A DNA stretch of 64,000 nt from Octopus sinensis (lineage: Eukaryota): NCBI RefSeq assembly GCF_006345805.1, contig NC_042998.1:191890001-191954000 (forward strand), in the 5' to 3' direction. The notes below the pieces were generated by a model. The model worked only from the letters and a program-made list of their open reading frames with translations, had not been told where the DNA came from and searched no databases. Shown piece by piece: positions 1 through 64,000 of this stretch. Numbering within the stretch: the stretch's first letter is position 1; every line of letters begins with the position of its first letter. Made by a program: the position numbers and the translations under genes.

Positions 1-696
1 AAGTTTATAACGTATCGCTTTATTTCAATGGAGGCACAACTACGTATCGGTGGTGTGATATTTATGAATGCAATTTAGTACAAACACCGAAAATAAATTA
101 TTATGTATGACGCACCTCTGACGTGATGTCGTTATATAAACACTTACAAACACAAATCTATTAAGACATGCTTCGAAATTTTTCAAGAGATGATTCGAAA
201 TAGCTGGATTTCAATTTCACTTATTTTCTATTTCTGTCATAAATATTGAAATACATAAGCAAAGAAAATTTTCCTCATCATCTTACAGGACGTTGTAAAC
301 TCCCGAAGAACTAATTCTGAGGCATGGTATTGGTACCCAATGGAAGCAATTTCCCTTCTATACAGTCAATAACCTTAGAGAGGCTCACCATTTTACTTTA
401 CATTTTCTATAAATTTGTGAGAACGTGCATCAATGAAAATAATAAATAATAGATATACAATTTGGTAAAAATAACTTAAATTCTCTTCATACAAATTGGA
501 ATGTCAAAAGAGGAAATAAAAACGTTCTTACAAATTTATTTTCAGATTTACACATACACATATGTTGAAATTTAATTATTAATTCCCGGTTGATAAATTA
601 ATTACCTAAAATAACTGAAATGCCAAGCTATTTATTTTCTTTCGAGAACATTTCATGCTTCTAAACGTTCAGGAACTAATAAAACCGCTGGCTACA

Positions 697-757
697 CAAA
701 CACACACACACACACACACACACACGCAAACACACACATACACACACACACACAGAA

Positions 758-790
<33 letters not shown>

Positions 791-832
791 TACACACACA
801 AACACACACACACACATACACACGCACACACG
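697..832. repeat. Imperfect (CA)n microsatellite
   Basis: Direct read; explains the THTH/VCVC ORFs at 655-922. Confidence 0.95.
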
Positions 833-1920
833 ATTTGTAATTGTATACCATTTCTCCGTTTTTTTTCTGTCCTTGTTTTCGTATATATTCGCTTGCTTTC
901 TTCCAAGGAATCCAGTGCTCATACCTTAGATTTTCTTTGTGCCGGCCAGACTGGAGCAGCCACGCGTGTTGAAATGTTTACAATTATTTCCTACCCATCA
1001 CTGAGCAAACAGATCTACGATTAACGGTATTCCATCCATGACACTCTCACTTTTAGAGTTTTCAACTACATCATCTGATATATATCCTATCCCATCACCG
1101 AATTTGTTCAGATAGCTATTGTTATGTTTGTCACTTTTTTTTATATCAAGTCGACTTTGATTACATTATCAAATATCCTTTTTAATATATTAAGATCTTG
1201 TACAAACGAAATTTAGCTGCTATTTCTAGGAGAAAGAACGACCATGCGAAGGTGTCCTAGGTGATTCTTTTGTCGCTGAAATAGTATCCGCAGATGTACC
1301 AGAGAATGGAAAGTATTTCAGTTCATAAGAAGTGATAGTCTTTAATTTAATTCAAAGCATCTTTTCTTATTTATATGTGTTCTGCCCAACATTGTACTAC
1401 CATGTTTGCATATGAAGCAGCAACAATGCTATGAATCGAAATTGAGCTTTGTAGGTGGTTCGGCAGTTATTCAGTACGAAAAAGAGTCTTAGAAAAGTTA
1501 TACATGCGGTTTCAAAAGAAAGAAGCAGTTAGACAAAATCGCGAGTACCCACCTAACATATATGAATAGCTAGGACTACAAGAAACATAGATAAGCATCC
1601 AATGGAAAATTAAAACTTCATCTAGAATTAGACTGAAAACGGCTAAATGAAACAGAATATAAGAGATGTTACGGGAGATGATTAATTATTGATAGATTTG
1701 CTAGTTGAAATGAATTTTGAGGGTTTGCGGTATGTAGGTTAGTCAAGCATAAGTGTGTAGCGTAAGAATATTTCTTGCTGCTTGAGAATATATAAAGTAA
1801 TCTTATTTCTCTCGTATTTTCAATGTCCGAAATATGTTACGATAACTCTGTAACAGAGGTGCGTGGAAGGCAACGTTCGAAGAGAGGTTCTCGAGTGTGA
1901 GAGAATCAACAAAGTGGTCG

Positions 1921-1994
1921 ACTACTACTACTACTACTACTGCTGCTGCTGCTACTACTACTACTACTACTACTAATACTACTACTACTACTAA

Positions 1995-2025
<31 letters not shown>

Positions 2026-2033
2026 GCTACTAC

Positions 2034-2080
<47 letters not shown>

Positions 2081-2123
2081 TACTAATACTACTACTATTG
2101 CTACTACTGCTGCTGCTGCTGCT
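1921..2123. repeat. (ACT)n/(GCT)n trinucleotide microsatellite
   Basis: Direct read; continues as (GCT)/(GAT)n at 2324-2430 beyond an inserted element. Confidence 0.95.
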
Positions 2124-2323
2124 CTTGTTGTTGTAAAGCAACAAGACGGATAAGGTGATTAGGCAATAGTCTAGGGCTTAGGGGCGGGAGACCCCAGACC
2201 GTGGAAAAAAATATTTGGCCGTCTTGCTGTAGTCGAGGGCTCTTCGTTGACGCCCGACACCACTGGGAAGTGGCCCTCGAAGTCGCTGGAAATGGAGATC
2301 TCCAGGTCCAAATTCTTGAACGG
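2124..2323 (-). mobile_element. Short ~200-bp retroposon (family D, (AAC)n tail), copy 1, inserted in a (GCT)n tract
   Basis: Closely matches 44242-44451 over its whole length with the same 5' boundary (...ttgaacgg|ct); flanked by ctgctgctgct on both sides. Confidence 0.8.
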
Positions 2324-2528
2324 CTGCTGCTGCTATCGCTGCTACCGCAGCTGCTACAGCTGCTGCTGCTGTTGCTGCTGCTGTTGCTGCTGCTGCTGAT
2401 AATGATGATGATGTTACTACTTCTGCTGCTTCCACGTCACCCTGTTTTGTCATGGTTAGAATGCTATATCCACTACGCTAAGATCTGCTCATGGTGTTAT
2501 TCTCAATACAATAAGTCCTTATTGTATA

Positions 2529-2853
2529 CTAGCAGTATCGCCCGGCGTTGCTCGGGTTTGTAAGGGAAATAACTATAAAGCATTTTTAGAGAGTTATAGC
2601 CAAAAAATGGAAAACAAATGATGGTCTGTGGTTTGGGTTTCTGATTCTCGACCCCATGTCGAATTTATCGATTTTTTTCAGAACTGGGGGAACTTTTCAA
2701 AATTTTCGCTGCGTTAGTTTTGAATTATGACATTGGGCTATGTCTGTGTCAAGTTTCATAAGAATCGGTTGAAAGCCGTGGTCAGGGTGAGGGTACAACC
2801 AAACAGACACACAGAAACACGCACAGACAAACTGCCGTTTATATATAGAGAGA
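2529..2853 (-). mobile_element. Non-autonomous Helitron, copy 1
   Basis: Minus strand reads A|TCTCTCTATATATAAA ... cccgagcaacgccggg-cgatactgCTAG|T: 5' TC, 3' CTAG, subterminal GC hairpin, A|T insertion site, no TSD. The 3' ~70 bp are shared with 41287-41810 and 63105-63496. Confidence 0.85.
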
Positions 2854-3082
2854 TTTTGTTCTCTGTTTTTTGTTTATTTTCTTTAATGAAAAATTTTCAA
2901 TGATTGATTAATTCTGCTGTCCTTCAATTTAATATGCACAAAATGTATTCCAAAAATTAGGTTTGTTGAGTAATCCTGGGTAATTTTCGCTAAACAGGAA
3001 ATAACGCAAACGTTCCAGCCAGCACAATCTAGATTATTCTGTTTTAGTCCTCTAGACAGTATATAAGGTACCATAATTGTAA

Positions 3083-3275
3083 GGCGGCGAGCTGGCAGAA
3101 ACGTTTGCGTAGCCGTATTTCGTCTGTCGTTACGTTCTGAGTTTGCCTTTCATCCTTTCGGGGTCGATAAATAAGGTACCAGCTTCGCACTGTGGTCTAT
3201 GTAATCGACTTAATCCCTTTGTCTGTCCTTGTTTGTCCCCTCTATGTTTAACCCCTTGTGTGCAGTATAAAAATA
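3083..3275 (+). mobile_element. tRNA-like-head SINE family A (internally deleted copy)
   Basis: ggcggcgagctggcagaaacg...gcctttcatcctttcggggtcgataaa...; TSD tatataaggtac(cat/tac)aattgt at 3060-3080 and 3276-3296 (19/21 match). Confidence 0.85.
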
Positions 3276-4059
3276 TATATAAGGTACTACAATTGTCTAT
3301 GTTTTTCTTTTCAAACTACTGCATTGAAAGCAGCCAAATTGTCTTCCTAGCATAGTCTCAATCAATCTCCCGAGAACCCCGTTCCCAGTGAGAGCTACAT
3401 ATTGCATTGCAACTACTGCATGGTAAGGACTTATAGCTCTTTATGGTCAAATCCTGCAGAATTTGTACAGCGTAGATGCCAACATAAATAAAATATATTC
3501 GACCAATATTTTATAGAGGATATTGGGGGAACTATATCACATATGGTGAGAGCGTTATCAAAATTTTTCGTTCGTAAATGCGTAACAAAAACACTGCAAC
3601 ATGAGTTACAGTGATACTTGTCCGCAGTCCAATGGTCGAGAATACTAACATAGTAATGATCGCATGCACGTATGCACTCACACATACAACCTGATGTATG
3701 CATGCAGGCAGGCTTATATATATCGATTGATAAATGTGTGTGTGTGTGAGAGCATCTGTGTTTGTAAGTGTGTGTAAAATTGATAGGCTGATAAGGCAGA
3801 GAAAGATATAGAAGTGTTCCATATGAAAAATGTGAACTTATGTAGGAGGAGATTTATGTTCTTAGATCTTAAGATTCCATATTTACTGTTGGCAGACATC
3901 ATTTATTTACTTTTTACCCTGATTTTAGCATCCAAATAATAATCCGTATTCCTGCGCACTGGCACAGCGTTATATATGTTCATATTTATAGTGATAAACA
4001 TGTATGTATATATGTAGGTAGGTAGGTAGGATATTATCTATGTATGCGTGTACGTATGG

Positions 4060-4315
4060 ATATATATATATATATATGTATGTATGTATGTATGTATGCA
4101 TGTATGTATGTATGTATGTATGTATGTATGCATGTATATATGCATGTATGTATGTATGTATGTATGTATGTATGTATGTATGTATGTATGTATGTATGCA
4201 TGTTTGCATGCATGTATGTATGCATGTATGTATGTATGTATGTATGTATGTATGTATGTATGTATGCATGCATGCATGCATGTATGTATGTATGTATGTA
4301 TGTATGTGTGTATGT
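4060..4315. repeat. (TA)n + (TATG)n microsatellite
   Basis: Direct read; source of the MYVC/HTYI ORFs. Confidence 0.95.
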
Positions 4316-4529
4316 GTTTACATGTGCTTGTATGCGCTTCTGTATGATCTTGTAAGTTTATATACCCATATACATCGAGTTTTATGATTTTGGATATTGG
4401 TGTAAACCTGTACCGATATGCATGAAAAATCACTAGTGTATCCATTATACATACATACACACACGCACATACACACAGATATATGTATGAATATATTTAT
4501 ATATGTATATATATGAAGATATCTATCCA

Positions 4530-4605
<76 letters not shown>

Positions 4606-5985
4606 GGTATATATATATATCACCTTCGAAACGTAGAGTAGATGAAACGATGGCGACTGAAGAAGGGGTTTTTTCCTTGTGTTATTTGTCCTGTACTCTA
4701 TTTTTTTGTTGTTTAAGAAAAATGTCCAGTTCCTTGGGTTTGTGTCTATGTTTTTGTTTCTCATTGTGTTCGACGTTTTTTTTTTTTGGTGTCCTGTACT
4801 CATATATGCGTGTATATATGGATGTAGAGGTAGGTACGTACATATATGTATATATATATGCATATATTTTATTTATTAATATATTATATATATATATACA
4901 TACATACAGAGACGGAGAGAGAAGGAAAGAGACAGAAAGAGAAGGAGAGCAGATTTTCTCGAAATTCATTAAAGTAACGTAAAGCCTGTATTTTAGATGT
5001 CACGTGTAACGTGGGTGAGAGACTCTAGTGCAGCGAAAATGTTGTAGGGAAAATGTTAGCTGAATCTAAATTGAGCACGAATCATATACTTGTCACCTTT
5101 TTCTGACAGTTGTATTATCGCCAAAATAGCTTCTTGATTTTTTTGTCTTTTTTCAGAATTTGAAGTATTATTTTATTGATATATCACAAGGAATTATATG
5201 TGCGCATATGTATGTGTGTAAATATACACACTCTCAAACATATATGCATATACATATATGACTCTCTTTCTCTCTCTTCTTAAATATATATATATGTGTG
5301 TGTACTTACAATATAGTATATATGTATGTAATATATTTATGCATATATATATTGTATTATGTATGCATATATGACGTCATAGAATAGTCCATAGCATTAA
5401 TCGAGACTTTGGAGAGTATTTGGAATAAGAGAGGGATTTTTCCTGAAGAAAGTCAGGAGACGATGCACTAATGCTTGTCCTGCTACACTAATATTTGTGG
5501 TTACCCGAACAGCTGGGTAGCCGTTCACCCTTTTCCAGTTTCATCTAGTTTCTTCATACGCCTTGCTTCGTTTCTGCCTTCCTGGGTTCCTGGCAATACC
5601 ATTTACCAGATTAGCGTGACGCTAATCTGTAATTGAATGAACATCGACCCGAACTTGTGACTGCCTGTTTTGGATTACATGTTATCAGTAGCATTTACAA
5701 CCCATATTGTTCACACATGCAAATAAATGCGCACAAACGTGTGTGTGTAAATGAGAATTGTATGATGAGGTCACAGAAGTGTGACGAAAGAACTCTGGCC
5801 GAAATAAGATTAAGATTAATGTAAAAAAATAAATAACGCTGAAACAAAGTACACCAAATATATAGTGCGTGTGTTTTTATTGGCTAAACTGGCAAAATGA
5901 CCATTCCTAAATACAACAATATCTGTCTCAACACACGATTTCACATCAAAAGTCCTGCAAAACAAATATATTAACGTAAATATAC

Positions 5986-6196
<211 letters not shown>

Positions 6197-6258
6197 CAGA
6201 AACAATAGAAGTTGAAAATGTACTTTGAATAGTTAATATATTTCTTATTAATATTTTT

Positions 6259-6304
6259 AAACATTTAACCGGTTTCACAGTTGACACTGATTTTCAAAAT
6301 ATTC
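6259..6304 (-). ncRNA. Degenerate minimal hammerhead ribozyme-like motif (Penelope type)
   Basis: Minus strand: gaatatt TTGAAAA t-cagt-gtca-actg-t GAAA CCGG TTA aatgttt. Stems I and II pair, but the core deviates from CUGANGA and the cleavage-site register is imperfect. Confidence 0.4.
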
Positions 6305-6559
6305 AAATAGAATGACGTGGCTTGTGTCGCAGCTGTCTTGCTTCTGACCAGTGTTTGAAGCTTGCCCTATTTTTATAGGGAGTTCATGGCTCAAATTAAT
6401 ATATATTTTGAATAGGATTTCATTGGTAGAGGATAGTTACATGACTGGTCTTCGACATTTTTGTGGGTTCTCTGCTACACCCGTGCGTTAGTATCAAGTG
6501 AAATGTTTGGCGTCGTAAAGTAAGGCTAACTCCGTTGACTGAGCATGACCAAACAAGCA

Positions 6560-6975
6560 ATGCTCTGAATGTTTTCTGTCAAATTCTAATCATCTGGAAA
6601 CTCCTCTGAGTTTCCTGCCGCGCGTAGGCTCACCTGGAACCCTTGACTAGTGGAGATCCAGTATTGTTTTCAAAACACTTACATCAGCACCACACATATC
6701 AATGACGCTCCGGGGAAGGATATTGAAGAGCTGTGGGCCCTTGAAACCCAAACCGTATCTGGTCCTATATCCTGACGGCAATGTGGGGATTTTTAGTACT
6801 ATGCACTTCCACCCCGTTCTGTTGTTTGTGTAACGTACAAAGCCAAATTTAGGTACAAGTTCTAGGATTTTCCAGATGTATATCACTGCATACCTTCCCC
6901 GCCTTTGTTCTAGGGAGTGAAGACATCACTTATTCTGGATCTCCAAGTAGCTGACATGTCGCATTGAGACGATCT
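6560..6975 (-). mobile_element. CR1-like LINE, C-terminal ORF2 remnant
   Basis: Minus-strand translation SLEQRRGRYAVIYIWKILE...GFKGPQLFNILP...LKTILDLH...VPGEP resembles the CR1-clade RT C-terminus (SLERRRERY.IIY.WKIL, LFN.LP, PDEP). Confidence 0.7.
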
Positions 6976-8289
6976 TATATTCAGAAATTTTTACAACCTC
7001 TCCCTTTCTGCATGTGGCAGAGCTTATAATTATAGTTGACCGATTTTAATTTTATTTATGAATCCCTCACTCTTATAACTAAAGATCTTTAGGCAAAAGA
7101 GCTCCTTGCTCATACTATGCTCTTGCAAGTGAGAATGCCTGTACGTGGTTTTTTGACATACTAGAAATGTCAACCAATGCACAACAAAGATTTCTCTAGA
7201 CTACGCCTTAGTAAAAGACGGAAGATTATGTCTTTAATAATAGAGTTTCTCAGAACTGGTTGGGTCTAAACAACAATTTAGTATCGTTTATGTTCGTGAA
7301 AAGACAAACAAACAATACCTTAATATCGAATTTTAAACATCAACAGTTTAAAATTGTATATATATATATATTAAAAGGTAGCTTATTTACAAAACTTTTA
7401 AGTTTTATTATCTGAACCAAACGATTCTACGTATTTACTTACGGGTATCGTTTCTTTGACGTTTAACATATTTGTTTGAAGTTTAAGAATATGTCTTATC
7501 AACCTCAACATTTTTTTCATCTATTTAATAGCTTGTCGAGCATCATGTCGAATGGCCTTTAACGTCTTTATACATCAAAGAGGGGTTTAGGTTTTGTGTT
7601 TTTGTGAAGCTTTGTATATATTTTCTGAAAATTACTGCCTGTGTCTATATATACGTTAATATATATATATATGTGCATACTGCTTTTGCGGTGTTAGAGT
7701 TCAGAGTTTTTCGCAACACAAAATTAACTATATTTTATGTATGACTTTTTTGAAGTGCCAGTATCATTTGTGGGGTTTCAGGAAACACTTTATTATTATT
7801 TGCTCGCATATCCTCAACATTCACATTGAGTAGTGACTTAAACAAGACTATATTTTATATACTTCTTTCTAACTATTGAAATGGCTTATTACTTAACCGC
7901 AACTCAACCCTTATTGAGATCATTGATCAAATATTTTGTTATTGTGAGTATTCCATATTATAGAAATATGTTATGAGAAGGATATTTGACCTTTACTTCT
8001 GGTATAACGACCGATTATGTTGAAACTAACTCTTGGTTCTATATACGTAATTCCCAAATTTATCACTGTACAATATCGATAGTTTATAACTTACCAATAA
8101 TTTGTAGGAAGGGTATACTAGCATATTTTCTGATTGTATTCAGCAGGAACATGTACGTGTTCAGTTGTTCGTTGGATCTCATGTGTATGAAGATATACGG
8201 CATTTTTAAGTAATCGTATAATACTGAACTTGGATTTGTGGACGTTGAAGAATGCATATATTTTGTACAGCGATAATTTGTTTTTATTT

Positions 8290-8876
8290 TTTTAGTGTCC
8301 ACAAGGGGCTAAACATAGAGGGGACAAACAAGGACAGACAAGGGTATTAAGTCGATTACATCGACCCCAGTGCGAAGCTGGTACTTATTTAATCGACATC
8401 GAAAAGATGAAAGGCAAAGTCGACCTCGGCGGAATTTGAACTCCGAACATAACGATGGACGAAATACCTATTTTTTTACTACCCACAAGGTACCAAACAC
8501 AGAGAGGACAAACAAGGACAGGCAAACGGATTAAGTCGATTATATCGACTCCAGTGCGTAACTGGTACTTATTTAATCGACCTCGAAAGGATGAAAGGCA
8601 AAATCGACCTCGGCGGAATTTGAAATCCGAACGTAACGGTAGACGAAATACCTATTTATTTACTACCCACAAGGGGCTAAACTCAGAGGACAAACAAGGG
8701 CGGACAAACGGATTAAGTCGATTATATCGACCCCTGTGCGTAACTGGTACTTATTTAATCAACCCCGAAAGGATGAAAGGCAAAGTCGACCTCGGCGGAA
8801 TTTAAACTCAGAACGTAGCGGCAGAGGAAATACCGCTAATCATTTCGCCCGGCGTGCTAACGTTTCTGCTAGCTCA
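8290..8876 (-). mobile_element. SINE family A tandem trimer (three ~183-bp bodies, one head)
   Basis: Units at about 8290-8465, 8466-8648 and 8649-8830 joined at gaaatacc; single head 8831-8876. Confidence 0.9.
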
Positions 8877-10215
8877 ATGATAATTAAACCTGCGACTAAT
8901 TTATAGCGAGGAGGACTGCAGCATTTTAGAAATATAAGTGTTATAGTCACTGATATAACAACATGCAACCACCGACTTCTCCGCACGATATACGGTGCTC
9001 TATCCATTATGTCACTCCTTATAACTCTTCTGGCAGACTTTGTAAAAACACCGTTTGTCAAGGTCATAATCGGCGAAGGATATATTGGAGGACTGCCTTT
9101 CAAGGCGCTACATAATGGAATTGATCGTGACACCTCAGGATCGTTAAACATTTAACCGTGTAGCTATGCATGTGACTATTTATAATACAAGAGAATTGCG
9201 CATTTACTAAATGTCCTTCCTTTTATGGATGATTTGCGCACATATATTGTAATACACACACACAAATATATATGTGTGTCTATTATTGTATGTATTGTTG
9301 ATATTAATTGCTCTTTGTCTCGTCTTCTTTTTTTTATTTTGTTGTACTGCATGTGCAGAGGCGTATAAAATAAATTGTATGTTATGTATCGAAACTATTT
9401 TCTTATTCATTCGTTTAATATATTGTCCATTACTTCTCCTAACTTAGAAAAGTTTTCTTTTAGCTTATCTCTAAATGATCGCTGATTGTAGCGACAGAAA
9501 TCTCACTATTGTTGATAAATGTCATACGGAAACAGATGAAGTGCTTCTATATCAAATGTAATCGTTATTTCAACTTATAAAATATAATATTTTCTGAAGA
9601 TGCTCTTCTGTAATACAGAATATTTGCTGATTTTTTTGCAATTTCCATTGGAGAATGACGTTACTTTCAAAGAATGGTATGTAGCCAAAGATTTGTCGAA
9701 AATTGTATATTTGCTTTACTGATACGAGTAAAATGACGTAACATCTAAGCAGTCGCACAAAGTGCTAAAACTGCTGCAACTTCTCTGTAACAGCTCACCT
9801 TAACATTAGATAATATATTTTAAATTTTAATGAGTATAAGACACTGGAAATTATTGCAATACCATTGATCATAGGTCGTTTCCGTCAGTGTTAATCAGAA
9901 CCTAAACAACAACCAAAACACCACCTTCGACTATTATTAGTAAATATGTTATGGGTGAATGAGAGTTAAGCAAGCTCCATTGTGAATTTAAAAGGGACGT
10001 GTGAAACTATCTCAGAACAAGTATTTCAGCGTTTATCTCTTCCTGCCTTACGATATGAATTTAGAAGGTCTAACATGATCTCTAGTTACAAAAAACCGGT
10101 CACCAGTTCGTTGAAATGTCGTATTTGGTTATCTGTATATAAACGCTTTAAAGTGTTAACTATCATATTTAACGCAGTAATCCGCCAAGAATATATAGTC
10201 AGTTCTCATTATACC

Positions 10216-10447
10216 TATTTCTTTACTACCCACAATGGGCTAAACACAGAGGGGACAAACAAGGACAGACAAACGGATTAAGTTGATTATATGGACCCCA
10301 GTGCGTAACTGGTATTTATTTAATCGACCCCGAAAGGATGAAAGGCAAAGTCGACCACGGCGGAATTTGAACTCAGAACGTAGCAGCAGACGAAATACTG
10401 CTAAGCATTTCGCCCGGCGTGCTAACGTTTCTGCCAGCTCGCCGCCT
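10216..10447 (-). mobile_element. SINE family A, full monomer
   Basis: Full head and body; TSD tcagtt(c/t)tca(t/a)tatacc at 10199-10215 and 10448-10464. Confidence 0.9.
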
Positions 10448-10877
10448 TCAGTTTTCAATATACCAACGTCGAAAATATATCAGTATGGATTAAAATTGAC
10501 ACACACGCGCGCACACTCTTACACGCACACATTTGCACTCATATACATCGATTAGGCTAAAACAACAAATGGAGTCGGGGTGACAGCCAGAGATGCGGAA
10601 TACTATTGTAGTATTGTAATACTACTGCAATAAGATTTTTTTGAAGTCATCGAATTTTAATCAAAATAAAAGTTTTTAACGGAAATTATCGTAAATTCAT
10701 TTTATGATCTTCGCACTTACTCACACACACACGCACACACACACACATACACACATAAACACACACACACACGCATATCTATGTATGGTTTTATATATAT
10801 ATATATAGTCAGTTAAAATAAACAAACAATTAAAATACCGAGAAAAAAAACCAACGTGAGGAGGTGCATAAGAAATA

Positions 10878-12083
10878 TTAGGTAATCCCATAAGTTCTGT
10901 CCGATTCTATCTTTTTTTAAAATTGAATGAAATTTAATGGTATGTCAGAATGACTAATGGAATTAAAAATTATTTTTATGCATTTGTGTACATTTAAACT
11001 AATTAAATATCATTTTACAAAATAATAGAATTAAAATTTCTTTGATAAAGACCATTTATAACATGGAAGTATCCAAAGAGCATTTAAGGCACATAAGGAT
11101 TTATGAGTACAAAAAAAGGAAACTCTGCAACCCAAGCGACTCGAAGCATGCACTCAGTTTATGGGAAAGAATGCTTGAATGAAAGAACTTGCAGAAGATG
11201 GTTTGCAAAATCCCAAAGGGGAGATTTCAGCTTTGAAGTTGAAGATGAACAGGACGTCCAGTTGAGTTTGATGATAAGCTCCTTGAGGCATTATCTGAAG
11301 ATAATCCTGCATTATCAGTTGGGGGATTGGCAATAAAACTTAGTTCAAAGCATATAACTGTTCATCGTCATCTTCAACAACTTGGAAAGGTTCCTAAACT
11401 TGGAAAATGGGTGTCTCATGAATTTTCCGAAAGCAACCGCAAATCCCGAGTTGACATCCGCTTTTCTCTCCATTCTTGCGAACTCCTTTCACCCTTTTTT
11501 GGATAGACTTGTGACTGGTGACGAGAAATGGATCTTCTATCGAAACGTTAAACGTCGTAAACAGTGACTTGGTAAAAGGGAAAAAGCTCAACCGTAACCG
11601 AGAAGAGAACTTCATGGGTAAAAGATTCTTCTCTCTATCTAGTGGGATTGCAAAGGAGTAATTCACTTGGAATTGTTACCACATAATGCAACAATCAATG
11701 CTCAAGTCTACTCTCAGCAATTAGAGCGTTTGATCCAAGCTTTCAAGAAGAAAATACCCAGTTTAATGATTCGAAAAGGAATGATGTTCATCAGGACAAT
11801 GCGCAACCCCACACTGCAAAGATCACTTCATAGAAGATCGAAGAGCTTGGTTGGGAAAAAAATTCCTCATCCACCTTATTCTCCTGACCTTGCTCCTTCA
11901 CACTACCATTTGTTTCGTAGTTTACAGAATCATTTGGGGGACATAATCTTCGCAAGCCAGGAGGAGGTCGAAACTGACATTTCAGAGTTGTTCGCTTTGA
12001 AACCAAAAGAGTTTTACATTGATGGGATTAAAACGCTTGTAAATAGATGGAAGGAAGTCATAGATAATCAGGGAAAGTACATT
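10878..12083 (+). mobile_element. Mariner (DD34D) DNA transposon, decayed; right TIR lost at a (TA)n tract
   Basis: TA|TTAGGT left end followed by the transposase remnant; the sequence runs into (TA)n at ~12083. Confidence 0.9.
11063..12083 (+). pseudogene. Mariner transposase pseudogene
   Basis: MEVSKEHLRH..GNSATQA..TCRRWFAK (HTH), WVSHE (WVPHEL), LVTGDEKW, HQDNAQPH, PHPPYSPDLAPSHYHLF (third catalytic D appears as H); several frameshifts and stops. Confidence 0.92.
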
Positions 12084-12090
12084 ATATATA

Positions 12091-12154
<64 letters not shown>

Positions 12155-12230
12155 GTATATATTTCATTTCATCTAGTTTCAGCTCACGAGCTGTGGCCAT
12201 ATATATATGCACACACACACACACACACAC

Positions 12231-12276
<46 letters not shown>

Positions 12277-12281
<5 letters not shown>

Positions 12282-12490
12282 AAACAAGTCAAGATAGAAA
12301 ATGCTAAAATAATTTTATAAAGAACATTTCAGTACCGGTTTCAGTCATTTGAGACCTTTTCAGCTGTAACAATTAAATAATTAATTTAGAAAAATTAAAA
12401 GAAAAGTTTTTTTAAAAGAATATTTGTATAGTGTTCAAATATAAGTGGCATTTTCCTTGTTTCTGCCTTCTGTCTCTCTTGTTTACACTT
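12277..12490 (-). mobile_element. ~215-bp (TA)n-adjacent module with hammerhead-like motif (probable Penelope pLTR fragment), copy 1
   Basis: Homologous in reverse orientation to 47083-47297; both abut (TA)n at the same end. Confidence 0.7.
12327..12369 (-). ncRNA. Minimal type-I hammerhead-like motif (G8->A)
   Basis: Minus strand: ttacag CTGAAAA ggtc-tcaaat-gact GAAA CCGG TA ctgaaa. Stem I has one mismatch, stem II 4 bp, stem III is the palindrome ACCGGU, site GUA. Confidence 0.6.
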
Positions 12491-12494
12491 ATAA

Positions 12495-12525
<31 letters not shown>

Positions 12526-14599
12526 TGTATGCATGCATGTATGTGTGCATCATCGACCAGTCCATCAGACAAACCGTATGCCTCGCTGGCTGCAATCTGC
12601 AATGTGATGGAAAGACGACTCAGTGAAACGATTCGATAATATATATAAAATATTTTACTATAAATAAAAGTACTACTTTAGCTATTGTGAACGATTTCTC
12701 TCTTTTAGTCTTGTTTATATTTGGACCTTAAACTTAAAGTCACATTTGAAATGAATTAGCTTTCATAAAATCAATTAGTCATCATTTGAAATAGAAATTA
12801 GGTTTTGAAATATAAATACACATAGTTGGCATTGCTCCACATTTATTAAACGGCGAGAAAATCATAAGGATATTTCTTCGGCTTAGTTGAAGTTTGAAGT
12901 GAACACTTTTAAGTGATTCTAATAGTGTGTCTACAATACTGAAGTTTAGCGGACCTTCCTGACTTATTAATTGCAGAACAGCCAAAATAAGAAGATTGTC
13001 AGGAAATGTATAAGCATAGCAGAAATATTGTCTGTAAAATTAATATGACAGCAAGAATATTATTCACCGTAAAAAATAAAAAGGAAATAGATTTAACATA
13101 GTCCATAGTATAAATTTAGTGTACCACAAAATGGTGATTTTCATTGAGGAAACTGCATCAAAAATGTTATTAAAGGCATTTAAAATATATGTAGGTTTTC
13201 GTCTATAATACAAAGAAAAAATTGTATATTTGGAATGGTATATAAAACACACACTAAGTATATCATAGATGATTTCATGTTTTAAAATATTTAGAGGTAT
13301 TTTAGAACAGTTTGCTGCAGAAAGTTTATTTTGTATAATAACGTGAATATTTTAATACTTTTGTCTGCATATAGTTAGCGGTAATGAATTTTTATGTGTA
13401 CAGATACCTTTATGATAGACAATTGAAAAAATTATATAACACAAATTTATGAGAAAAGTAGCTTTTAATAACGGCTATTAGCGTTATTAAAGCTATGAAT
13501 ATTCATAATATATGAATATTGGTTAATATGAAAAGAAGAAATAAGCAGGTTCGTGGTATCATGAAGGATGTTGATTTTTCTAGGCAGAAAATAGTAGACT
13601 TTAACATCAAAACAATTTTTGCCTCACTGCCTTAATTACAAGATGCAACCAGAGATCCATTCAGCAAGCAGTAAGGCTGTGGGAAGAGAAGATATACAAG
13701 TTGTGTCTCTCACTCTCAATGGAGCATATATGAAAGGTTAATGAAACAATTAAGTCGAAGATTATCAACCAGATGAAAAACATTGATTTTGTTTTAATAC
13801 GTCAAACATCTAACATTAGGGGGAAAAAAATCAATTAGGACAAATCCATTGATTTATGTCGCTTTTAGTGAAAATAGTTCTAAATATGAAGTATCTTGAA
13901 ACAGTAGATTGACCATTATAGGAATAAAAACAAAAACAAAAATGAAGAAATAACGTGAGACACGTAATTAAAATCAAGTACATCGATAAATGAAATGAAG
14001 TTGTAATCATCTATGGCTTTCAATAGAATAGACTGCAATAAATCGAGTAAATTGTAGGAAACTGATATAATTTTCTAAATTCAAAGAGACATTATTGAAA
14101 TTAGATTTGAATTATTACAATCGGCCAAAGTAGAGGGGAAATATTCACGGGGCATTATCTGATACCAATAGAAAAATTCTATAAATTGAACAAATACACA
14201 TTAAGATCGATCAGCATCACTCTAACTTAACACCTAAAAGCGTGTATCTTTACGTCACATGAAGATAACAAAAATACTGCACACACACACATATACACAC
14301 ACACACACAGACATGTATGTATATAAGTGTGTACGTATTCATGTATGTATGTTTTCATACATCTCTGCATGAATGAGCATATGAGTGCATGTACAATTGT
14401 ATACGTATACGTTTGTGTGTGAACATGTGCATATGACCACAATGAAAGGTGGGACTATATGCGTAAATCTTATTTACATGATGTATTTCATGAATGGTTT
14501 ACATATTTTTACAGTAATGTCAACCTCTTGCTATAACCTTCAGCTTAGACATGATTGTTGTGGTTTAGTAAATTTCACCTTCTCCAGATTGGTCATGAG

Positions 14600-15950
14600 G
14601 CAAATGATCCCGTACCCATATGCTCCAATAAGTTTTAAAAGAATTCTAAATTTATTGGCCGTAAGAATTACCGGCAGATTTTTCATCAGTCTGGTATAGA
14701 TGTTCTCTTTTTCACTAACTTTTAATTTTATATTGATATATGCTGAGCAACTAATTTCAGCTGCTGTTATAATAGTCCCCGATCATTATGTCAGTTTGTT
14801 TTCCTTACGTTTTATTTCAGTCTTAACAGGGGCATTCCAGTATTCTATCGAAATGTGAGCTTATTCCCAACTTATGACATGGGTGACATGCTGAATGCTA
14901 ATTTCATAAAGCCAGCATTGGAAGTTGTATCAAACACATTTACCTGTATCCTCATAACTCTTGCGAGTATAGCTTGCACCTGTATGGCCAAAGCGTATCC
15001 TACGACGTGCGAGTAACGTTCTGGTTGTTAATCCAGGTTAGATGACTTCATTTGTCAATGTTTGTGACCCTTTGCAGCCTTCTGGGAACGTAGGTATGTA
15101 TGACATTTTTGCTAGTATGTGTACTGTCTCTCTCGTGATGACTTGTGGTAGAGTTGTGAAGCTTTTCTGACTGAAAATAAGTGATCAGTCAGGCAATACT
15201 TTCCCAGAAGTTCGTTTCTTACTCTTTAGAAGTTATCGTTCTCAAGAATGCAAGCATGATCTATAAAAGGAATTGGATGTTGATGGTGATTATCTGTTGT
15301 CGAAGGGATATGGTGCAATATTCAGAAGCTGCTGTATCGATGTTAAGTCTCTATTGCCGTATGTTTGTTTAAAAGAAGGTAGTGTACATCAGTGTTCTTG
15401 TGGAATTTCCTGCAACACATTAATGATTGTAGGTTTTTAGCATCAATAGAAGGCATCTCATTTAGTAACCAGTTAAGTAGCTTCAATGTTGATATGAGCA
15501 CTTGTACGACAAATACATTGTGGGTTATCGACTTACTGCATGCGGAAAGTTATGAAGACGATATTTTCGTTATCCAGGTTTTAGATTCTCTGGTTACATG
15601 CTCCCTGCAACAAATTCCATCATAGGACATATTTTCCTCTATTCGTAAGTAACTTTAGCATCCTTCATTAGATAAATGAGTAATAGTCAGACCGTTGGTA
15701 GTAATGTTTCTAGATGGATTTCTACGAGCATTAGTCTTTGAATCTAACAAGACCATAATCAAATTTATCCACTGCCGCTACACATCTGAAGTCATGGTTT
15801 TGTTTTTATCAATAGTTCTACAGAACATCCTAAACTTGTTTTCTTTCCAGCTGCTATTCTATTTCATCTGTGGTGATGTTATCAGCTTCACAGTGATTTT
15901 TTAACAAAAGGTTCAAACAATTTAAACTCTTGTTATACTTGAAATTATAG
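14600..15950 (-). mobile_element. R4/Dong-like (RLE) non-LTR retrotransposon remnant, heavily decayed, apparently lacking the RT core
   Basis: Minus-strand fragments NFWESI (~15200) and EYWNAPVKTEIK..DIMIGD..EISC..NIKLKVSEKENIY..IGAYG (14620-14850) parallel the 35030-36062 remnant. Boundaries approximate. Confidence 0.55.
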
Positions 15951-17412
15951 CACGCAATTGACCAGTGGTTTCCAGCCAACTAGATGACATTTTGTTTGAG
16001 AATCAGTTCTGTTACAGCCATCTCGAACCAGCTTTGTATATTTGCCTCACTCCCAATATTTCTTCACTCTAGGGCGGGTGTCATTTGCTAGCAGGCATCA
16101 TTTTACTAATTGATATAGATGAGTATGTGGTCCCTAACAGACACAGCCAACATCTCGGACCACCGGACGAAACAGCCAGGGTATGATAAAGCTGCAGATT
16201 TAACCGTAGGAATCTTAAATGAAGATCCTTGCTTAAAGAAACAAGTAGTCTATGATCGAATCCATACCCTTATGTTCTCGATCCCAATCACTCACCACTG
16301 GGTTAGGTGTCATCACAAACAGTGTCGTCAACTTTGTTTTTTTATCATTCTATGGTCAATAAATAGAGCGACAACCAAAATCTTGTGCGGCACCATCTTC
16401 ATTTAGCTTTCATATCCTATATGTTTGGATTAGTTAAGAGAGAGTGCACCATGAACTTGTCTGTCTGCGACTCCATTTGTAAGTAAACAATTATAGAAAG
16501 CATGTTAAATGCTACCAAGCAATTCTGGAGCTTGAGTAAACACCGTAGCCTTTGTAATATATATTATCCAACGCCATAGCATGTATAAATATTAGGTGAT
16601 CATGCATTGATAGATGATACTTTTAAAGTAATTTCACACACACCGATAAGTTTCTTGTACTGAAGGAAATTTTTTTAAAGGTAGAATACTAGCAATATGA
16701 TAACAATGGTTTCATGCAAAATTATATGCAATCATTCAATTTCAGTGTCAATGATGTTGATAGCTTTGCCATATCTGTAGTCGAGAATGCAATACAATAT
16801 TTCATAAGAACCTTGTATTGCATATGGTACAAAAAGAAAGGGGGAAGGGATGAATGAAAGGTATCAATCATTCAGGAACTGCGTATAGAATACTTTGTTT
16901 GTAATGTATATTGACTATAATGATATTCGGGAAACTCTCTCGCATTAAAAGAGTTTAGGTAAGACGATCAGTAAATATTATCGTACATAATATATAATTC
17001 TAAACTTTCAGAATGAATATGAGTTTGTACTGGTTATCTATACTGAAATGCATGTTGGTAGACTATTATGTACTTAGTAGTTAACATATTGCTGGTAGTA
17101 TGCTATACTGTACTAGAATGTTGTGCATTAGTAATTCTCATGAATAATTGCATGCGAATAAATGATACATGTACGTGAGCACAACGTGTATATTACGCCA
17201 ATCTATCGAGATATTTCCTTTTATTTTGGTCATTCAAATCACCTGCCGTTGTACCATAGTAAGGCTGTTATATATTGGCACAAAAGTACAATATATAAAA
17301 GTATAACAGTATAGGTATATTTATATGAGTGTGTACGTATGCATGCATGCAATTATATATACATATATGCATTATGTATGTTACATACATATATGTATGT
17401 ACATAGGTATAC

Positions 17413-17507
17413 ATTATCATGCCCATCATTATCATCTTCATCTTCTTCATCATCGTCATCATCATCATCATCATCATCATTGTCATCACCATCATCATCA
17501 TCATCAT

Positions 17508-17538
<31 letters not shown>

Positions 17539-17551
17539 GTCATCATCATCA

Positions 17552-17619
<68 letters not shown>

Positions 17620-17644
17620 GTCATCATCATCGTCATCGTCATCG

Positions 17645-17678
<34 letters not shown>

Positions 17679-17711
17679 TTAATCATGATGATGTATGTAT
17701 CTCTCTATCTC

Positions 17712-17752
<41 letters not shown>

Positions 17753-17770
17753 ATATCTATCTATATACAT
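17413..17770. repeat. (CAT)n/(CGT) microsatellite followed by (CTAT)n
   Basis: Direct read; source of the poly-H/M/I ORFs. Confidence 0.95.
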
Positions 17771-18578
17771 AAATATATATAAATCGATGTATATGTGTAT
17801 ATGTATGTATATGCATGTGTGTATATGTGCGCATACATATTCATAAGTTTGTGTTTCCATTTGTGTGAACGGTGTAGCTTGCCCTGTGAGTGGACTCTTG
17901 TTTCCCAGTCGGCTCTTATTTATCTGATGTAACTGAATAATGATTATATAATGCAATTGCTAGGCGGTCCCAACGTTATTTCAATACGGTGGATGGATAA
18001 TTTATGCATAGTGCATACGGTGTATTACGCTACATGAAAGAGAGAGAGAGAGAGAGAGAGGGTATGTGTGTGTATGTGTGTGTGTGTGTGTATGTATGCG
18101 TGTGTGTGGGCGTGCATATGTGCCTGTGTGTAATGAATGGGAACGGGTTGGGGGCAGATGTTTTATAAGTTCGCGACCAATTCCACTTGTTGCCCGTTGT
18201 TGATATGAATTATATAAATTCACAAAATATTCACTTTGGCAGATATTAATATACATTCAATTTGCTTTCATATTATATTCAAGGAGCTGCACAAATTGCA
18301 AGGTACAACATAGAAAACACGAAGCACAAAGTGATTTTCCTCCATTGTCATTCTCGCTCAGTGGCGGTAAAAAGCGCCATTTTGAATGACTGTGTAATTA
18401 TGTTCATACATTTGGATGTTGTCCTGTAAGTGTCATGAGATCATTCTATAGCCCAGAGCAACGATTGCTTCAGTTCCCTTATTCCTTTATCCGGCTCCTT
18501 TGTTTCGCATCATGTGTATTCTCATAAAAAAATGTCCTTCTTAACAATTATGGGAGAGGAAACATTAGTACCGCTGAA

Positions 18579-18602
18579 GCTACTACTACTGCTACTACTA
18601 TC

Positions 18603-18641
<39 letters not shown>

Positions 18642-18737
18642 ATAATACCACTGCTACTACCACTACTACTGCAACAACTACTGCTACTACTACCGCTACT
18701 ACAACTACTACTCTTGCTGCTGCTTTAGCTCATATCA

Positions 18738-18768
<31 letters not shown>

Positions 18769-18806
18769 CGCTACCACTACTACTACTACCAACACCAATA
18801 CTACCA

Positions 18807-18838
<32 letters not shown>

Positions 18839-18935
18839 GATGATTTAGCTCATATCACTACTACTATCACTACCACTACTACTACTACTACCACTACCAA
18901 TACTACTACTGTTGCTGCTGCTTTAGTAGTACTAC
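18579..18935. repeat. Imperfect (ACT)/(ACC)n microsatellite with an internal duplication
   Basis: Direct read; the unique motif tttagctcatatcacta occurs twice (~18724 and ~18844). Confidence 0.9.
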
Positions 18936-19592
18936 TGCTACTCCGGCTTCCAATACAACTCCGTCTTCTACCACTTCCACCAATAATACGACATGGATTA
19001 CTTCAGCTGCTACTGCTTGTACTAATGAGGCCGATACAGTCACTACAGCTATGACCACTATTATTGCTACTGCCACTACCAACTTCAACGTATGACCTAT
19101 CCCACCACTACGAACTACTCCAATTTTCCCGTTCCGTGGCGGGGCCCCTCATCTGCGATGTCACATATTGTGACACCTACTCCAATGGGTGTTGTCAGCT
19201 ACCAGCCTAACCTCCGTAGATTGCCAGGCTGAGAAAAAAATAAACCGGTCATGGTATTGGTCGCATGACTAAATATTTTTGCATCGTCCAAACCAGTAGC
19301 ATTTTCAATTAGAATCTAAACATTATTCTCTTCTTCATCATAAAATTTTAAAAGAAGTTTACTTTTTCTAATATATGTGTATGTGTGCGTGAGTGTGCAT
19401 ATATATATATATGTACACACACATACACTCATACATACACACACACACTCACACACTCACACACACACATATATATATGTATATATATATATATGACGGG
19501 AAGCTTTATGAAAATAAACAAAAGACGAAGGCAGGTGGAGTACAAACAAACAATTGTATTATTATGGCGCTCAGGAATATAAATAAAACAAG

Positions 19593-19630
19593 TCTTTTAC
19601 GTTTCGAGCCTACGCTCTTCAACAGAAAGA
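19593..19630 (-). ncRNA. Minimal type-I hammerhead-like motif (A6->U) in a (TA)n-flanked module 19495-19670
   Basis: Minus strand: tcttt CTGTTGA a-gagc-gtag-gctc GAAA CG TA aaaga. Perfect 5-bp stem I, 4-bp stem II, palindromic ACGU stem III, GUA site. Confidence 0.65.
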
Positions 19631-19666
19631 TACACAGAAAAGAAACACGGAGAGAAACAAGGAGAG

Positions 19667-19713
<47 letters not shown>

Positions 19714-20733
19714 TTAAACATGCTAACTATTCACCGATCAGTTTTGTAAAGCCTTTTCCCCCACCAATTTAGATATATCTATACGTAAATCCTTATTAAA
19801 CCATTTTTTTTTTCTTATCTATAAAATAAAAAATTTTCTTCGAAAACAAATGTTAATCTGATTGTTTGTCACTCCTATAAATATTCAATTATATTTTCAT
19901 CGCTGCTGTGATTTTTATATTAACGAGTGTCTTAATATCACTCTTCTGTAAGTCTCTCATGATTTAAAGATAACTTTTTTATAACTGATTTTGAACAAAT
20001 AATAATAAGCCACGGGTTAAATGCGTATTCCACTTAGATTCGTTCCATATGTAAGTCCTCAAGTCTTATTATGTGATTCTGACAACTTTAATATAGATTT
20101 TAAAATAATTAAATATTTCATATATTTAATTTCGTTAATGTCTACCAATAATTAAATTGTTTACAGTTTATTGAAAGCATTTTAAATCTTTCATAATCTA
20201 GTGGCACAGACGATACAGTTGCTTAGGTTTGTTCTGAATTCAAATCAGAGTTGATATAAAATTTCAATCGTATATATATATATGATACACTATATAAACC
20301 ATGTATACATGGGGCAATTCAATTGCAGCTACAACCAAGTGGTTAAGAAGTTCCCTGTGCACTCACTAAACTATGAATGCGTGAAGCATTGAGAAGTGTT
20401 TTGTCTGAAAGAATGGAGAACACTCAAAACTTGTGGAAGAAATTTAGGAGAATGAAGCCTATCGAATGGACTCTAATTATAATTTTGAATGGTTTCTTTG
20501 TCACACAAAGAACTACGCTGAATGTTCATGAAATTTTCGTTCAAAGTATAAGCAGTTGTGGAATACTCAACCACTTATCAAATGTTCATTTGCTTGTGTA
20601 ATATGTAAATGCCTATCTATTTCTTTGTTGCTACACGAGGTAGAAGTAGGGTGTCTGTACCGCTTCGAACTTTCACACATACACACACACACACACTCAT
20701 ATATTAATATAAGCAGCTCGGCACAATGAAATA

Positions 20734-20927
20734 CCTATTTCTTTACTACCTACAAGGGGCTAAGCACAGAGGGCACAAAGAAGGACAGACAAAGGTATTA
20801 AGTCGATTACATCGACCCCAGTGCGTAACTGGTACTTAGTTTATCGACCCCGAAAGAACGCAGCGGCAGACGAAATACCGCTAAGCACTTCGCCCGGCGC
20901 GCTAACGATTCTGCCAGCTCGCCGCCT
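20734..20927 (-). mobile_element. SINE family A (internal deletion)
   Basis: TSD gctc(g/a)gcacaatgaaata at 20716-20733 and 20928-20945. Confidence 0.9.
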
Positions 20928-21319
20928 GCTCAGCACAATGAAATATCATGAAGGAAAAATGTAATCGTCCCTAAGTGTGAGTTAGGACGCCGAAACACCT
21001 ACATTGCTAGAAATAAGAGTTTAAAAGAAACTCTTAATCTTGTAAGAAGAGCGCAAAATATATACACTGTCAGGAGAGATAACTGCCCCATGACCGTCTC
21101 TAGAATCACCAGATTAGGCCTAATTCGCCTATTCAGTAGGCATTGTCAGCAGTGACTGCTCGAACTTTTTATATTAATTTTTAGCGTATGCTTAAGCATT
21201 TCGCTAAATCAGCCATAAATTTTTATGGTAAAAATATATATACTGTCAGACGGAATTAGCCAAAGCATTGACGGTAACACCGGTTACTGACATGTTTATC
21301 CTTAGCTCTTGAGCACAGC

Positions 21320-21560
21320 CATCAAAAGCAGAGATATCGTTGTTTTAATACCAAAATGTCTGCAATGAAATTAAATGTGAGTCGCAGAGTCTATTGCGCG
21401 ACGTCCAGTGACAAAAACAATCTGCGGTGCTCTTAAAGCTTTGAAGACGCACTGGGATCGCTGCGTACCTTCCCAAGGGAGAATATAATATACATCCTTG
21501 GAAATATTTTATTTACTTATCATTCTGTCAGTCACAGGTAAACGAAACTTAGTTACTCAG
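21320..21560 (+). mobile_element. Possible mariner 3' remnant
   Basis: LKTHWDRCVPSQG resembles the mariner C-terminal W.RC...G.Y motif; very decayed. Confidence 0.35.
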
Positions 21561-24299
21561 TAAACACGCAATACATAGCAGTTAGTGATATCAGGTCCTG
21601 AGGGATAAGCAGACTAGGAACGGACGAATATATATGAAACGAGAATACTAACTGTCTTAGACAGATAGTGTTGAATAGACACACTAAATAAAAATTACAT
21701 TTGGTCTATTTAAAATAGCAAGGCCTTGTATAACCCTCAAACAGTGCACCCTGTAATTAGCTCTTATACTCTGCAAACACTTTAATATTGTCCTCTCTCT
21801 AAACAGGGATACTTAGCGATTTTTTCTAACCTGCAGGACACTTCTGACACTAACAATTATTGAGCTGTCGTACTCACTTCATGTATCTCAGAGGAAACGG
21901 ATGTCAAAGTTAGCAATGATCTTCGTCCACATTTAGACTTTCCTCACTCTTCTTACTCACAATGCTTGCAGCTTTTAAACCTATTTTCATAACAGATCTA
22001 CTGTTATATCGCTCTTGGTAGACTCTCATCGTAGACAAACTTAGTGAAGAGTATCATAGCTCTCGATATAAGCAAATATTTCAACGATTGTCTAGAAAGT
22101 AAACCTCTTGATAAAAACATCCGCCAATGAAATCCGTTCGTCAGTTAACTCTTGCATTAGTAGTTTCCTGTCCTTTGAAAAAGGAACTCTACTGACCTGA
22201 GCTAACATAGCGCTCTCTGATCAACAACCGATCAGCAGAGTTAGGTTCTGTCCTCCAAACTCTTCCTAATACATATCATGGTGATACTTGGGATCACATA
22301 CAACAATATCCACTCTTACACAGTTGGTACCACACTTCAGTCAGCCTTAAACGTCCACACCCAAGCTATTTAGATTCCTCATAACAAATCTACGCGGAAT
22401 CAATGAACAAGGTATCTACAAAATAACCTCTGAATGAATCATAGCAAATTTGTTTCTTTCGACCGCAAAACTCTAATCACTGCACATATCAAAAGAACAT
22501 AATCCCAGTTACCCTCTTCTTTAAAAGTCAGTATCACACAACTTGGTCCTTCGCGATTATTCCTCATGGTGGATCTCATTATCATTGTTGATTGCAACTT
22601 TCAAACTAGGCTTTGATACAGATTTCATCCTACCGCACAACATTGAGTAAGAGTCCTCTATCATAACCTAGACTTGACACAATCCTTGTAAATAGATGGA
22701 AGGTGTGTGAAAGCACCGGACTGACAATATTTCTCTGACCGATTTGTCTATTGTTCTTGAGTACATTTAAAGCACTTAAGTACATTTAAATTGCCTGAGT
22801 ACATTTAATGCATATATTCGCATAAATTTCTCAGTATGAGATAGTTGGTATTTTGATACAGAATCGTACTATAATAGAAACGAACTAGTGGTGCCTGCAT
22901 TTTTGCCTGCTTTCTCTCGCTAGTCTTCCAGGCGCTGCAAAAATGTCATCTGCGTTGTTCTTTCAATGTCTAAATTACGAACAAAAAACAGTTCATTGTG
23001 CAGACTATCCCTATATATAATTTTTATTTGAAGATTTTAATTCATCCTATATATATATAAATGTGAATGTGTTTTTGTGTGTGTCTGTGTATGTATATAC
23101 ATACAGGGCACTAACGACCTTTTATTCTGGGTTGCGGTATTACCAAAATGTCAATGAAACCGAAATGTCATTGCGTAAAGTTTAAAAAATTATATCAACA
23201 CTTTAAAAATATAGATAATATTATTACAATTTAAAAAAGGAGAAAAATGTTTTATAGTAAAAGAACATAAACAGCACGATAACTATTAAGGGAAGTTGTA
23301 AATTTTATATTCAGATATTTACTGCTTCAGAAAACTTCTAACTGTAATGATATACCAAATGTTTGCACATGTCCACGCACGTTTATCAATGGATTTTATC
23401 TTGTTCCTGAAAGAATTTACTTACACTCAATGTTTATAATTCATTTGTCAACATCAAGATGATAAGTGGTAAAATAATCGAGTGAATGCATTGTAAATTT
23501 ATTGAGATTTGACGCGTCTGACCAGAATGGCTTTTCCTACCTTGTTAAATAAATGTAGGTAAATGTTTTAATGTAGTATTGTACAAGATGAGATTCAGAC
23601 AACGAGTTCCACAGACCCTCCGAGACCACATTGAAAGACAACTGTCCTAGCCTAACCGAATCATGATGGCTTCAGAGGAAAACATAAGCTAGGAAGGTTT
23701 GCTCCATTTCTCTGCTCAATAAAAAAGGCATTCTGTGAATGAAGAACTTGAAATATTTTGCATGAATTTTAGATGACGAGAAGAAAGACGTGTGTGGATA
23801 TGGCAAGGATTCGACCAGCTTTGAAAACGAGAGTTTTAGTAGAGTGAAGAGAGAGCACATCTGTGGGCTAAACATTGCTATATAAAAGAAGACCTAAAGC
23901 GTTGACTCTCACACTTGATTCAGCTTTATAATTTTCCGTGCCTGGTTTTAACCAGAGCAAAAGAACCTTCTGGCTTAACTTGGTTATTCGAAAAGATAAA
24001 GATGTCTTCCTAACGGAAGTTTCGCATATAAAGATTGGCTTGGAAACATGTTTTCCTTTTTCACACGAAAAGTTACAACAGAGGGAGTAAAAATAACAAC
24101 TGCTAATTCGTGAGAGGACTTTTGGTGTTAAGCTGGATTATAACCAATAAGAATTCTAGCGAACCATCTTTCGACATCGTAACAAGGATCCCTCTTTCAA
24201 AGTGACATCAAGGAGTCGCCTGATATTCTTCTCTCTTCAGACAAGAGCATCCCTAAGAGGTTGAGAGAGAATACTTTGGAGGTCTGTTATGAAAATAAA

Positions 24300-24550
24300 A
24301 TCTTCTGGTGAACCCAAAGTGCATCTAGGGGTAACGAAAATCATAGGGGTAATTAGATCGCCCAAATGAGGAAAAGTCGCTGGGAAAGGTGACACTCAAG
24401 TATTCTGTGGATGAATCAGGAATGTTAGATGCTTTGGACATTTGAAAAAATAACAAAGCAATGGTGATTCTATGTGGGAGTCCCAATATTTTAAAGAAGA
24501 GAGACATGAAGGATTGCTTTAACTATAGTAGGATATCACTGTAATGAAGC
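24300..24550 (+). mobile_element. LINE (RTE-like) RT N-terminal remnant
   Basis: PIF/KKRDMKDCFNYSRISL (with frameshift, ~24482-24541) matches the conserved PI.KKGD...C.NYRGISL motif. Confidence 0.45.
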
Positions 24551-26599
24551 TGGACAGTAGAAGACAACATTAAGAGTACACGAATCTGTGGAGCACTCAA
24601 CCGGTTGCAAGTTAATTCTACGAATAAGAATTCAGGTGGTTGGACATCTGAATATCGTGGAAACTGACGAAAAGCCCATCATTTCTACATTGTATCTATT
24701 CTACTGCTAAACTTCTACACACCTCTCATAACGTAGTCTTATAATTTACTACTGATTTTTAAGACACTTGCAGAATTTTACCAGTAGAATATAGAGGGAG
24801 TAGAAATGGTGGTTTCTTCGTCAGTTTCCACGATGATCATTCATATTTTCAACCAGGAATTAATGTTTAACTGGTCGAATATTTCAGGCATTCGTGGACT
24901 CGTAACATTAAACATGCTAATTTCTATTCCACACAGAGCAACACATCTCTCCCGTATCTATTCCTTTTTTTTTTTTCATCATCCCTAATACGTATCCCCA
25001 TGTTCCACACAATGAAAACGTTACCTAATCGATCATTAAAACTACTACCACCTACGCTTGTCTTCCTAGACGCAGGATTTTGAAAACACCAACGTCATAA
25101 TATCGAACCTGAACATTTACCGGTTTAAATCCAGCAGTGAAGGTGCGTCTACCGATTCATGGGCACTGTACCTCCTTTAATCTGACTATCTTTAAAGACG
25201 TAAATATCGGAATTTAGTGCATGCAATTGTATTACGTGTTTTCAAAGAAGTGGTTTGGATAGTTAAGGTGATGGTGAGACTGAGGATTAAAATATTACTG
25301 CTGATGGTAGTGGTGTAGGTGCTGGTGTTGGTATTGGTGTTGGCGGTAGTGGAATAGTAGTGGCAAAAAGGATGGAATGATGATGATAATAATTCTAAAG
25401 CTGAGGTGTGAATAAGCGAAATTTTATATCCATAGCAATGTTGTTGTTTGTTGTGTGTGATTACTATAATATTAATAGCAATGCCCACGCTACACTGACC
25501 ATGGGAATGGGAGGAACTCTATATCTCTCGTAGTAAAATTATTCTAATAATATTTATGTTAATGAATTCTTCCTTAATGAAATTCGCTTCAGGCACTCAG
25601 AACCAAGTTTTTATCGATCTGTTGGTCTGCTTTAATCGATTTTTCAGTTGTTCAAATCTTATAATTTTTGTTTATCCAATTTCTTCGTTTTCTTTATCAC
25701 ATCAGTTACTTTCGTGAAAATATTTGTTTTCCTCTTTTTAATCCATTAAATTTTACATTTGCTATATAACATCCACGTTCGCTCATTTCAAGTTTTCCAT
25801 GTTTCTTTCTGTTTTACTGTGGTTTTTCTTTTTTCTTTTTGTTTTACCGTTTTCATTTGTTTTATTTGAAATGAGTTCAGTGTTTTCTATGTTGTCAGAA
25901 TAATTTAAATCATACAGTTATTCTCTTTACTTCTCTTCTTCACAACCTTCAGATTCTCCTCAAATTATTATTGCTATTGTTGTTGTTGCTGTTGTTGTTA
26001 TTGCTGCTGTTGCTGTTGTTGTTGTCATTGTAGTTAATATTATTATTAGTAGTAGTAGTGGTACTTTTAACATATTGTTATCATTAGTATCATCATTATT
26101 AACGTAATTTTCGAATTGGTGGGAAATACAAAGAAGAGATCACCATGGAAATAATTTAGAACCATCTTATTAATCGTCCTCTCCACACAGAAAATAATCT
26201 TGCACAATAGTTTCAGATATAATGCAAAGCAAAATACACTGTTATTTTGACTGCTGTGTATTTATTTTACTTTTTATCGCAATAAACTACATTTGGTGCA
26301 CAGAATAATATAGTTCTATTATAGCAGTTGTAGAAGGTAAGTTAAGTAGCTAGTGGAATGGAGAACTGGAGGATCTTCACATGAGTTATTAACTCAATCG
26401 TATGCAAAGTATGTAATTATAATTTGTGAGGTGTATGCTCTTTATTTTACGTTGCTTCAGTTTGAAATGTCTGGCATTTTCTGAAAAAATACTTTTCGGT
26501 GTTTTGAGTATAAGCTGTGAAAAGCTTCTTAGGAAGAGAAACAAATGGATAAATGTATACATTTGGTGCAGGCGTTATCGTCTATCATTTACCTTTTAA

Positions 26600-26995
26600 T
26601 GTTTTGCCTGTTTCAGTGACTAGTCTATGGTCTTACATGAGAATCGCCTTGAAGAATTTAGTCGAGCAAATCGACCCGAGCACTTATTTGTTAAGTCTAT
26701 TACTCTATCGATCATTTTAGCCGAGCCAATAGGTTACGGAGACATAAATAAACTAACTCCAGTGGTCAGGTGGCAGAGGGGGGGAACAAACACAAGCACA
26801 AAAGCCATATGCACCCACACATACATACATATATATATGAGGGATTTTCACAGTTCCCCTCAGTGCATTCACTCACAAAGCATTGGTCGAGTCAAGGCGA
26901 TAGTAGAAGACACTTGCCCTAGATACCTCATAGTAGGACTAAACTCGAAACCACGCGGTTGCAAAGCGGATTTTTTAACCACACAGCTATGCCTG
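26600..26995 (-). mobile_element. SINE family B, diverged copy
   Basis: Reverse-strand similarity to 36531-36921 (tagtagaagacacttgccc, gtcgagcaaatcgaccc). Confidence 0.7.
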
Positions 26996-27984
26996 TCGAT
27001 TAATTCAACCTCAATACCTAATTCCTACTTATTTTATCGATTTAAGAATGTTGAAAAGCAAAATCGATTTCGATCAGATATGATTTCATAAGTTACACAG
27101 ATCATTATTTTATGGTATATAAAATAAGAACCGTTCAAGCACTTTTATCGGTTAAATTGATTTCAGTCACACCACCCCCAGTCAAATAAAACAAAAAAGA
27201 AACTCCTAAAGAACTGTAACTACGTATAAACCTCATTCTAAATTATCCGATGTGCTTTCAACTTTATCATCCCAATTTAAGCTCATGCATCTCCTCCCGC
27301 CATCGTTCCTTTTTCACACAATCACTATTTCCTTTGTCTCGTATCAACCAACAGTTGACGTCACCTTCAGACGATCTTAAATTTAAAAAAAACCAAAAAA
27401 ACAAATGAGTCTGTATCAATATTTCTTACGATATAGTAGGTACTTTAATACGATATATAAAATCCGTGAAGTATAAATTCATATGATGCAGTCTCTGATG
27501 TCAGTCAAATAATCATTGATTCAAACACTAATACGTTAACCAAAGAACAGACTCATTAGATAATATATTCCAATATATTATTAAACAGATGAAGTTCTAA
27601 TAAGTAGATAGACAGAAATCTATGACCTTTTGACCATGAGTTTTCTCTATTCTATTTGACATGGATTTAAAGAACAAAAACATTCACATTTATGATTATA
27701 TAGAAATAGTTCTACAATATGGCTTCAATAGAATTGTTCAGAGCCATAATGATCATCATTCGGCTGAGATGCATATGTACTCAATGATCTCTTTCTTTCA
27801 ATTTACCAAACAGATTGGTTTACGGCAAAGATATAACATTAACTATCATAGACACGAAATTTGATAGCACCAAGCCGTCATATATAATAGCTGCTAACCC
27901 TCACTCTACCTCCCACTCTCCCTCCTCTCTCTCTTTCTCTTTCTCTATTCATATATATTTCTTTCTATGTGTGTATGTATTCCT

Positions 27985-28360
27985 ATGATACTGACATGCA
28001 GTGTCTGTGCAAGACCCTGCCTCAGTAAAACTGGACTCAAGAGTCATCTTCGTAATCATAAAGCGAAACAGATGAGTGACAACCTGGCCACTGGTGGTGG
28101 TGTTAGACACCATACTAATCATATCTTTCGGGTATGTGGAAGAGAGTGTAATTCGGTAGGATGACTTAAACGACATGCAATGGTACATGAAGCCCAGTAA
28201 CAACTACAGCCGGCCATTGCCGGTAAAGGTTTTAGCTGCCAATTCCGCACAAGATATTGTAGATCTTTAGCTGGGCTAAAAAGTCACATTCGATCACAGC
28301 ACCAGTAACAGTTAAGCTTCGTGCAATGGCCATACTCGATAACGAGGGGCAGCCATAATA
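27985..28360 (+). mobile_element. RTE-like LINE 3' end encoding three decayed C2H2-type zinc fingers
   Basis: One frame with two internal stops: CSVCARPCLSKTGLKSHLRNH / FRVCGRECNSVG*LKRHAMVH / CQFRTRYCRSLAGLKSHIRSQH*, then a short 3' UTR and ATA tail; no TGEKP linkers. Confidence 0.6.
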
Positions 28361-28502
28361 ATTTATGTATGTATGTATGTATGTATGTATGTATGTATGT
28401 ATGTATGTATGTATTTATGTATGTATGTATCAGCAGCATGGCCGAATGACTTAAAAGTTCGCTTGACGATCTCAAGATCTAGACTCAATTACGTGGTGTA
28501 GT

Positions 28503-28798
28503 TTTTATATATTTATGCGCCCTTTTCAAGCCTAGCCAGGATCATAGGTCCGGTTTCCCGGTTTCTGTGGCGTATGTGTTTCCCCCAAGCTGGACGGGAC
28601 GCCAGTCCACCGCAACGTTATTCAAGAAACAGGAAGAAAGAATACAGCAGGGGTCGCCACCATCCCCTGCCGGAGCTTCGTGGAGCTTTTAGGTGTTTTC
28701 GCTCAATAAACACACACAGCCCGGTCTGGGAATCGAAACCGCGATCCTCCGACCGCGAGTCCGCTGCTCTAAACACCGAGCCATTGCCCCTCCACAAG
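28503..28798 (-). mobile_element. tRNA-derived SINE family C, nested in an older SINE
   Basis: tRNA-like head (ggtttcgattccc B-box); TSD gtggtgtagt at 28493-28502 and 28799-28808; shares head and tail with 33620-33920. Confidence 0.85.
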
Positions 28799-30928
28799 GT
28801 GGTGTAGTGCTCTAAGCAAATACCATTTGTTATAGCCTCGGTTCAACTCATAAATTGTGACTGAAATTAAGTATATATAAACTTTGTGGAAGTCTGTTGC
28901 ACTTGATTAAACTGTGCAGTATTGTCTATTGCACACTTTTTCACGTGGATGTCGAGTGATTGGTACGCGTTTCTGTGGAATACTCAAGTACTCATGATAA
29001 TTTAATGAGCAAGACATTCAGTCAATCTTAAAAGAGAATAATCAACTTAGAAACTGTTGGAATTCCATCCACGTATGTACATGTTTTTATCCTCATACCA
29101 TAGCACATCTTCCACCTCTACCATGCAGTTGTCGGCTGTTTGGTTTATGAAGAATCATCGACAGAAGCTATCAGTCTCCATAGTTATCAGTCTCCAAAGT
29201 TAAGAAAGCATCAACTTTTCACATATCGCCGCTTATAAACATCATACAGCACAAAGGAAATTTTCATTGGTGCAATAGAATGTCATACAAAATATCAGTC
29301 CATCACCCATTCACATATTAGATTCTTCGAGTTTTTAGGATGACAAATGTACATTAGTCTACCGTTCTTGGAGTTTTAATCCGCAGCAAATAATATATGG
29401 TTTACTAGAGTTTTATTTAGACACTTGCTGGTGACTATATCCTGGAGATTGAGAAAACATTCGATATCAATTGGATGAAAATCAATAAGGGAGTAGGATT
29501 ATCATGCATTTCTTTCACTATGAAGGTATTTGAATGACAGAACTGACTATGGTTCGGAATCGAACGAAGCCGGTTACAGTATGTTACAGTTGCGGTTGTA
29601 TACTGAAAGTGTTTACACGCTCTTTGATTCCCATCCAAAGATTTTTATAGTACCAAATAATAACAGTAATTATTTTCTTATCCACAACTTGAGATCTACA
29701 ATGCTTTATGAGAACAAAGAACATTTTCTTTGATAAAAATAGTTGCATGAATATTTTTAGTTCACAAAATACACCGAAACCGTTTTGAAAAATGTATTTT
29801 ATTTTATTTTATTTTATTTCATTTTATTTGTGCCGCTGTTTCAATCTGTAATCGACTTGTAGGACTTCGTATTCATTTTATTGGTCTGCATTCTACCCAA
29901 CAATACACGTATTCTATGAGGATTCACATGAAAAGTTAATACTACATACATATTATTTTGTAGCCTTTGTTGGAAAAAAAAGTACTTTTACTCATGATAG
30001 CTGTATTCATTATCATTTACGGAAACTAATACAGCAAACGTCCCGTCTGAATGATCAAAGCAGCGCTGCACTGGTTTGAAAATGATTTATAGGGAAAACG
30101 AGAGTTGATGAAGTGACGTATAGAAAAGCAAAGTTGAACGTAAAACTCCAGTGGAATGTCTCTGCTTAATAAAATGCTTAGAATTAGCTGTAAAATATAG
30201 ACAAATAATCAGTAGGTGTGGTAACATGAATGACGAAGTGGTGAGAATGTAACAATAGAGGGAGTTTTATCCAAAGAATAAATATTACCAGTTGGTATTA
30301 AATATCAGGGATGTAAACTGGTAGTCGTTATTATGTTTAATGTATCTGCCATAGAAATAAGAAAAAGATAGAAAATAGTATCCATATTGATATATGAGGA
30401 GTGGCTATGGAATAAGGAAATATATGTAACCTAAATATGCCAAGGATAACAGAAAATTGATTTGCTGGAATAATGGAGGGCTTCCAAAATCAATAGCAAA
30501 GAAAAACTAATTAGAATTTATACATAAATAGTAGAAAAGAGTTGATAAAAATATATCAAGTATCCAAACTAAGAATGATAGACTGCACATTTTTTGAGAT
30601 TTTTCTGGAATATGAAGATTATGTCTGGAGAAAAATTTTTAAATATTGAAGCAAAAATTTTTCCGATACTTAAATCAAAGCATAATCAGAATTTCACCAT
30701 TTAGTAAAATCAATGTTCGCAGCGCAAAATATTAATCTAGAAGGTGAACAGAGGGAGGATAGGATAGCTTTGGAAAGAGATCGAAAGAGAGGAAACTGCA
30801 ACATTTTAACATGGACAAGAGCAAAAACAAAACAGCGACACGAACAAAATATAATAATCAAATTTAAATAGATGGAGGAGGACTAGTAGTAGAAGCTGAG
30901 ATGGTGGAGCAGTTAGGAGGAAGAGATG

Positions 30929-31068
30929 TAATAATAACAATAACAATAATGATAATAATAATAATAATAATAATGATAATAATAGTAATAATAATAATAA
31001 TAACAATAATGATAATAATAATAATAATAACAATAATAATAGTAATAATAATAATAATAACAATAATG

Positions 31069-31099
<31 letters not shown>

Positions 31100-31197
31100 T
31101 AATAATAGTAATAATAATAATGATAAAAATAATAATAATAATAGTAATAATAATAATAAAAAAAAATAATAATAATAACAACAGCAACAACTACAAC

Positions 31198-31251
<54 letters not shown>

Positions 31252-31255
31252 TATA

Positions 31256-31327
<72 letters not shown>

Positions 31328-31353
31328 CATAATAATAATAATAATAATAATAA
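30929..31353. repeat. (AAT)n microsatellite, resumed at 31566-31701
   Basis: Direct read. Confidence 0.95.
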
Positions 31354-31564
31354 TCTTTTTTTTACTTGTTTCAGTCATTTGACTGCGGCCATGCTGGAGC
31401 ACCGCCTTTAGTCGAGCAAATCGACTCCGGGACTTATTCTTTGTAAGCCCAGTACTTATTCTATCGGTCTCTTTTTGCTGAACCGCTAAGTGACGGGGAC
31501 GTAAGCACACCAGCACATCGGTTGTCAAGCAATGCTAGGGGGAGAAACACAAACACACACACAC

Positions 31565-31565
<1 letters not shown>
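31354..31565 (-). mobile_element. SINE family B, 3' half, inside an (AAT)n tract
   Basis: Reverse complement of the 36735-36921 segment. Confidence 0.85.
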
Positions 31566-31631
<66 letters not shown>

Positions 31632-31639
31632 TAATAATC

Positions 31640-31698
<59 letters not shown>

Positions 31699-32244
31699 AA
31701 TATCAGTTTCGTTTATTTGCCTCAGAGGAGAAGGATGAAGGTTATATTGCATAAATAAATAAACGGTGGGGGATTTGCGCAGAATTGCTCCTGAAAGAAA
31801 ACTCAGACCGGAAAACAACAATATATATAAAAATATATAAATCGATATTTTGCAATAGGGATATTACTGCGCAAGGCCCATCGTGGAAAACCCGCGGATT
31901 CAGAACTACGCCATCAAGGGCAAACGATTTTTCTACCCGTCTCATCCAGTTACCAGACGTATTATTGTAACATGTTCTGCTCAGTCAGATCTTTCTCGAA
32001 AATTTTCATCCACAATTCTGCGAAATTTATTAGAGGAAACACGTCATTCTCCACCTTTGCGTACCTCTCCAATGCAACTTAATGAAATTGATAAGTGGCT
32101 TCGCTTTAAAGGAAACTGTCTGCTTTCTGTCCATTCAATGTTTTCTTCCATGCAATCTCTTCCAACAAAGCCAGCAGACAATGACAATAAAAGAAGAGAG
32201 AGAGAAAGAAGACGGAAAAGAATACGTAGAAGACGAAGAAGACG

Positions 32245-32246
<2 letters not shown>

Positions 32247-32284
<38 letters not shown>

Positions 32285-32725
32285 GGTGGTGGTAGTAGTA
32301 GTGATGGTAGTGGCGGTGGTGATAATGGTGGTGGTGGTGATGATGGTGGTGGTTGTGGTAGTGGTGGTGATGGTAGTAGTAGTAGTAATGGTGGAGGTTG
32401 TGGTGGTGGTGGTGATGATGGTGGTAGTAGTAGTAGTAGTAGTAGTGGCAGTGTTGGTGGTGTTGGTGGTGGTGTTGGTGATGGTAGTTGTAGTAGTGGT
32501 GGAGGTTGTGGTGGTGGTGGTGGTGATGATGGTGGTACTAGTAGTAGTAGTAATAGTTCTAGTAGTAGTAGTAGTAGTTGTTGTTGTTGTTGTTGTAGTA
32601 GTAGTAGTAGTAGTAGTAGTAGTAATAGTTGTAGTAGTAGTAGTTGTTGTTGTTGTAGTAGTAGTAGTAGTTGTAGCAGTAGTAGTTGTAGTAGTAGTAG
32701 CAACAGCAGCAGCAGCAGTAGTAGT
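32247..32725. repeat. Compound (AGT)/(GGT)/(TGT)n microsatellite
   Basis: Direct read; source of the 200-280 aa low-complexity ORFs. Confidence 0.95.
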
Positions 32726-33092
32726 GAAGAATACTGAGAACAAAAATCAGAATAAGTAGAATTAAACGAGATGAATAGAACAAAAAAAAAAAACAGTAAA
32801 ATAAGTTATTACCTCTCAATTGGAATTTTAATATTCGATATTTATAGCAGATTATATTTACTTTGAATAACATAATGCCTAAATATAACATATCAACTTA
32901 AAACACTATAAGAGCAGTGTTTAGCTTTTGAATAATTTCCAGTGAATTGCGTATCTTATTTGTAACGGCAGTATGCTTCATGTCTAACCCTTTTGCACCC
33001 AATATTTATTCATTTCCTCGATTCACATTCCTGCTTCAGTGGATCGGGTACAACAGACCTTTATCAAAATAGAGCATTTAAACCCAAATACC

Positions 33093-33515
33093 TATTTCTT
33101 TATTACCCACAAGGGGCTAAACACAGAGGGGACAAACAAGGACAGACATAGGTATTAAGTCGATTACATCGACCCCAGTGCGTAACTGGTACTTTATTTA
33201 TCGACCCCGAGAGGATGAAAGGCAAAGTCGACCCCGGCGGAATTTGAACTCAGAACGTAGCAACAGACAAAATACCTATTTCTATTTCTTTATTACCCAC
33301 AAGGGGCTAAACATAGAGGGGACAAACAAGGACAGACATAGGTATTATGTCGATTACATCGACCCCAGTGCGTAACTGGTACTTAATTTATCGACTCCGA
33401 AAGGATGAAAGGCAAAGTTGACCTCGGCGGAATTTGAACTCACAACGTAACGGCAGACGAAATACCGCTAAGCATTTCGTCCGGCGCGCTAACGTTTCTG
33501 CCAGCTCGCCGCCAT
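33093..33515 (-). mobile_element. SINE family A tandem dimer inside a single TSD
   Basis: Two bodies and one head; TSD atttaaacc(c/a)aaatacc at 33076-33092 and 33516-33532. Confidence 0.9.
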
Positions 33516-33619
33516 ATTTAAACCAAAATACCATACAAAAGTATCCACCCAATTGTGTCCCTTTTAGTTGTCTCACTAAAATACAAAACATTCCTATGTA
33601 GCTCACACTCGCTGATGTG

Positions 33620-33920
33620 GAGTCACATGGCCTAGTGGTTAGAGCAGAGGACTCGCGGTCGAGGGATCGCGGGTTTAATCTCAGACCAGGCGATGTGTGT
33701 GTTTATGAACGAAACACCTAAGCTGGATGAGACTCCGGCAGAAGGTAATGGCGAACTTCTACTGACTCTTTCGCCACAATTTTCTCTCACTCTTTCCTCC
33801 TGCATCTTGCAGCTCACCTGCGACAGACCGGCGTCCCGTCCAGGTGGGGAACCTATACGCCAAGGAAACCGGGGAAACCGGCCCTTATGAGTCAGGCATG
33901 GCTCGAGAAGAAACAAACAA
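33620..33920 (+). mobile_element. tRNA-derived SINE family C, full length
   Basis: A-box TGGCCTAGTGG, (AAAC)n tail, perfect 13-bp TSD actcgctgatgtg at 33607-33619 and 33921-33933. Confidence 0.9.
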
Positions 33921-35029
33921 ACTCGCTGATGTGATGTACTCAGTGTCTCCCTACTGGGACTAACTGTGTGACGCTTACTATCCAAACTAGCTTATGCTAG
34001 ACAGCTATCAGAAGACCAAATGATTCCATCGCATTGAATCACCAAATTAGTAATCTTTCCTATGAAACCAACCTTCTTGTATCATTGCCAGCAGGGTCGC
34101 TACAATTTTCTCATTTAGTTATGCGTTTATTTATATATTTTGCTTAATAGATATTACAAGAGAACACCTCCAGCGATGTAACTTGCCCCACAATCCCACA
34201 TGCCCCATTAATTCACAGTTATTCTTACCAGTTGTGAAATTGTTCCCAGTTTCAAGAAACGGACAATCTGAAGGCATCCATTTTATCACTAAAAAGGCAT
34301 TTTCCGAAGCAATATATTTAGCTGGCACCAATCCACTTTAGACACTTGGATTTCTCTTTATATTGTTAGTATCTTAAATATATGCTATAGTGTGCAGTAT
34401 CCGGAAATCGTAATCTTTCTCACCCTTGCAAATATTACCAAATTACATTAATTATCAAATTATTTCCTTCATTCGCATCTCAAACGCGTTGAAGTAGTCG
34501 TAAACGAAAGATTTTTCTGTATTGTTTCCACTCTGTATTCTCTGTTCAGCGACCATCAGCACAATGCCAACTGACCCACGTAACTGGAGATGTACTATTC
34601 ACTATCATGCTTCAGTAGCTCTTTGTCTTGGAAAGTTCATTGAAAACAGTGCTCTTTACTTGGATATTTGCAAAGCCTTCGGCTGTTTTGTCTAGTGAGT
34701 CTCCAGGCAAAACACCCGCTGATTAGTTGCATTTAACTTATATTTGAATTAGAATTCTGCTTATTAAGTTGTTAGAACAGAAGCACTTGCATGATAGTGT
34801 GTATCACTGAATCACTTTCTGTCTAGCATTCTACCAGCTTTGCTGTTTCACTATTCATTTAGATTCCGTATATTCGTTCTTTCTAAATCAGTGATTTACT
34901 CACAACTTCCACTTAGACGTCCACCGAAGCGAATGATACCGGACTCACTGATCATCTTATTTAACATTAAATATGAACTACTTACAAGAACAGAAATGGA
35001 ATGTCTTACATGCCTTCACTAATAGATTG

Positions 35030-36062
35030 GATTTCAAAAATCCGTATCAGTTTCTTTTGCTCTATATTCTGTGAAACTGAACATTTCTAGGTTTTTATGC
35101 ACATTTGTTGGTACATAACCTAATGCCTCTATGATGATCGGTACAAATGAGAATTCATAGTCAAGATACAAGAGTTGAAAGTTCCGCTTTAATTCGCCAC
35201 AAATATTTTCTTTTTCCTGAATTTTTATTGTACATATACATCCGCTGGCTAGCTGACCTCTACAACAATTCATAACATCTGTTCCCTGTCCCAAAGAACA
35301 AGATCAGGTGGTCTGTTATGTTTGCATTAAATTGATGTTTTTATTGAGGTGTTCCGCCAGTATTCTTTGTTTTTAAAGGTGTTAATACCTGTTGGTTCTG
35401 ACATGCTTTTGATGTATACGTCAGGTGTATCCTTACTGCGGATAGCATTGTAAATAGTCTTTGTAACTATAAAATGCCCCAGAGAGAGTTTTTATCACGT
35501 AGATATTTTGGGGCAGTTGCTGATGATGGGGGTGATATGTTCCGCAATGGTATAGAACAGCCGACATTATTTATCACAACGTGGAAGTGAGGTGGTATCT
35601 TGGATCCTTTTGTTTATCAAGCATTTAGTAGCTAAATCCTTATCCTGGCTATTGAAGGCATATCCTTCTAGGTGGGATGAAATGTATCTATCGCACGTCC
35701 AAGAGATGCTACTCTTTCTGACAATGCTGTTGTTGCTCTCCAGCTTAGGAGATATGTACACATGCATTACTTTTTGATGGCATGATGTCTGCTACTCCTC
35801 CCAGTTTCTTTTTGAGTAGTTCAGTCCAGCCTCCTTTGGGTTACATGTTACCCAAGACAGGTGTATTCACAGAATAACTGCACAGTAGCTCACCTCCAAC
35901 TTTGAAGACGTTGCTCTCAATTCTGAGTATGCATGGAATGTACTCATTTCTTTCTCTACTGTTTAACAGCTGTCGTCTGATTAATACAATGTGACATTCA
36001 AAGACTCTTTGGATTGACCTTATGCCTCTGCCATCATCACTTCATCTCACATAAAGCCTAAT
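35030..36062 (-). mobile_element. R4/Dong-clade non-LTR retrotransposon, 3' ORF remnant (post-RT, Zn knuckle, restriction-like endonuclease)
   Basis: RLYVR*SDDGRGIRSI; LEGYAFNSQDKDLATK; CRLFYTIAEHITPIISNCPK; KHNRPPDLVLWD; VPIIIEALGYVP. Confidence 0.8.
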
Positions 36063-36128
36063 GTTTGTCTGTTTGTATGTATGTATGTATGTATGTATGG
36101 GTATCGTGATAATTACATAGATACACAC

Positions 36129-36166
<38 letters not shown>

Positions 36167-36451
36167 AACCTTTACATAAATAAATAACGTGAAATACACG
36201 AAGGGACGAACAAAAAGACAAACGGGTCATTCAAAGCCTTTATTCTTCAGTCAGAAACTGATCCCTCATCGCAGATTTCGGCTGTTTAATTCTGAGATCC
36301 GCTCTGAATCAGCCAGCCACAGAAGGAAAGAATGCAACGCAACAGAGACGAACATGAAACGAAAAATCTTTTTGGGAGACAGTAACGGTTAAAAAGATGG
36401 ATGACACAGGCGCCCTACGGCTTTGAGGCAAATATATATATATATATATAT

Positions 36452-36519
<68 letters not shown>

Positions 36520-36530
36520 GTAGATATATA

Positions 36531-36921
36531 GGTGCAGGAGTGGCTGTGTGGCATGTAGCTTGCTTACGAACCACATGGTTCTGGGTTCAGTCCCACTGCG
36601 TAGGCATCTTGGGCAAGTGTCTTCTACTATAGATTCGGGCCGACCAAAGCCTTGTGAGTGGATTTGGTAGACGGAAACTGAAAGAAGCCCGTCGTATAGA
36701 TGTATATGTATGTGTGCATATGTTTGTGTGTCTGTGTTTGTCCCCCAACATCGCTTGACAACCGATGCTGGTGTGTTTACACCCCCGTATGTTAGCGGCT
36801 CCGCAAAAGAGACCGATAGAATAAGTAATAGGCTTACAAATAATAAGTCCTGGGGGTCGATTTGCTCGACTAAAGGCGGTGCCCCAGCATGGCCGCAGTC
36901 AAATGACTGAAAGAAGAAAAA
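36531..36921 (+). mobile_element. SINE family B, full length (tRNA head, CORE-like segment, internal TG tract)
   Basis: ggtgcaggagtggctgtgtgg..ggttcagtccc..cttgggcaagtg..; at least six other partial copies in the window. Confidence 0.9.
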
Positions 36922-37160
36922 TAGTATATATATGATACCTTGAAACCAAAGTACATGTTTTACTCAAGTCTCGAGATGATCTCTCATAGCGACTACTCAT
37001 ATATAGCAAATACAAATATTCTTTTCTAAGGCTTTCCCTTCTACATCGGAAGTTATATAATTCTTAGCTATCCCATAATACTTTTATTAACCAAAAACGC
37101 ATATGTGTGTGTATGTACGTGTTTATGTGTAAGTATGTATTATGTATGTATGTATGTATG

Positions 37161-37194
<34 letters not shown>

Positions 37195-38868
37195 TGTATG
37201 TACGTATATATGTATACATATATCGAGATTATCCAGTTTATTATTCTTAATATAGGCGGATACGGCGAGATTTCTGAGAAAGGATCATCTGCTGTTTCTA
37301 GCTGGTCGAGTGATGACTTAAATGCTCTCATACGTTTCGAAATCTATTCGATATGTATCAATCCAAAGAAAATATACCGAGTTTATCAAGGAAAACTGCG
37401 GATAATCGGTCACCCTACTTAAAATATTAACATCTTGCTCAGCAAATTTTCTTGATCCTAAAATGAAGACACAATATATTATCTTGGTGTAGCTGCACTT
37501 TTTCCAAAATATATTAAATGACGTTCAAAGATGGAACTGATTGTGGGCTATTGAGCAACAACAATATAGATATTCATATCTGACAGAAATAACATACTGT
37601 GTTTTGTTCATAGTGATATTCTCCTGGAAAGAGAGAAAAAGAGAAAATTCGTCTTCAAAAAGGCAGTAGGCCAATGATGACTCAATTGAAAGTCTGTGAC
37701 TAGCAACATCGTCATTCAGAAATTCATGTCAGAAAGAAAATCATATGAAAATTACAATTATTATGGATATGTAAGAGACTGAATGGTTATGCAAAATTTA
37801 CTCTTATTGTTAGATAACAAAGACGAAAAGCAGTGGCCGACAAACCAATGACTTAATGCTGATTGTTACTAATGTTATCGTCAAGATAATCAGATGTTCT
37901 GAATTCTATATAGAATAGCAATACGAGACTTATATTCGTACTTAGGCTGATCCCCGTGTCCCAAAGAAAAATTCCCTTGGTCTTCAGCTAAACACAACAC
38001 ATTAACTAGTACTCGTATGCAAACAATGCGGATTATCTTCCTCGGAGACATCTTTTTTTTCCAACCTTCAGCTGTCTTTTTCACCCTCATTTTCCCCCCT
38101 GTGTCCCTATTTCTTTCTCTCATTCCCCTTCTATCTCTCCCTATTTAGTGAACATAAGTGTGGATCCTGGGAAATTATAGGCGATTATACGCAAAACCTA
38201 GATTATTGCCCAAAGTCCTGGCCCAATGTACAGAAAGCATTAGCAATAAGGCTAATAAGAGGACAGGTCCTGTAGGTTTAACTCTTATGTTATATCACAC
38301 TCTCGAGGATATCGGTGCGATCATTTGTAGACTTTTGATGGCTGTAAAGCGTTTGCCCGAACACTAATATATACAGATAACACACACGCACACGCGCGCA
38401 CACATGCACACATACACATGCGCGCGCACGCATACACGCACACACGCACACACACAAACACACACACACATACACACATTTCGATTTTTGTGAATGTCTA
38501 GATAACTTTATATGTCTCAAAACCTTTTGCATATTAACGATCAACTTAAAGTGGTTTCCAACAGCGCACATTACTTCAGATGATATCACACTGTACCCGT
38601 CCTTAGTCTTTCCTCTCAAACATCATCAGCACGAAGTCTAGACTCATCTAACCGAACCTATATTTCCTCAGAAAACAGAGACCACGAAGCAGTCGTCTAT
38701 ATGGAGATAATCTATTTTCAACAACACACTGTGGCTTGTCAATTCACATATCAATGAAACAATCGCGTGCTGCACACTATGAAGGTATGAACAATACGTA
38801 ATTAAAACCTTAAATTTGCGAGGTTAGATTGCAATGTCTTTGACGACCGTCCATGATCACCCCATATA

Positions 38869-39349
38869 CAGGGATATTCAAAAAGAATGAACCGATTTCA
38901 TTACGCAATAATTTAATAAGGGAAAGCAATAGAAAACTCCAGCTGAGTCACAAGTATTTACTCACAATCAACTTTTATTTCCTGTCTTACAAGTGTTCAA
39001 TATGGCCACCATCTGCAGTACGGGCAACATCAATGAGATGAGAGAATTCCTCCCAGATGCGTATCAGCATATCACGATCCACTGAATTGATCGCTGTTGT
39101 TATTCGATGTTTAAGGTCATCGAAGTTAGTAGGTAGCGAGAAAACTCACCGCCATCTACTCACCTCGATGACCTTAAATATAGAATAATCAGTGAATCAT
39201 GATATACTGATACGCATCCGAGAGGTATTCTTTTACCGCATTGATGTTGATTGTGAGTAAATACCTGTGACTCAGCTGGAGTTTTCTATTGTTTTTCCTT
39301 ATTAAAATATTGCGTAATGAAATCGGTTCATTCTTTTTGAGTAACCCTG
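38869..39349. mobile_element. Tc1/mariner-derived fold-back MITE built from two right ends
   Basis: TA TSD at 38867-68 and 39350-51; inverted repeats starting CAGGG.TA.TCAAAAAGAATGAACCGATTTCA extend nearly to the centre; minus 38987-39136 encodes LPTNFDDLKHRITTAINSVDRDMLIRIWEEFSHLIDVARTADGGHIEHL*. Confidence 0.9.
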
Positions 39350-41099
39350 TATATAGAATACACATGGCCTACACATTAATTGCTTTCCATTCGGGACCAA
39401 ATATATTTCATTTCTGATTCATTGATGTATAATCACCATTCATTCGCAAGCGAGCTTTGCTTAGTAAAGTGTTCTATGCTGTTGCCATTTGTTCTACGTC
39501 ACCATGTGCTCACTAGCAGACATAGACTTTAGGGTTGCCCCACCTCAACCTTGTTGTAGAGGAGTATCCAAGATGCGACAACAAGAGATACAGGTTGCCT
39601 GCACCAGTGTTTGGTTGGTACTTATTTACTGTAGACTGGAAGAACATGAAATGAAACGCCTTGCTCAAGGAGAGAAAATACTCAATAAAGTAATTAAACT
39701 CATTACGTTCTAAAAAATAGACCTTGCACCTTCATGATCAGTTGGTGAGCTTCTACAAATCTCAAGTATGAAACGCATTGAAATATTTATCACGTATGAA
39801 CCGCGTTAATTTTACCTTTCGGCTTATTAGAAACGATTCGCTCACGAAATCGGTATAATCAAATGGCTTACATTTGCACAGCATCCTTGCACGGATATGA
39901 CTTCATCTGTAACTTCATTACCCTCCTCACACAAATCTAAATGATCCACAAAGATCCGTTGTTCAATGTCATTCCTTATCCATTACTAGAGATGGGTTGA
40001 AATCCATAGCTGCAGACATTCTCTTTAGAAATTGTGACGTACAGATGAAAGAACTAAGCCTCAGACTTATCGATTACACCAGTCTGTGAGTCCCTGCAAT
40101 TAATATAAATGCTGCTCTTATTTATTTGAATATTCTATGAAAATTACTGGGAATTAAGATGAACAAGCTACATTCACGTTTTGCAGCAGAACTATAACAG
40201 GAATTTCTTCTCGAAGTAGGATAAATTATTTTGCAGTCAGGAAGAGGAAAGAAAAGTCGGCGAACATTTCGTGCAAAATCATTTATTCCATTTTGCAAAC
40301 TTCCTGTAGTATCTATTTGTCGGGGAGAACATTACAAGTATTCTAATGCTTCACTTAAATAGAACAGATATTATGTTAGTAACTTGCATATGATCATGGG
40401 AAATATTGATTTCGTTTGCTTCTTTTCAATGTAAGTTGAATATTTTACTGTAACCATTATCACTTCATCTCCTATGTACCATGTGAAACAATGAATTCTT
40501 TTAACCAACAAAAGGAAAATGGCTTCTCAATTGAGTTGGCAGAGAAATTTTCTCTATTGTATCGGTTGTGATATTGGTGATAAAATTATACAAAATGCTA
40601 TTCAAGCCAAATATGCTAATCAATGTATATGCGATATTGAACACCATAACATCAATTTGAGATAGAAAAGAGCAGCGTGCCAACTGACGCGGATTGAACC
40701 ATGTAACCATCGCTTGCCGGTATTTATACTTACTAATATCCACTACACTTAACAAATATCATTGAATTCACTATTTAATGAACTTGGCCATACAATTCAA
40801 CTACATTCAATTAGCATCAATTCAGAAACTTGCAGCATGTTAGTCAGTAGAAGAACCACTACGAGAATCCGTTTGCTCGCCTGAACCACTAGAACTAACA
40901 GCCAAAACTCAGTCCGATCACACTCTTCCGACTGAAAACGTGGCAGGTATATTGCGTGTCTTAGTTCTAGAAACCGACGTGATGATGTTATCAAGTAAAT
41001 GCATGCCTTAGGTTTTGGTGTGCTTGGTATCAACAAGTTCAAATCAGACGATACATTTTTCATTAAATGCCATTATAAACGCCATTAAATGCCATCATA

Positions 41100-41192
41100 G
41101 GCGCAGGAGTGGCTGTGTGACTCAGTCCCACTGCGTGGCACATTAGGCAAGTGTCTTCTGCTATAGCCTCGGGTCGACCAAAATCTTGTGAG
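41100..41192 (+). mobile_element. SINE family B 5' fragment
   Basis: ggcgcaggagtggctgtg..cagtcccactgcgtggca..ggcaagtgtcttc. Confidence 0.75.
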
Positions 41193-41286
41193 AAATATTA
41201 CTATGAGTATACTTTCTTAAGTACCATACGGTAATTGCTTTGGATACATTTACTTGAGTTTACTTTGATAATCATATTAGTAAGTT

Positions 41287-41810
41287 TCCTTATATATATA
41301 TATATAAAACTGTAGTTGTGTGAGTGTCTGTCTCCTACGATTTAGATTGCTAACTCCTCCCACAATTTGCGGTGCAGTTTAACCAAATTCGGGTATCTTA
41401 TAGTCGTGATTAATATCGAGCCCGTCTGGCTATTAGCGCGCGTCTACGATGAGTCTACGATTTTAAAAATAATTTAACATCATTTTTTATTCCATTTTAA
41501 TGCATAATTTTTCGTGTGTCGATGGCGGCGGAGTTGGCGTCCACGCTCAAACACCTGCACTTGTGTTTGCTTCTCCCCCTTCTTCCCTCCCTCGTGAAGC
41601 TGTGGGGAAGGGAGTTTAAGGAAATCAGCGTCGTAATGCGTTGTCAAGGAGACCAGCGTTCTTTTAGAACAACGACTTCATGGCTTGAAGACACCAAAAC
41701 AGAAATGGCTAAGAAAGCCCGAATTGGCATCTATAAAGGAAGTAACTCTCTAAAAATGCTTATATAGTTATTTCCCTTACAAACCGAGCAACGCCGGGCG
41801 ATACTGCTAG
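41287..41810 (+). mobile_element. Non-autonomous Helitron, copy 2
   Basis: TC..TATATATAAAA start; ends ccgagcaacgccgggcgatactgCTAG|T; 5' ~190 bp shared with 63105-63496. Confidence 0.85.
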
Positions 41811-41867
<57 letters not shown>

Positions 41868-42190
41868 AATTTTAGAATATCTTGTCCACCCAGCTTTAAC
41901 TGAAACTACTCGTAAATAGATTTGTAGTATTCACTTGATCATTATTAGCTCACACTTTTACCTACGGATCTCGTAGCCCCATGAATAGTAGATTATATAG
42001 GCTTCTAATATATTGGGCTTCTAGGCTTCGTTTCTAGGCCATGTTTTCTTTCCTATTCCTTCTTCCCTTTGTTTATATTGGATGCACTTGTTCTTTACTC
42101 TGATGAAGCTCCGTGCCTTAATCCGAATATCCTATGAAGACGTTTTCTCCATTCTGATTATTTGTATGTATATATATATATAATTATATA

Positions 42191-42713
42191 TAGATTTGAA
42201 AATACTAAGAATCAAACATACCCGTCCGATATCTGTAACATCGGACAAACCATGCCAGACACCCAGTACTAGCGAATCCAAAAATACGAATGAGATCTAT
42301 TATTCTCCCTGTCCGCCCACGTGAGTCATAGAGCATTCCATTTCTACAGAGGTAAAAACTACAGTTCAAATTCTTGGAGAGAAAGCATTATATTGTTATC
42401 AAAAAAGGACGGGTATGTTTGATTCTTAGTATTTTCAAATCTAAATCAGAAGAAATCTCTGAGCTGATGAAGGAAAAGTGGCGTTTTACCCACAAATCCA
42501 GAAACAGACTGTCCTCGGGTATCGTATATGGATGTGATCTTTCATTGTTTTTCCCTTATACCTATGTGAGTTATTTTTCTGAGTATGCATTGTCTGGAGA
42601 CTTTTATTTGAAGTTGAAGAAATAGCCAAATTTTTGGCTGCTATTTCTGAAAAGTTCGGTGTGTGGTAAAGTGAATTCTTTTACTTTACCATATTTTTAT
42701 AAATTAATACTTA

Positions 42714-42715
<2 letters not shown>
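42191..42715 (+). mobile_element. Penelope-like element 3' remnant (decayed GIY-YIG plus pLTR with hammerhead) between (TA)n tracts
   Basis: IGQT at 42240-42251 followed by R..K/E (YIGQT...R..EH-like); perfect 37-bp inverted duplication 42191-42227 / 42407-42443; hammerhead immediately downstream. Confidence 0.65.
42458..42519 (+). ncRNA. Type-I hammerhead ribozyme, intact catalytic core
   Basis: tctgag CTGATGA a-gga-aaa-gtgg-cgttttac-ccac-aaa-tcc-a GAAA CAG-A-CTG TC ctcggg. 6-bp stem I (2 G-U), bipartite stem II, stem III ACAG/CTGT, GUC site with predicted cleavage after 42513. Confidence 0.8.
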
Positions 42716-42762
<47 letters not shown>

Positions 42763-42819
42763 TATATATAATTAATATACACATATATATATATATATAT
42801 ATAATTATATATACACACA

Positions 42820-43053
42820 TGTGTGTTTGTGTTTGTGTGTCTGTGTTTGTACCTCTACCATCATTTGACAGCGATGTTGGTGTGCTTACGTCCCCATATC
42901 TTCACAGTTCGGCAAAAGAGACCGACAGAATAAGTACTAAGCTTACAAAGAATACGTCCTGGGGTTGATTTGTTCAACTAAAAAAAACCCTTTAAGATTT
43001 TGCTCCAGCGTGGCTGCTGTGAGATAACTGAAACAAGTAAAAGAATAAAAGAA
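42820..43053 (+). mobile_element. SINE family B 3' half (another diverged copy at ~43300-43620)
   Basis: ggcaaaagagaccgacagaataagtact..actgaaacaagtaaaagaat. Confidence 0.8.
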
Positions 43054-43406
43054 TATGCTTTTATTCATAAAGAATCCTTAAATGATATTCTGAAGGGGAG
43101 ATACATACATTCATACATAATGACTGTAGAATTATTGATGAGTTTGACGTTCGTTGACAAATAATACTATCCTACACGCTAAAAATAATGGCTATCAATC
43201 ATACTCATGCAAAAATCTAATGTCAGTAACACTTTCTCTGTTCATTTAATAAACATTGATACTGACTTGACCAAGTGACTGACTTTCTTCACAACTACAT
43301 CGTTCCAGCTTCAGTCCCACTGCGTGGCACCTTAGGAAACTGTTTTCTCGGGTCAACTAAAGCATATTGGGTTGATTTATTAGTCGGAATTTAAAACAGG
43401 CCCCTC

Positions 43407-43475
<69 letters not shown>

Positions 43476-43654
43476 CTGTGTCTTGTCACCTACCACTGCT
43501 TGACAATCGTAGTTGGTGTATTTACGTCCCTATAAGTTAGCAGTTCGGTAAAAGGGGCGATATAAGTACATGTCTTTAGGAAAAATAAGTTCTGGGTTTG
43601 ATTTGTCTGACTAAAAACAAATATAAAATATAAAATAAAACTATGTATATATAT

Positions 43655-43727
<73 letters not shown>

Positions 43728-44241
43728 AGACACTCATGTTTTGAGTTCTATCTCTCCCACTTGTAGTACCAAGCGTGCGCATAAACGTACATATATATCT
43801 GTGTATGTACCCGCGGGCGAGTGTGTTTGTGTATGTGTGTGAGTGAGTGCTATGTGTTTGTGTGTGTGTATGTATCTGCATGTACACGGGTATATATTTG
43901 TGTGTATATATATGTATGTATGTATGTGTGGGAGATAATTTCAGTATACTTCTACAAAAGCAATGCTTGGACACATGGCCAGTGTTACATCCTAAATTTA
44001 TATATCCCCAGCCAAGCAGTCACGCAAAACCTTATCAGGCCTAGGCCTGTGTTGAAGCAACATTCTATTAATCACATCGATTACCTCTTTTTATTCAGAG
44101 CCATGTAAGTTGTTGCTCTTGATGAATCTGCGCAATCTCCGGAAATGCCCCAAGTTCAATTAGCGCTTTATCAGATTACAATCTACAACAACTCGACTGC
44201 CAACCTCCAGTGGCAAACACCCTATTCTCCATTCATTCTTG

Positions 44242-44451
44242 TTGTTGTTGTTGTTGTTAAGCAACAAGACGGGTAAGGGTGATTAGGCGATGGTCTAGGG
44301 CTTAGGGGCGGGTGACCCCAGACCCTTGGAAGAAAAAAAGAATTGGTCGTCTTGTTGTTGTCGAGGGCTCTTCGTTGATGCCCGACACCACTGGGAGGTG
44401 GCCCTCGAAGTCGCTGGAAATGGAGATCTCCAGGTCCAAATTCTTGAACGG
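44242..44451 (-). mobile_element. Short retroposon family D, copy 2
   Basis: Perfect 15-bp TSD ctccattcattcttg at 44227-44241 and 44452-44466; (AAC)n tail on the minus strand. Confidence 0.88.
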
Positions 44452-46696
44452 CTCCATTCATTCTTGAGGCAGTCCGCTAGCAAAACCTAATACTTGAGTC
44501 TCCTCTATCCTCTTATCTTAGGGCACAGTTAGTTCCTGTAGGGCTAGGAGATTTATTACTCTGAAAACCAAGATAATATCTCACTTCAGCAAGAGTGGTG
44601 TGATATGCGCTGGAACATTCACGTCAGTTCTTCCATATTTCTGGTTGAAATATTAAAAATTGTTCTTATACTTTAGAAAATGGGCTCGCCGGATTATTGT
44701 TTGTACCTGATTGAATATCTGAAATAATGGATAATAAACGCTGACCGCAGCTAAATGTATTGAGTGACATTATTAGAACTAAAAACTGTAATGTGTATCG
44801 ATTACAAATTTGAAAGTGAATACATCTAATAATTTGGTTCCATTTCGTCAAATAATCTGCTGACTTCTGCGGAGAGTTTATTTGCATAGTAGATTGATTA
44901 AACCTTGCCATTAGCTTCTGAAATTAGAGACGCAATATTTTCATAATAGTAGAAATTATGAAAACCACAGAAGATGCAAATAACAAGCTTTCAGGAAAAT
45001 TAAATGTGCAATCAGTAATGTAAATTGCAATTTAATGATCTTAAATTATAATTTGCTCAAAGCAACATTCTATCAACAAATGCCGAAACAAGAACTAATC
45101 GACAAGCCTTTATAACAAATATTTTAATGATCTTAACCATACAAAGAACTTATTACATTTCAGTCAAAGACTTCCATTCCTAACAAGTTATCATATATAA
45201 TGTGTTCTAATAAATCGACCTGTTTCCTATAAATTTCATTCTTACTCCTGAATATTTAGTAGGATAGTGAAATTAACTGTCAGCAATATAAATGAGGCAT
45301 CGATATAAGCAGACAGACACTTGCATATATTCTACTAACAGAGTTTTGTGGTGGTTGATAATGCAGTACACTAGTATCTGCTGGTTTGCAGGTTCGAATC
45401 CTTCAAAGATTGTGTATATGATCAACTTAATTCCAGTTAAAACACAACAGTTTATTTAAAGATAACAGCCCTTAAACATACTTTTAAATGCAGTGAAGTA
45501 CTTTATAATGGAAAACTATTTTGATTAGATGGAAATCAGAAGTTGTTACAGGAGGAATTCCACCCAAATTATTAATTTTAAATACATTACACAAAACCGA
45601 ACGTTGGCGTCATCCAAAAGAGTTTAATGCTGACCTTGCTGGATTACAAACTGATGACATATTTAGGTAAAGGATTCCACCGTTTTCATTCCTATTGTTG
45701 TTGGTTTTTAGCCCGAAGTAAACCTTGATCAAGTATAGCTACACCATGTTTTTACTCATTATATTACGTTATACGATACGACCTTTCTTTTTTGAGGGTG
45801 TAATTTGGAAGAGATTCGGTTGCCGTTTTTGACAGACGAATCAACAATGTAGGGGATCCTTTGTGGGAATGTACTTCAGTCTTTCTTTTTAAATCAAATT
45901 TTATTTTTACAGAGCAAGACAGAGCAAGTGTTCTAACGTGCCTGAAACATTGTTGGGTATGCTTTCTACCCTGGACTCTGAACTAAAAATACCGGGTTTG
46001 TTTAAATGACAACGAATATGTTTTATGAAAATATCATGACAGGAGACATTTATGTGGAGCTGCATATTTGTTGATAAAACTTTATGATACAATCGTAGAA
46101 TTTTTGTATATGAACAATAAAATTATATTTTTAATTCATGTGACGAGAATAGTCTTGATTAACACAAACATTCAAGTGTCAAAAATGATTAATCAAATAT
46201 CAAATTTCTTATATTTACAACAAATAAATCATTAATTTTATAAAGATCAAGACTGTGATAAAATTGAAATGCGAATGAGTGGTCAGAAATTAAATATTAA
46301 ACCAATTGTAAATAAACATCAATGTAATATGATTGATTGTTTGCTAACGAGAAAGAGAAAGAATGTATGAAGAAGAGAAGACACAACAGAGAGAGAAGGT
46401 GGAAATATGACGTTAGAAGCTGCTAATTTTATTATAAAGTCTGTCACTTGGTCAAGTCAAAATCGATGTTTATTAAATGAACTGAGAAGTCCAGAGTTAC
46501 ACATTTTTTTTAAAAATTCATTAATCTAATAGTACTAAACAACATATGTAAGCTGTTCTGAGTGAAACAATGTAATTAGGTTACGTATGAATCATAAATA
46601 TCCGGCATTCGATTACGCAATGAAATAACTGAAACCAGTAAAACATAATATAAAAAAGGGTGTTTAAAAGCTTCTGCCTTTAAGGTATGGTGAAAG

Positions 46697-46862
46697 GCCT
46701 GGTTAAGGGCCCAACCTTCCGAGTTTTTTTTACTGGGCTTAGAAAAGCTAAAATACCGCTGCAATAAATGTATGAACCATAGAGAGGAATATGCTGAAGA
46801 AAATCATATTTAACTGATACTTCTGATACCCAAAACCAGGAACTCTTCAGCGTCTGCTCGCA
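46697..46862 (+). mobile_element. Mariner 3' end remnant
   Basis: AWLRAQPSEFFLLGLEKLKYRCNKCMNHREEYAEENHI* (46697-46813) matches the mariner C-terminus WL..Q...F...G...L..R..KC....G.Y.E; TIR-like tail follows. Confidence 0.6.
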
Positions 46863-47082
46863 TATATGTATGTATGTATGTATGTATGTATATATATATA
46901 TAAATATATAATTGTTGTTAAAAAGGACAATAAACGTTAAGGCACGGCAAACATCCCGGTTATAACCTTGGAGCGTCAGTAATCCGTTACAGGACTTACC
47001 TAGCGTACCTAGTCGTTTAGATCACCTGTGAAATAAACCCCCATATTTGGTGAGTATAGATAACGACCACGAACCCACAAGA

Positions 47083-47297
47083 GTAAGCAAGAGAGACAGA
47101 GAGACAGGCAGAAACAAGGAAAGTGTCCCTTGTATTTGAATACTATGCAAATACTCTTTTAAAAAACTTTTCTTTTAATTTTTCCAAAATTTAATTGTGC
47201 CCTATACTTACAGTTGTTAAAGATTCAACGAATGAAACCGGTACTGAAATGTTTTTTATAAAATTATTTTAGCATTTTTTAACTTGAATTTTTTTCC
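47083..47297 (+). mobile_element. (TA)n-adjacent module, copy 2, with eroded hammerhead (47208-47249)
   Basis: Homologous to 12277-12490; retains ttacag..GAAACCGGTActgaaa but the 5' core reads TTGTTAA. Confidence 0.65.
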
Positions 47298-47402
<105 letters not shown>

Positions 47403-47463
47403 ATATATAAAACAAAAAATGGTGGGGTTGTGTTGACTGCACGTGGAGAAATGAGAGGAGAGG

Positions 47464-47694
47464 GAAAATTATAATAAGGCGGAATGCTAAATTGAAAGTA
47501 ATTTTTTATAAAAATGGGTGTATGGAAAATTAAAAAAGAAAAAAATAATAAAGCATACCTGTTTTCATCGCAAAGCAAATTTGGTTTGCGATGAAAACCG
47601 ATTTGATTTATTATTTTTCTTTTTTAATTTTCCATACACCCATTTTTATTAAATTTTACTTTCAATTTAGCATTCTGCCTTATCATAATTTTTC
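47464..47694. repeat. Imperfect ~230-bp palindrome without spacer
   Basis: Arms of ~115 bp centred on caaatttg (47576-47583); lies between two (TA)n tracts. Confidence 0.9.
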
Positions 47695-47698
47695 ATTT

Positions 47699-47732
<34 letters not shown>

Positions 47733-48317
47733 AGCGCCTGTTCGTCTGTTCGTCTGTACATATCTTTTGCTGTTAGTCATACGTATATACATATAGGGAA
47801 GAAATTCGGTAAAATGCTGTGCTCTATATAAATTATCCTGCAATGTTTAAACACCCACTTACCATGTTGCTCAGGCAACTCCTTCTTATTCCCTTAATCA
47901 TAAATGCAGTGTATCTGTGATGGGCTCATCGGAAACCTATATTCATTGACACTGTCGTATGAAAATACATTTTTTATTATGTAAATGATTGAGAAATGAT
48001 ATAACACAAGTTATGAAGAAGTATTTATTATAAATAGCACACGTAAATCTATCTGTAGCATAGTTAAGATTTTTTTTTACGAACGCCAACGTTTCGTCTG
48101 GAGTAAATACATAAGCATCGGTAGCAGAACTCTGTTGTTGGACTGGAGCATTCATTATTTACCGTTACCATGTTATACAAAGGATGACATACTTTCGGGA
48201 AGCCTTTAATAAATAATGGTCTAAAACATTGCTTTCTAATGACTAAGTGAAACAAAATAAGAGTTATGAGGTAGATAGGAACGTTTTTAAATATACATTA
48301 CAACTTCACTTTGTTAC

Positions 48318-48357
<40 letters not shown>

Positions 48358-48789
48358 TTATATATGTATGTGTGCGTGCATGCATATATGTATGTACGTA
48401 TGTAAGTATGTACCCAGCATTTCTTCAGTTTACCCGATAGATTGTGTCCAGGTGTCATCGTACAAATGGAAATCATATAAATTGTGTAAGATACAACTTT
48501 AGCATTATCAATGCAAGCACAGCCAAAATCTAAGTAATTATTTATCATAATTCCAATAAAAGTAGGATCATTGTATTAGTGGATGTGTATATTTGTACTG
48601 ATTTTGTCTAGTTTACCTGTATGTTGAAAAACTTTGGCATTTCGAAATAACAATCAGATAATAATCTGAATTGATCCGGAAATTATTGGAGTATGTTAAT
48701 TGCTTCGTAAGGTTTTTGCAAAAGTTCGGTTAGGTGTATGCTTTCAGAATAGACCATTTTCATCAGCATTGGACCCCACTCTCTCCACC

Positions 48790-48900
48790 AATTCTATTGC
48801 TTTCAAGTGTCCAGTTCTGTCCACAACCCACTCTTCTTTCTACGCATCAATGACTTCCATGTCGCCAAATTCAACAACACCATTCATTCCTTCTTGAAAC
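48790..48900 (+). mobile_element. Possible LINE RT fragment
   Basis: SVHNPLFFLRINDF...TIHSF resembles GSVLSP.LF...INDL...IHSFADD. Confidence 0.35.
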
Positions 48901-49048
48901 CTTTTCTATCAATACATCATCCACGGGGTGCCTAGTAACCACACACTAAATCTACGCTAACTCCTGAAATGGAAAATTTGTGTGCATAATTCAGCGTGGC
49001 TGTGCTAATGTTGTCTCTTATATGAACCAAAAATCTCGAGCAGTATTC

Positions 49049-49276
49049 GTATCTGTTTCTTTATTACCCACAAGGGGCTAAACATAGAGCGGACAAACAA
49101 GGACAGACAAACGGATTAAGTCGATTACATCGACCCTAGTGCGTAACTAGTACATATTTATCGACCCCGAAAGGTAAAGTCGACCTCGGCGGAATTTGAA
49201 CTCAGAACGTAACGGCAGACGAAATACGGCTACGCATTTCGCCAGGCGTGCTAACGTTTCTGCCAGCTCGCCACCT
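49049..49276 (-). mobile_element. SINE family A monomer
   Basis: Same head and body as 10216-10447 with a small deletion; no clear TSD. Confidence 0.88.
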
Positions 49277-50623
49277 TCATCAAGAGACAACACTGCACCA
49301 CAAACTCTAAACAGTAGTAGCATTCAACCAGAGTTCTCACGGTCGCATTAAATGCTAGGCCGCACTACCACTGAGATGTCACTCGATGACAACAAATGCT
49401 AGGCGAAGCTAGGACTGATTTCCAGAGACCCCCTTTTTAAAACCGGAATTTAATCCCGCTTCCAGCAGCTGTTGACATTCTACAAGGCTAAAGTGATGTT
49501 ACATCTGGGAATGCGCATCTCCCACGCACGTTAGCATCATGGATGCATGCAGGGAAAAGTTACTCGGTTGATTTATATTCCAACATTAACAGACATATTT
49601 CAGCATGTGGCTCAGAAAGTGTTGCCCGCGGTCTGTGTTTTTTTCTAACGCTATTATGACGGATTCTACTCCATGGAAATGTTTGATCTCGAAACTCCAT
49701 AAATATAAAAACTCTCTGAACCACTTTTCTCTCCCTCCTTCGTCTTCCATTCATCTTTGCATACGCAATCCTTCTTCCTTAGAACCCCTTTCCTCTATAA
49801 TCTCATCCTTACTTATGTTTTTTGCCCTGAAACATTCAAACGGAATTTTAAGGACATCATTCTCACTAGTGTCGAAGGGGCGGCATAGGTTCTGAACGTC
49901 ACCGATACTCGAGCACAACACACACATGCACACAATATATACATTATTAGACTGTATTTCTGAAAAAATTCACAAAGTATTCCGAACGTAATTTTGCCAG
50001 ACATTTACTGAATCATTTATACGACTGCATTATTAAACCACATAATTTTCTGTAATTCAGAGATTATGTTATTCGATCATACCCAGCAGTGAGTCTAATA
50101 TAATTTACGTTTGGGTCACTGAAGAAGACGGTTGGGGAATTAAAAACATTATGATTGGAAGGCGAGAATCAAGGTGAAGGTATCGAAAACCCATTTTCAG
50201 GGTTTTAAATATGTCCTCTTCCAACAAATATATCTCTCTTAATTTTTTTTTACCCTATTTGCTTTTATATGAAGTCTTTAAATAAACATTTCAGTCGCGT
50301 GCTCCCTTGAAGCACTAATAGCTGGACACTAGAAATAGTAATCAATTTTCTGAAGTTATGTTAGTTACTTTTGCTTCAACAAATGTTGAACTTTGTGCAG
50401 AAAAAAAAACTTATATATTGTTAAAAACAAGCTCGGAGTATGAACTGTTTAGCTTCATTATCATTATGGAAAATGTATTACAGAATTAAAAAGAAAAAGT
50501 AGCTTGTTTTTTATTGCATTGGTCATCACAATCGTCTTTTTAAAGTTGTAAGTGAATTCTAAAACGTGCATCATAAACTCTACAAAATGTTTATTTCTTT
50601 AATAATACTTGATATATATATAT

Positions 50624-50675
<52 letters not shown>

Positions 50676-53600
50676 TATATACATATATTCAACAGAAGCA
50701 CCGACAGTATATAATGCACCATCATTCGCATAGTTATTATTCTGTTTTCTAGAAAATGTAGTATATGTATTTGTCAAAGTGAAACTATATCGAGAGATCC
50801 TGAATAAAACAGAATCTTAATTAATAGAACTGAAAGGAAAACGAATGTGCAGTGATGCGATTTCCCAGAACTGGTTACCTTTTTTTGCATTTGTCTCTCC
50901 CTTCTCCAAACTGACATTCACAATTAAGCTCGCTTATTAATTTGATTAGCGTAATTGCCAAATGCTCACACAAGTTCTATCACGCTTAGTTGGTTTCCAA
51001 TAAGTCCTTTCATCTGAAACGATTGTTTGCCATCAAGGGCTCTATGCTCCTTCCAATATTCAGTGAAAGAAGTTGATCCGAGCAGAAAATTCGAATCTAT
51101 TCTTTGTATTAGGTGCATCATTCACCTTAATGATTTTTTTGACTGTTGAATGGTTGATTATGGAAGTTCTGCTATACATGTAATTAGAACCAGCGTGTGG
51201 ATCAGAATTATTGGAAGATCATAACATATTAATATACAAAATTGTGTCACATGAGACTTTTTATATTATAATTCTCATGATAACAGGTTTCCATCATTAC
51301 TAGTCTATTGAAGGGTTTTTGGTGTTTTTTCTGCAATTAAATTACTCTCAATCAAAATGACAGTGCAGATAGGGAAATATAACATTGCAGGTATATCTGT
51401 GAGTCGTATCATAAGCTGGTAATTTCATTTTGGATTTAGCAGGCACCAAACTGTATCTGTAACATTCATTATTATGAGTTTTGTTTTTATCTTAGACAAT
51501 ATTCATAAGACAATAACGTATCTTTTCAAACCCAGCTGAAATAATAATTTCATCTTTTTATTGAATAATGAAAACAAAACGTATTGCCCGTAACTCTTTA
51601 CAGGGTATCCAATATTGGCAAAGGTTGACCAGAAGAAACAACTTTTAGAAATTACGAAAAAAGGTTAAAGCATAAGGCGGTGCTACGCAACAGACAACGG
51701 ATTAAGTTTATAAACCAAGTAAGACATGTTAGAATTTGGCCTCAAAACGGTAAAAAATACTCCATAACATTCTGTTCCATACCCTAACTGTTCAATCAGT
51801 CAACTGCTCCTGAAATAAAGGAGCCATAATATATATTTTGTCCCGGTTGCTAATCACCAAGCCAACGCTCTGGTATTTCAGTATAGCGTAATGGGTTTTT
51901 TTTCAAAATTACGGGAATTATGAGCCCATATGTCACAGATGTTAATGCGACAATTCAATATTATTTACAACTTTTTACGAGAGTAAAGCGAAGTGAATAG
52001 CGACATAAACCATATTTTGTTTTCGGAACAATATATTCTAAATGATGTTAAATTCAGCCGAAAATAGTTTCCGGTAGATTAATCAGCGATATCGAGCGAT
52101 CGATAAATAGACATCTTGATACTATCAAATACGAAGAGAGAAAATAAAGCACCATTTTGAAAAAGTCATTAGCTAAGTGTCTATTAGATACAACACAAGA
52201 TCGAAGTCAGTATGCGTGCACATACATACACACATATGTATGTATTAATGTATGTATGTGTATGTATGTGTGTGTATGTATGTGTGTATGAATGTGTGTG
52301 TGTGTGTATAAATGTATGAAGTATGTATTGGTTCATGAAGTATGATATATCTGTACTCTAACATCTTGCCATTATTTTATCTTGTTAAAAATATCATTAG
52401 AGGAGGATATCGGATGAAATTTCATGGCATTATTTATCAACGACTCAGCATATGTTCCAACGACATTGCATATTCTTCGTATCAAAATTCCTGTTTTCAT
52501 ATTTGCTAATGGACGAAGAAATATAAACGGAGGTTACGTAGACTAAATCTTAAACGATTGAGCATGCCTCATAAGATGTCTTTCCTTATTGATTCAGAAA
52601 ATAGCTTTGTTGGGTTTTAAATACATCTGTGTTAAAAGAAATTGGTACTAATTCTACTGTCAGAATTAAGTGTTAAACCAGGATTATTGGCAATATTATA
52701 ATCAATATTGCTACTATGTGTTATCTTCAAGGTATTATCAACTTCACAGTTGGAATTTCCTTCACCTTAATTATCAAAAACTATTTCAGGAAAATTATCA
52801 TTAGGGTTTATTTGACAATAGACTTTATCTCATGGTTCTCTCTTTTATGTAATTGCTTTTAATTAGTCCATAGAAATATATGAGCGTAGGCGCCCATGCT
52901 AACAGAATAGCTATTGTTATATTTGTAAAACTTGCGATTCTCTTTACTCACTAATTATTCTTCAATAGTCGGTTCGAGCCGTTGGGCTACTATAATGTAA
53001 GGTTGCCTTCATAAGTGTTTTTGCAACATAAAATATGTTCTTCACTTTTATGACAAATAAATGATTAATTTTATTGATAAGGCAAGTGAAGATGTTGTGT
53101 GGTCAAAGAGTTCCCTTTGTAACCTCGGTGGGTCCATTTTCAGTTTCATCACATGGTAGATTAGACAGATAGTTTCTAATATTGTAGACCAATGCTTTGC
53201 GAGTTATTAGATCCGCCAGTGCTGTCAACAGAATAGATAAGTCTTTCCTGTATATGGTGTGAGTTGTATCATTGTCTGCTCTTTGTAGCTAATTGCAGTT
53301 TATTCTGTATCCAGGAAATCTGGTTTGATCAAAGAATGATACAGAATGTCCAATGATATTGTTCCTTTTTTCTTGTTGATCAGTTGGTAACAGTAGGTGC
53401 TCTACGTTTATGCGTGCGTATTTTTTTTAGTGTGTTTTGTGAATTTTGTAAGTACGTTTCTTATAAGGTGTAGTATTTTAGTTTTGTGAGAATGGTTAAT
53501 ACTTGGTAATATTTTTTTGATTTTCTGTTTAATGCTCTTGAAAATAGAAACATTTACTGTTGTAATTATTATTGCTTTTGATTTTTTCTTCTTGATTCTA

Positions 53601-54902
53601 TTATATTGTTGTTCTTTCTTGTTGCTGTTACTCTAGTCTGGGCCCAAAGTGGTGTATATATCTACTCGAGACTATATAAGCACGTAAATTATAAGGCAAA
53701 AGCATGCTACATTCTAACAAGTTATCTTCGATTCCGAAAGGATGACGAAACACACATACACTCATAAACAAACACAGACACACACACACAAACACACACA
53801 TACATACATACACACAAACTCATACACATGCCTATGAATATAACTTGTTAGACAGACACTTGCATGCATGTATATATTCATATTGTTAATTATTCAGTGA
53901 TGATATACGTGTTCCTGTGTATGTGGGTCACTATTAGTGAGTGTGTATTTGGGAAACTACGTCAATCACGAGAAGCGTATTTTTAAAGTTTAGATTATAT
54001 AAATAGACAGAAGAATCTCCCACCCAACCAGAGACGAAAAAATCCTTAATTTTCAATGCTTTTTCACTTGAATCACTGACGTAGAAGTTAAGAATTAATT
54101 ATCCTCTGATTGCCACTTTGTCCAGAATCGATGATGAAAAATACCATAAATCAAAACTGGCGCTCGATGCATTTATTCCAATTCAACGAAATCCCACTTG
54201 ATAAGATAGAAGAAATGTAAATTTTCTGTTTGAATTTTGAAAGACACCCCTCCATCTAATTTATTACATTGTATACAAAATAAGCAGGCTTTATCAACGG
54301 TATCATTATAATTGAATGTGATTTTCTTAATTCTACGTTCCCTTTAGTTTCTTCAAAGACAGTCGATTGAAAGAATGGTGTTTGTAAATTGTATTGTTAT
54401 GGTAATTTACAGTGATTTCCTTTTGTTTCCCAATTATACAGCAGACCTCTTTCTCTTGTGTCAATTTACTATTCAGTAGCTACATTGTTAAATGCTCTTA
54501 CTGCACTTGGGCCACAGTTTAACAAAGAGACGTTTGTCAGCAATATCACCATTGTTTTTACATTTGCAATTATTCTCATCATCAACACTAATGAAATCAT
54601 CAGCCATTGTAAACAATTGTAAGAATAATGTTTATAGTAGCATTAGGCGGGTATAGTTTGAACACAATAGGCCGCCGAAGTAAATGCAGCACAGTATTAT
54701 GTAGAGTACTTTACTGAAGATGTCTGAGTTCAAATATTCCCTGTGTCGGCTTTGAAATCAGCATAACTCGTACATTAAAGGAACTGATTTATGGAGTGAA
54801 AATTTGATGAAATGGATTGATTCCTAAAGTTGCAGAACATTAACAAACAATGCAGGGCAATAGTTTATATATGTCAATGTTTTCGCCTCTCAAACTGTTC
54901 AA

Positions 54903-54903
54903 A

Positions 54904-54980
<77 letters not shown>

Positions 54981-55051
54981 ATGTGTGTGTGTATGTGTAT
55001 GTGTGTATGCATGTATGTATATATGTATGTATGTATGTGTGTATGTACGTA

Positions 55052-55087
<36 letters not shown>

Positions 55088-55139
55088 TGTATGTGTGTAT
55101 GTATGTACGTATATATATATATATAATATATATATATAT
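54903..55139. repeat. (TA)/(TG)/(TATG)n compound microsatellite
   Basis: Direct read. Confidence 0.95.
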
Positions 55140-55487
55140 TGCTTCCCAACCAGTTTCGGTTTCAGTCCAACTGCGTGGCACCTTGGGACAATCTCTTCTA
55201 CTATAGCCACAGGCCAGCCTGATCCTTGTGTGAGCGTGTGTTTATGTGCGTACGCGCGCAAGTGTGTATGTGTATGTATTTGTATGTTTGTCTATGTTTG
55301 TGTCCCTACTATCGCTTGACAACCACTGTTGGTGTGTTTACCTCTTTTCACTTAGCGGTTCGGCAACAGACACCGATAGAATAAGTACTAGGCTTACAAC
55401 GAATAAGTCCTGGGGTCGATTTGTCCGAATAAAGGTGTTACTCTAACATGGACGCATACAAATGACTGAAACGAGTAAAAAAATAAA
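55140..55487 (+). mobile_element. SINE family B, diverged copy
   Basis: ctgcgtggcaccttggg..ccgatagaataagtactaggcttaca..aatgactgaaac. Confidence 0.8.
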
Positions 55488-55583
55488 ATGTTACATATAT
55501 ATATATATATATCATATGAGGGAATATTATTCCAAACTTACAGGGAAAAATTCAATTTAGAAATACTAAATCAAATTTCACAA

Positions 55584-55628
<45 letters not shown>

Positions 55629-56196
55629 ATATATATAATTCCTCTAAATTCCTCTAAAGTTTGTATGTATAAAATTTTTAATCTTCGGATTTTTAAAATA
55701 ATATGCTAGGCCACTGGTTTTAATTCATTAATGTCAATTTCTACCCTTATTTAATTTTTAAATAAAAAACATTTTCTGTAGCCGGTAAATTAACTGCTGT
55801 AGTTTATTAACTGCATAGTAATTTCCGATCTCAGCGCGCCAAAGTGAAGGCATTTGAAAAATACACATAAATATAATTTGTGGAGCTTTATACATGCTGG
55901 ATTTCGGTCGAGCGCCCTGTATCTAGTTCTAGAAATTGTATTTCGTAATCGACAGACTACGCTGACGATCTTGCAGATGTTTACGTATCCATATACGTAC
56001 ATATTAACAAGTGAAACTAATTAGTACGTAGGTAATCGTTTTTTTTTTATTTTCGTATATTTTCATTTGTCTTATTTTTAAACTTTGGTTTTCGCTGAAT
56101 TTTTTTTGAGAACACATTATTTGTGGTAAATGGCGTGTTTGACGTCTATATTTAACATACAGGCTGTCCACTATTAGTGGTCATTCCTCTAAATTT

Positions 56197-56250
<54 letters not shown>

Positions 56251-58345
56251 TATAGCACTTGTGTGTGTATGTGTGTGTGCCTACTTATATAAGCATGTAT
56301 AGATGATATGTATGTATATACACAAATAGAGGTATATCAAGCACGTTTAACGGAAACGTTTGATTTATTAAAAAATATCTACTGAATGTGAATCAAATTT
56401 AGCAGATAGTAATTGCGATCCGCTCTGTATGAAAAGGGAAGATAATCTCAGGAATCAAGAAACTCCCAAAGCTGATATGCGCTCAAAGAAAATTCAGGTT
56501 TATTGCCTGGAGATAAGAAGATAGTCGTGGATATGTGGGTAAATAGTACGACAGTTCTCTTATCTGCAGGCATAAACCTTCCTTTTTCCTTCACAGCATA
56601 TCTACTTTGATTCTTGACGTTATCTCCCCTTCATCCATGAAATGATTGTGACTTCTGTTAAATCAATATATATATATAAAACTGAGGATGTGTGTGTATA
56701 TGTGCTTGTGTGTGCGTGTGTGTGTGTGTGTGTGTGTATGTGTGTGTGTGTGTGTGTATGTGTGTGTGTGTGTGTACATGTGTAAACCCGCAGAACTTCT
56801 GAAATTTGCAACAGATTTTCTCTAAAATGGGAACATACGTTACATATGCTCCAGAGATCGCTTTAGGCCCTTAACATTTTTCACTTAACAAGTAATGAGC
56901 ACCCTGGGGCACAAAACCTCATTTCCTGTGGTACGTATGACTGTCCGCATGGTACACGCATTGCTTCTGTTCAAAGTGGAACAAAAACAGCTAATGAAAT
57001 TATATAAGTAGGTTGTATTAAATGGATGAACCGATGCAGACTTCAAACTGCGTCGTCTGAGTAGCAGCAATTATAATCTTTTGCCGTAGTACCATAGATA
57101 GTAATTTTTCGGAATAAAAACCGTTTGGAACGAACTACGTTTATTATGAAAAATATGCTAAAATATGTTAAATCTTGAGCAGCTATTTAAATATTTTCTT
57201 TTAGCCTCAGTATCAAAGTCTTCCTTTTAAGCATAGAAGAAACCCAAGATCAAAACACGTTACTTAGAGACAGTGTCCTTAATGTGACCTCGCGTGCTCG
57301 GACGCTACATGAAGAATCGTTTTCGGTTGAGGGCTGAGTTGTCCTCTCAATAGTCGCACCTTAAGAGTGCAAAGGATTCTCAACTACGTCAGCAAAGCAA
57401 CGTCAGGTGAACCAAGCTTAATGTTACCTTGTGTACCTCGATGTCCTCACAATGGTCGCACGCTGTTTACTCGAGGGAATGTACGTTTGAACCACTGCAA
57501 TTTATTCCAAACTGAAATATTACATGGCAGTGTTGTTTTCAAGTCCTTACTTGCCAATCCCACTCATTTCATAAAGTCATTTCTTTCATGTAGGTTTCTC
57601 TCATGTGGTGCTGTTGAGAGCACCCACAGGCTTAACTTATCACATAGATGTAGTTCCTATGTCTGCTGATTGTTCGGTTGTTCGGTCTGGTAGCGGTGGC
57701 AACGACAGCCAGCCGCGAAGTGAAGTATTTCAACTGAGAGCATTTTATACCCACCACCCACTTTTCCATGACAAGGTTAGGGCCTGGAATCTTCCAAACA
57801 GACGCATGACATGTCACTTAGTCGACTTAGCCCTTCATTTACACCACAATGCTTCTCTTCCTTATATTTCAACTTAACTGTACCACATATACAGACTATT
57901 CCATTTAAATCTCGAGCAACGCTGGGTATTTCTGTTAGTTGGAAATAAAAGTGCAACGCTCTCTTGTGGCATCGCCATGCACTTATAACAAGGAACAATT
58001 GCAACACACTACGACGTTGAACATAAAGCAAGACGAGATAGGAAGACACTAAGCAGAGAACACATCTTTGCAATAGAAAATATCCATGAAATAGATGAGT
58101 AACAATGAAAGCATTACACACAATGCAGTACGCACAATTCGAAAATACATACACAGGCAAGGTTCACACATCAGAAGCAAAGTCACGGTGTAACTAATTG
58201 AATATAGCATTTGAAGATCTAAACAAAGTTATGCGATAAAATCTATAGAACCGCATTTACTAACAGAAAAGGAGACAGTTATACAAACAAATAATATTTT
58301 CTATTCTGGTGGCGAGATGTGATTGTCTAAAACGTTGATAACTAT

Positions 58346-58627
58346 AATGTGAAGTATATTTGCCATCTAAATGTGGCTAACCACTAAGCGTGGATGTTAC
58401 TGTAGCTTGTAGCTCCAGGAGAACATCTTCTCCAGCTGGCTATTGACACACTTCCTGTGCCCCATCGGTATTTGCAAAGGGAGGTCATCCTTCCCTTGCA
58501 AATACCGATAGGGCACAGAAAGTGTGTCAATAGCCAGCTGGAGAAGATGTTCTCCTGGGGCTACAAGCTACAGTAACATCCACGCTTAGTGGTTAGCCAC
58601 ATTTAGATGGCAAATATACTTCACATT
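58346..58627. repeat. Near-perfect long inverted repeat (arms ~137 bp, loop ~9 nt)
   Basis: I count 3 substitutions and 1 indel between arms; the insertion, including a 44-bp right extension, is bounded by gttgataactataa at 58334-58347 and 58672-58685. Confidence 0.95.
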
Positions 58628-58879
58628 GTCGTGCAGTTACTGTCTATACCTCGTTCAGATATTTATTGTTGGTTGATAACTATAAATTTTAGTATATTGT
58701 TTGTTCCATAGGATGTGCGAGATATTCGTACAAAACATGAAGTAAAAAAAAAAACAGTCATAAATTAGAATTACACAAAACTCCTGCTTTCAATTCTAAA
58801 TGATATTTGCGTATATACGTATATATTTTTCTCAGTGACATGACATCCTCCACGTAGCAGAATATACAAGTTGAAGAGG

Positions 58880-59100
58880 CCGATGCAGGTCATGCATCAG
58901 GGTCGAGCATTTAATCTTGCCAGCAAGTGCCAGCATGTGGCAGGGGGAATTTTTCTTCTAAATAGACCTGAGACTTCTCTGCTACTGAGAATAGGTTGTC
59001 CAGACTTCACTCATGTGCTACAGAAGGTATCGTAAACTACTAGCTTTTCCTCAACTTCTGGCTTAATGTTATCAAAACTCTTTCAGTGGGTAAGGGGGAC
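58880..59100 (-). mobile_element. RTE/BovB-like LINE remnant
   Basis: Minus-strand fragments LKRV..KLVVY..LL*HMSEVWTTYS resemble RTE post-RT motifs (KL.VY...LLY..E.WT.Y). Confidence 0.45.
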
Positions 59101-59178
59101 GCTGTTACTACCTTCTCAACCTATATAATCGGCAAGAATTTCACTCAAAGTTGAGTCACAACATAATTACAGTCCAAT

Positions 59179-59365
59179 GGCGTATGAGTTCCCCAGCTGG
59201 ACGGGACGCCAGTCCATCGCAGCGTTACTCACTTTTGCCAGCTGAGTGGACTGGAGTAACGTGAAATGTAGTGTTTTGCTCAAGAACACAACGCGTCGCC
59301 CGGTCCAGGAATCGAAACCACAATCTTACGATCATGATGCTGATACCGTAACCACTAAGCCACGC
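59179..59365 (-). mobile_element. tRNA-head, CORE-like SINE sharing the family C 3' module
   Basis: Minus strand: gcgtggcttagtggtt (A box)..ggtttcgattcc (B box)..ttgtgttcttgagcaaaacact..gactggcgtcccgtccagctgggga. Confidence 0.85.
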
Positions 59366-61097
59366 AGAACCATGACAGCTATAGTTCATCTTACATCTAC
59401 GACTTGATCACTGACACATTCAATGGAATAATATCAGTAACCTGCAGGAAACAGCAGTTAAATTATTCTCAAATGCGCCAACTGATTTTGAAAAGGGGGT
59501 GGGTTGCATTATATAACGTAGTCTATGACGTATAAACAGACGAGATTGTCGCAGTTAGAACCAGTTTCTGATCACTGGGTTACTCACTCAAGTTTGAATG
59601 TGCCTAAAAAATAACATCAACAATTACTAATAATGAAACAAGCCATTGACGAGAATGAGCCATCTGTGTGAAAAGTTGGTTGTAAAAATGTCCCCATTTC
59701 TGATAACGTTGAACTATGTCCGGTCGACATTATGTAACCGTTCATAGTGTTTAGTCGACGACAAAAGCATTATTTGACATCACGACTTTTGAAATGAAAT
59801 TTCACTGAAAAATTAGGAATACTTTGTTTCGACAGTCAGGATGTTCGAAATTAATGCAAGTTTCAGGAAGGCCGTATCCTAATGTAAAATCGCCGAAGAG
59901 GACTGGCTTACGTTCCAGTTAGCAGATTTAAGCTTCTGAATTCCTATCATGAACTGCAACAACTCAAAGGAATTGAAAACAGCATTAGATACAAAGAGAG
60001 AAGTTGATAACCAAATGAGTTCAACGATCTTATGACTGAGCTTATGTTGCAGATATGGGGAGGAATTCTTGTAATCTTAAGCACTCTAATTGATTACAGC
60101 TCATATTGTTTCCATGAAATCATATGAAACAAAGTTGCATTCGGTACTTATTAACTAATTATTATCGAAAATGTTAAAGACTTTATTCTTAGTGAGCAAC
60201 AAGATATACGTTATTGATATATTGTTTTAACTATAAATTTCTCCAAAGTGGTAAGTTGAAACAATAATTATGAGCAAAGGTATATGTCAGCTATAAAATA
60301 AATATTGAATTAAATCTACAAAATAAGCTAATATTTCACTGTTTAAATAGATTTTTCAAAACAAGACGGTTGATTGAGTAAAGGATGAGAATAAATACAT
60401 TATTCAATTTCAGGTCATTGTTTTGTGTTGAAATCTTGTCTTTGTATACTTAAGCTTACGTAATTCTAATGTCGATGAAATATCTATCCATAGGGAAATG
60501 TATCCAAGTTAATCAGCTACATCCTTTCAAAGTTGTAACACTATCTACAAATTAATAAACATTTCAGGTTGTCTATCCAGCATTTCAAAGAACATTTTCC
60601 ATAAATCTAAATATTTTCTGAACAATAGTAAATGATATTATAGAGCCATGTCATCACCCAATCAACTACTACTAAGGAGCAACTTCTCTGTTTCAGCATA
60701 GAGCAATCCGTAATTAACTGGTTCTCTTCGTCATTTTTATTCAGCCTAATATGGTGTAGAATTTACTTCGTAGTTGACTGATTTCACGTGCAGGCTGATA
60801 TGAATTGACTTTATCTGTCATTCCAGCAGTTCCTGTTGAATACACCTCAGTTCTCTAAATGTATGAAATATTATTATTACCATAATTGTCATGTTGCTGA
60901 AGCTCAAGTCATGAGACTCGAGTGTATCAGATGCCTAACAATATGGATTCCTTATTGGATATTCCTTTATATTAACTTAGGTATAAAAATATCCTTAAAA
61001 ATCCTTAAAATCCTTTAAAATGTTTTAGCCCAAAGGCCGCGGACATGCTGGGGCACCACCGCTAATTTATAAAAAAAATTGAAGAATAAAATATATA

Positions 61098-62060
61098 CAG
61101 TGTGTTCGGACAAAATTTAAAGATTTTTTTTCTATCCGCTTTTTTCGGGAACAGCTTGGTGTAGTGGTGAACACTCAAAGGCGTTGGAGAGCATTATGAT
61201 TACATTTCAAGCTGAGTAAAAGTGGCATGGAAGATAGGAAGTCTATCTGAATACTGGAAACGAGTTACCCGTATCAAAATGCCTACATGATGACTGCTGC
61301 CGAATGCCCTGTTTTCACTGTAAAGACTGTAAGACATGACATGAGCAGATGTAACAGAGACGACGAAACCATGACCAGCAAGAAAGGACACAACAGGCGT
61401 TCTGACGGTGCCCATACGCTGGAATTCATCCCCACATATTTGAATAGGGAGTTAGTTTCAATTCAGAAGGCTGCAACGAGGACAACGAATCCGTGGTCAG
61501 CAAGAAAATATTGATCATTGGGTATTCCTTCAATGATTGTGACGCCATGACGCTCATCATCTTTGAATAGGGCCTTAGACTCAATTCAGAAGGCTATCTA
61601 AAGTTGCTGCCGACTGGAGAAGATTACCGCGGGGAAGCTATATGTGTGGCAGTAAGGATTTGGTTCCCTGTCATACCGCCGAAAAGTTTCAGAAGTGGTT
61701 GTCGGAGAATTTTTACGACTTCACAAACCCCTCTTTCTATCATCGTAATTCCACAAATTGTAATCCCATGGATAACTATGTGTGGGGTGTGGTGAAGAAG
61801 AACTGCTCTACCTGCTGCACCAAAGTTAAGTTGGTGGTCAAAATCAAGGAGGTGATCGAAGAGCTTCCTTGGGACACAGTGAGGGACGCATGTGCCAGGT
61901 TTCAGAGGCGTCTTGAGGCCATGGTAGAAGAAGGGGAAACCGGCCACTTTCAGTACACTGTTATCTCCCAGCCATAATCTAGCTGATATGTTTTTTGATT
62001 AGGTACTATGTATTCTGTTCCTGTTATGCAAACTGTCATATTTAGCCTCAATAAAGTGTA
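61098..62060 (+). mobile_element. Tc1/mariner superfamily (DD37D/maT-like) transposon remnant
   Basis: TA|CAGTGTGTTCGG left end; ORF 61642-61977 DLVPCHT..QKWLSENF..NSTNCNPMDNYVWG..ACARFQRRLEAMV resembles QD.APCH...SPD.NP.D..VW; right TIR not recognisable. Confidence 0.75.
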
Positions 62061-62119
62061 CGAGACATTTTAACTCACAATATAGCGACCGTCTTACACT
62101 GCCATACCTCTAATGTATC

Positions 62120-62175
<56 letters not shown>

Positions 62176-62302
62176 AAGTAGGTACTGTAAATTTAGAGAT
62201 TTAGAATGAACACTTGATAAGTGCAAGCACCTGTATATGCCAGATAGTGGCAGAGGTGAGAGAATATATCAAATATAAATTAAAAACAGAACACAAAGGA
62301 TA

Positions 62303-62396
62303 TCGCGGTACAGTGTTTCAAGCTTTATAAACAATCTGTTATTACATCACTGTATTATTGATATAAAAGACGGTTTAAAGCTCTCTTCAGTCGCAA
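62303..62396 (-). ncRNA. Type-I hammerhead ribozyme, intact core with long stem II
   Basis: Minus strand: ttgcga CTGAAGA gagcttta...taaagctt GAAA C-ACT-G TA ccgcga. 8-bp base of stem II, GUA site, stem I with a core-proximal A-C mismatch; inside a (TA)n-flanked module ~62175-62535. Confidence 0.7.
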
Positions 62397-62533
62397 ACAT
62401 TGTTAGTCCAATGATTACATCACAATATAAAAAGTACACGTAGTATTACCCATTATAATAGGATTATCATATCTCTTTGAAAAAGTATATTTGTATAATT
62501 GTATAAATGTATTTGTATATATTTGTATAATTG

Positions 62534-62618
<85 letters not shown>

Positions 62619-62904
62619 CAGGCACGATAGTTTATTGTTTTCGCATCATTTTAATACGAATAACTATCACCTTCTAAAATATATATTCCACCGTTTAGAA
62701 GATTAGCAATATGTGGCCATTTTATTGTGATAAGAATCTCCTGAGAGTATTTTAAAATATTTACCTTATCGTTTTAATACGTCTATACGTCATTAATATC
62801 AGAGTGAACTTACCATTCTTAAAAGAGTGTCTGCTTTCCTCACACGAAACTGCAATCATCGAAAGCAGCTATAATTTTAAGTTTATACATCCATCACAGA
62901 AATA

Positions 62905-63697
62905 TTATAAATAAAGTAATAAATTTAATTTAGCTTCGAAAAACATTTTAAACGAGAAAATTGTTTTTAAGGAACACGCGAAAAATCCATGCATTTTTAT
63001 TCACTTGTGTATGTATGATACACAAAATAACATTCATTATATCTGCAATATATTTTACAAGTTTATAGAAATTCTAAAAGAAACTTAGATATTTTGATAA
63101 CACATCTTTATATATAAAAGTGAAGTTGTGTGTCTGTCTCCTACGATTTAGATTCCTAACTAATCCCACATTTTGCGGTGCAGTTTAACCAAAACCGGGT
63201 ATCTTATAGTCGTGATTCATATCGAGCCCTTCTGGGTATTAGCGCGCGTCTACGATGAGTCTACGATTTTAAAAATAATTTGCTATCATTTTTTTCCATT
63301 TTAATGCATTTTTTCGCTAAGGGAAGTAACTCTCTAAAAATGTCTGCGATGAGTCAACGATTTTAAGAAAAAAATTACCATAATTTTTTTTCCCTTTTTA
63401 ATGCTATTTTTTGTTATTTTTTGGCTATAACTCTCTAAAAATGCTTATATAGTTATTTCCCTTACAAACCCGGGCAACGCCGGGCGATACTGCTAGTTAT
63501 AAATAAAGTAGTAAATTTAATTTAGCTTCGTAAAACAGTTTAAACGAGAAAACTATTTTTAAAGAACACGCGAAAAATCCATGCATTCTCATTCACTTGT
63601 GTATGTATGATACAGAAAAATAACATTCATTATATCTGCAATATATTTTACAAATTCATAGAAATTCTAAAAGAAACTTAGATATTTTGAAAACACA
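62905..63697. repeat. 200/201-bp direct repeat pair (62905-63104 and 63497-63697) bracketing a Helitron
   Basis: Manual alignment gives about 12 substitutions and 1 indel. Confidence 0.95.
63105..63496 (+). mobile_element. Non-autonomous Helitron, copy 3
   Basis: A|TCTTTATATATAAAAG ... cccgggcaacgccggg-cgatactgCTAG|T; internal tandem duplication of gtctacgatgagtc.acgatttt. Confidence 0.9.
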
Positions 63698-64000
63698 TTT
63701 ACTATAAGAATCGATGCAGATAAGAATGTAGGTCATGTAAAAAAAGATTGCTCTTTATTTGTATAGAAACGCATCGTTATATTATTTATATCAGTAAATA
63801 TTTTTTCTCTTATTCCTCATTTATATTTCTTACTCGTCTCCTTCTTTCTAACAGTATTTAACTATTTATCTAGTGACAGATAGCACTCTAGGTCACATAG
63901 GTGAAACCACAATTTTTAATTATTAAATAAACTTCGTTACACATACTGAGTACTCATTTTCTACTGTTTAGTACAGTCATATAGGCACGTAACACCGGCA

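Follow-up and report, generated by a model that had tools for sequence, protein, structure and literature searches.

The element at positions 42191–42712 of the window (the whole 64,000-nucleotide stretch of Octopus sinensis contig NC_042998.1 that was analyzed) is probably a single truncated copy of a young, non-coding 562-bp hammerhead tandem repeat, set as two back-to-back arms into a TA microsatellite, the family being an animal non-LTR retrozyme that likely borrows a Penelope-type enzyme. The copy is composed of unit positions 82–299 in inverted orientation followed by unit positions 263–562 in forward orientation and six bases of the next unit; it is thus shorter than one unit and holds a single ribozyme. 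Each arm differs from the reference unit at two positions, the alignment of the inverted arm reaching unit position 302 with one mismatch, and the outer ends of both arms are 3′ ends entering TA runs. When the element was used as query against its own genome, positions 1–218 and 217–522 were found in opposite orientations in other copies. The 14-bp direct repeats that flank it carry the same AATT interruption and are suggestive of a target-site duplication, a flank match of at least 14 bp being seen also in 6.6% of the mismatched flank pairs used as control. The features of this copy, which is probably an inert and ordinary fragment, are as follows.

42179–42192, plus strand: left copy of the 14-bp direct repeat in the TA run, candidate target-site duplication (suggestive only)
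42191–42408, minus strand: inverted arm, unit 82–299, 3′ end outward into the TA run, 99.1% identity to the native unit L011:1801–2362
42191–42227, minus strand: first copy of the 37-bp repeat, unit 263–299, covered by both arms
42240–42257, minus strand: empty 18-bp target site (unit 233–250) of an L1/Tx1-like LINE, the reverse strand of which gives the IGQT codons at 42240–42251
42407–42408, no strand: junction of the arms, with a 2-nt microhomology
42407–42712, plus strand: forward arm, unit 263–562 and the first six bases of the next unit, 99.3% identity, stopping at the main 3′ end of the family
42407–42443, plus strand: second copy of the 37-bp repeat
42458–42519, plus strand: type I hammerhead motif, predicted cleavage after 42513
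42625–42684, plus strand: block corresponding to unit 481–540, about 90% identity to the sister family against 78% overall
42712–42725, plus strand: right copy of the 14-bp direct repeat, where the right TA run begins

The search of the genome (2.72 Gb, 13,516 contigs) returned at least 153 matches, mostly 95–100% identical, with 40 of 894 candidates scored, and a 21-nt core pattern was matched exactly 314 times, its reversed control giving none. The native form is a 562-bp unit (reference unit L011:1801–2362) repeated head to tail in arrays that reach eight full units among the loci fetched, and in none of its six frames did the unit match a Pfam family at the cut-off. The traits that define a non-LTR retrozyme, namely head-to-tail repeats, a type I hammerhead in each unit and no protein coding, are therefore all present; tandem type I hammerhead repeats have been described under this name (PMC7229834). 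Among 49 units the divergence was 0.59% within arrays (60 pairs) and 2.09% between arrays (1116 pairs), and both arms of L064, a six-unit insertion, have private variants in common. Two 3-kb loci of one contig, L116 and L117 (G000:C10411:17196–32026), were full of units and possibly belong to one array of more than 20 units, either satellite-like or a source locus.

A sister family, reached through loose ends in sequencing contigs, counts 62 pattern matches and is 75–85% identical over the unit, the set having been picked with a pattern that fixes six core bases. Its loci (L138–L167) show the same two-arm anatomy with GUU instead of GUC and hold no intact LINE target motif, and this family is older than the 562-bp one. 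The blocks best conserved between both, unit 1–30 (95%) and unit 481–540 (90%), compared with 78% overall, flank the main 3′ end, and by its conservation the second block is a candidate recognition signal adjoining that end. Three short head-to-head elements without ribozyme (L046:2905–3263, L053:2621–2842 and L019:1200–1345) have only unit 481–540 in common. In sequencing run X16 the contigs covered this block several-fold more deeply than the remainder of the unit, and it may therefore be common to many families.

The hammerhead motif contains CTGATGA (42464–42470), GAAA (42501–42504) and GTC (42511–42513), all where the original prediction had placed them, and the 6-bp stem I it proposed is formed by 42458–42463 with 42514–42519, two of the pairs being G-U. 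Stem II comprises 42472–42474 with 42497–42499 and 42478–42481 with 42490–42493, leaving an extra A at 42471 and another at 42500. These residues do face each other, in line with the A-A apposition described earlier as non-canonical, but the oddity is limited to the A before G12: hammerheads of Penelope-like elements (PLEs) carry an unpaired base at 9/10.1 (PMC4209133), so that the first extra A conforms to type and the departure from the canonical form is confined to the second, between C11.1 and G12. The apposition represents the family consensus, since the A after the core is kept in 113 of 113 fetched copies and the A before GAAA in 111 of 113 (the core itself is intact in 103 of 113); the sister family keeps both residues as well (98%). 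No paper on an extra A before G12 was found in the literature. The Rfam hammerhead models gave no match in the window (E ≤ 1) or in 41900–42720 (E ≤ 10). A search for relatives that keep stem III but replace the A behind the core gave 7 matches against 5 in the control, three of them being indel variants of the 562-bp family, and this lead was set aside.

The ACAG/CTGT motif proposed as stem III is also there, but its four pairs leave a 1-nt loop and do not form in a monomer. The near-palindrome at 42504–42512 has a monomer pair probability of 0.01 and a self-duplex energy of −6.9 kcal/mol, and is predicted to suit a dimer. In the predicted folding of the full unit and of the window copy stem II forms and stems I and III do not, stem I having a pair probability of about 0.01 when the circular unit is folded and of 0 for the window copy; activity, if any, should then need dimers or the help of a protein, as reported for a lizard PLE ribozyme (PMC11167929). 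As to the view that this is the best candidate for an active ribozyme, it is indeed the only well-formed hammerhead in the window (a loose type I descriptor matched three times, with a proper stem II in 42458–42519 alone), but it has little prospect of being active where it lies, as the copy holds one ribozyme only, whose stem III is of the dimer type and whose stem I is predicted unfolded. The multi-unit arrays elsewhere are better candidates. Low activity and a need for dimers have been described for PLE hammerheads (PMC4209133), and one of nine predicted frog retrozyme dimers was cleaved in vitro (bioRxiv 10.64898/2026.07.22.740005). Two further core-like sites were seen in the window. At 42100–42140, 90 bp to the left of the element, a second CTGATGA is followed by GAAG, not GAAA, without a match to the fetched loci, and is perhaps the decayed ribozyme of another repeat. 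The region 24650–24840 has head-to-head CTGACGA motifs (24664 on the plus strand, 24824 on the minus strand) with similar flanks and no well-formed hammerhead, and resembles another two-armed remnant.

The insertion footprint of the family was analyzed on the fetched copies. Outward 3′ ends enter (TA)4 within 30 nt in 60 of 67 cases, and they concentrate at two places, unit 555–562 (34/67) and unit 101 (15/67). Two arms were seen in 27 of 40 non-redundant loci, a total inflated by the selection, as the proportion was 10/20 among loci picked by similarity and 17/20 among those picked partly for head-to-head cores. Direct repeats of at least 12 bp flank 7 of 26 two-armed loci, some of them spurious, against 7% of control pairs. 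Tandem and inverted 5′-truncated copies, a tail at one end and a bias towards microsatellites are the marks of PLE insertion (PMC8557442), and a PLE protein has been reported to nick and extend both strands at AT-rich DNA, starting at two internal sites of the RNA (PMC11167929). The combination of tandem and inverted 5′-truncated copies, two preferred ends and microsatellite targets is found in the 562-bp family, and this footprint points to a Penelope-like helper. The link to PLEs made in the original prediction is therefore probably right, albeit through the insertion footprint and not through an endonuclease remnant or a terminal repeat.

A scheme that would produce such copies starts with the transcription of multi-unit arrays, whose ribozymes would cut as dimers to give unit-length and possibly circular RNA. 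This RNA would be the template of a Penelope-like protein that nicks each strand of a TA run and primes cDNA synthesis at both nicks, copying in each case from an internal position of the RNA; the two resulting arms would then be joined through a microhomology of 2 nt. For the window copy, one arm would come from the main site (unit 562 plus 6) and the other from a TA-like internal site (unit 299), the 37-bp inverted repeat would be the part copied by both arms, and the product, with its single ribozyme, would probably be a dead end. A circular template accounts for array-private haplotypes; a homogeneous linear multimer or later homogenization would do so too. No sequencing run carrying the unit is listed as RNA on record. 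A 597-nt contig was recovered from runs X1 and X8, of two studies, which are RNA by guess only; the X1 contig forms a closed cycle of one unit variant, a closure that a tandem array or DNA gives equally, and its diagnostic variants occur in none of the 114–165 fetched copies that cover each site.

The strongest competitor of this scheme, although a good deal less likely, departs from it only in the role of the ribozyme and of the circle: the hammerhead would be vestigial, the family spreading through linear read-through transcripts of arrays that are homogenized after insertion. The extra A before G12, the poor predicted folding and the position of the arm ends, which show no accumulation at the predicted point of cleavage (unit 369/370), speak in its favor, the geometry of the arms is equally compatible with a linear multimer and a circle, and ribozyme mutants left PLE insertion in vitro unimpaired in the experiments described in PMC11167929. 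Against it stand the compensatory changes in three helices and the palindromes kept between families that are 22% apart. Taken over 15 distinct sequences drawn from the two families, 270 cells were scored, of which 97.4% are paired, compared with 27–55% in slid-structure controls. Two-sided changes affect four of the 18 pairs, located in stems I, II and III, a count reached by 59 of 500 shuffles in a control that ignores relatedness where there are essentially two lineages. The sister family swaps stem III among perfect palindromes, and three different palindromes keep this stem.

A second possibility concerns the origin of the unit, which could be the detached pLTR of an autonomous PLE, the arrays being truncated products of such an element. 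In frogs, 24 of 57 retrozyme families match Repbase elements, among them pLTRs (bioRxiv 10.64898/2026.07.22.740005), and the PLE sample examined here was small (50 loci, with 150 of 5029 candidates scored). Among these 50 GIY-YIG loci no autonomous partner with the ends of the unit or its ribozyme was found, and the unit matches in two of them, L046 and L053, are separate short insertions. Moreover, the fetched arrays have no PLE reading frame next to them, their long coding neighbors being an L1/Tx1-like LINE and unrelated repeats, and many-unit arrays that lack an ORF are frequent, so that the detached-repeat origin appears improbable. The genome does contain PLE-type GIY-YIG domains in open frames of up to 883 aa, some of which are followed by a hammerhead-like motif and TA runs. 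The loci L120, L121 and L122 (G000 C1, C3 and C6) belong to a young PLE-type family with a 781-aa frame of reverse transcriptase and GIY-YIG, preceded in L120 and L122 by an overlapping upstream frame of 320–480 aa, and this family provides candidate helpers.

The LINE just mentioned is a 5.5-kb element of two ORFs placed, in several arrays, between two copies of unit 233–250 (an 18-bp duplication). It is absent from the window, where the target site of the copy is empty. It is exemplified by L062:2104–7580 (also L061, L071, L079 and L080), with a 1026-aa open part of ORF2, and is sometimes found in tandem. Pfam recognized a zinc knuckle in ORF1 and APE, reverse transcriptase and zinc-binding domains in ORF2, zf-CCHC falling just below the cut-off. 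The closest solved relative is human L1 ORF2 (E 1e-60) and the Atlas returned only generic reverse transcriptase clusters for the protein; from its motifs the element is putatively of Tx1 type. The full-length 5′ ends of one subfamily follow unit position 250 in 18 of 18 cases, the contact being direct in 15 and made via the duplication that separates tandem LINEs in 3. At the 3′ side, 50 loci were examined, leaving out eight with only the last 33–44 nt and two diverged partial ones; the remaining 40 comprise 17 whose end is followed by the unit, 4 where the duplication and a further LINE follow, and 19 at other places, these last often in tandem clusters at other recurring sites. Clusters at other targets were noted in L101, L105, L108 and L109; L106, L107, L196 and L197; L189 and L190; L186, L187 and L194; and L096 and L202. 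Several of these targets end in a CCGAT- or TCGAT-like motif, and the flank in L096 holds a CTGAGGA core-like motif. The last 44 nt of the LINE resemble short elements at window positions 33094–33139, 33284–33329 and 49056–49100.

LINE-occupied units span several haplotypes that are also seen among free units, one LINE locus has a private variant in both copies of the duplication, and the far flanks show no significant correlation with the LINE (Mantel p 0.2–0.8, 11 loci), which points to independent insertions. The same far-flank result gives no support to the idea that unit and LINE were co-mobilized as one element. Should the LINE itself be the helper, the units would be its terminal repeats or passengers and the inversions the product of L1-type twin priming. 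Units do bracket full-length LINE copies, and L1 enzymes produce 5′ inversions. Yet the independent insertions and the 18-bp duplications around the LINE, also in tandem, are those of an element entering a target, and the LINE ends at its own tail and not in TA runs, all of which makes it still less probable as the helper than the detached pLTR was as the origin of the unit.

The bases of unit 228–243 in the 5′ copy of the target differ from those of the 3′ copy and of free units. In particular, a C at unit 241 occurs in 4 of 15 LINE 5′ flanks and in none of 49 free units, and these four loci are exactly those, 4 among the 11 complete ones, that have one LINE 3′ variant in common, a coincidence expected by chance once in 330 but noticed post hoc; the Mantel test on near flanks was not significant (p 0.29). 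From the C241 pattern it is likely that transcription of the LINE begins within the host unit and that its RNA replaces bases of the 5′ target copy. On the sense strand of the unit no snRNA-type promoter was detected, the matrix score being ≤ −0.1 compared with a shuffle median of 3.5, with a small matrix built from 7 non-redundant upstream sites of U1 and U2 genes. In the U1 and U2 genes an ATCAGT-like motif is found at −55 to −60 in 39 of 40 loci (L206–L245) and is a candidate proximal promoter element of this animal. Among the matches listed for other organisms, no contig bridges the LINE-unit junction (31 letters on each side). Tentatively, three tiers may be envisaged: a circular RNA with a hammerhead of double-bulged stem II, a Penelope-type enzyme that copies it from two starts into TA runs, and a LINE specialized on the retrozyme, whose transcript would start in the host unit, at a unit promoter or at the ribozyme cut, and overwrite the 5′ target copy in the manner of R2 in rDNA.

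The stretch upstream of the ribozyme had been read as the decayed remnant of a GIY-YIG endonuclease, because of an IGQT motif in a frame full of stops. Translated in 12 frames with X for each stop, the stretch gave no match to GIY-YIG in Pfam (E ≤ 10), and the best score against a profile of 30 GIY-YIG domains from the same genome was 2.0 bits, in a frame other than that of IGQT, the 90th and 95th percentiles of the shuffle control (n = 300) being 1.8 and 3.2 bits. The four IGQT codons are the reverse strand of the LINE target site in a non-coding unit. In the native unit they lie antisense to the ribozyme, and it is the inversion in the window copy that brings them ahead of it on the same strand. 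Nor are the stops a sign of decay, since in 27 of 46 full units showing IGQT the peptide is identical down to its stops; in the sister family the place of the motif is taken by PRQT. Profile scores, antisense position and PRQT rule out the remnant, and the resemblance is due to chance. A tblastn search with two PLE proteins (E ≤ 0.001) found no PLE reverse transcriptase frame in the window. Two reading frames in the window, at 11643–12173 and 61579–61974, are by their motifs putative fragments of mariner-type transposases. A decayed autonomous Penelope element, with endonuclease remnant, inverted partial terminal repeat and ribozyme, is accordingly very hard to sustain. It could appeal to IGQT preceding the ribozyme in the window copy and to inverted partial repeats and hammerheads as PLE traits (PMC8557442, PMC4209133), but it would have to explain, besides the profile scores and the antisense motif lost in the sister family, why copies 95–100% identical with stops in common show no decay.

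The exact 37-bp inverted pair (42191–42227 and 42407–42443) was confirmed and is not extendable on either side. It is not the inverted partial terminal repeat it was taken for but an overlap particular to the window copy, which arises because unit 263–299 is present in both arms. A TA-flanked MITE with 37-bp terminal inverted repeats, the fallback offered for 42193–42441, can practically be discarded, for although a perfect inverted repeat does adjoin TA, the element continues some 270 bp past its second copy, the junction of the window copy recurs in none of the other 26 two-armed loci and no terminal inverted repeats are common to all copies. With neither a GIY-YIG endonuclease domain nor a reverse transcriptase frame, the window element is not an autonomous PLE, and it is not a MITE either.

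The helper of animal retrozymes has so far been proposed, not shown, from co-occurrence and similarity to pLTRs. A young family with a footprint of two arms, two start sites and TA targets makes the Penelope hypothesis testable by the existing in vitro PLE assay, and its array-private haplotypes offer a test of the circular-template idea. A hammerhead with an extra A on both sides of the 10.1-11.1 pair, missed by Rfam, would widen the search space for such ribozymes if it cleaves. The 562-bp family is thus a good test system, although the window copy is probably inactive. In the literature that joins cephalopods, hammerhead ribozymes and retrotransposons only PMC8557442 was found, and a LINE targeting a retrozyme was not found in print.

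In comparison with known systems, the family resembles the animal non-LTR retrozymes of coral, mussel and axolotl in its non-coding head-to-tail repeats with one type I hammerhead per unit (PMC7229834), as well as in its low GC content, its occurrence as dimers to multimers and the co-occurrence of PLEs (PMC7229834; bioRxiv 10.64898/2026.07.22.740005). A mismatch at the base of helix II is shared with an axolotl retrozyme variant. The 562-bp unit is longer than the 170–400 nt given in PMC7229834 but within the 51–972 bp of bioRxiv 10.64898/2026.07.22.740005. Unlike the retrozymes described in the available parts of these two works, it is scattered as two-armed insertions in TA runs and has two preferred ends; unlike animal retrozymes as presented there, it has no pLTR partner among the 50 GIY-YIG loci, and its cleavage and circles are predicted.

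With the minimal hammerheads of PLEs the motif shares the extra nucleotide between A9 and G10.1, the G10.1-C11.1 pair, a long helix II and a palindromic helix III, the second extra A between C11.1 and G12 setting it apart from those in the available text of PMC4209133. Tandem and inverted truncated copies, an optional tail and microsatellite targets are further likenesses to PLEs, whereas the two preferred ends of the unit are about 100 nt apart compared with a tail of 30–40 bp in the PLEs described in the portions consulted of PMC8557442 and PMC11167929. The 562-bp unit also differs from PLEs in having no reverse transcriptase or GIY-YIG frame.

Target-specific LINEs of the Tx1 clade are known, such as Tx1L in Tx1D, Tx1-Mar in Mariner-N4 and Keno in U2 (PMC4494074), and the LINE found here is like them a two-ORF, L1-like element that occupies a single site within a repeat of many copies and shows a target duplication and tandem insertions. 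It differs from the examples in the accessible part of PMC4494074 in that its target is a hammerhead repeat and in that the 5′ copy of its duplication has lineage-specific bases that are missing from the 3′ copy.
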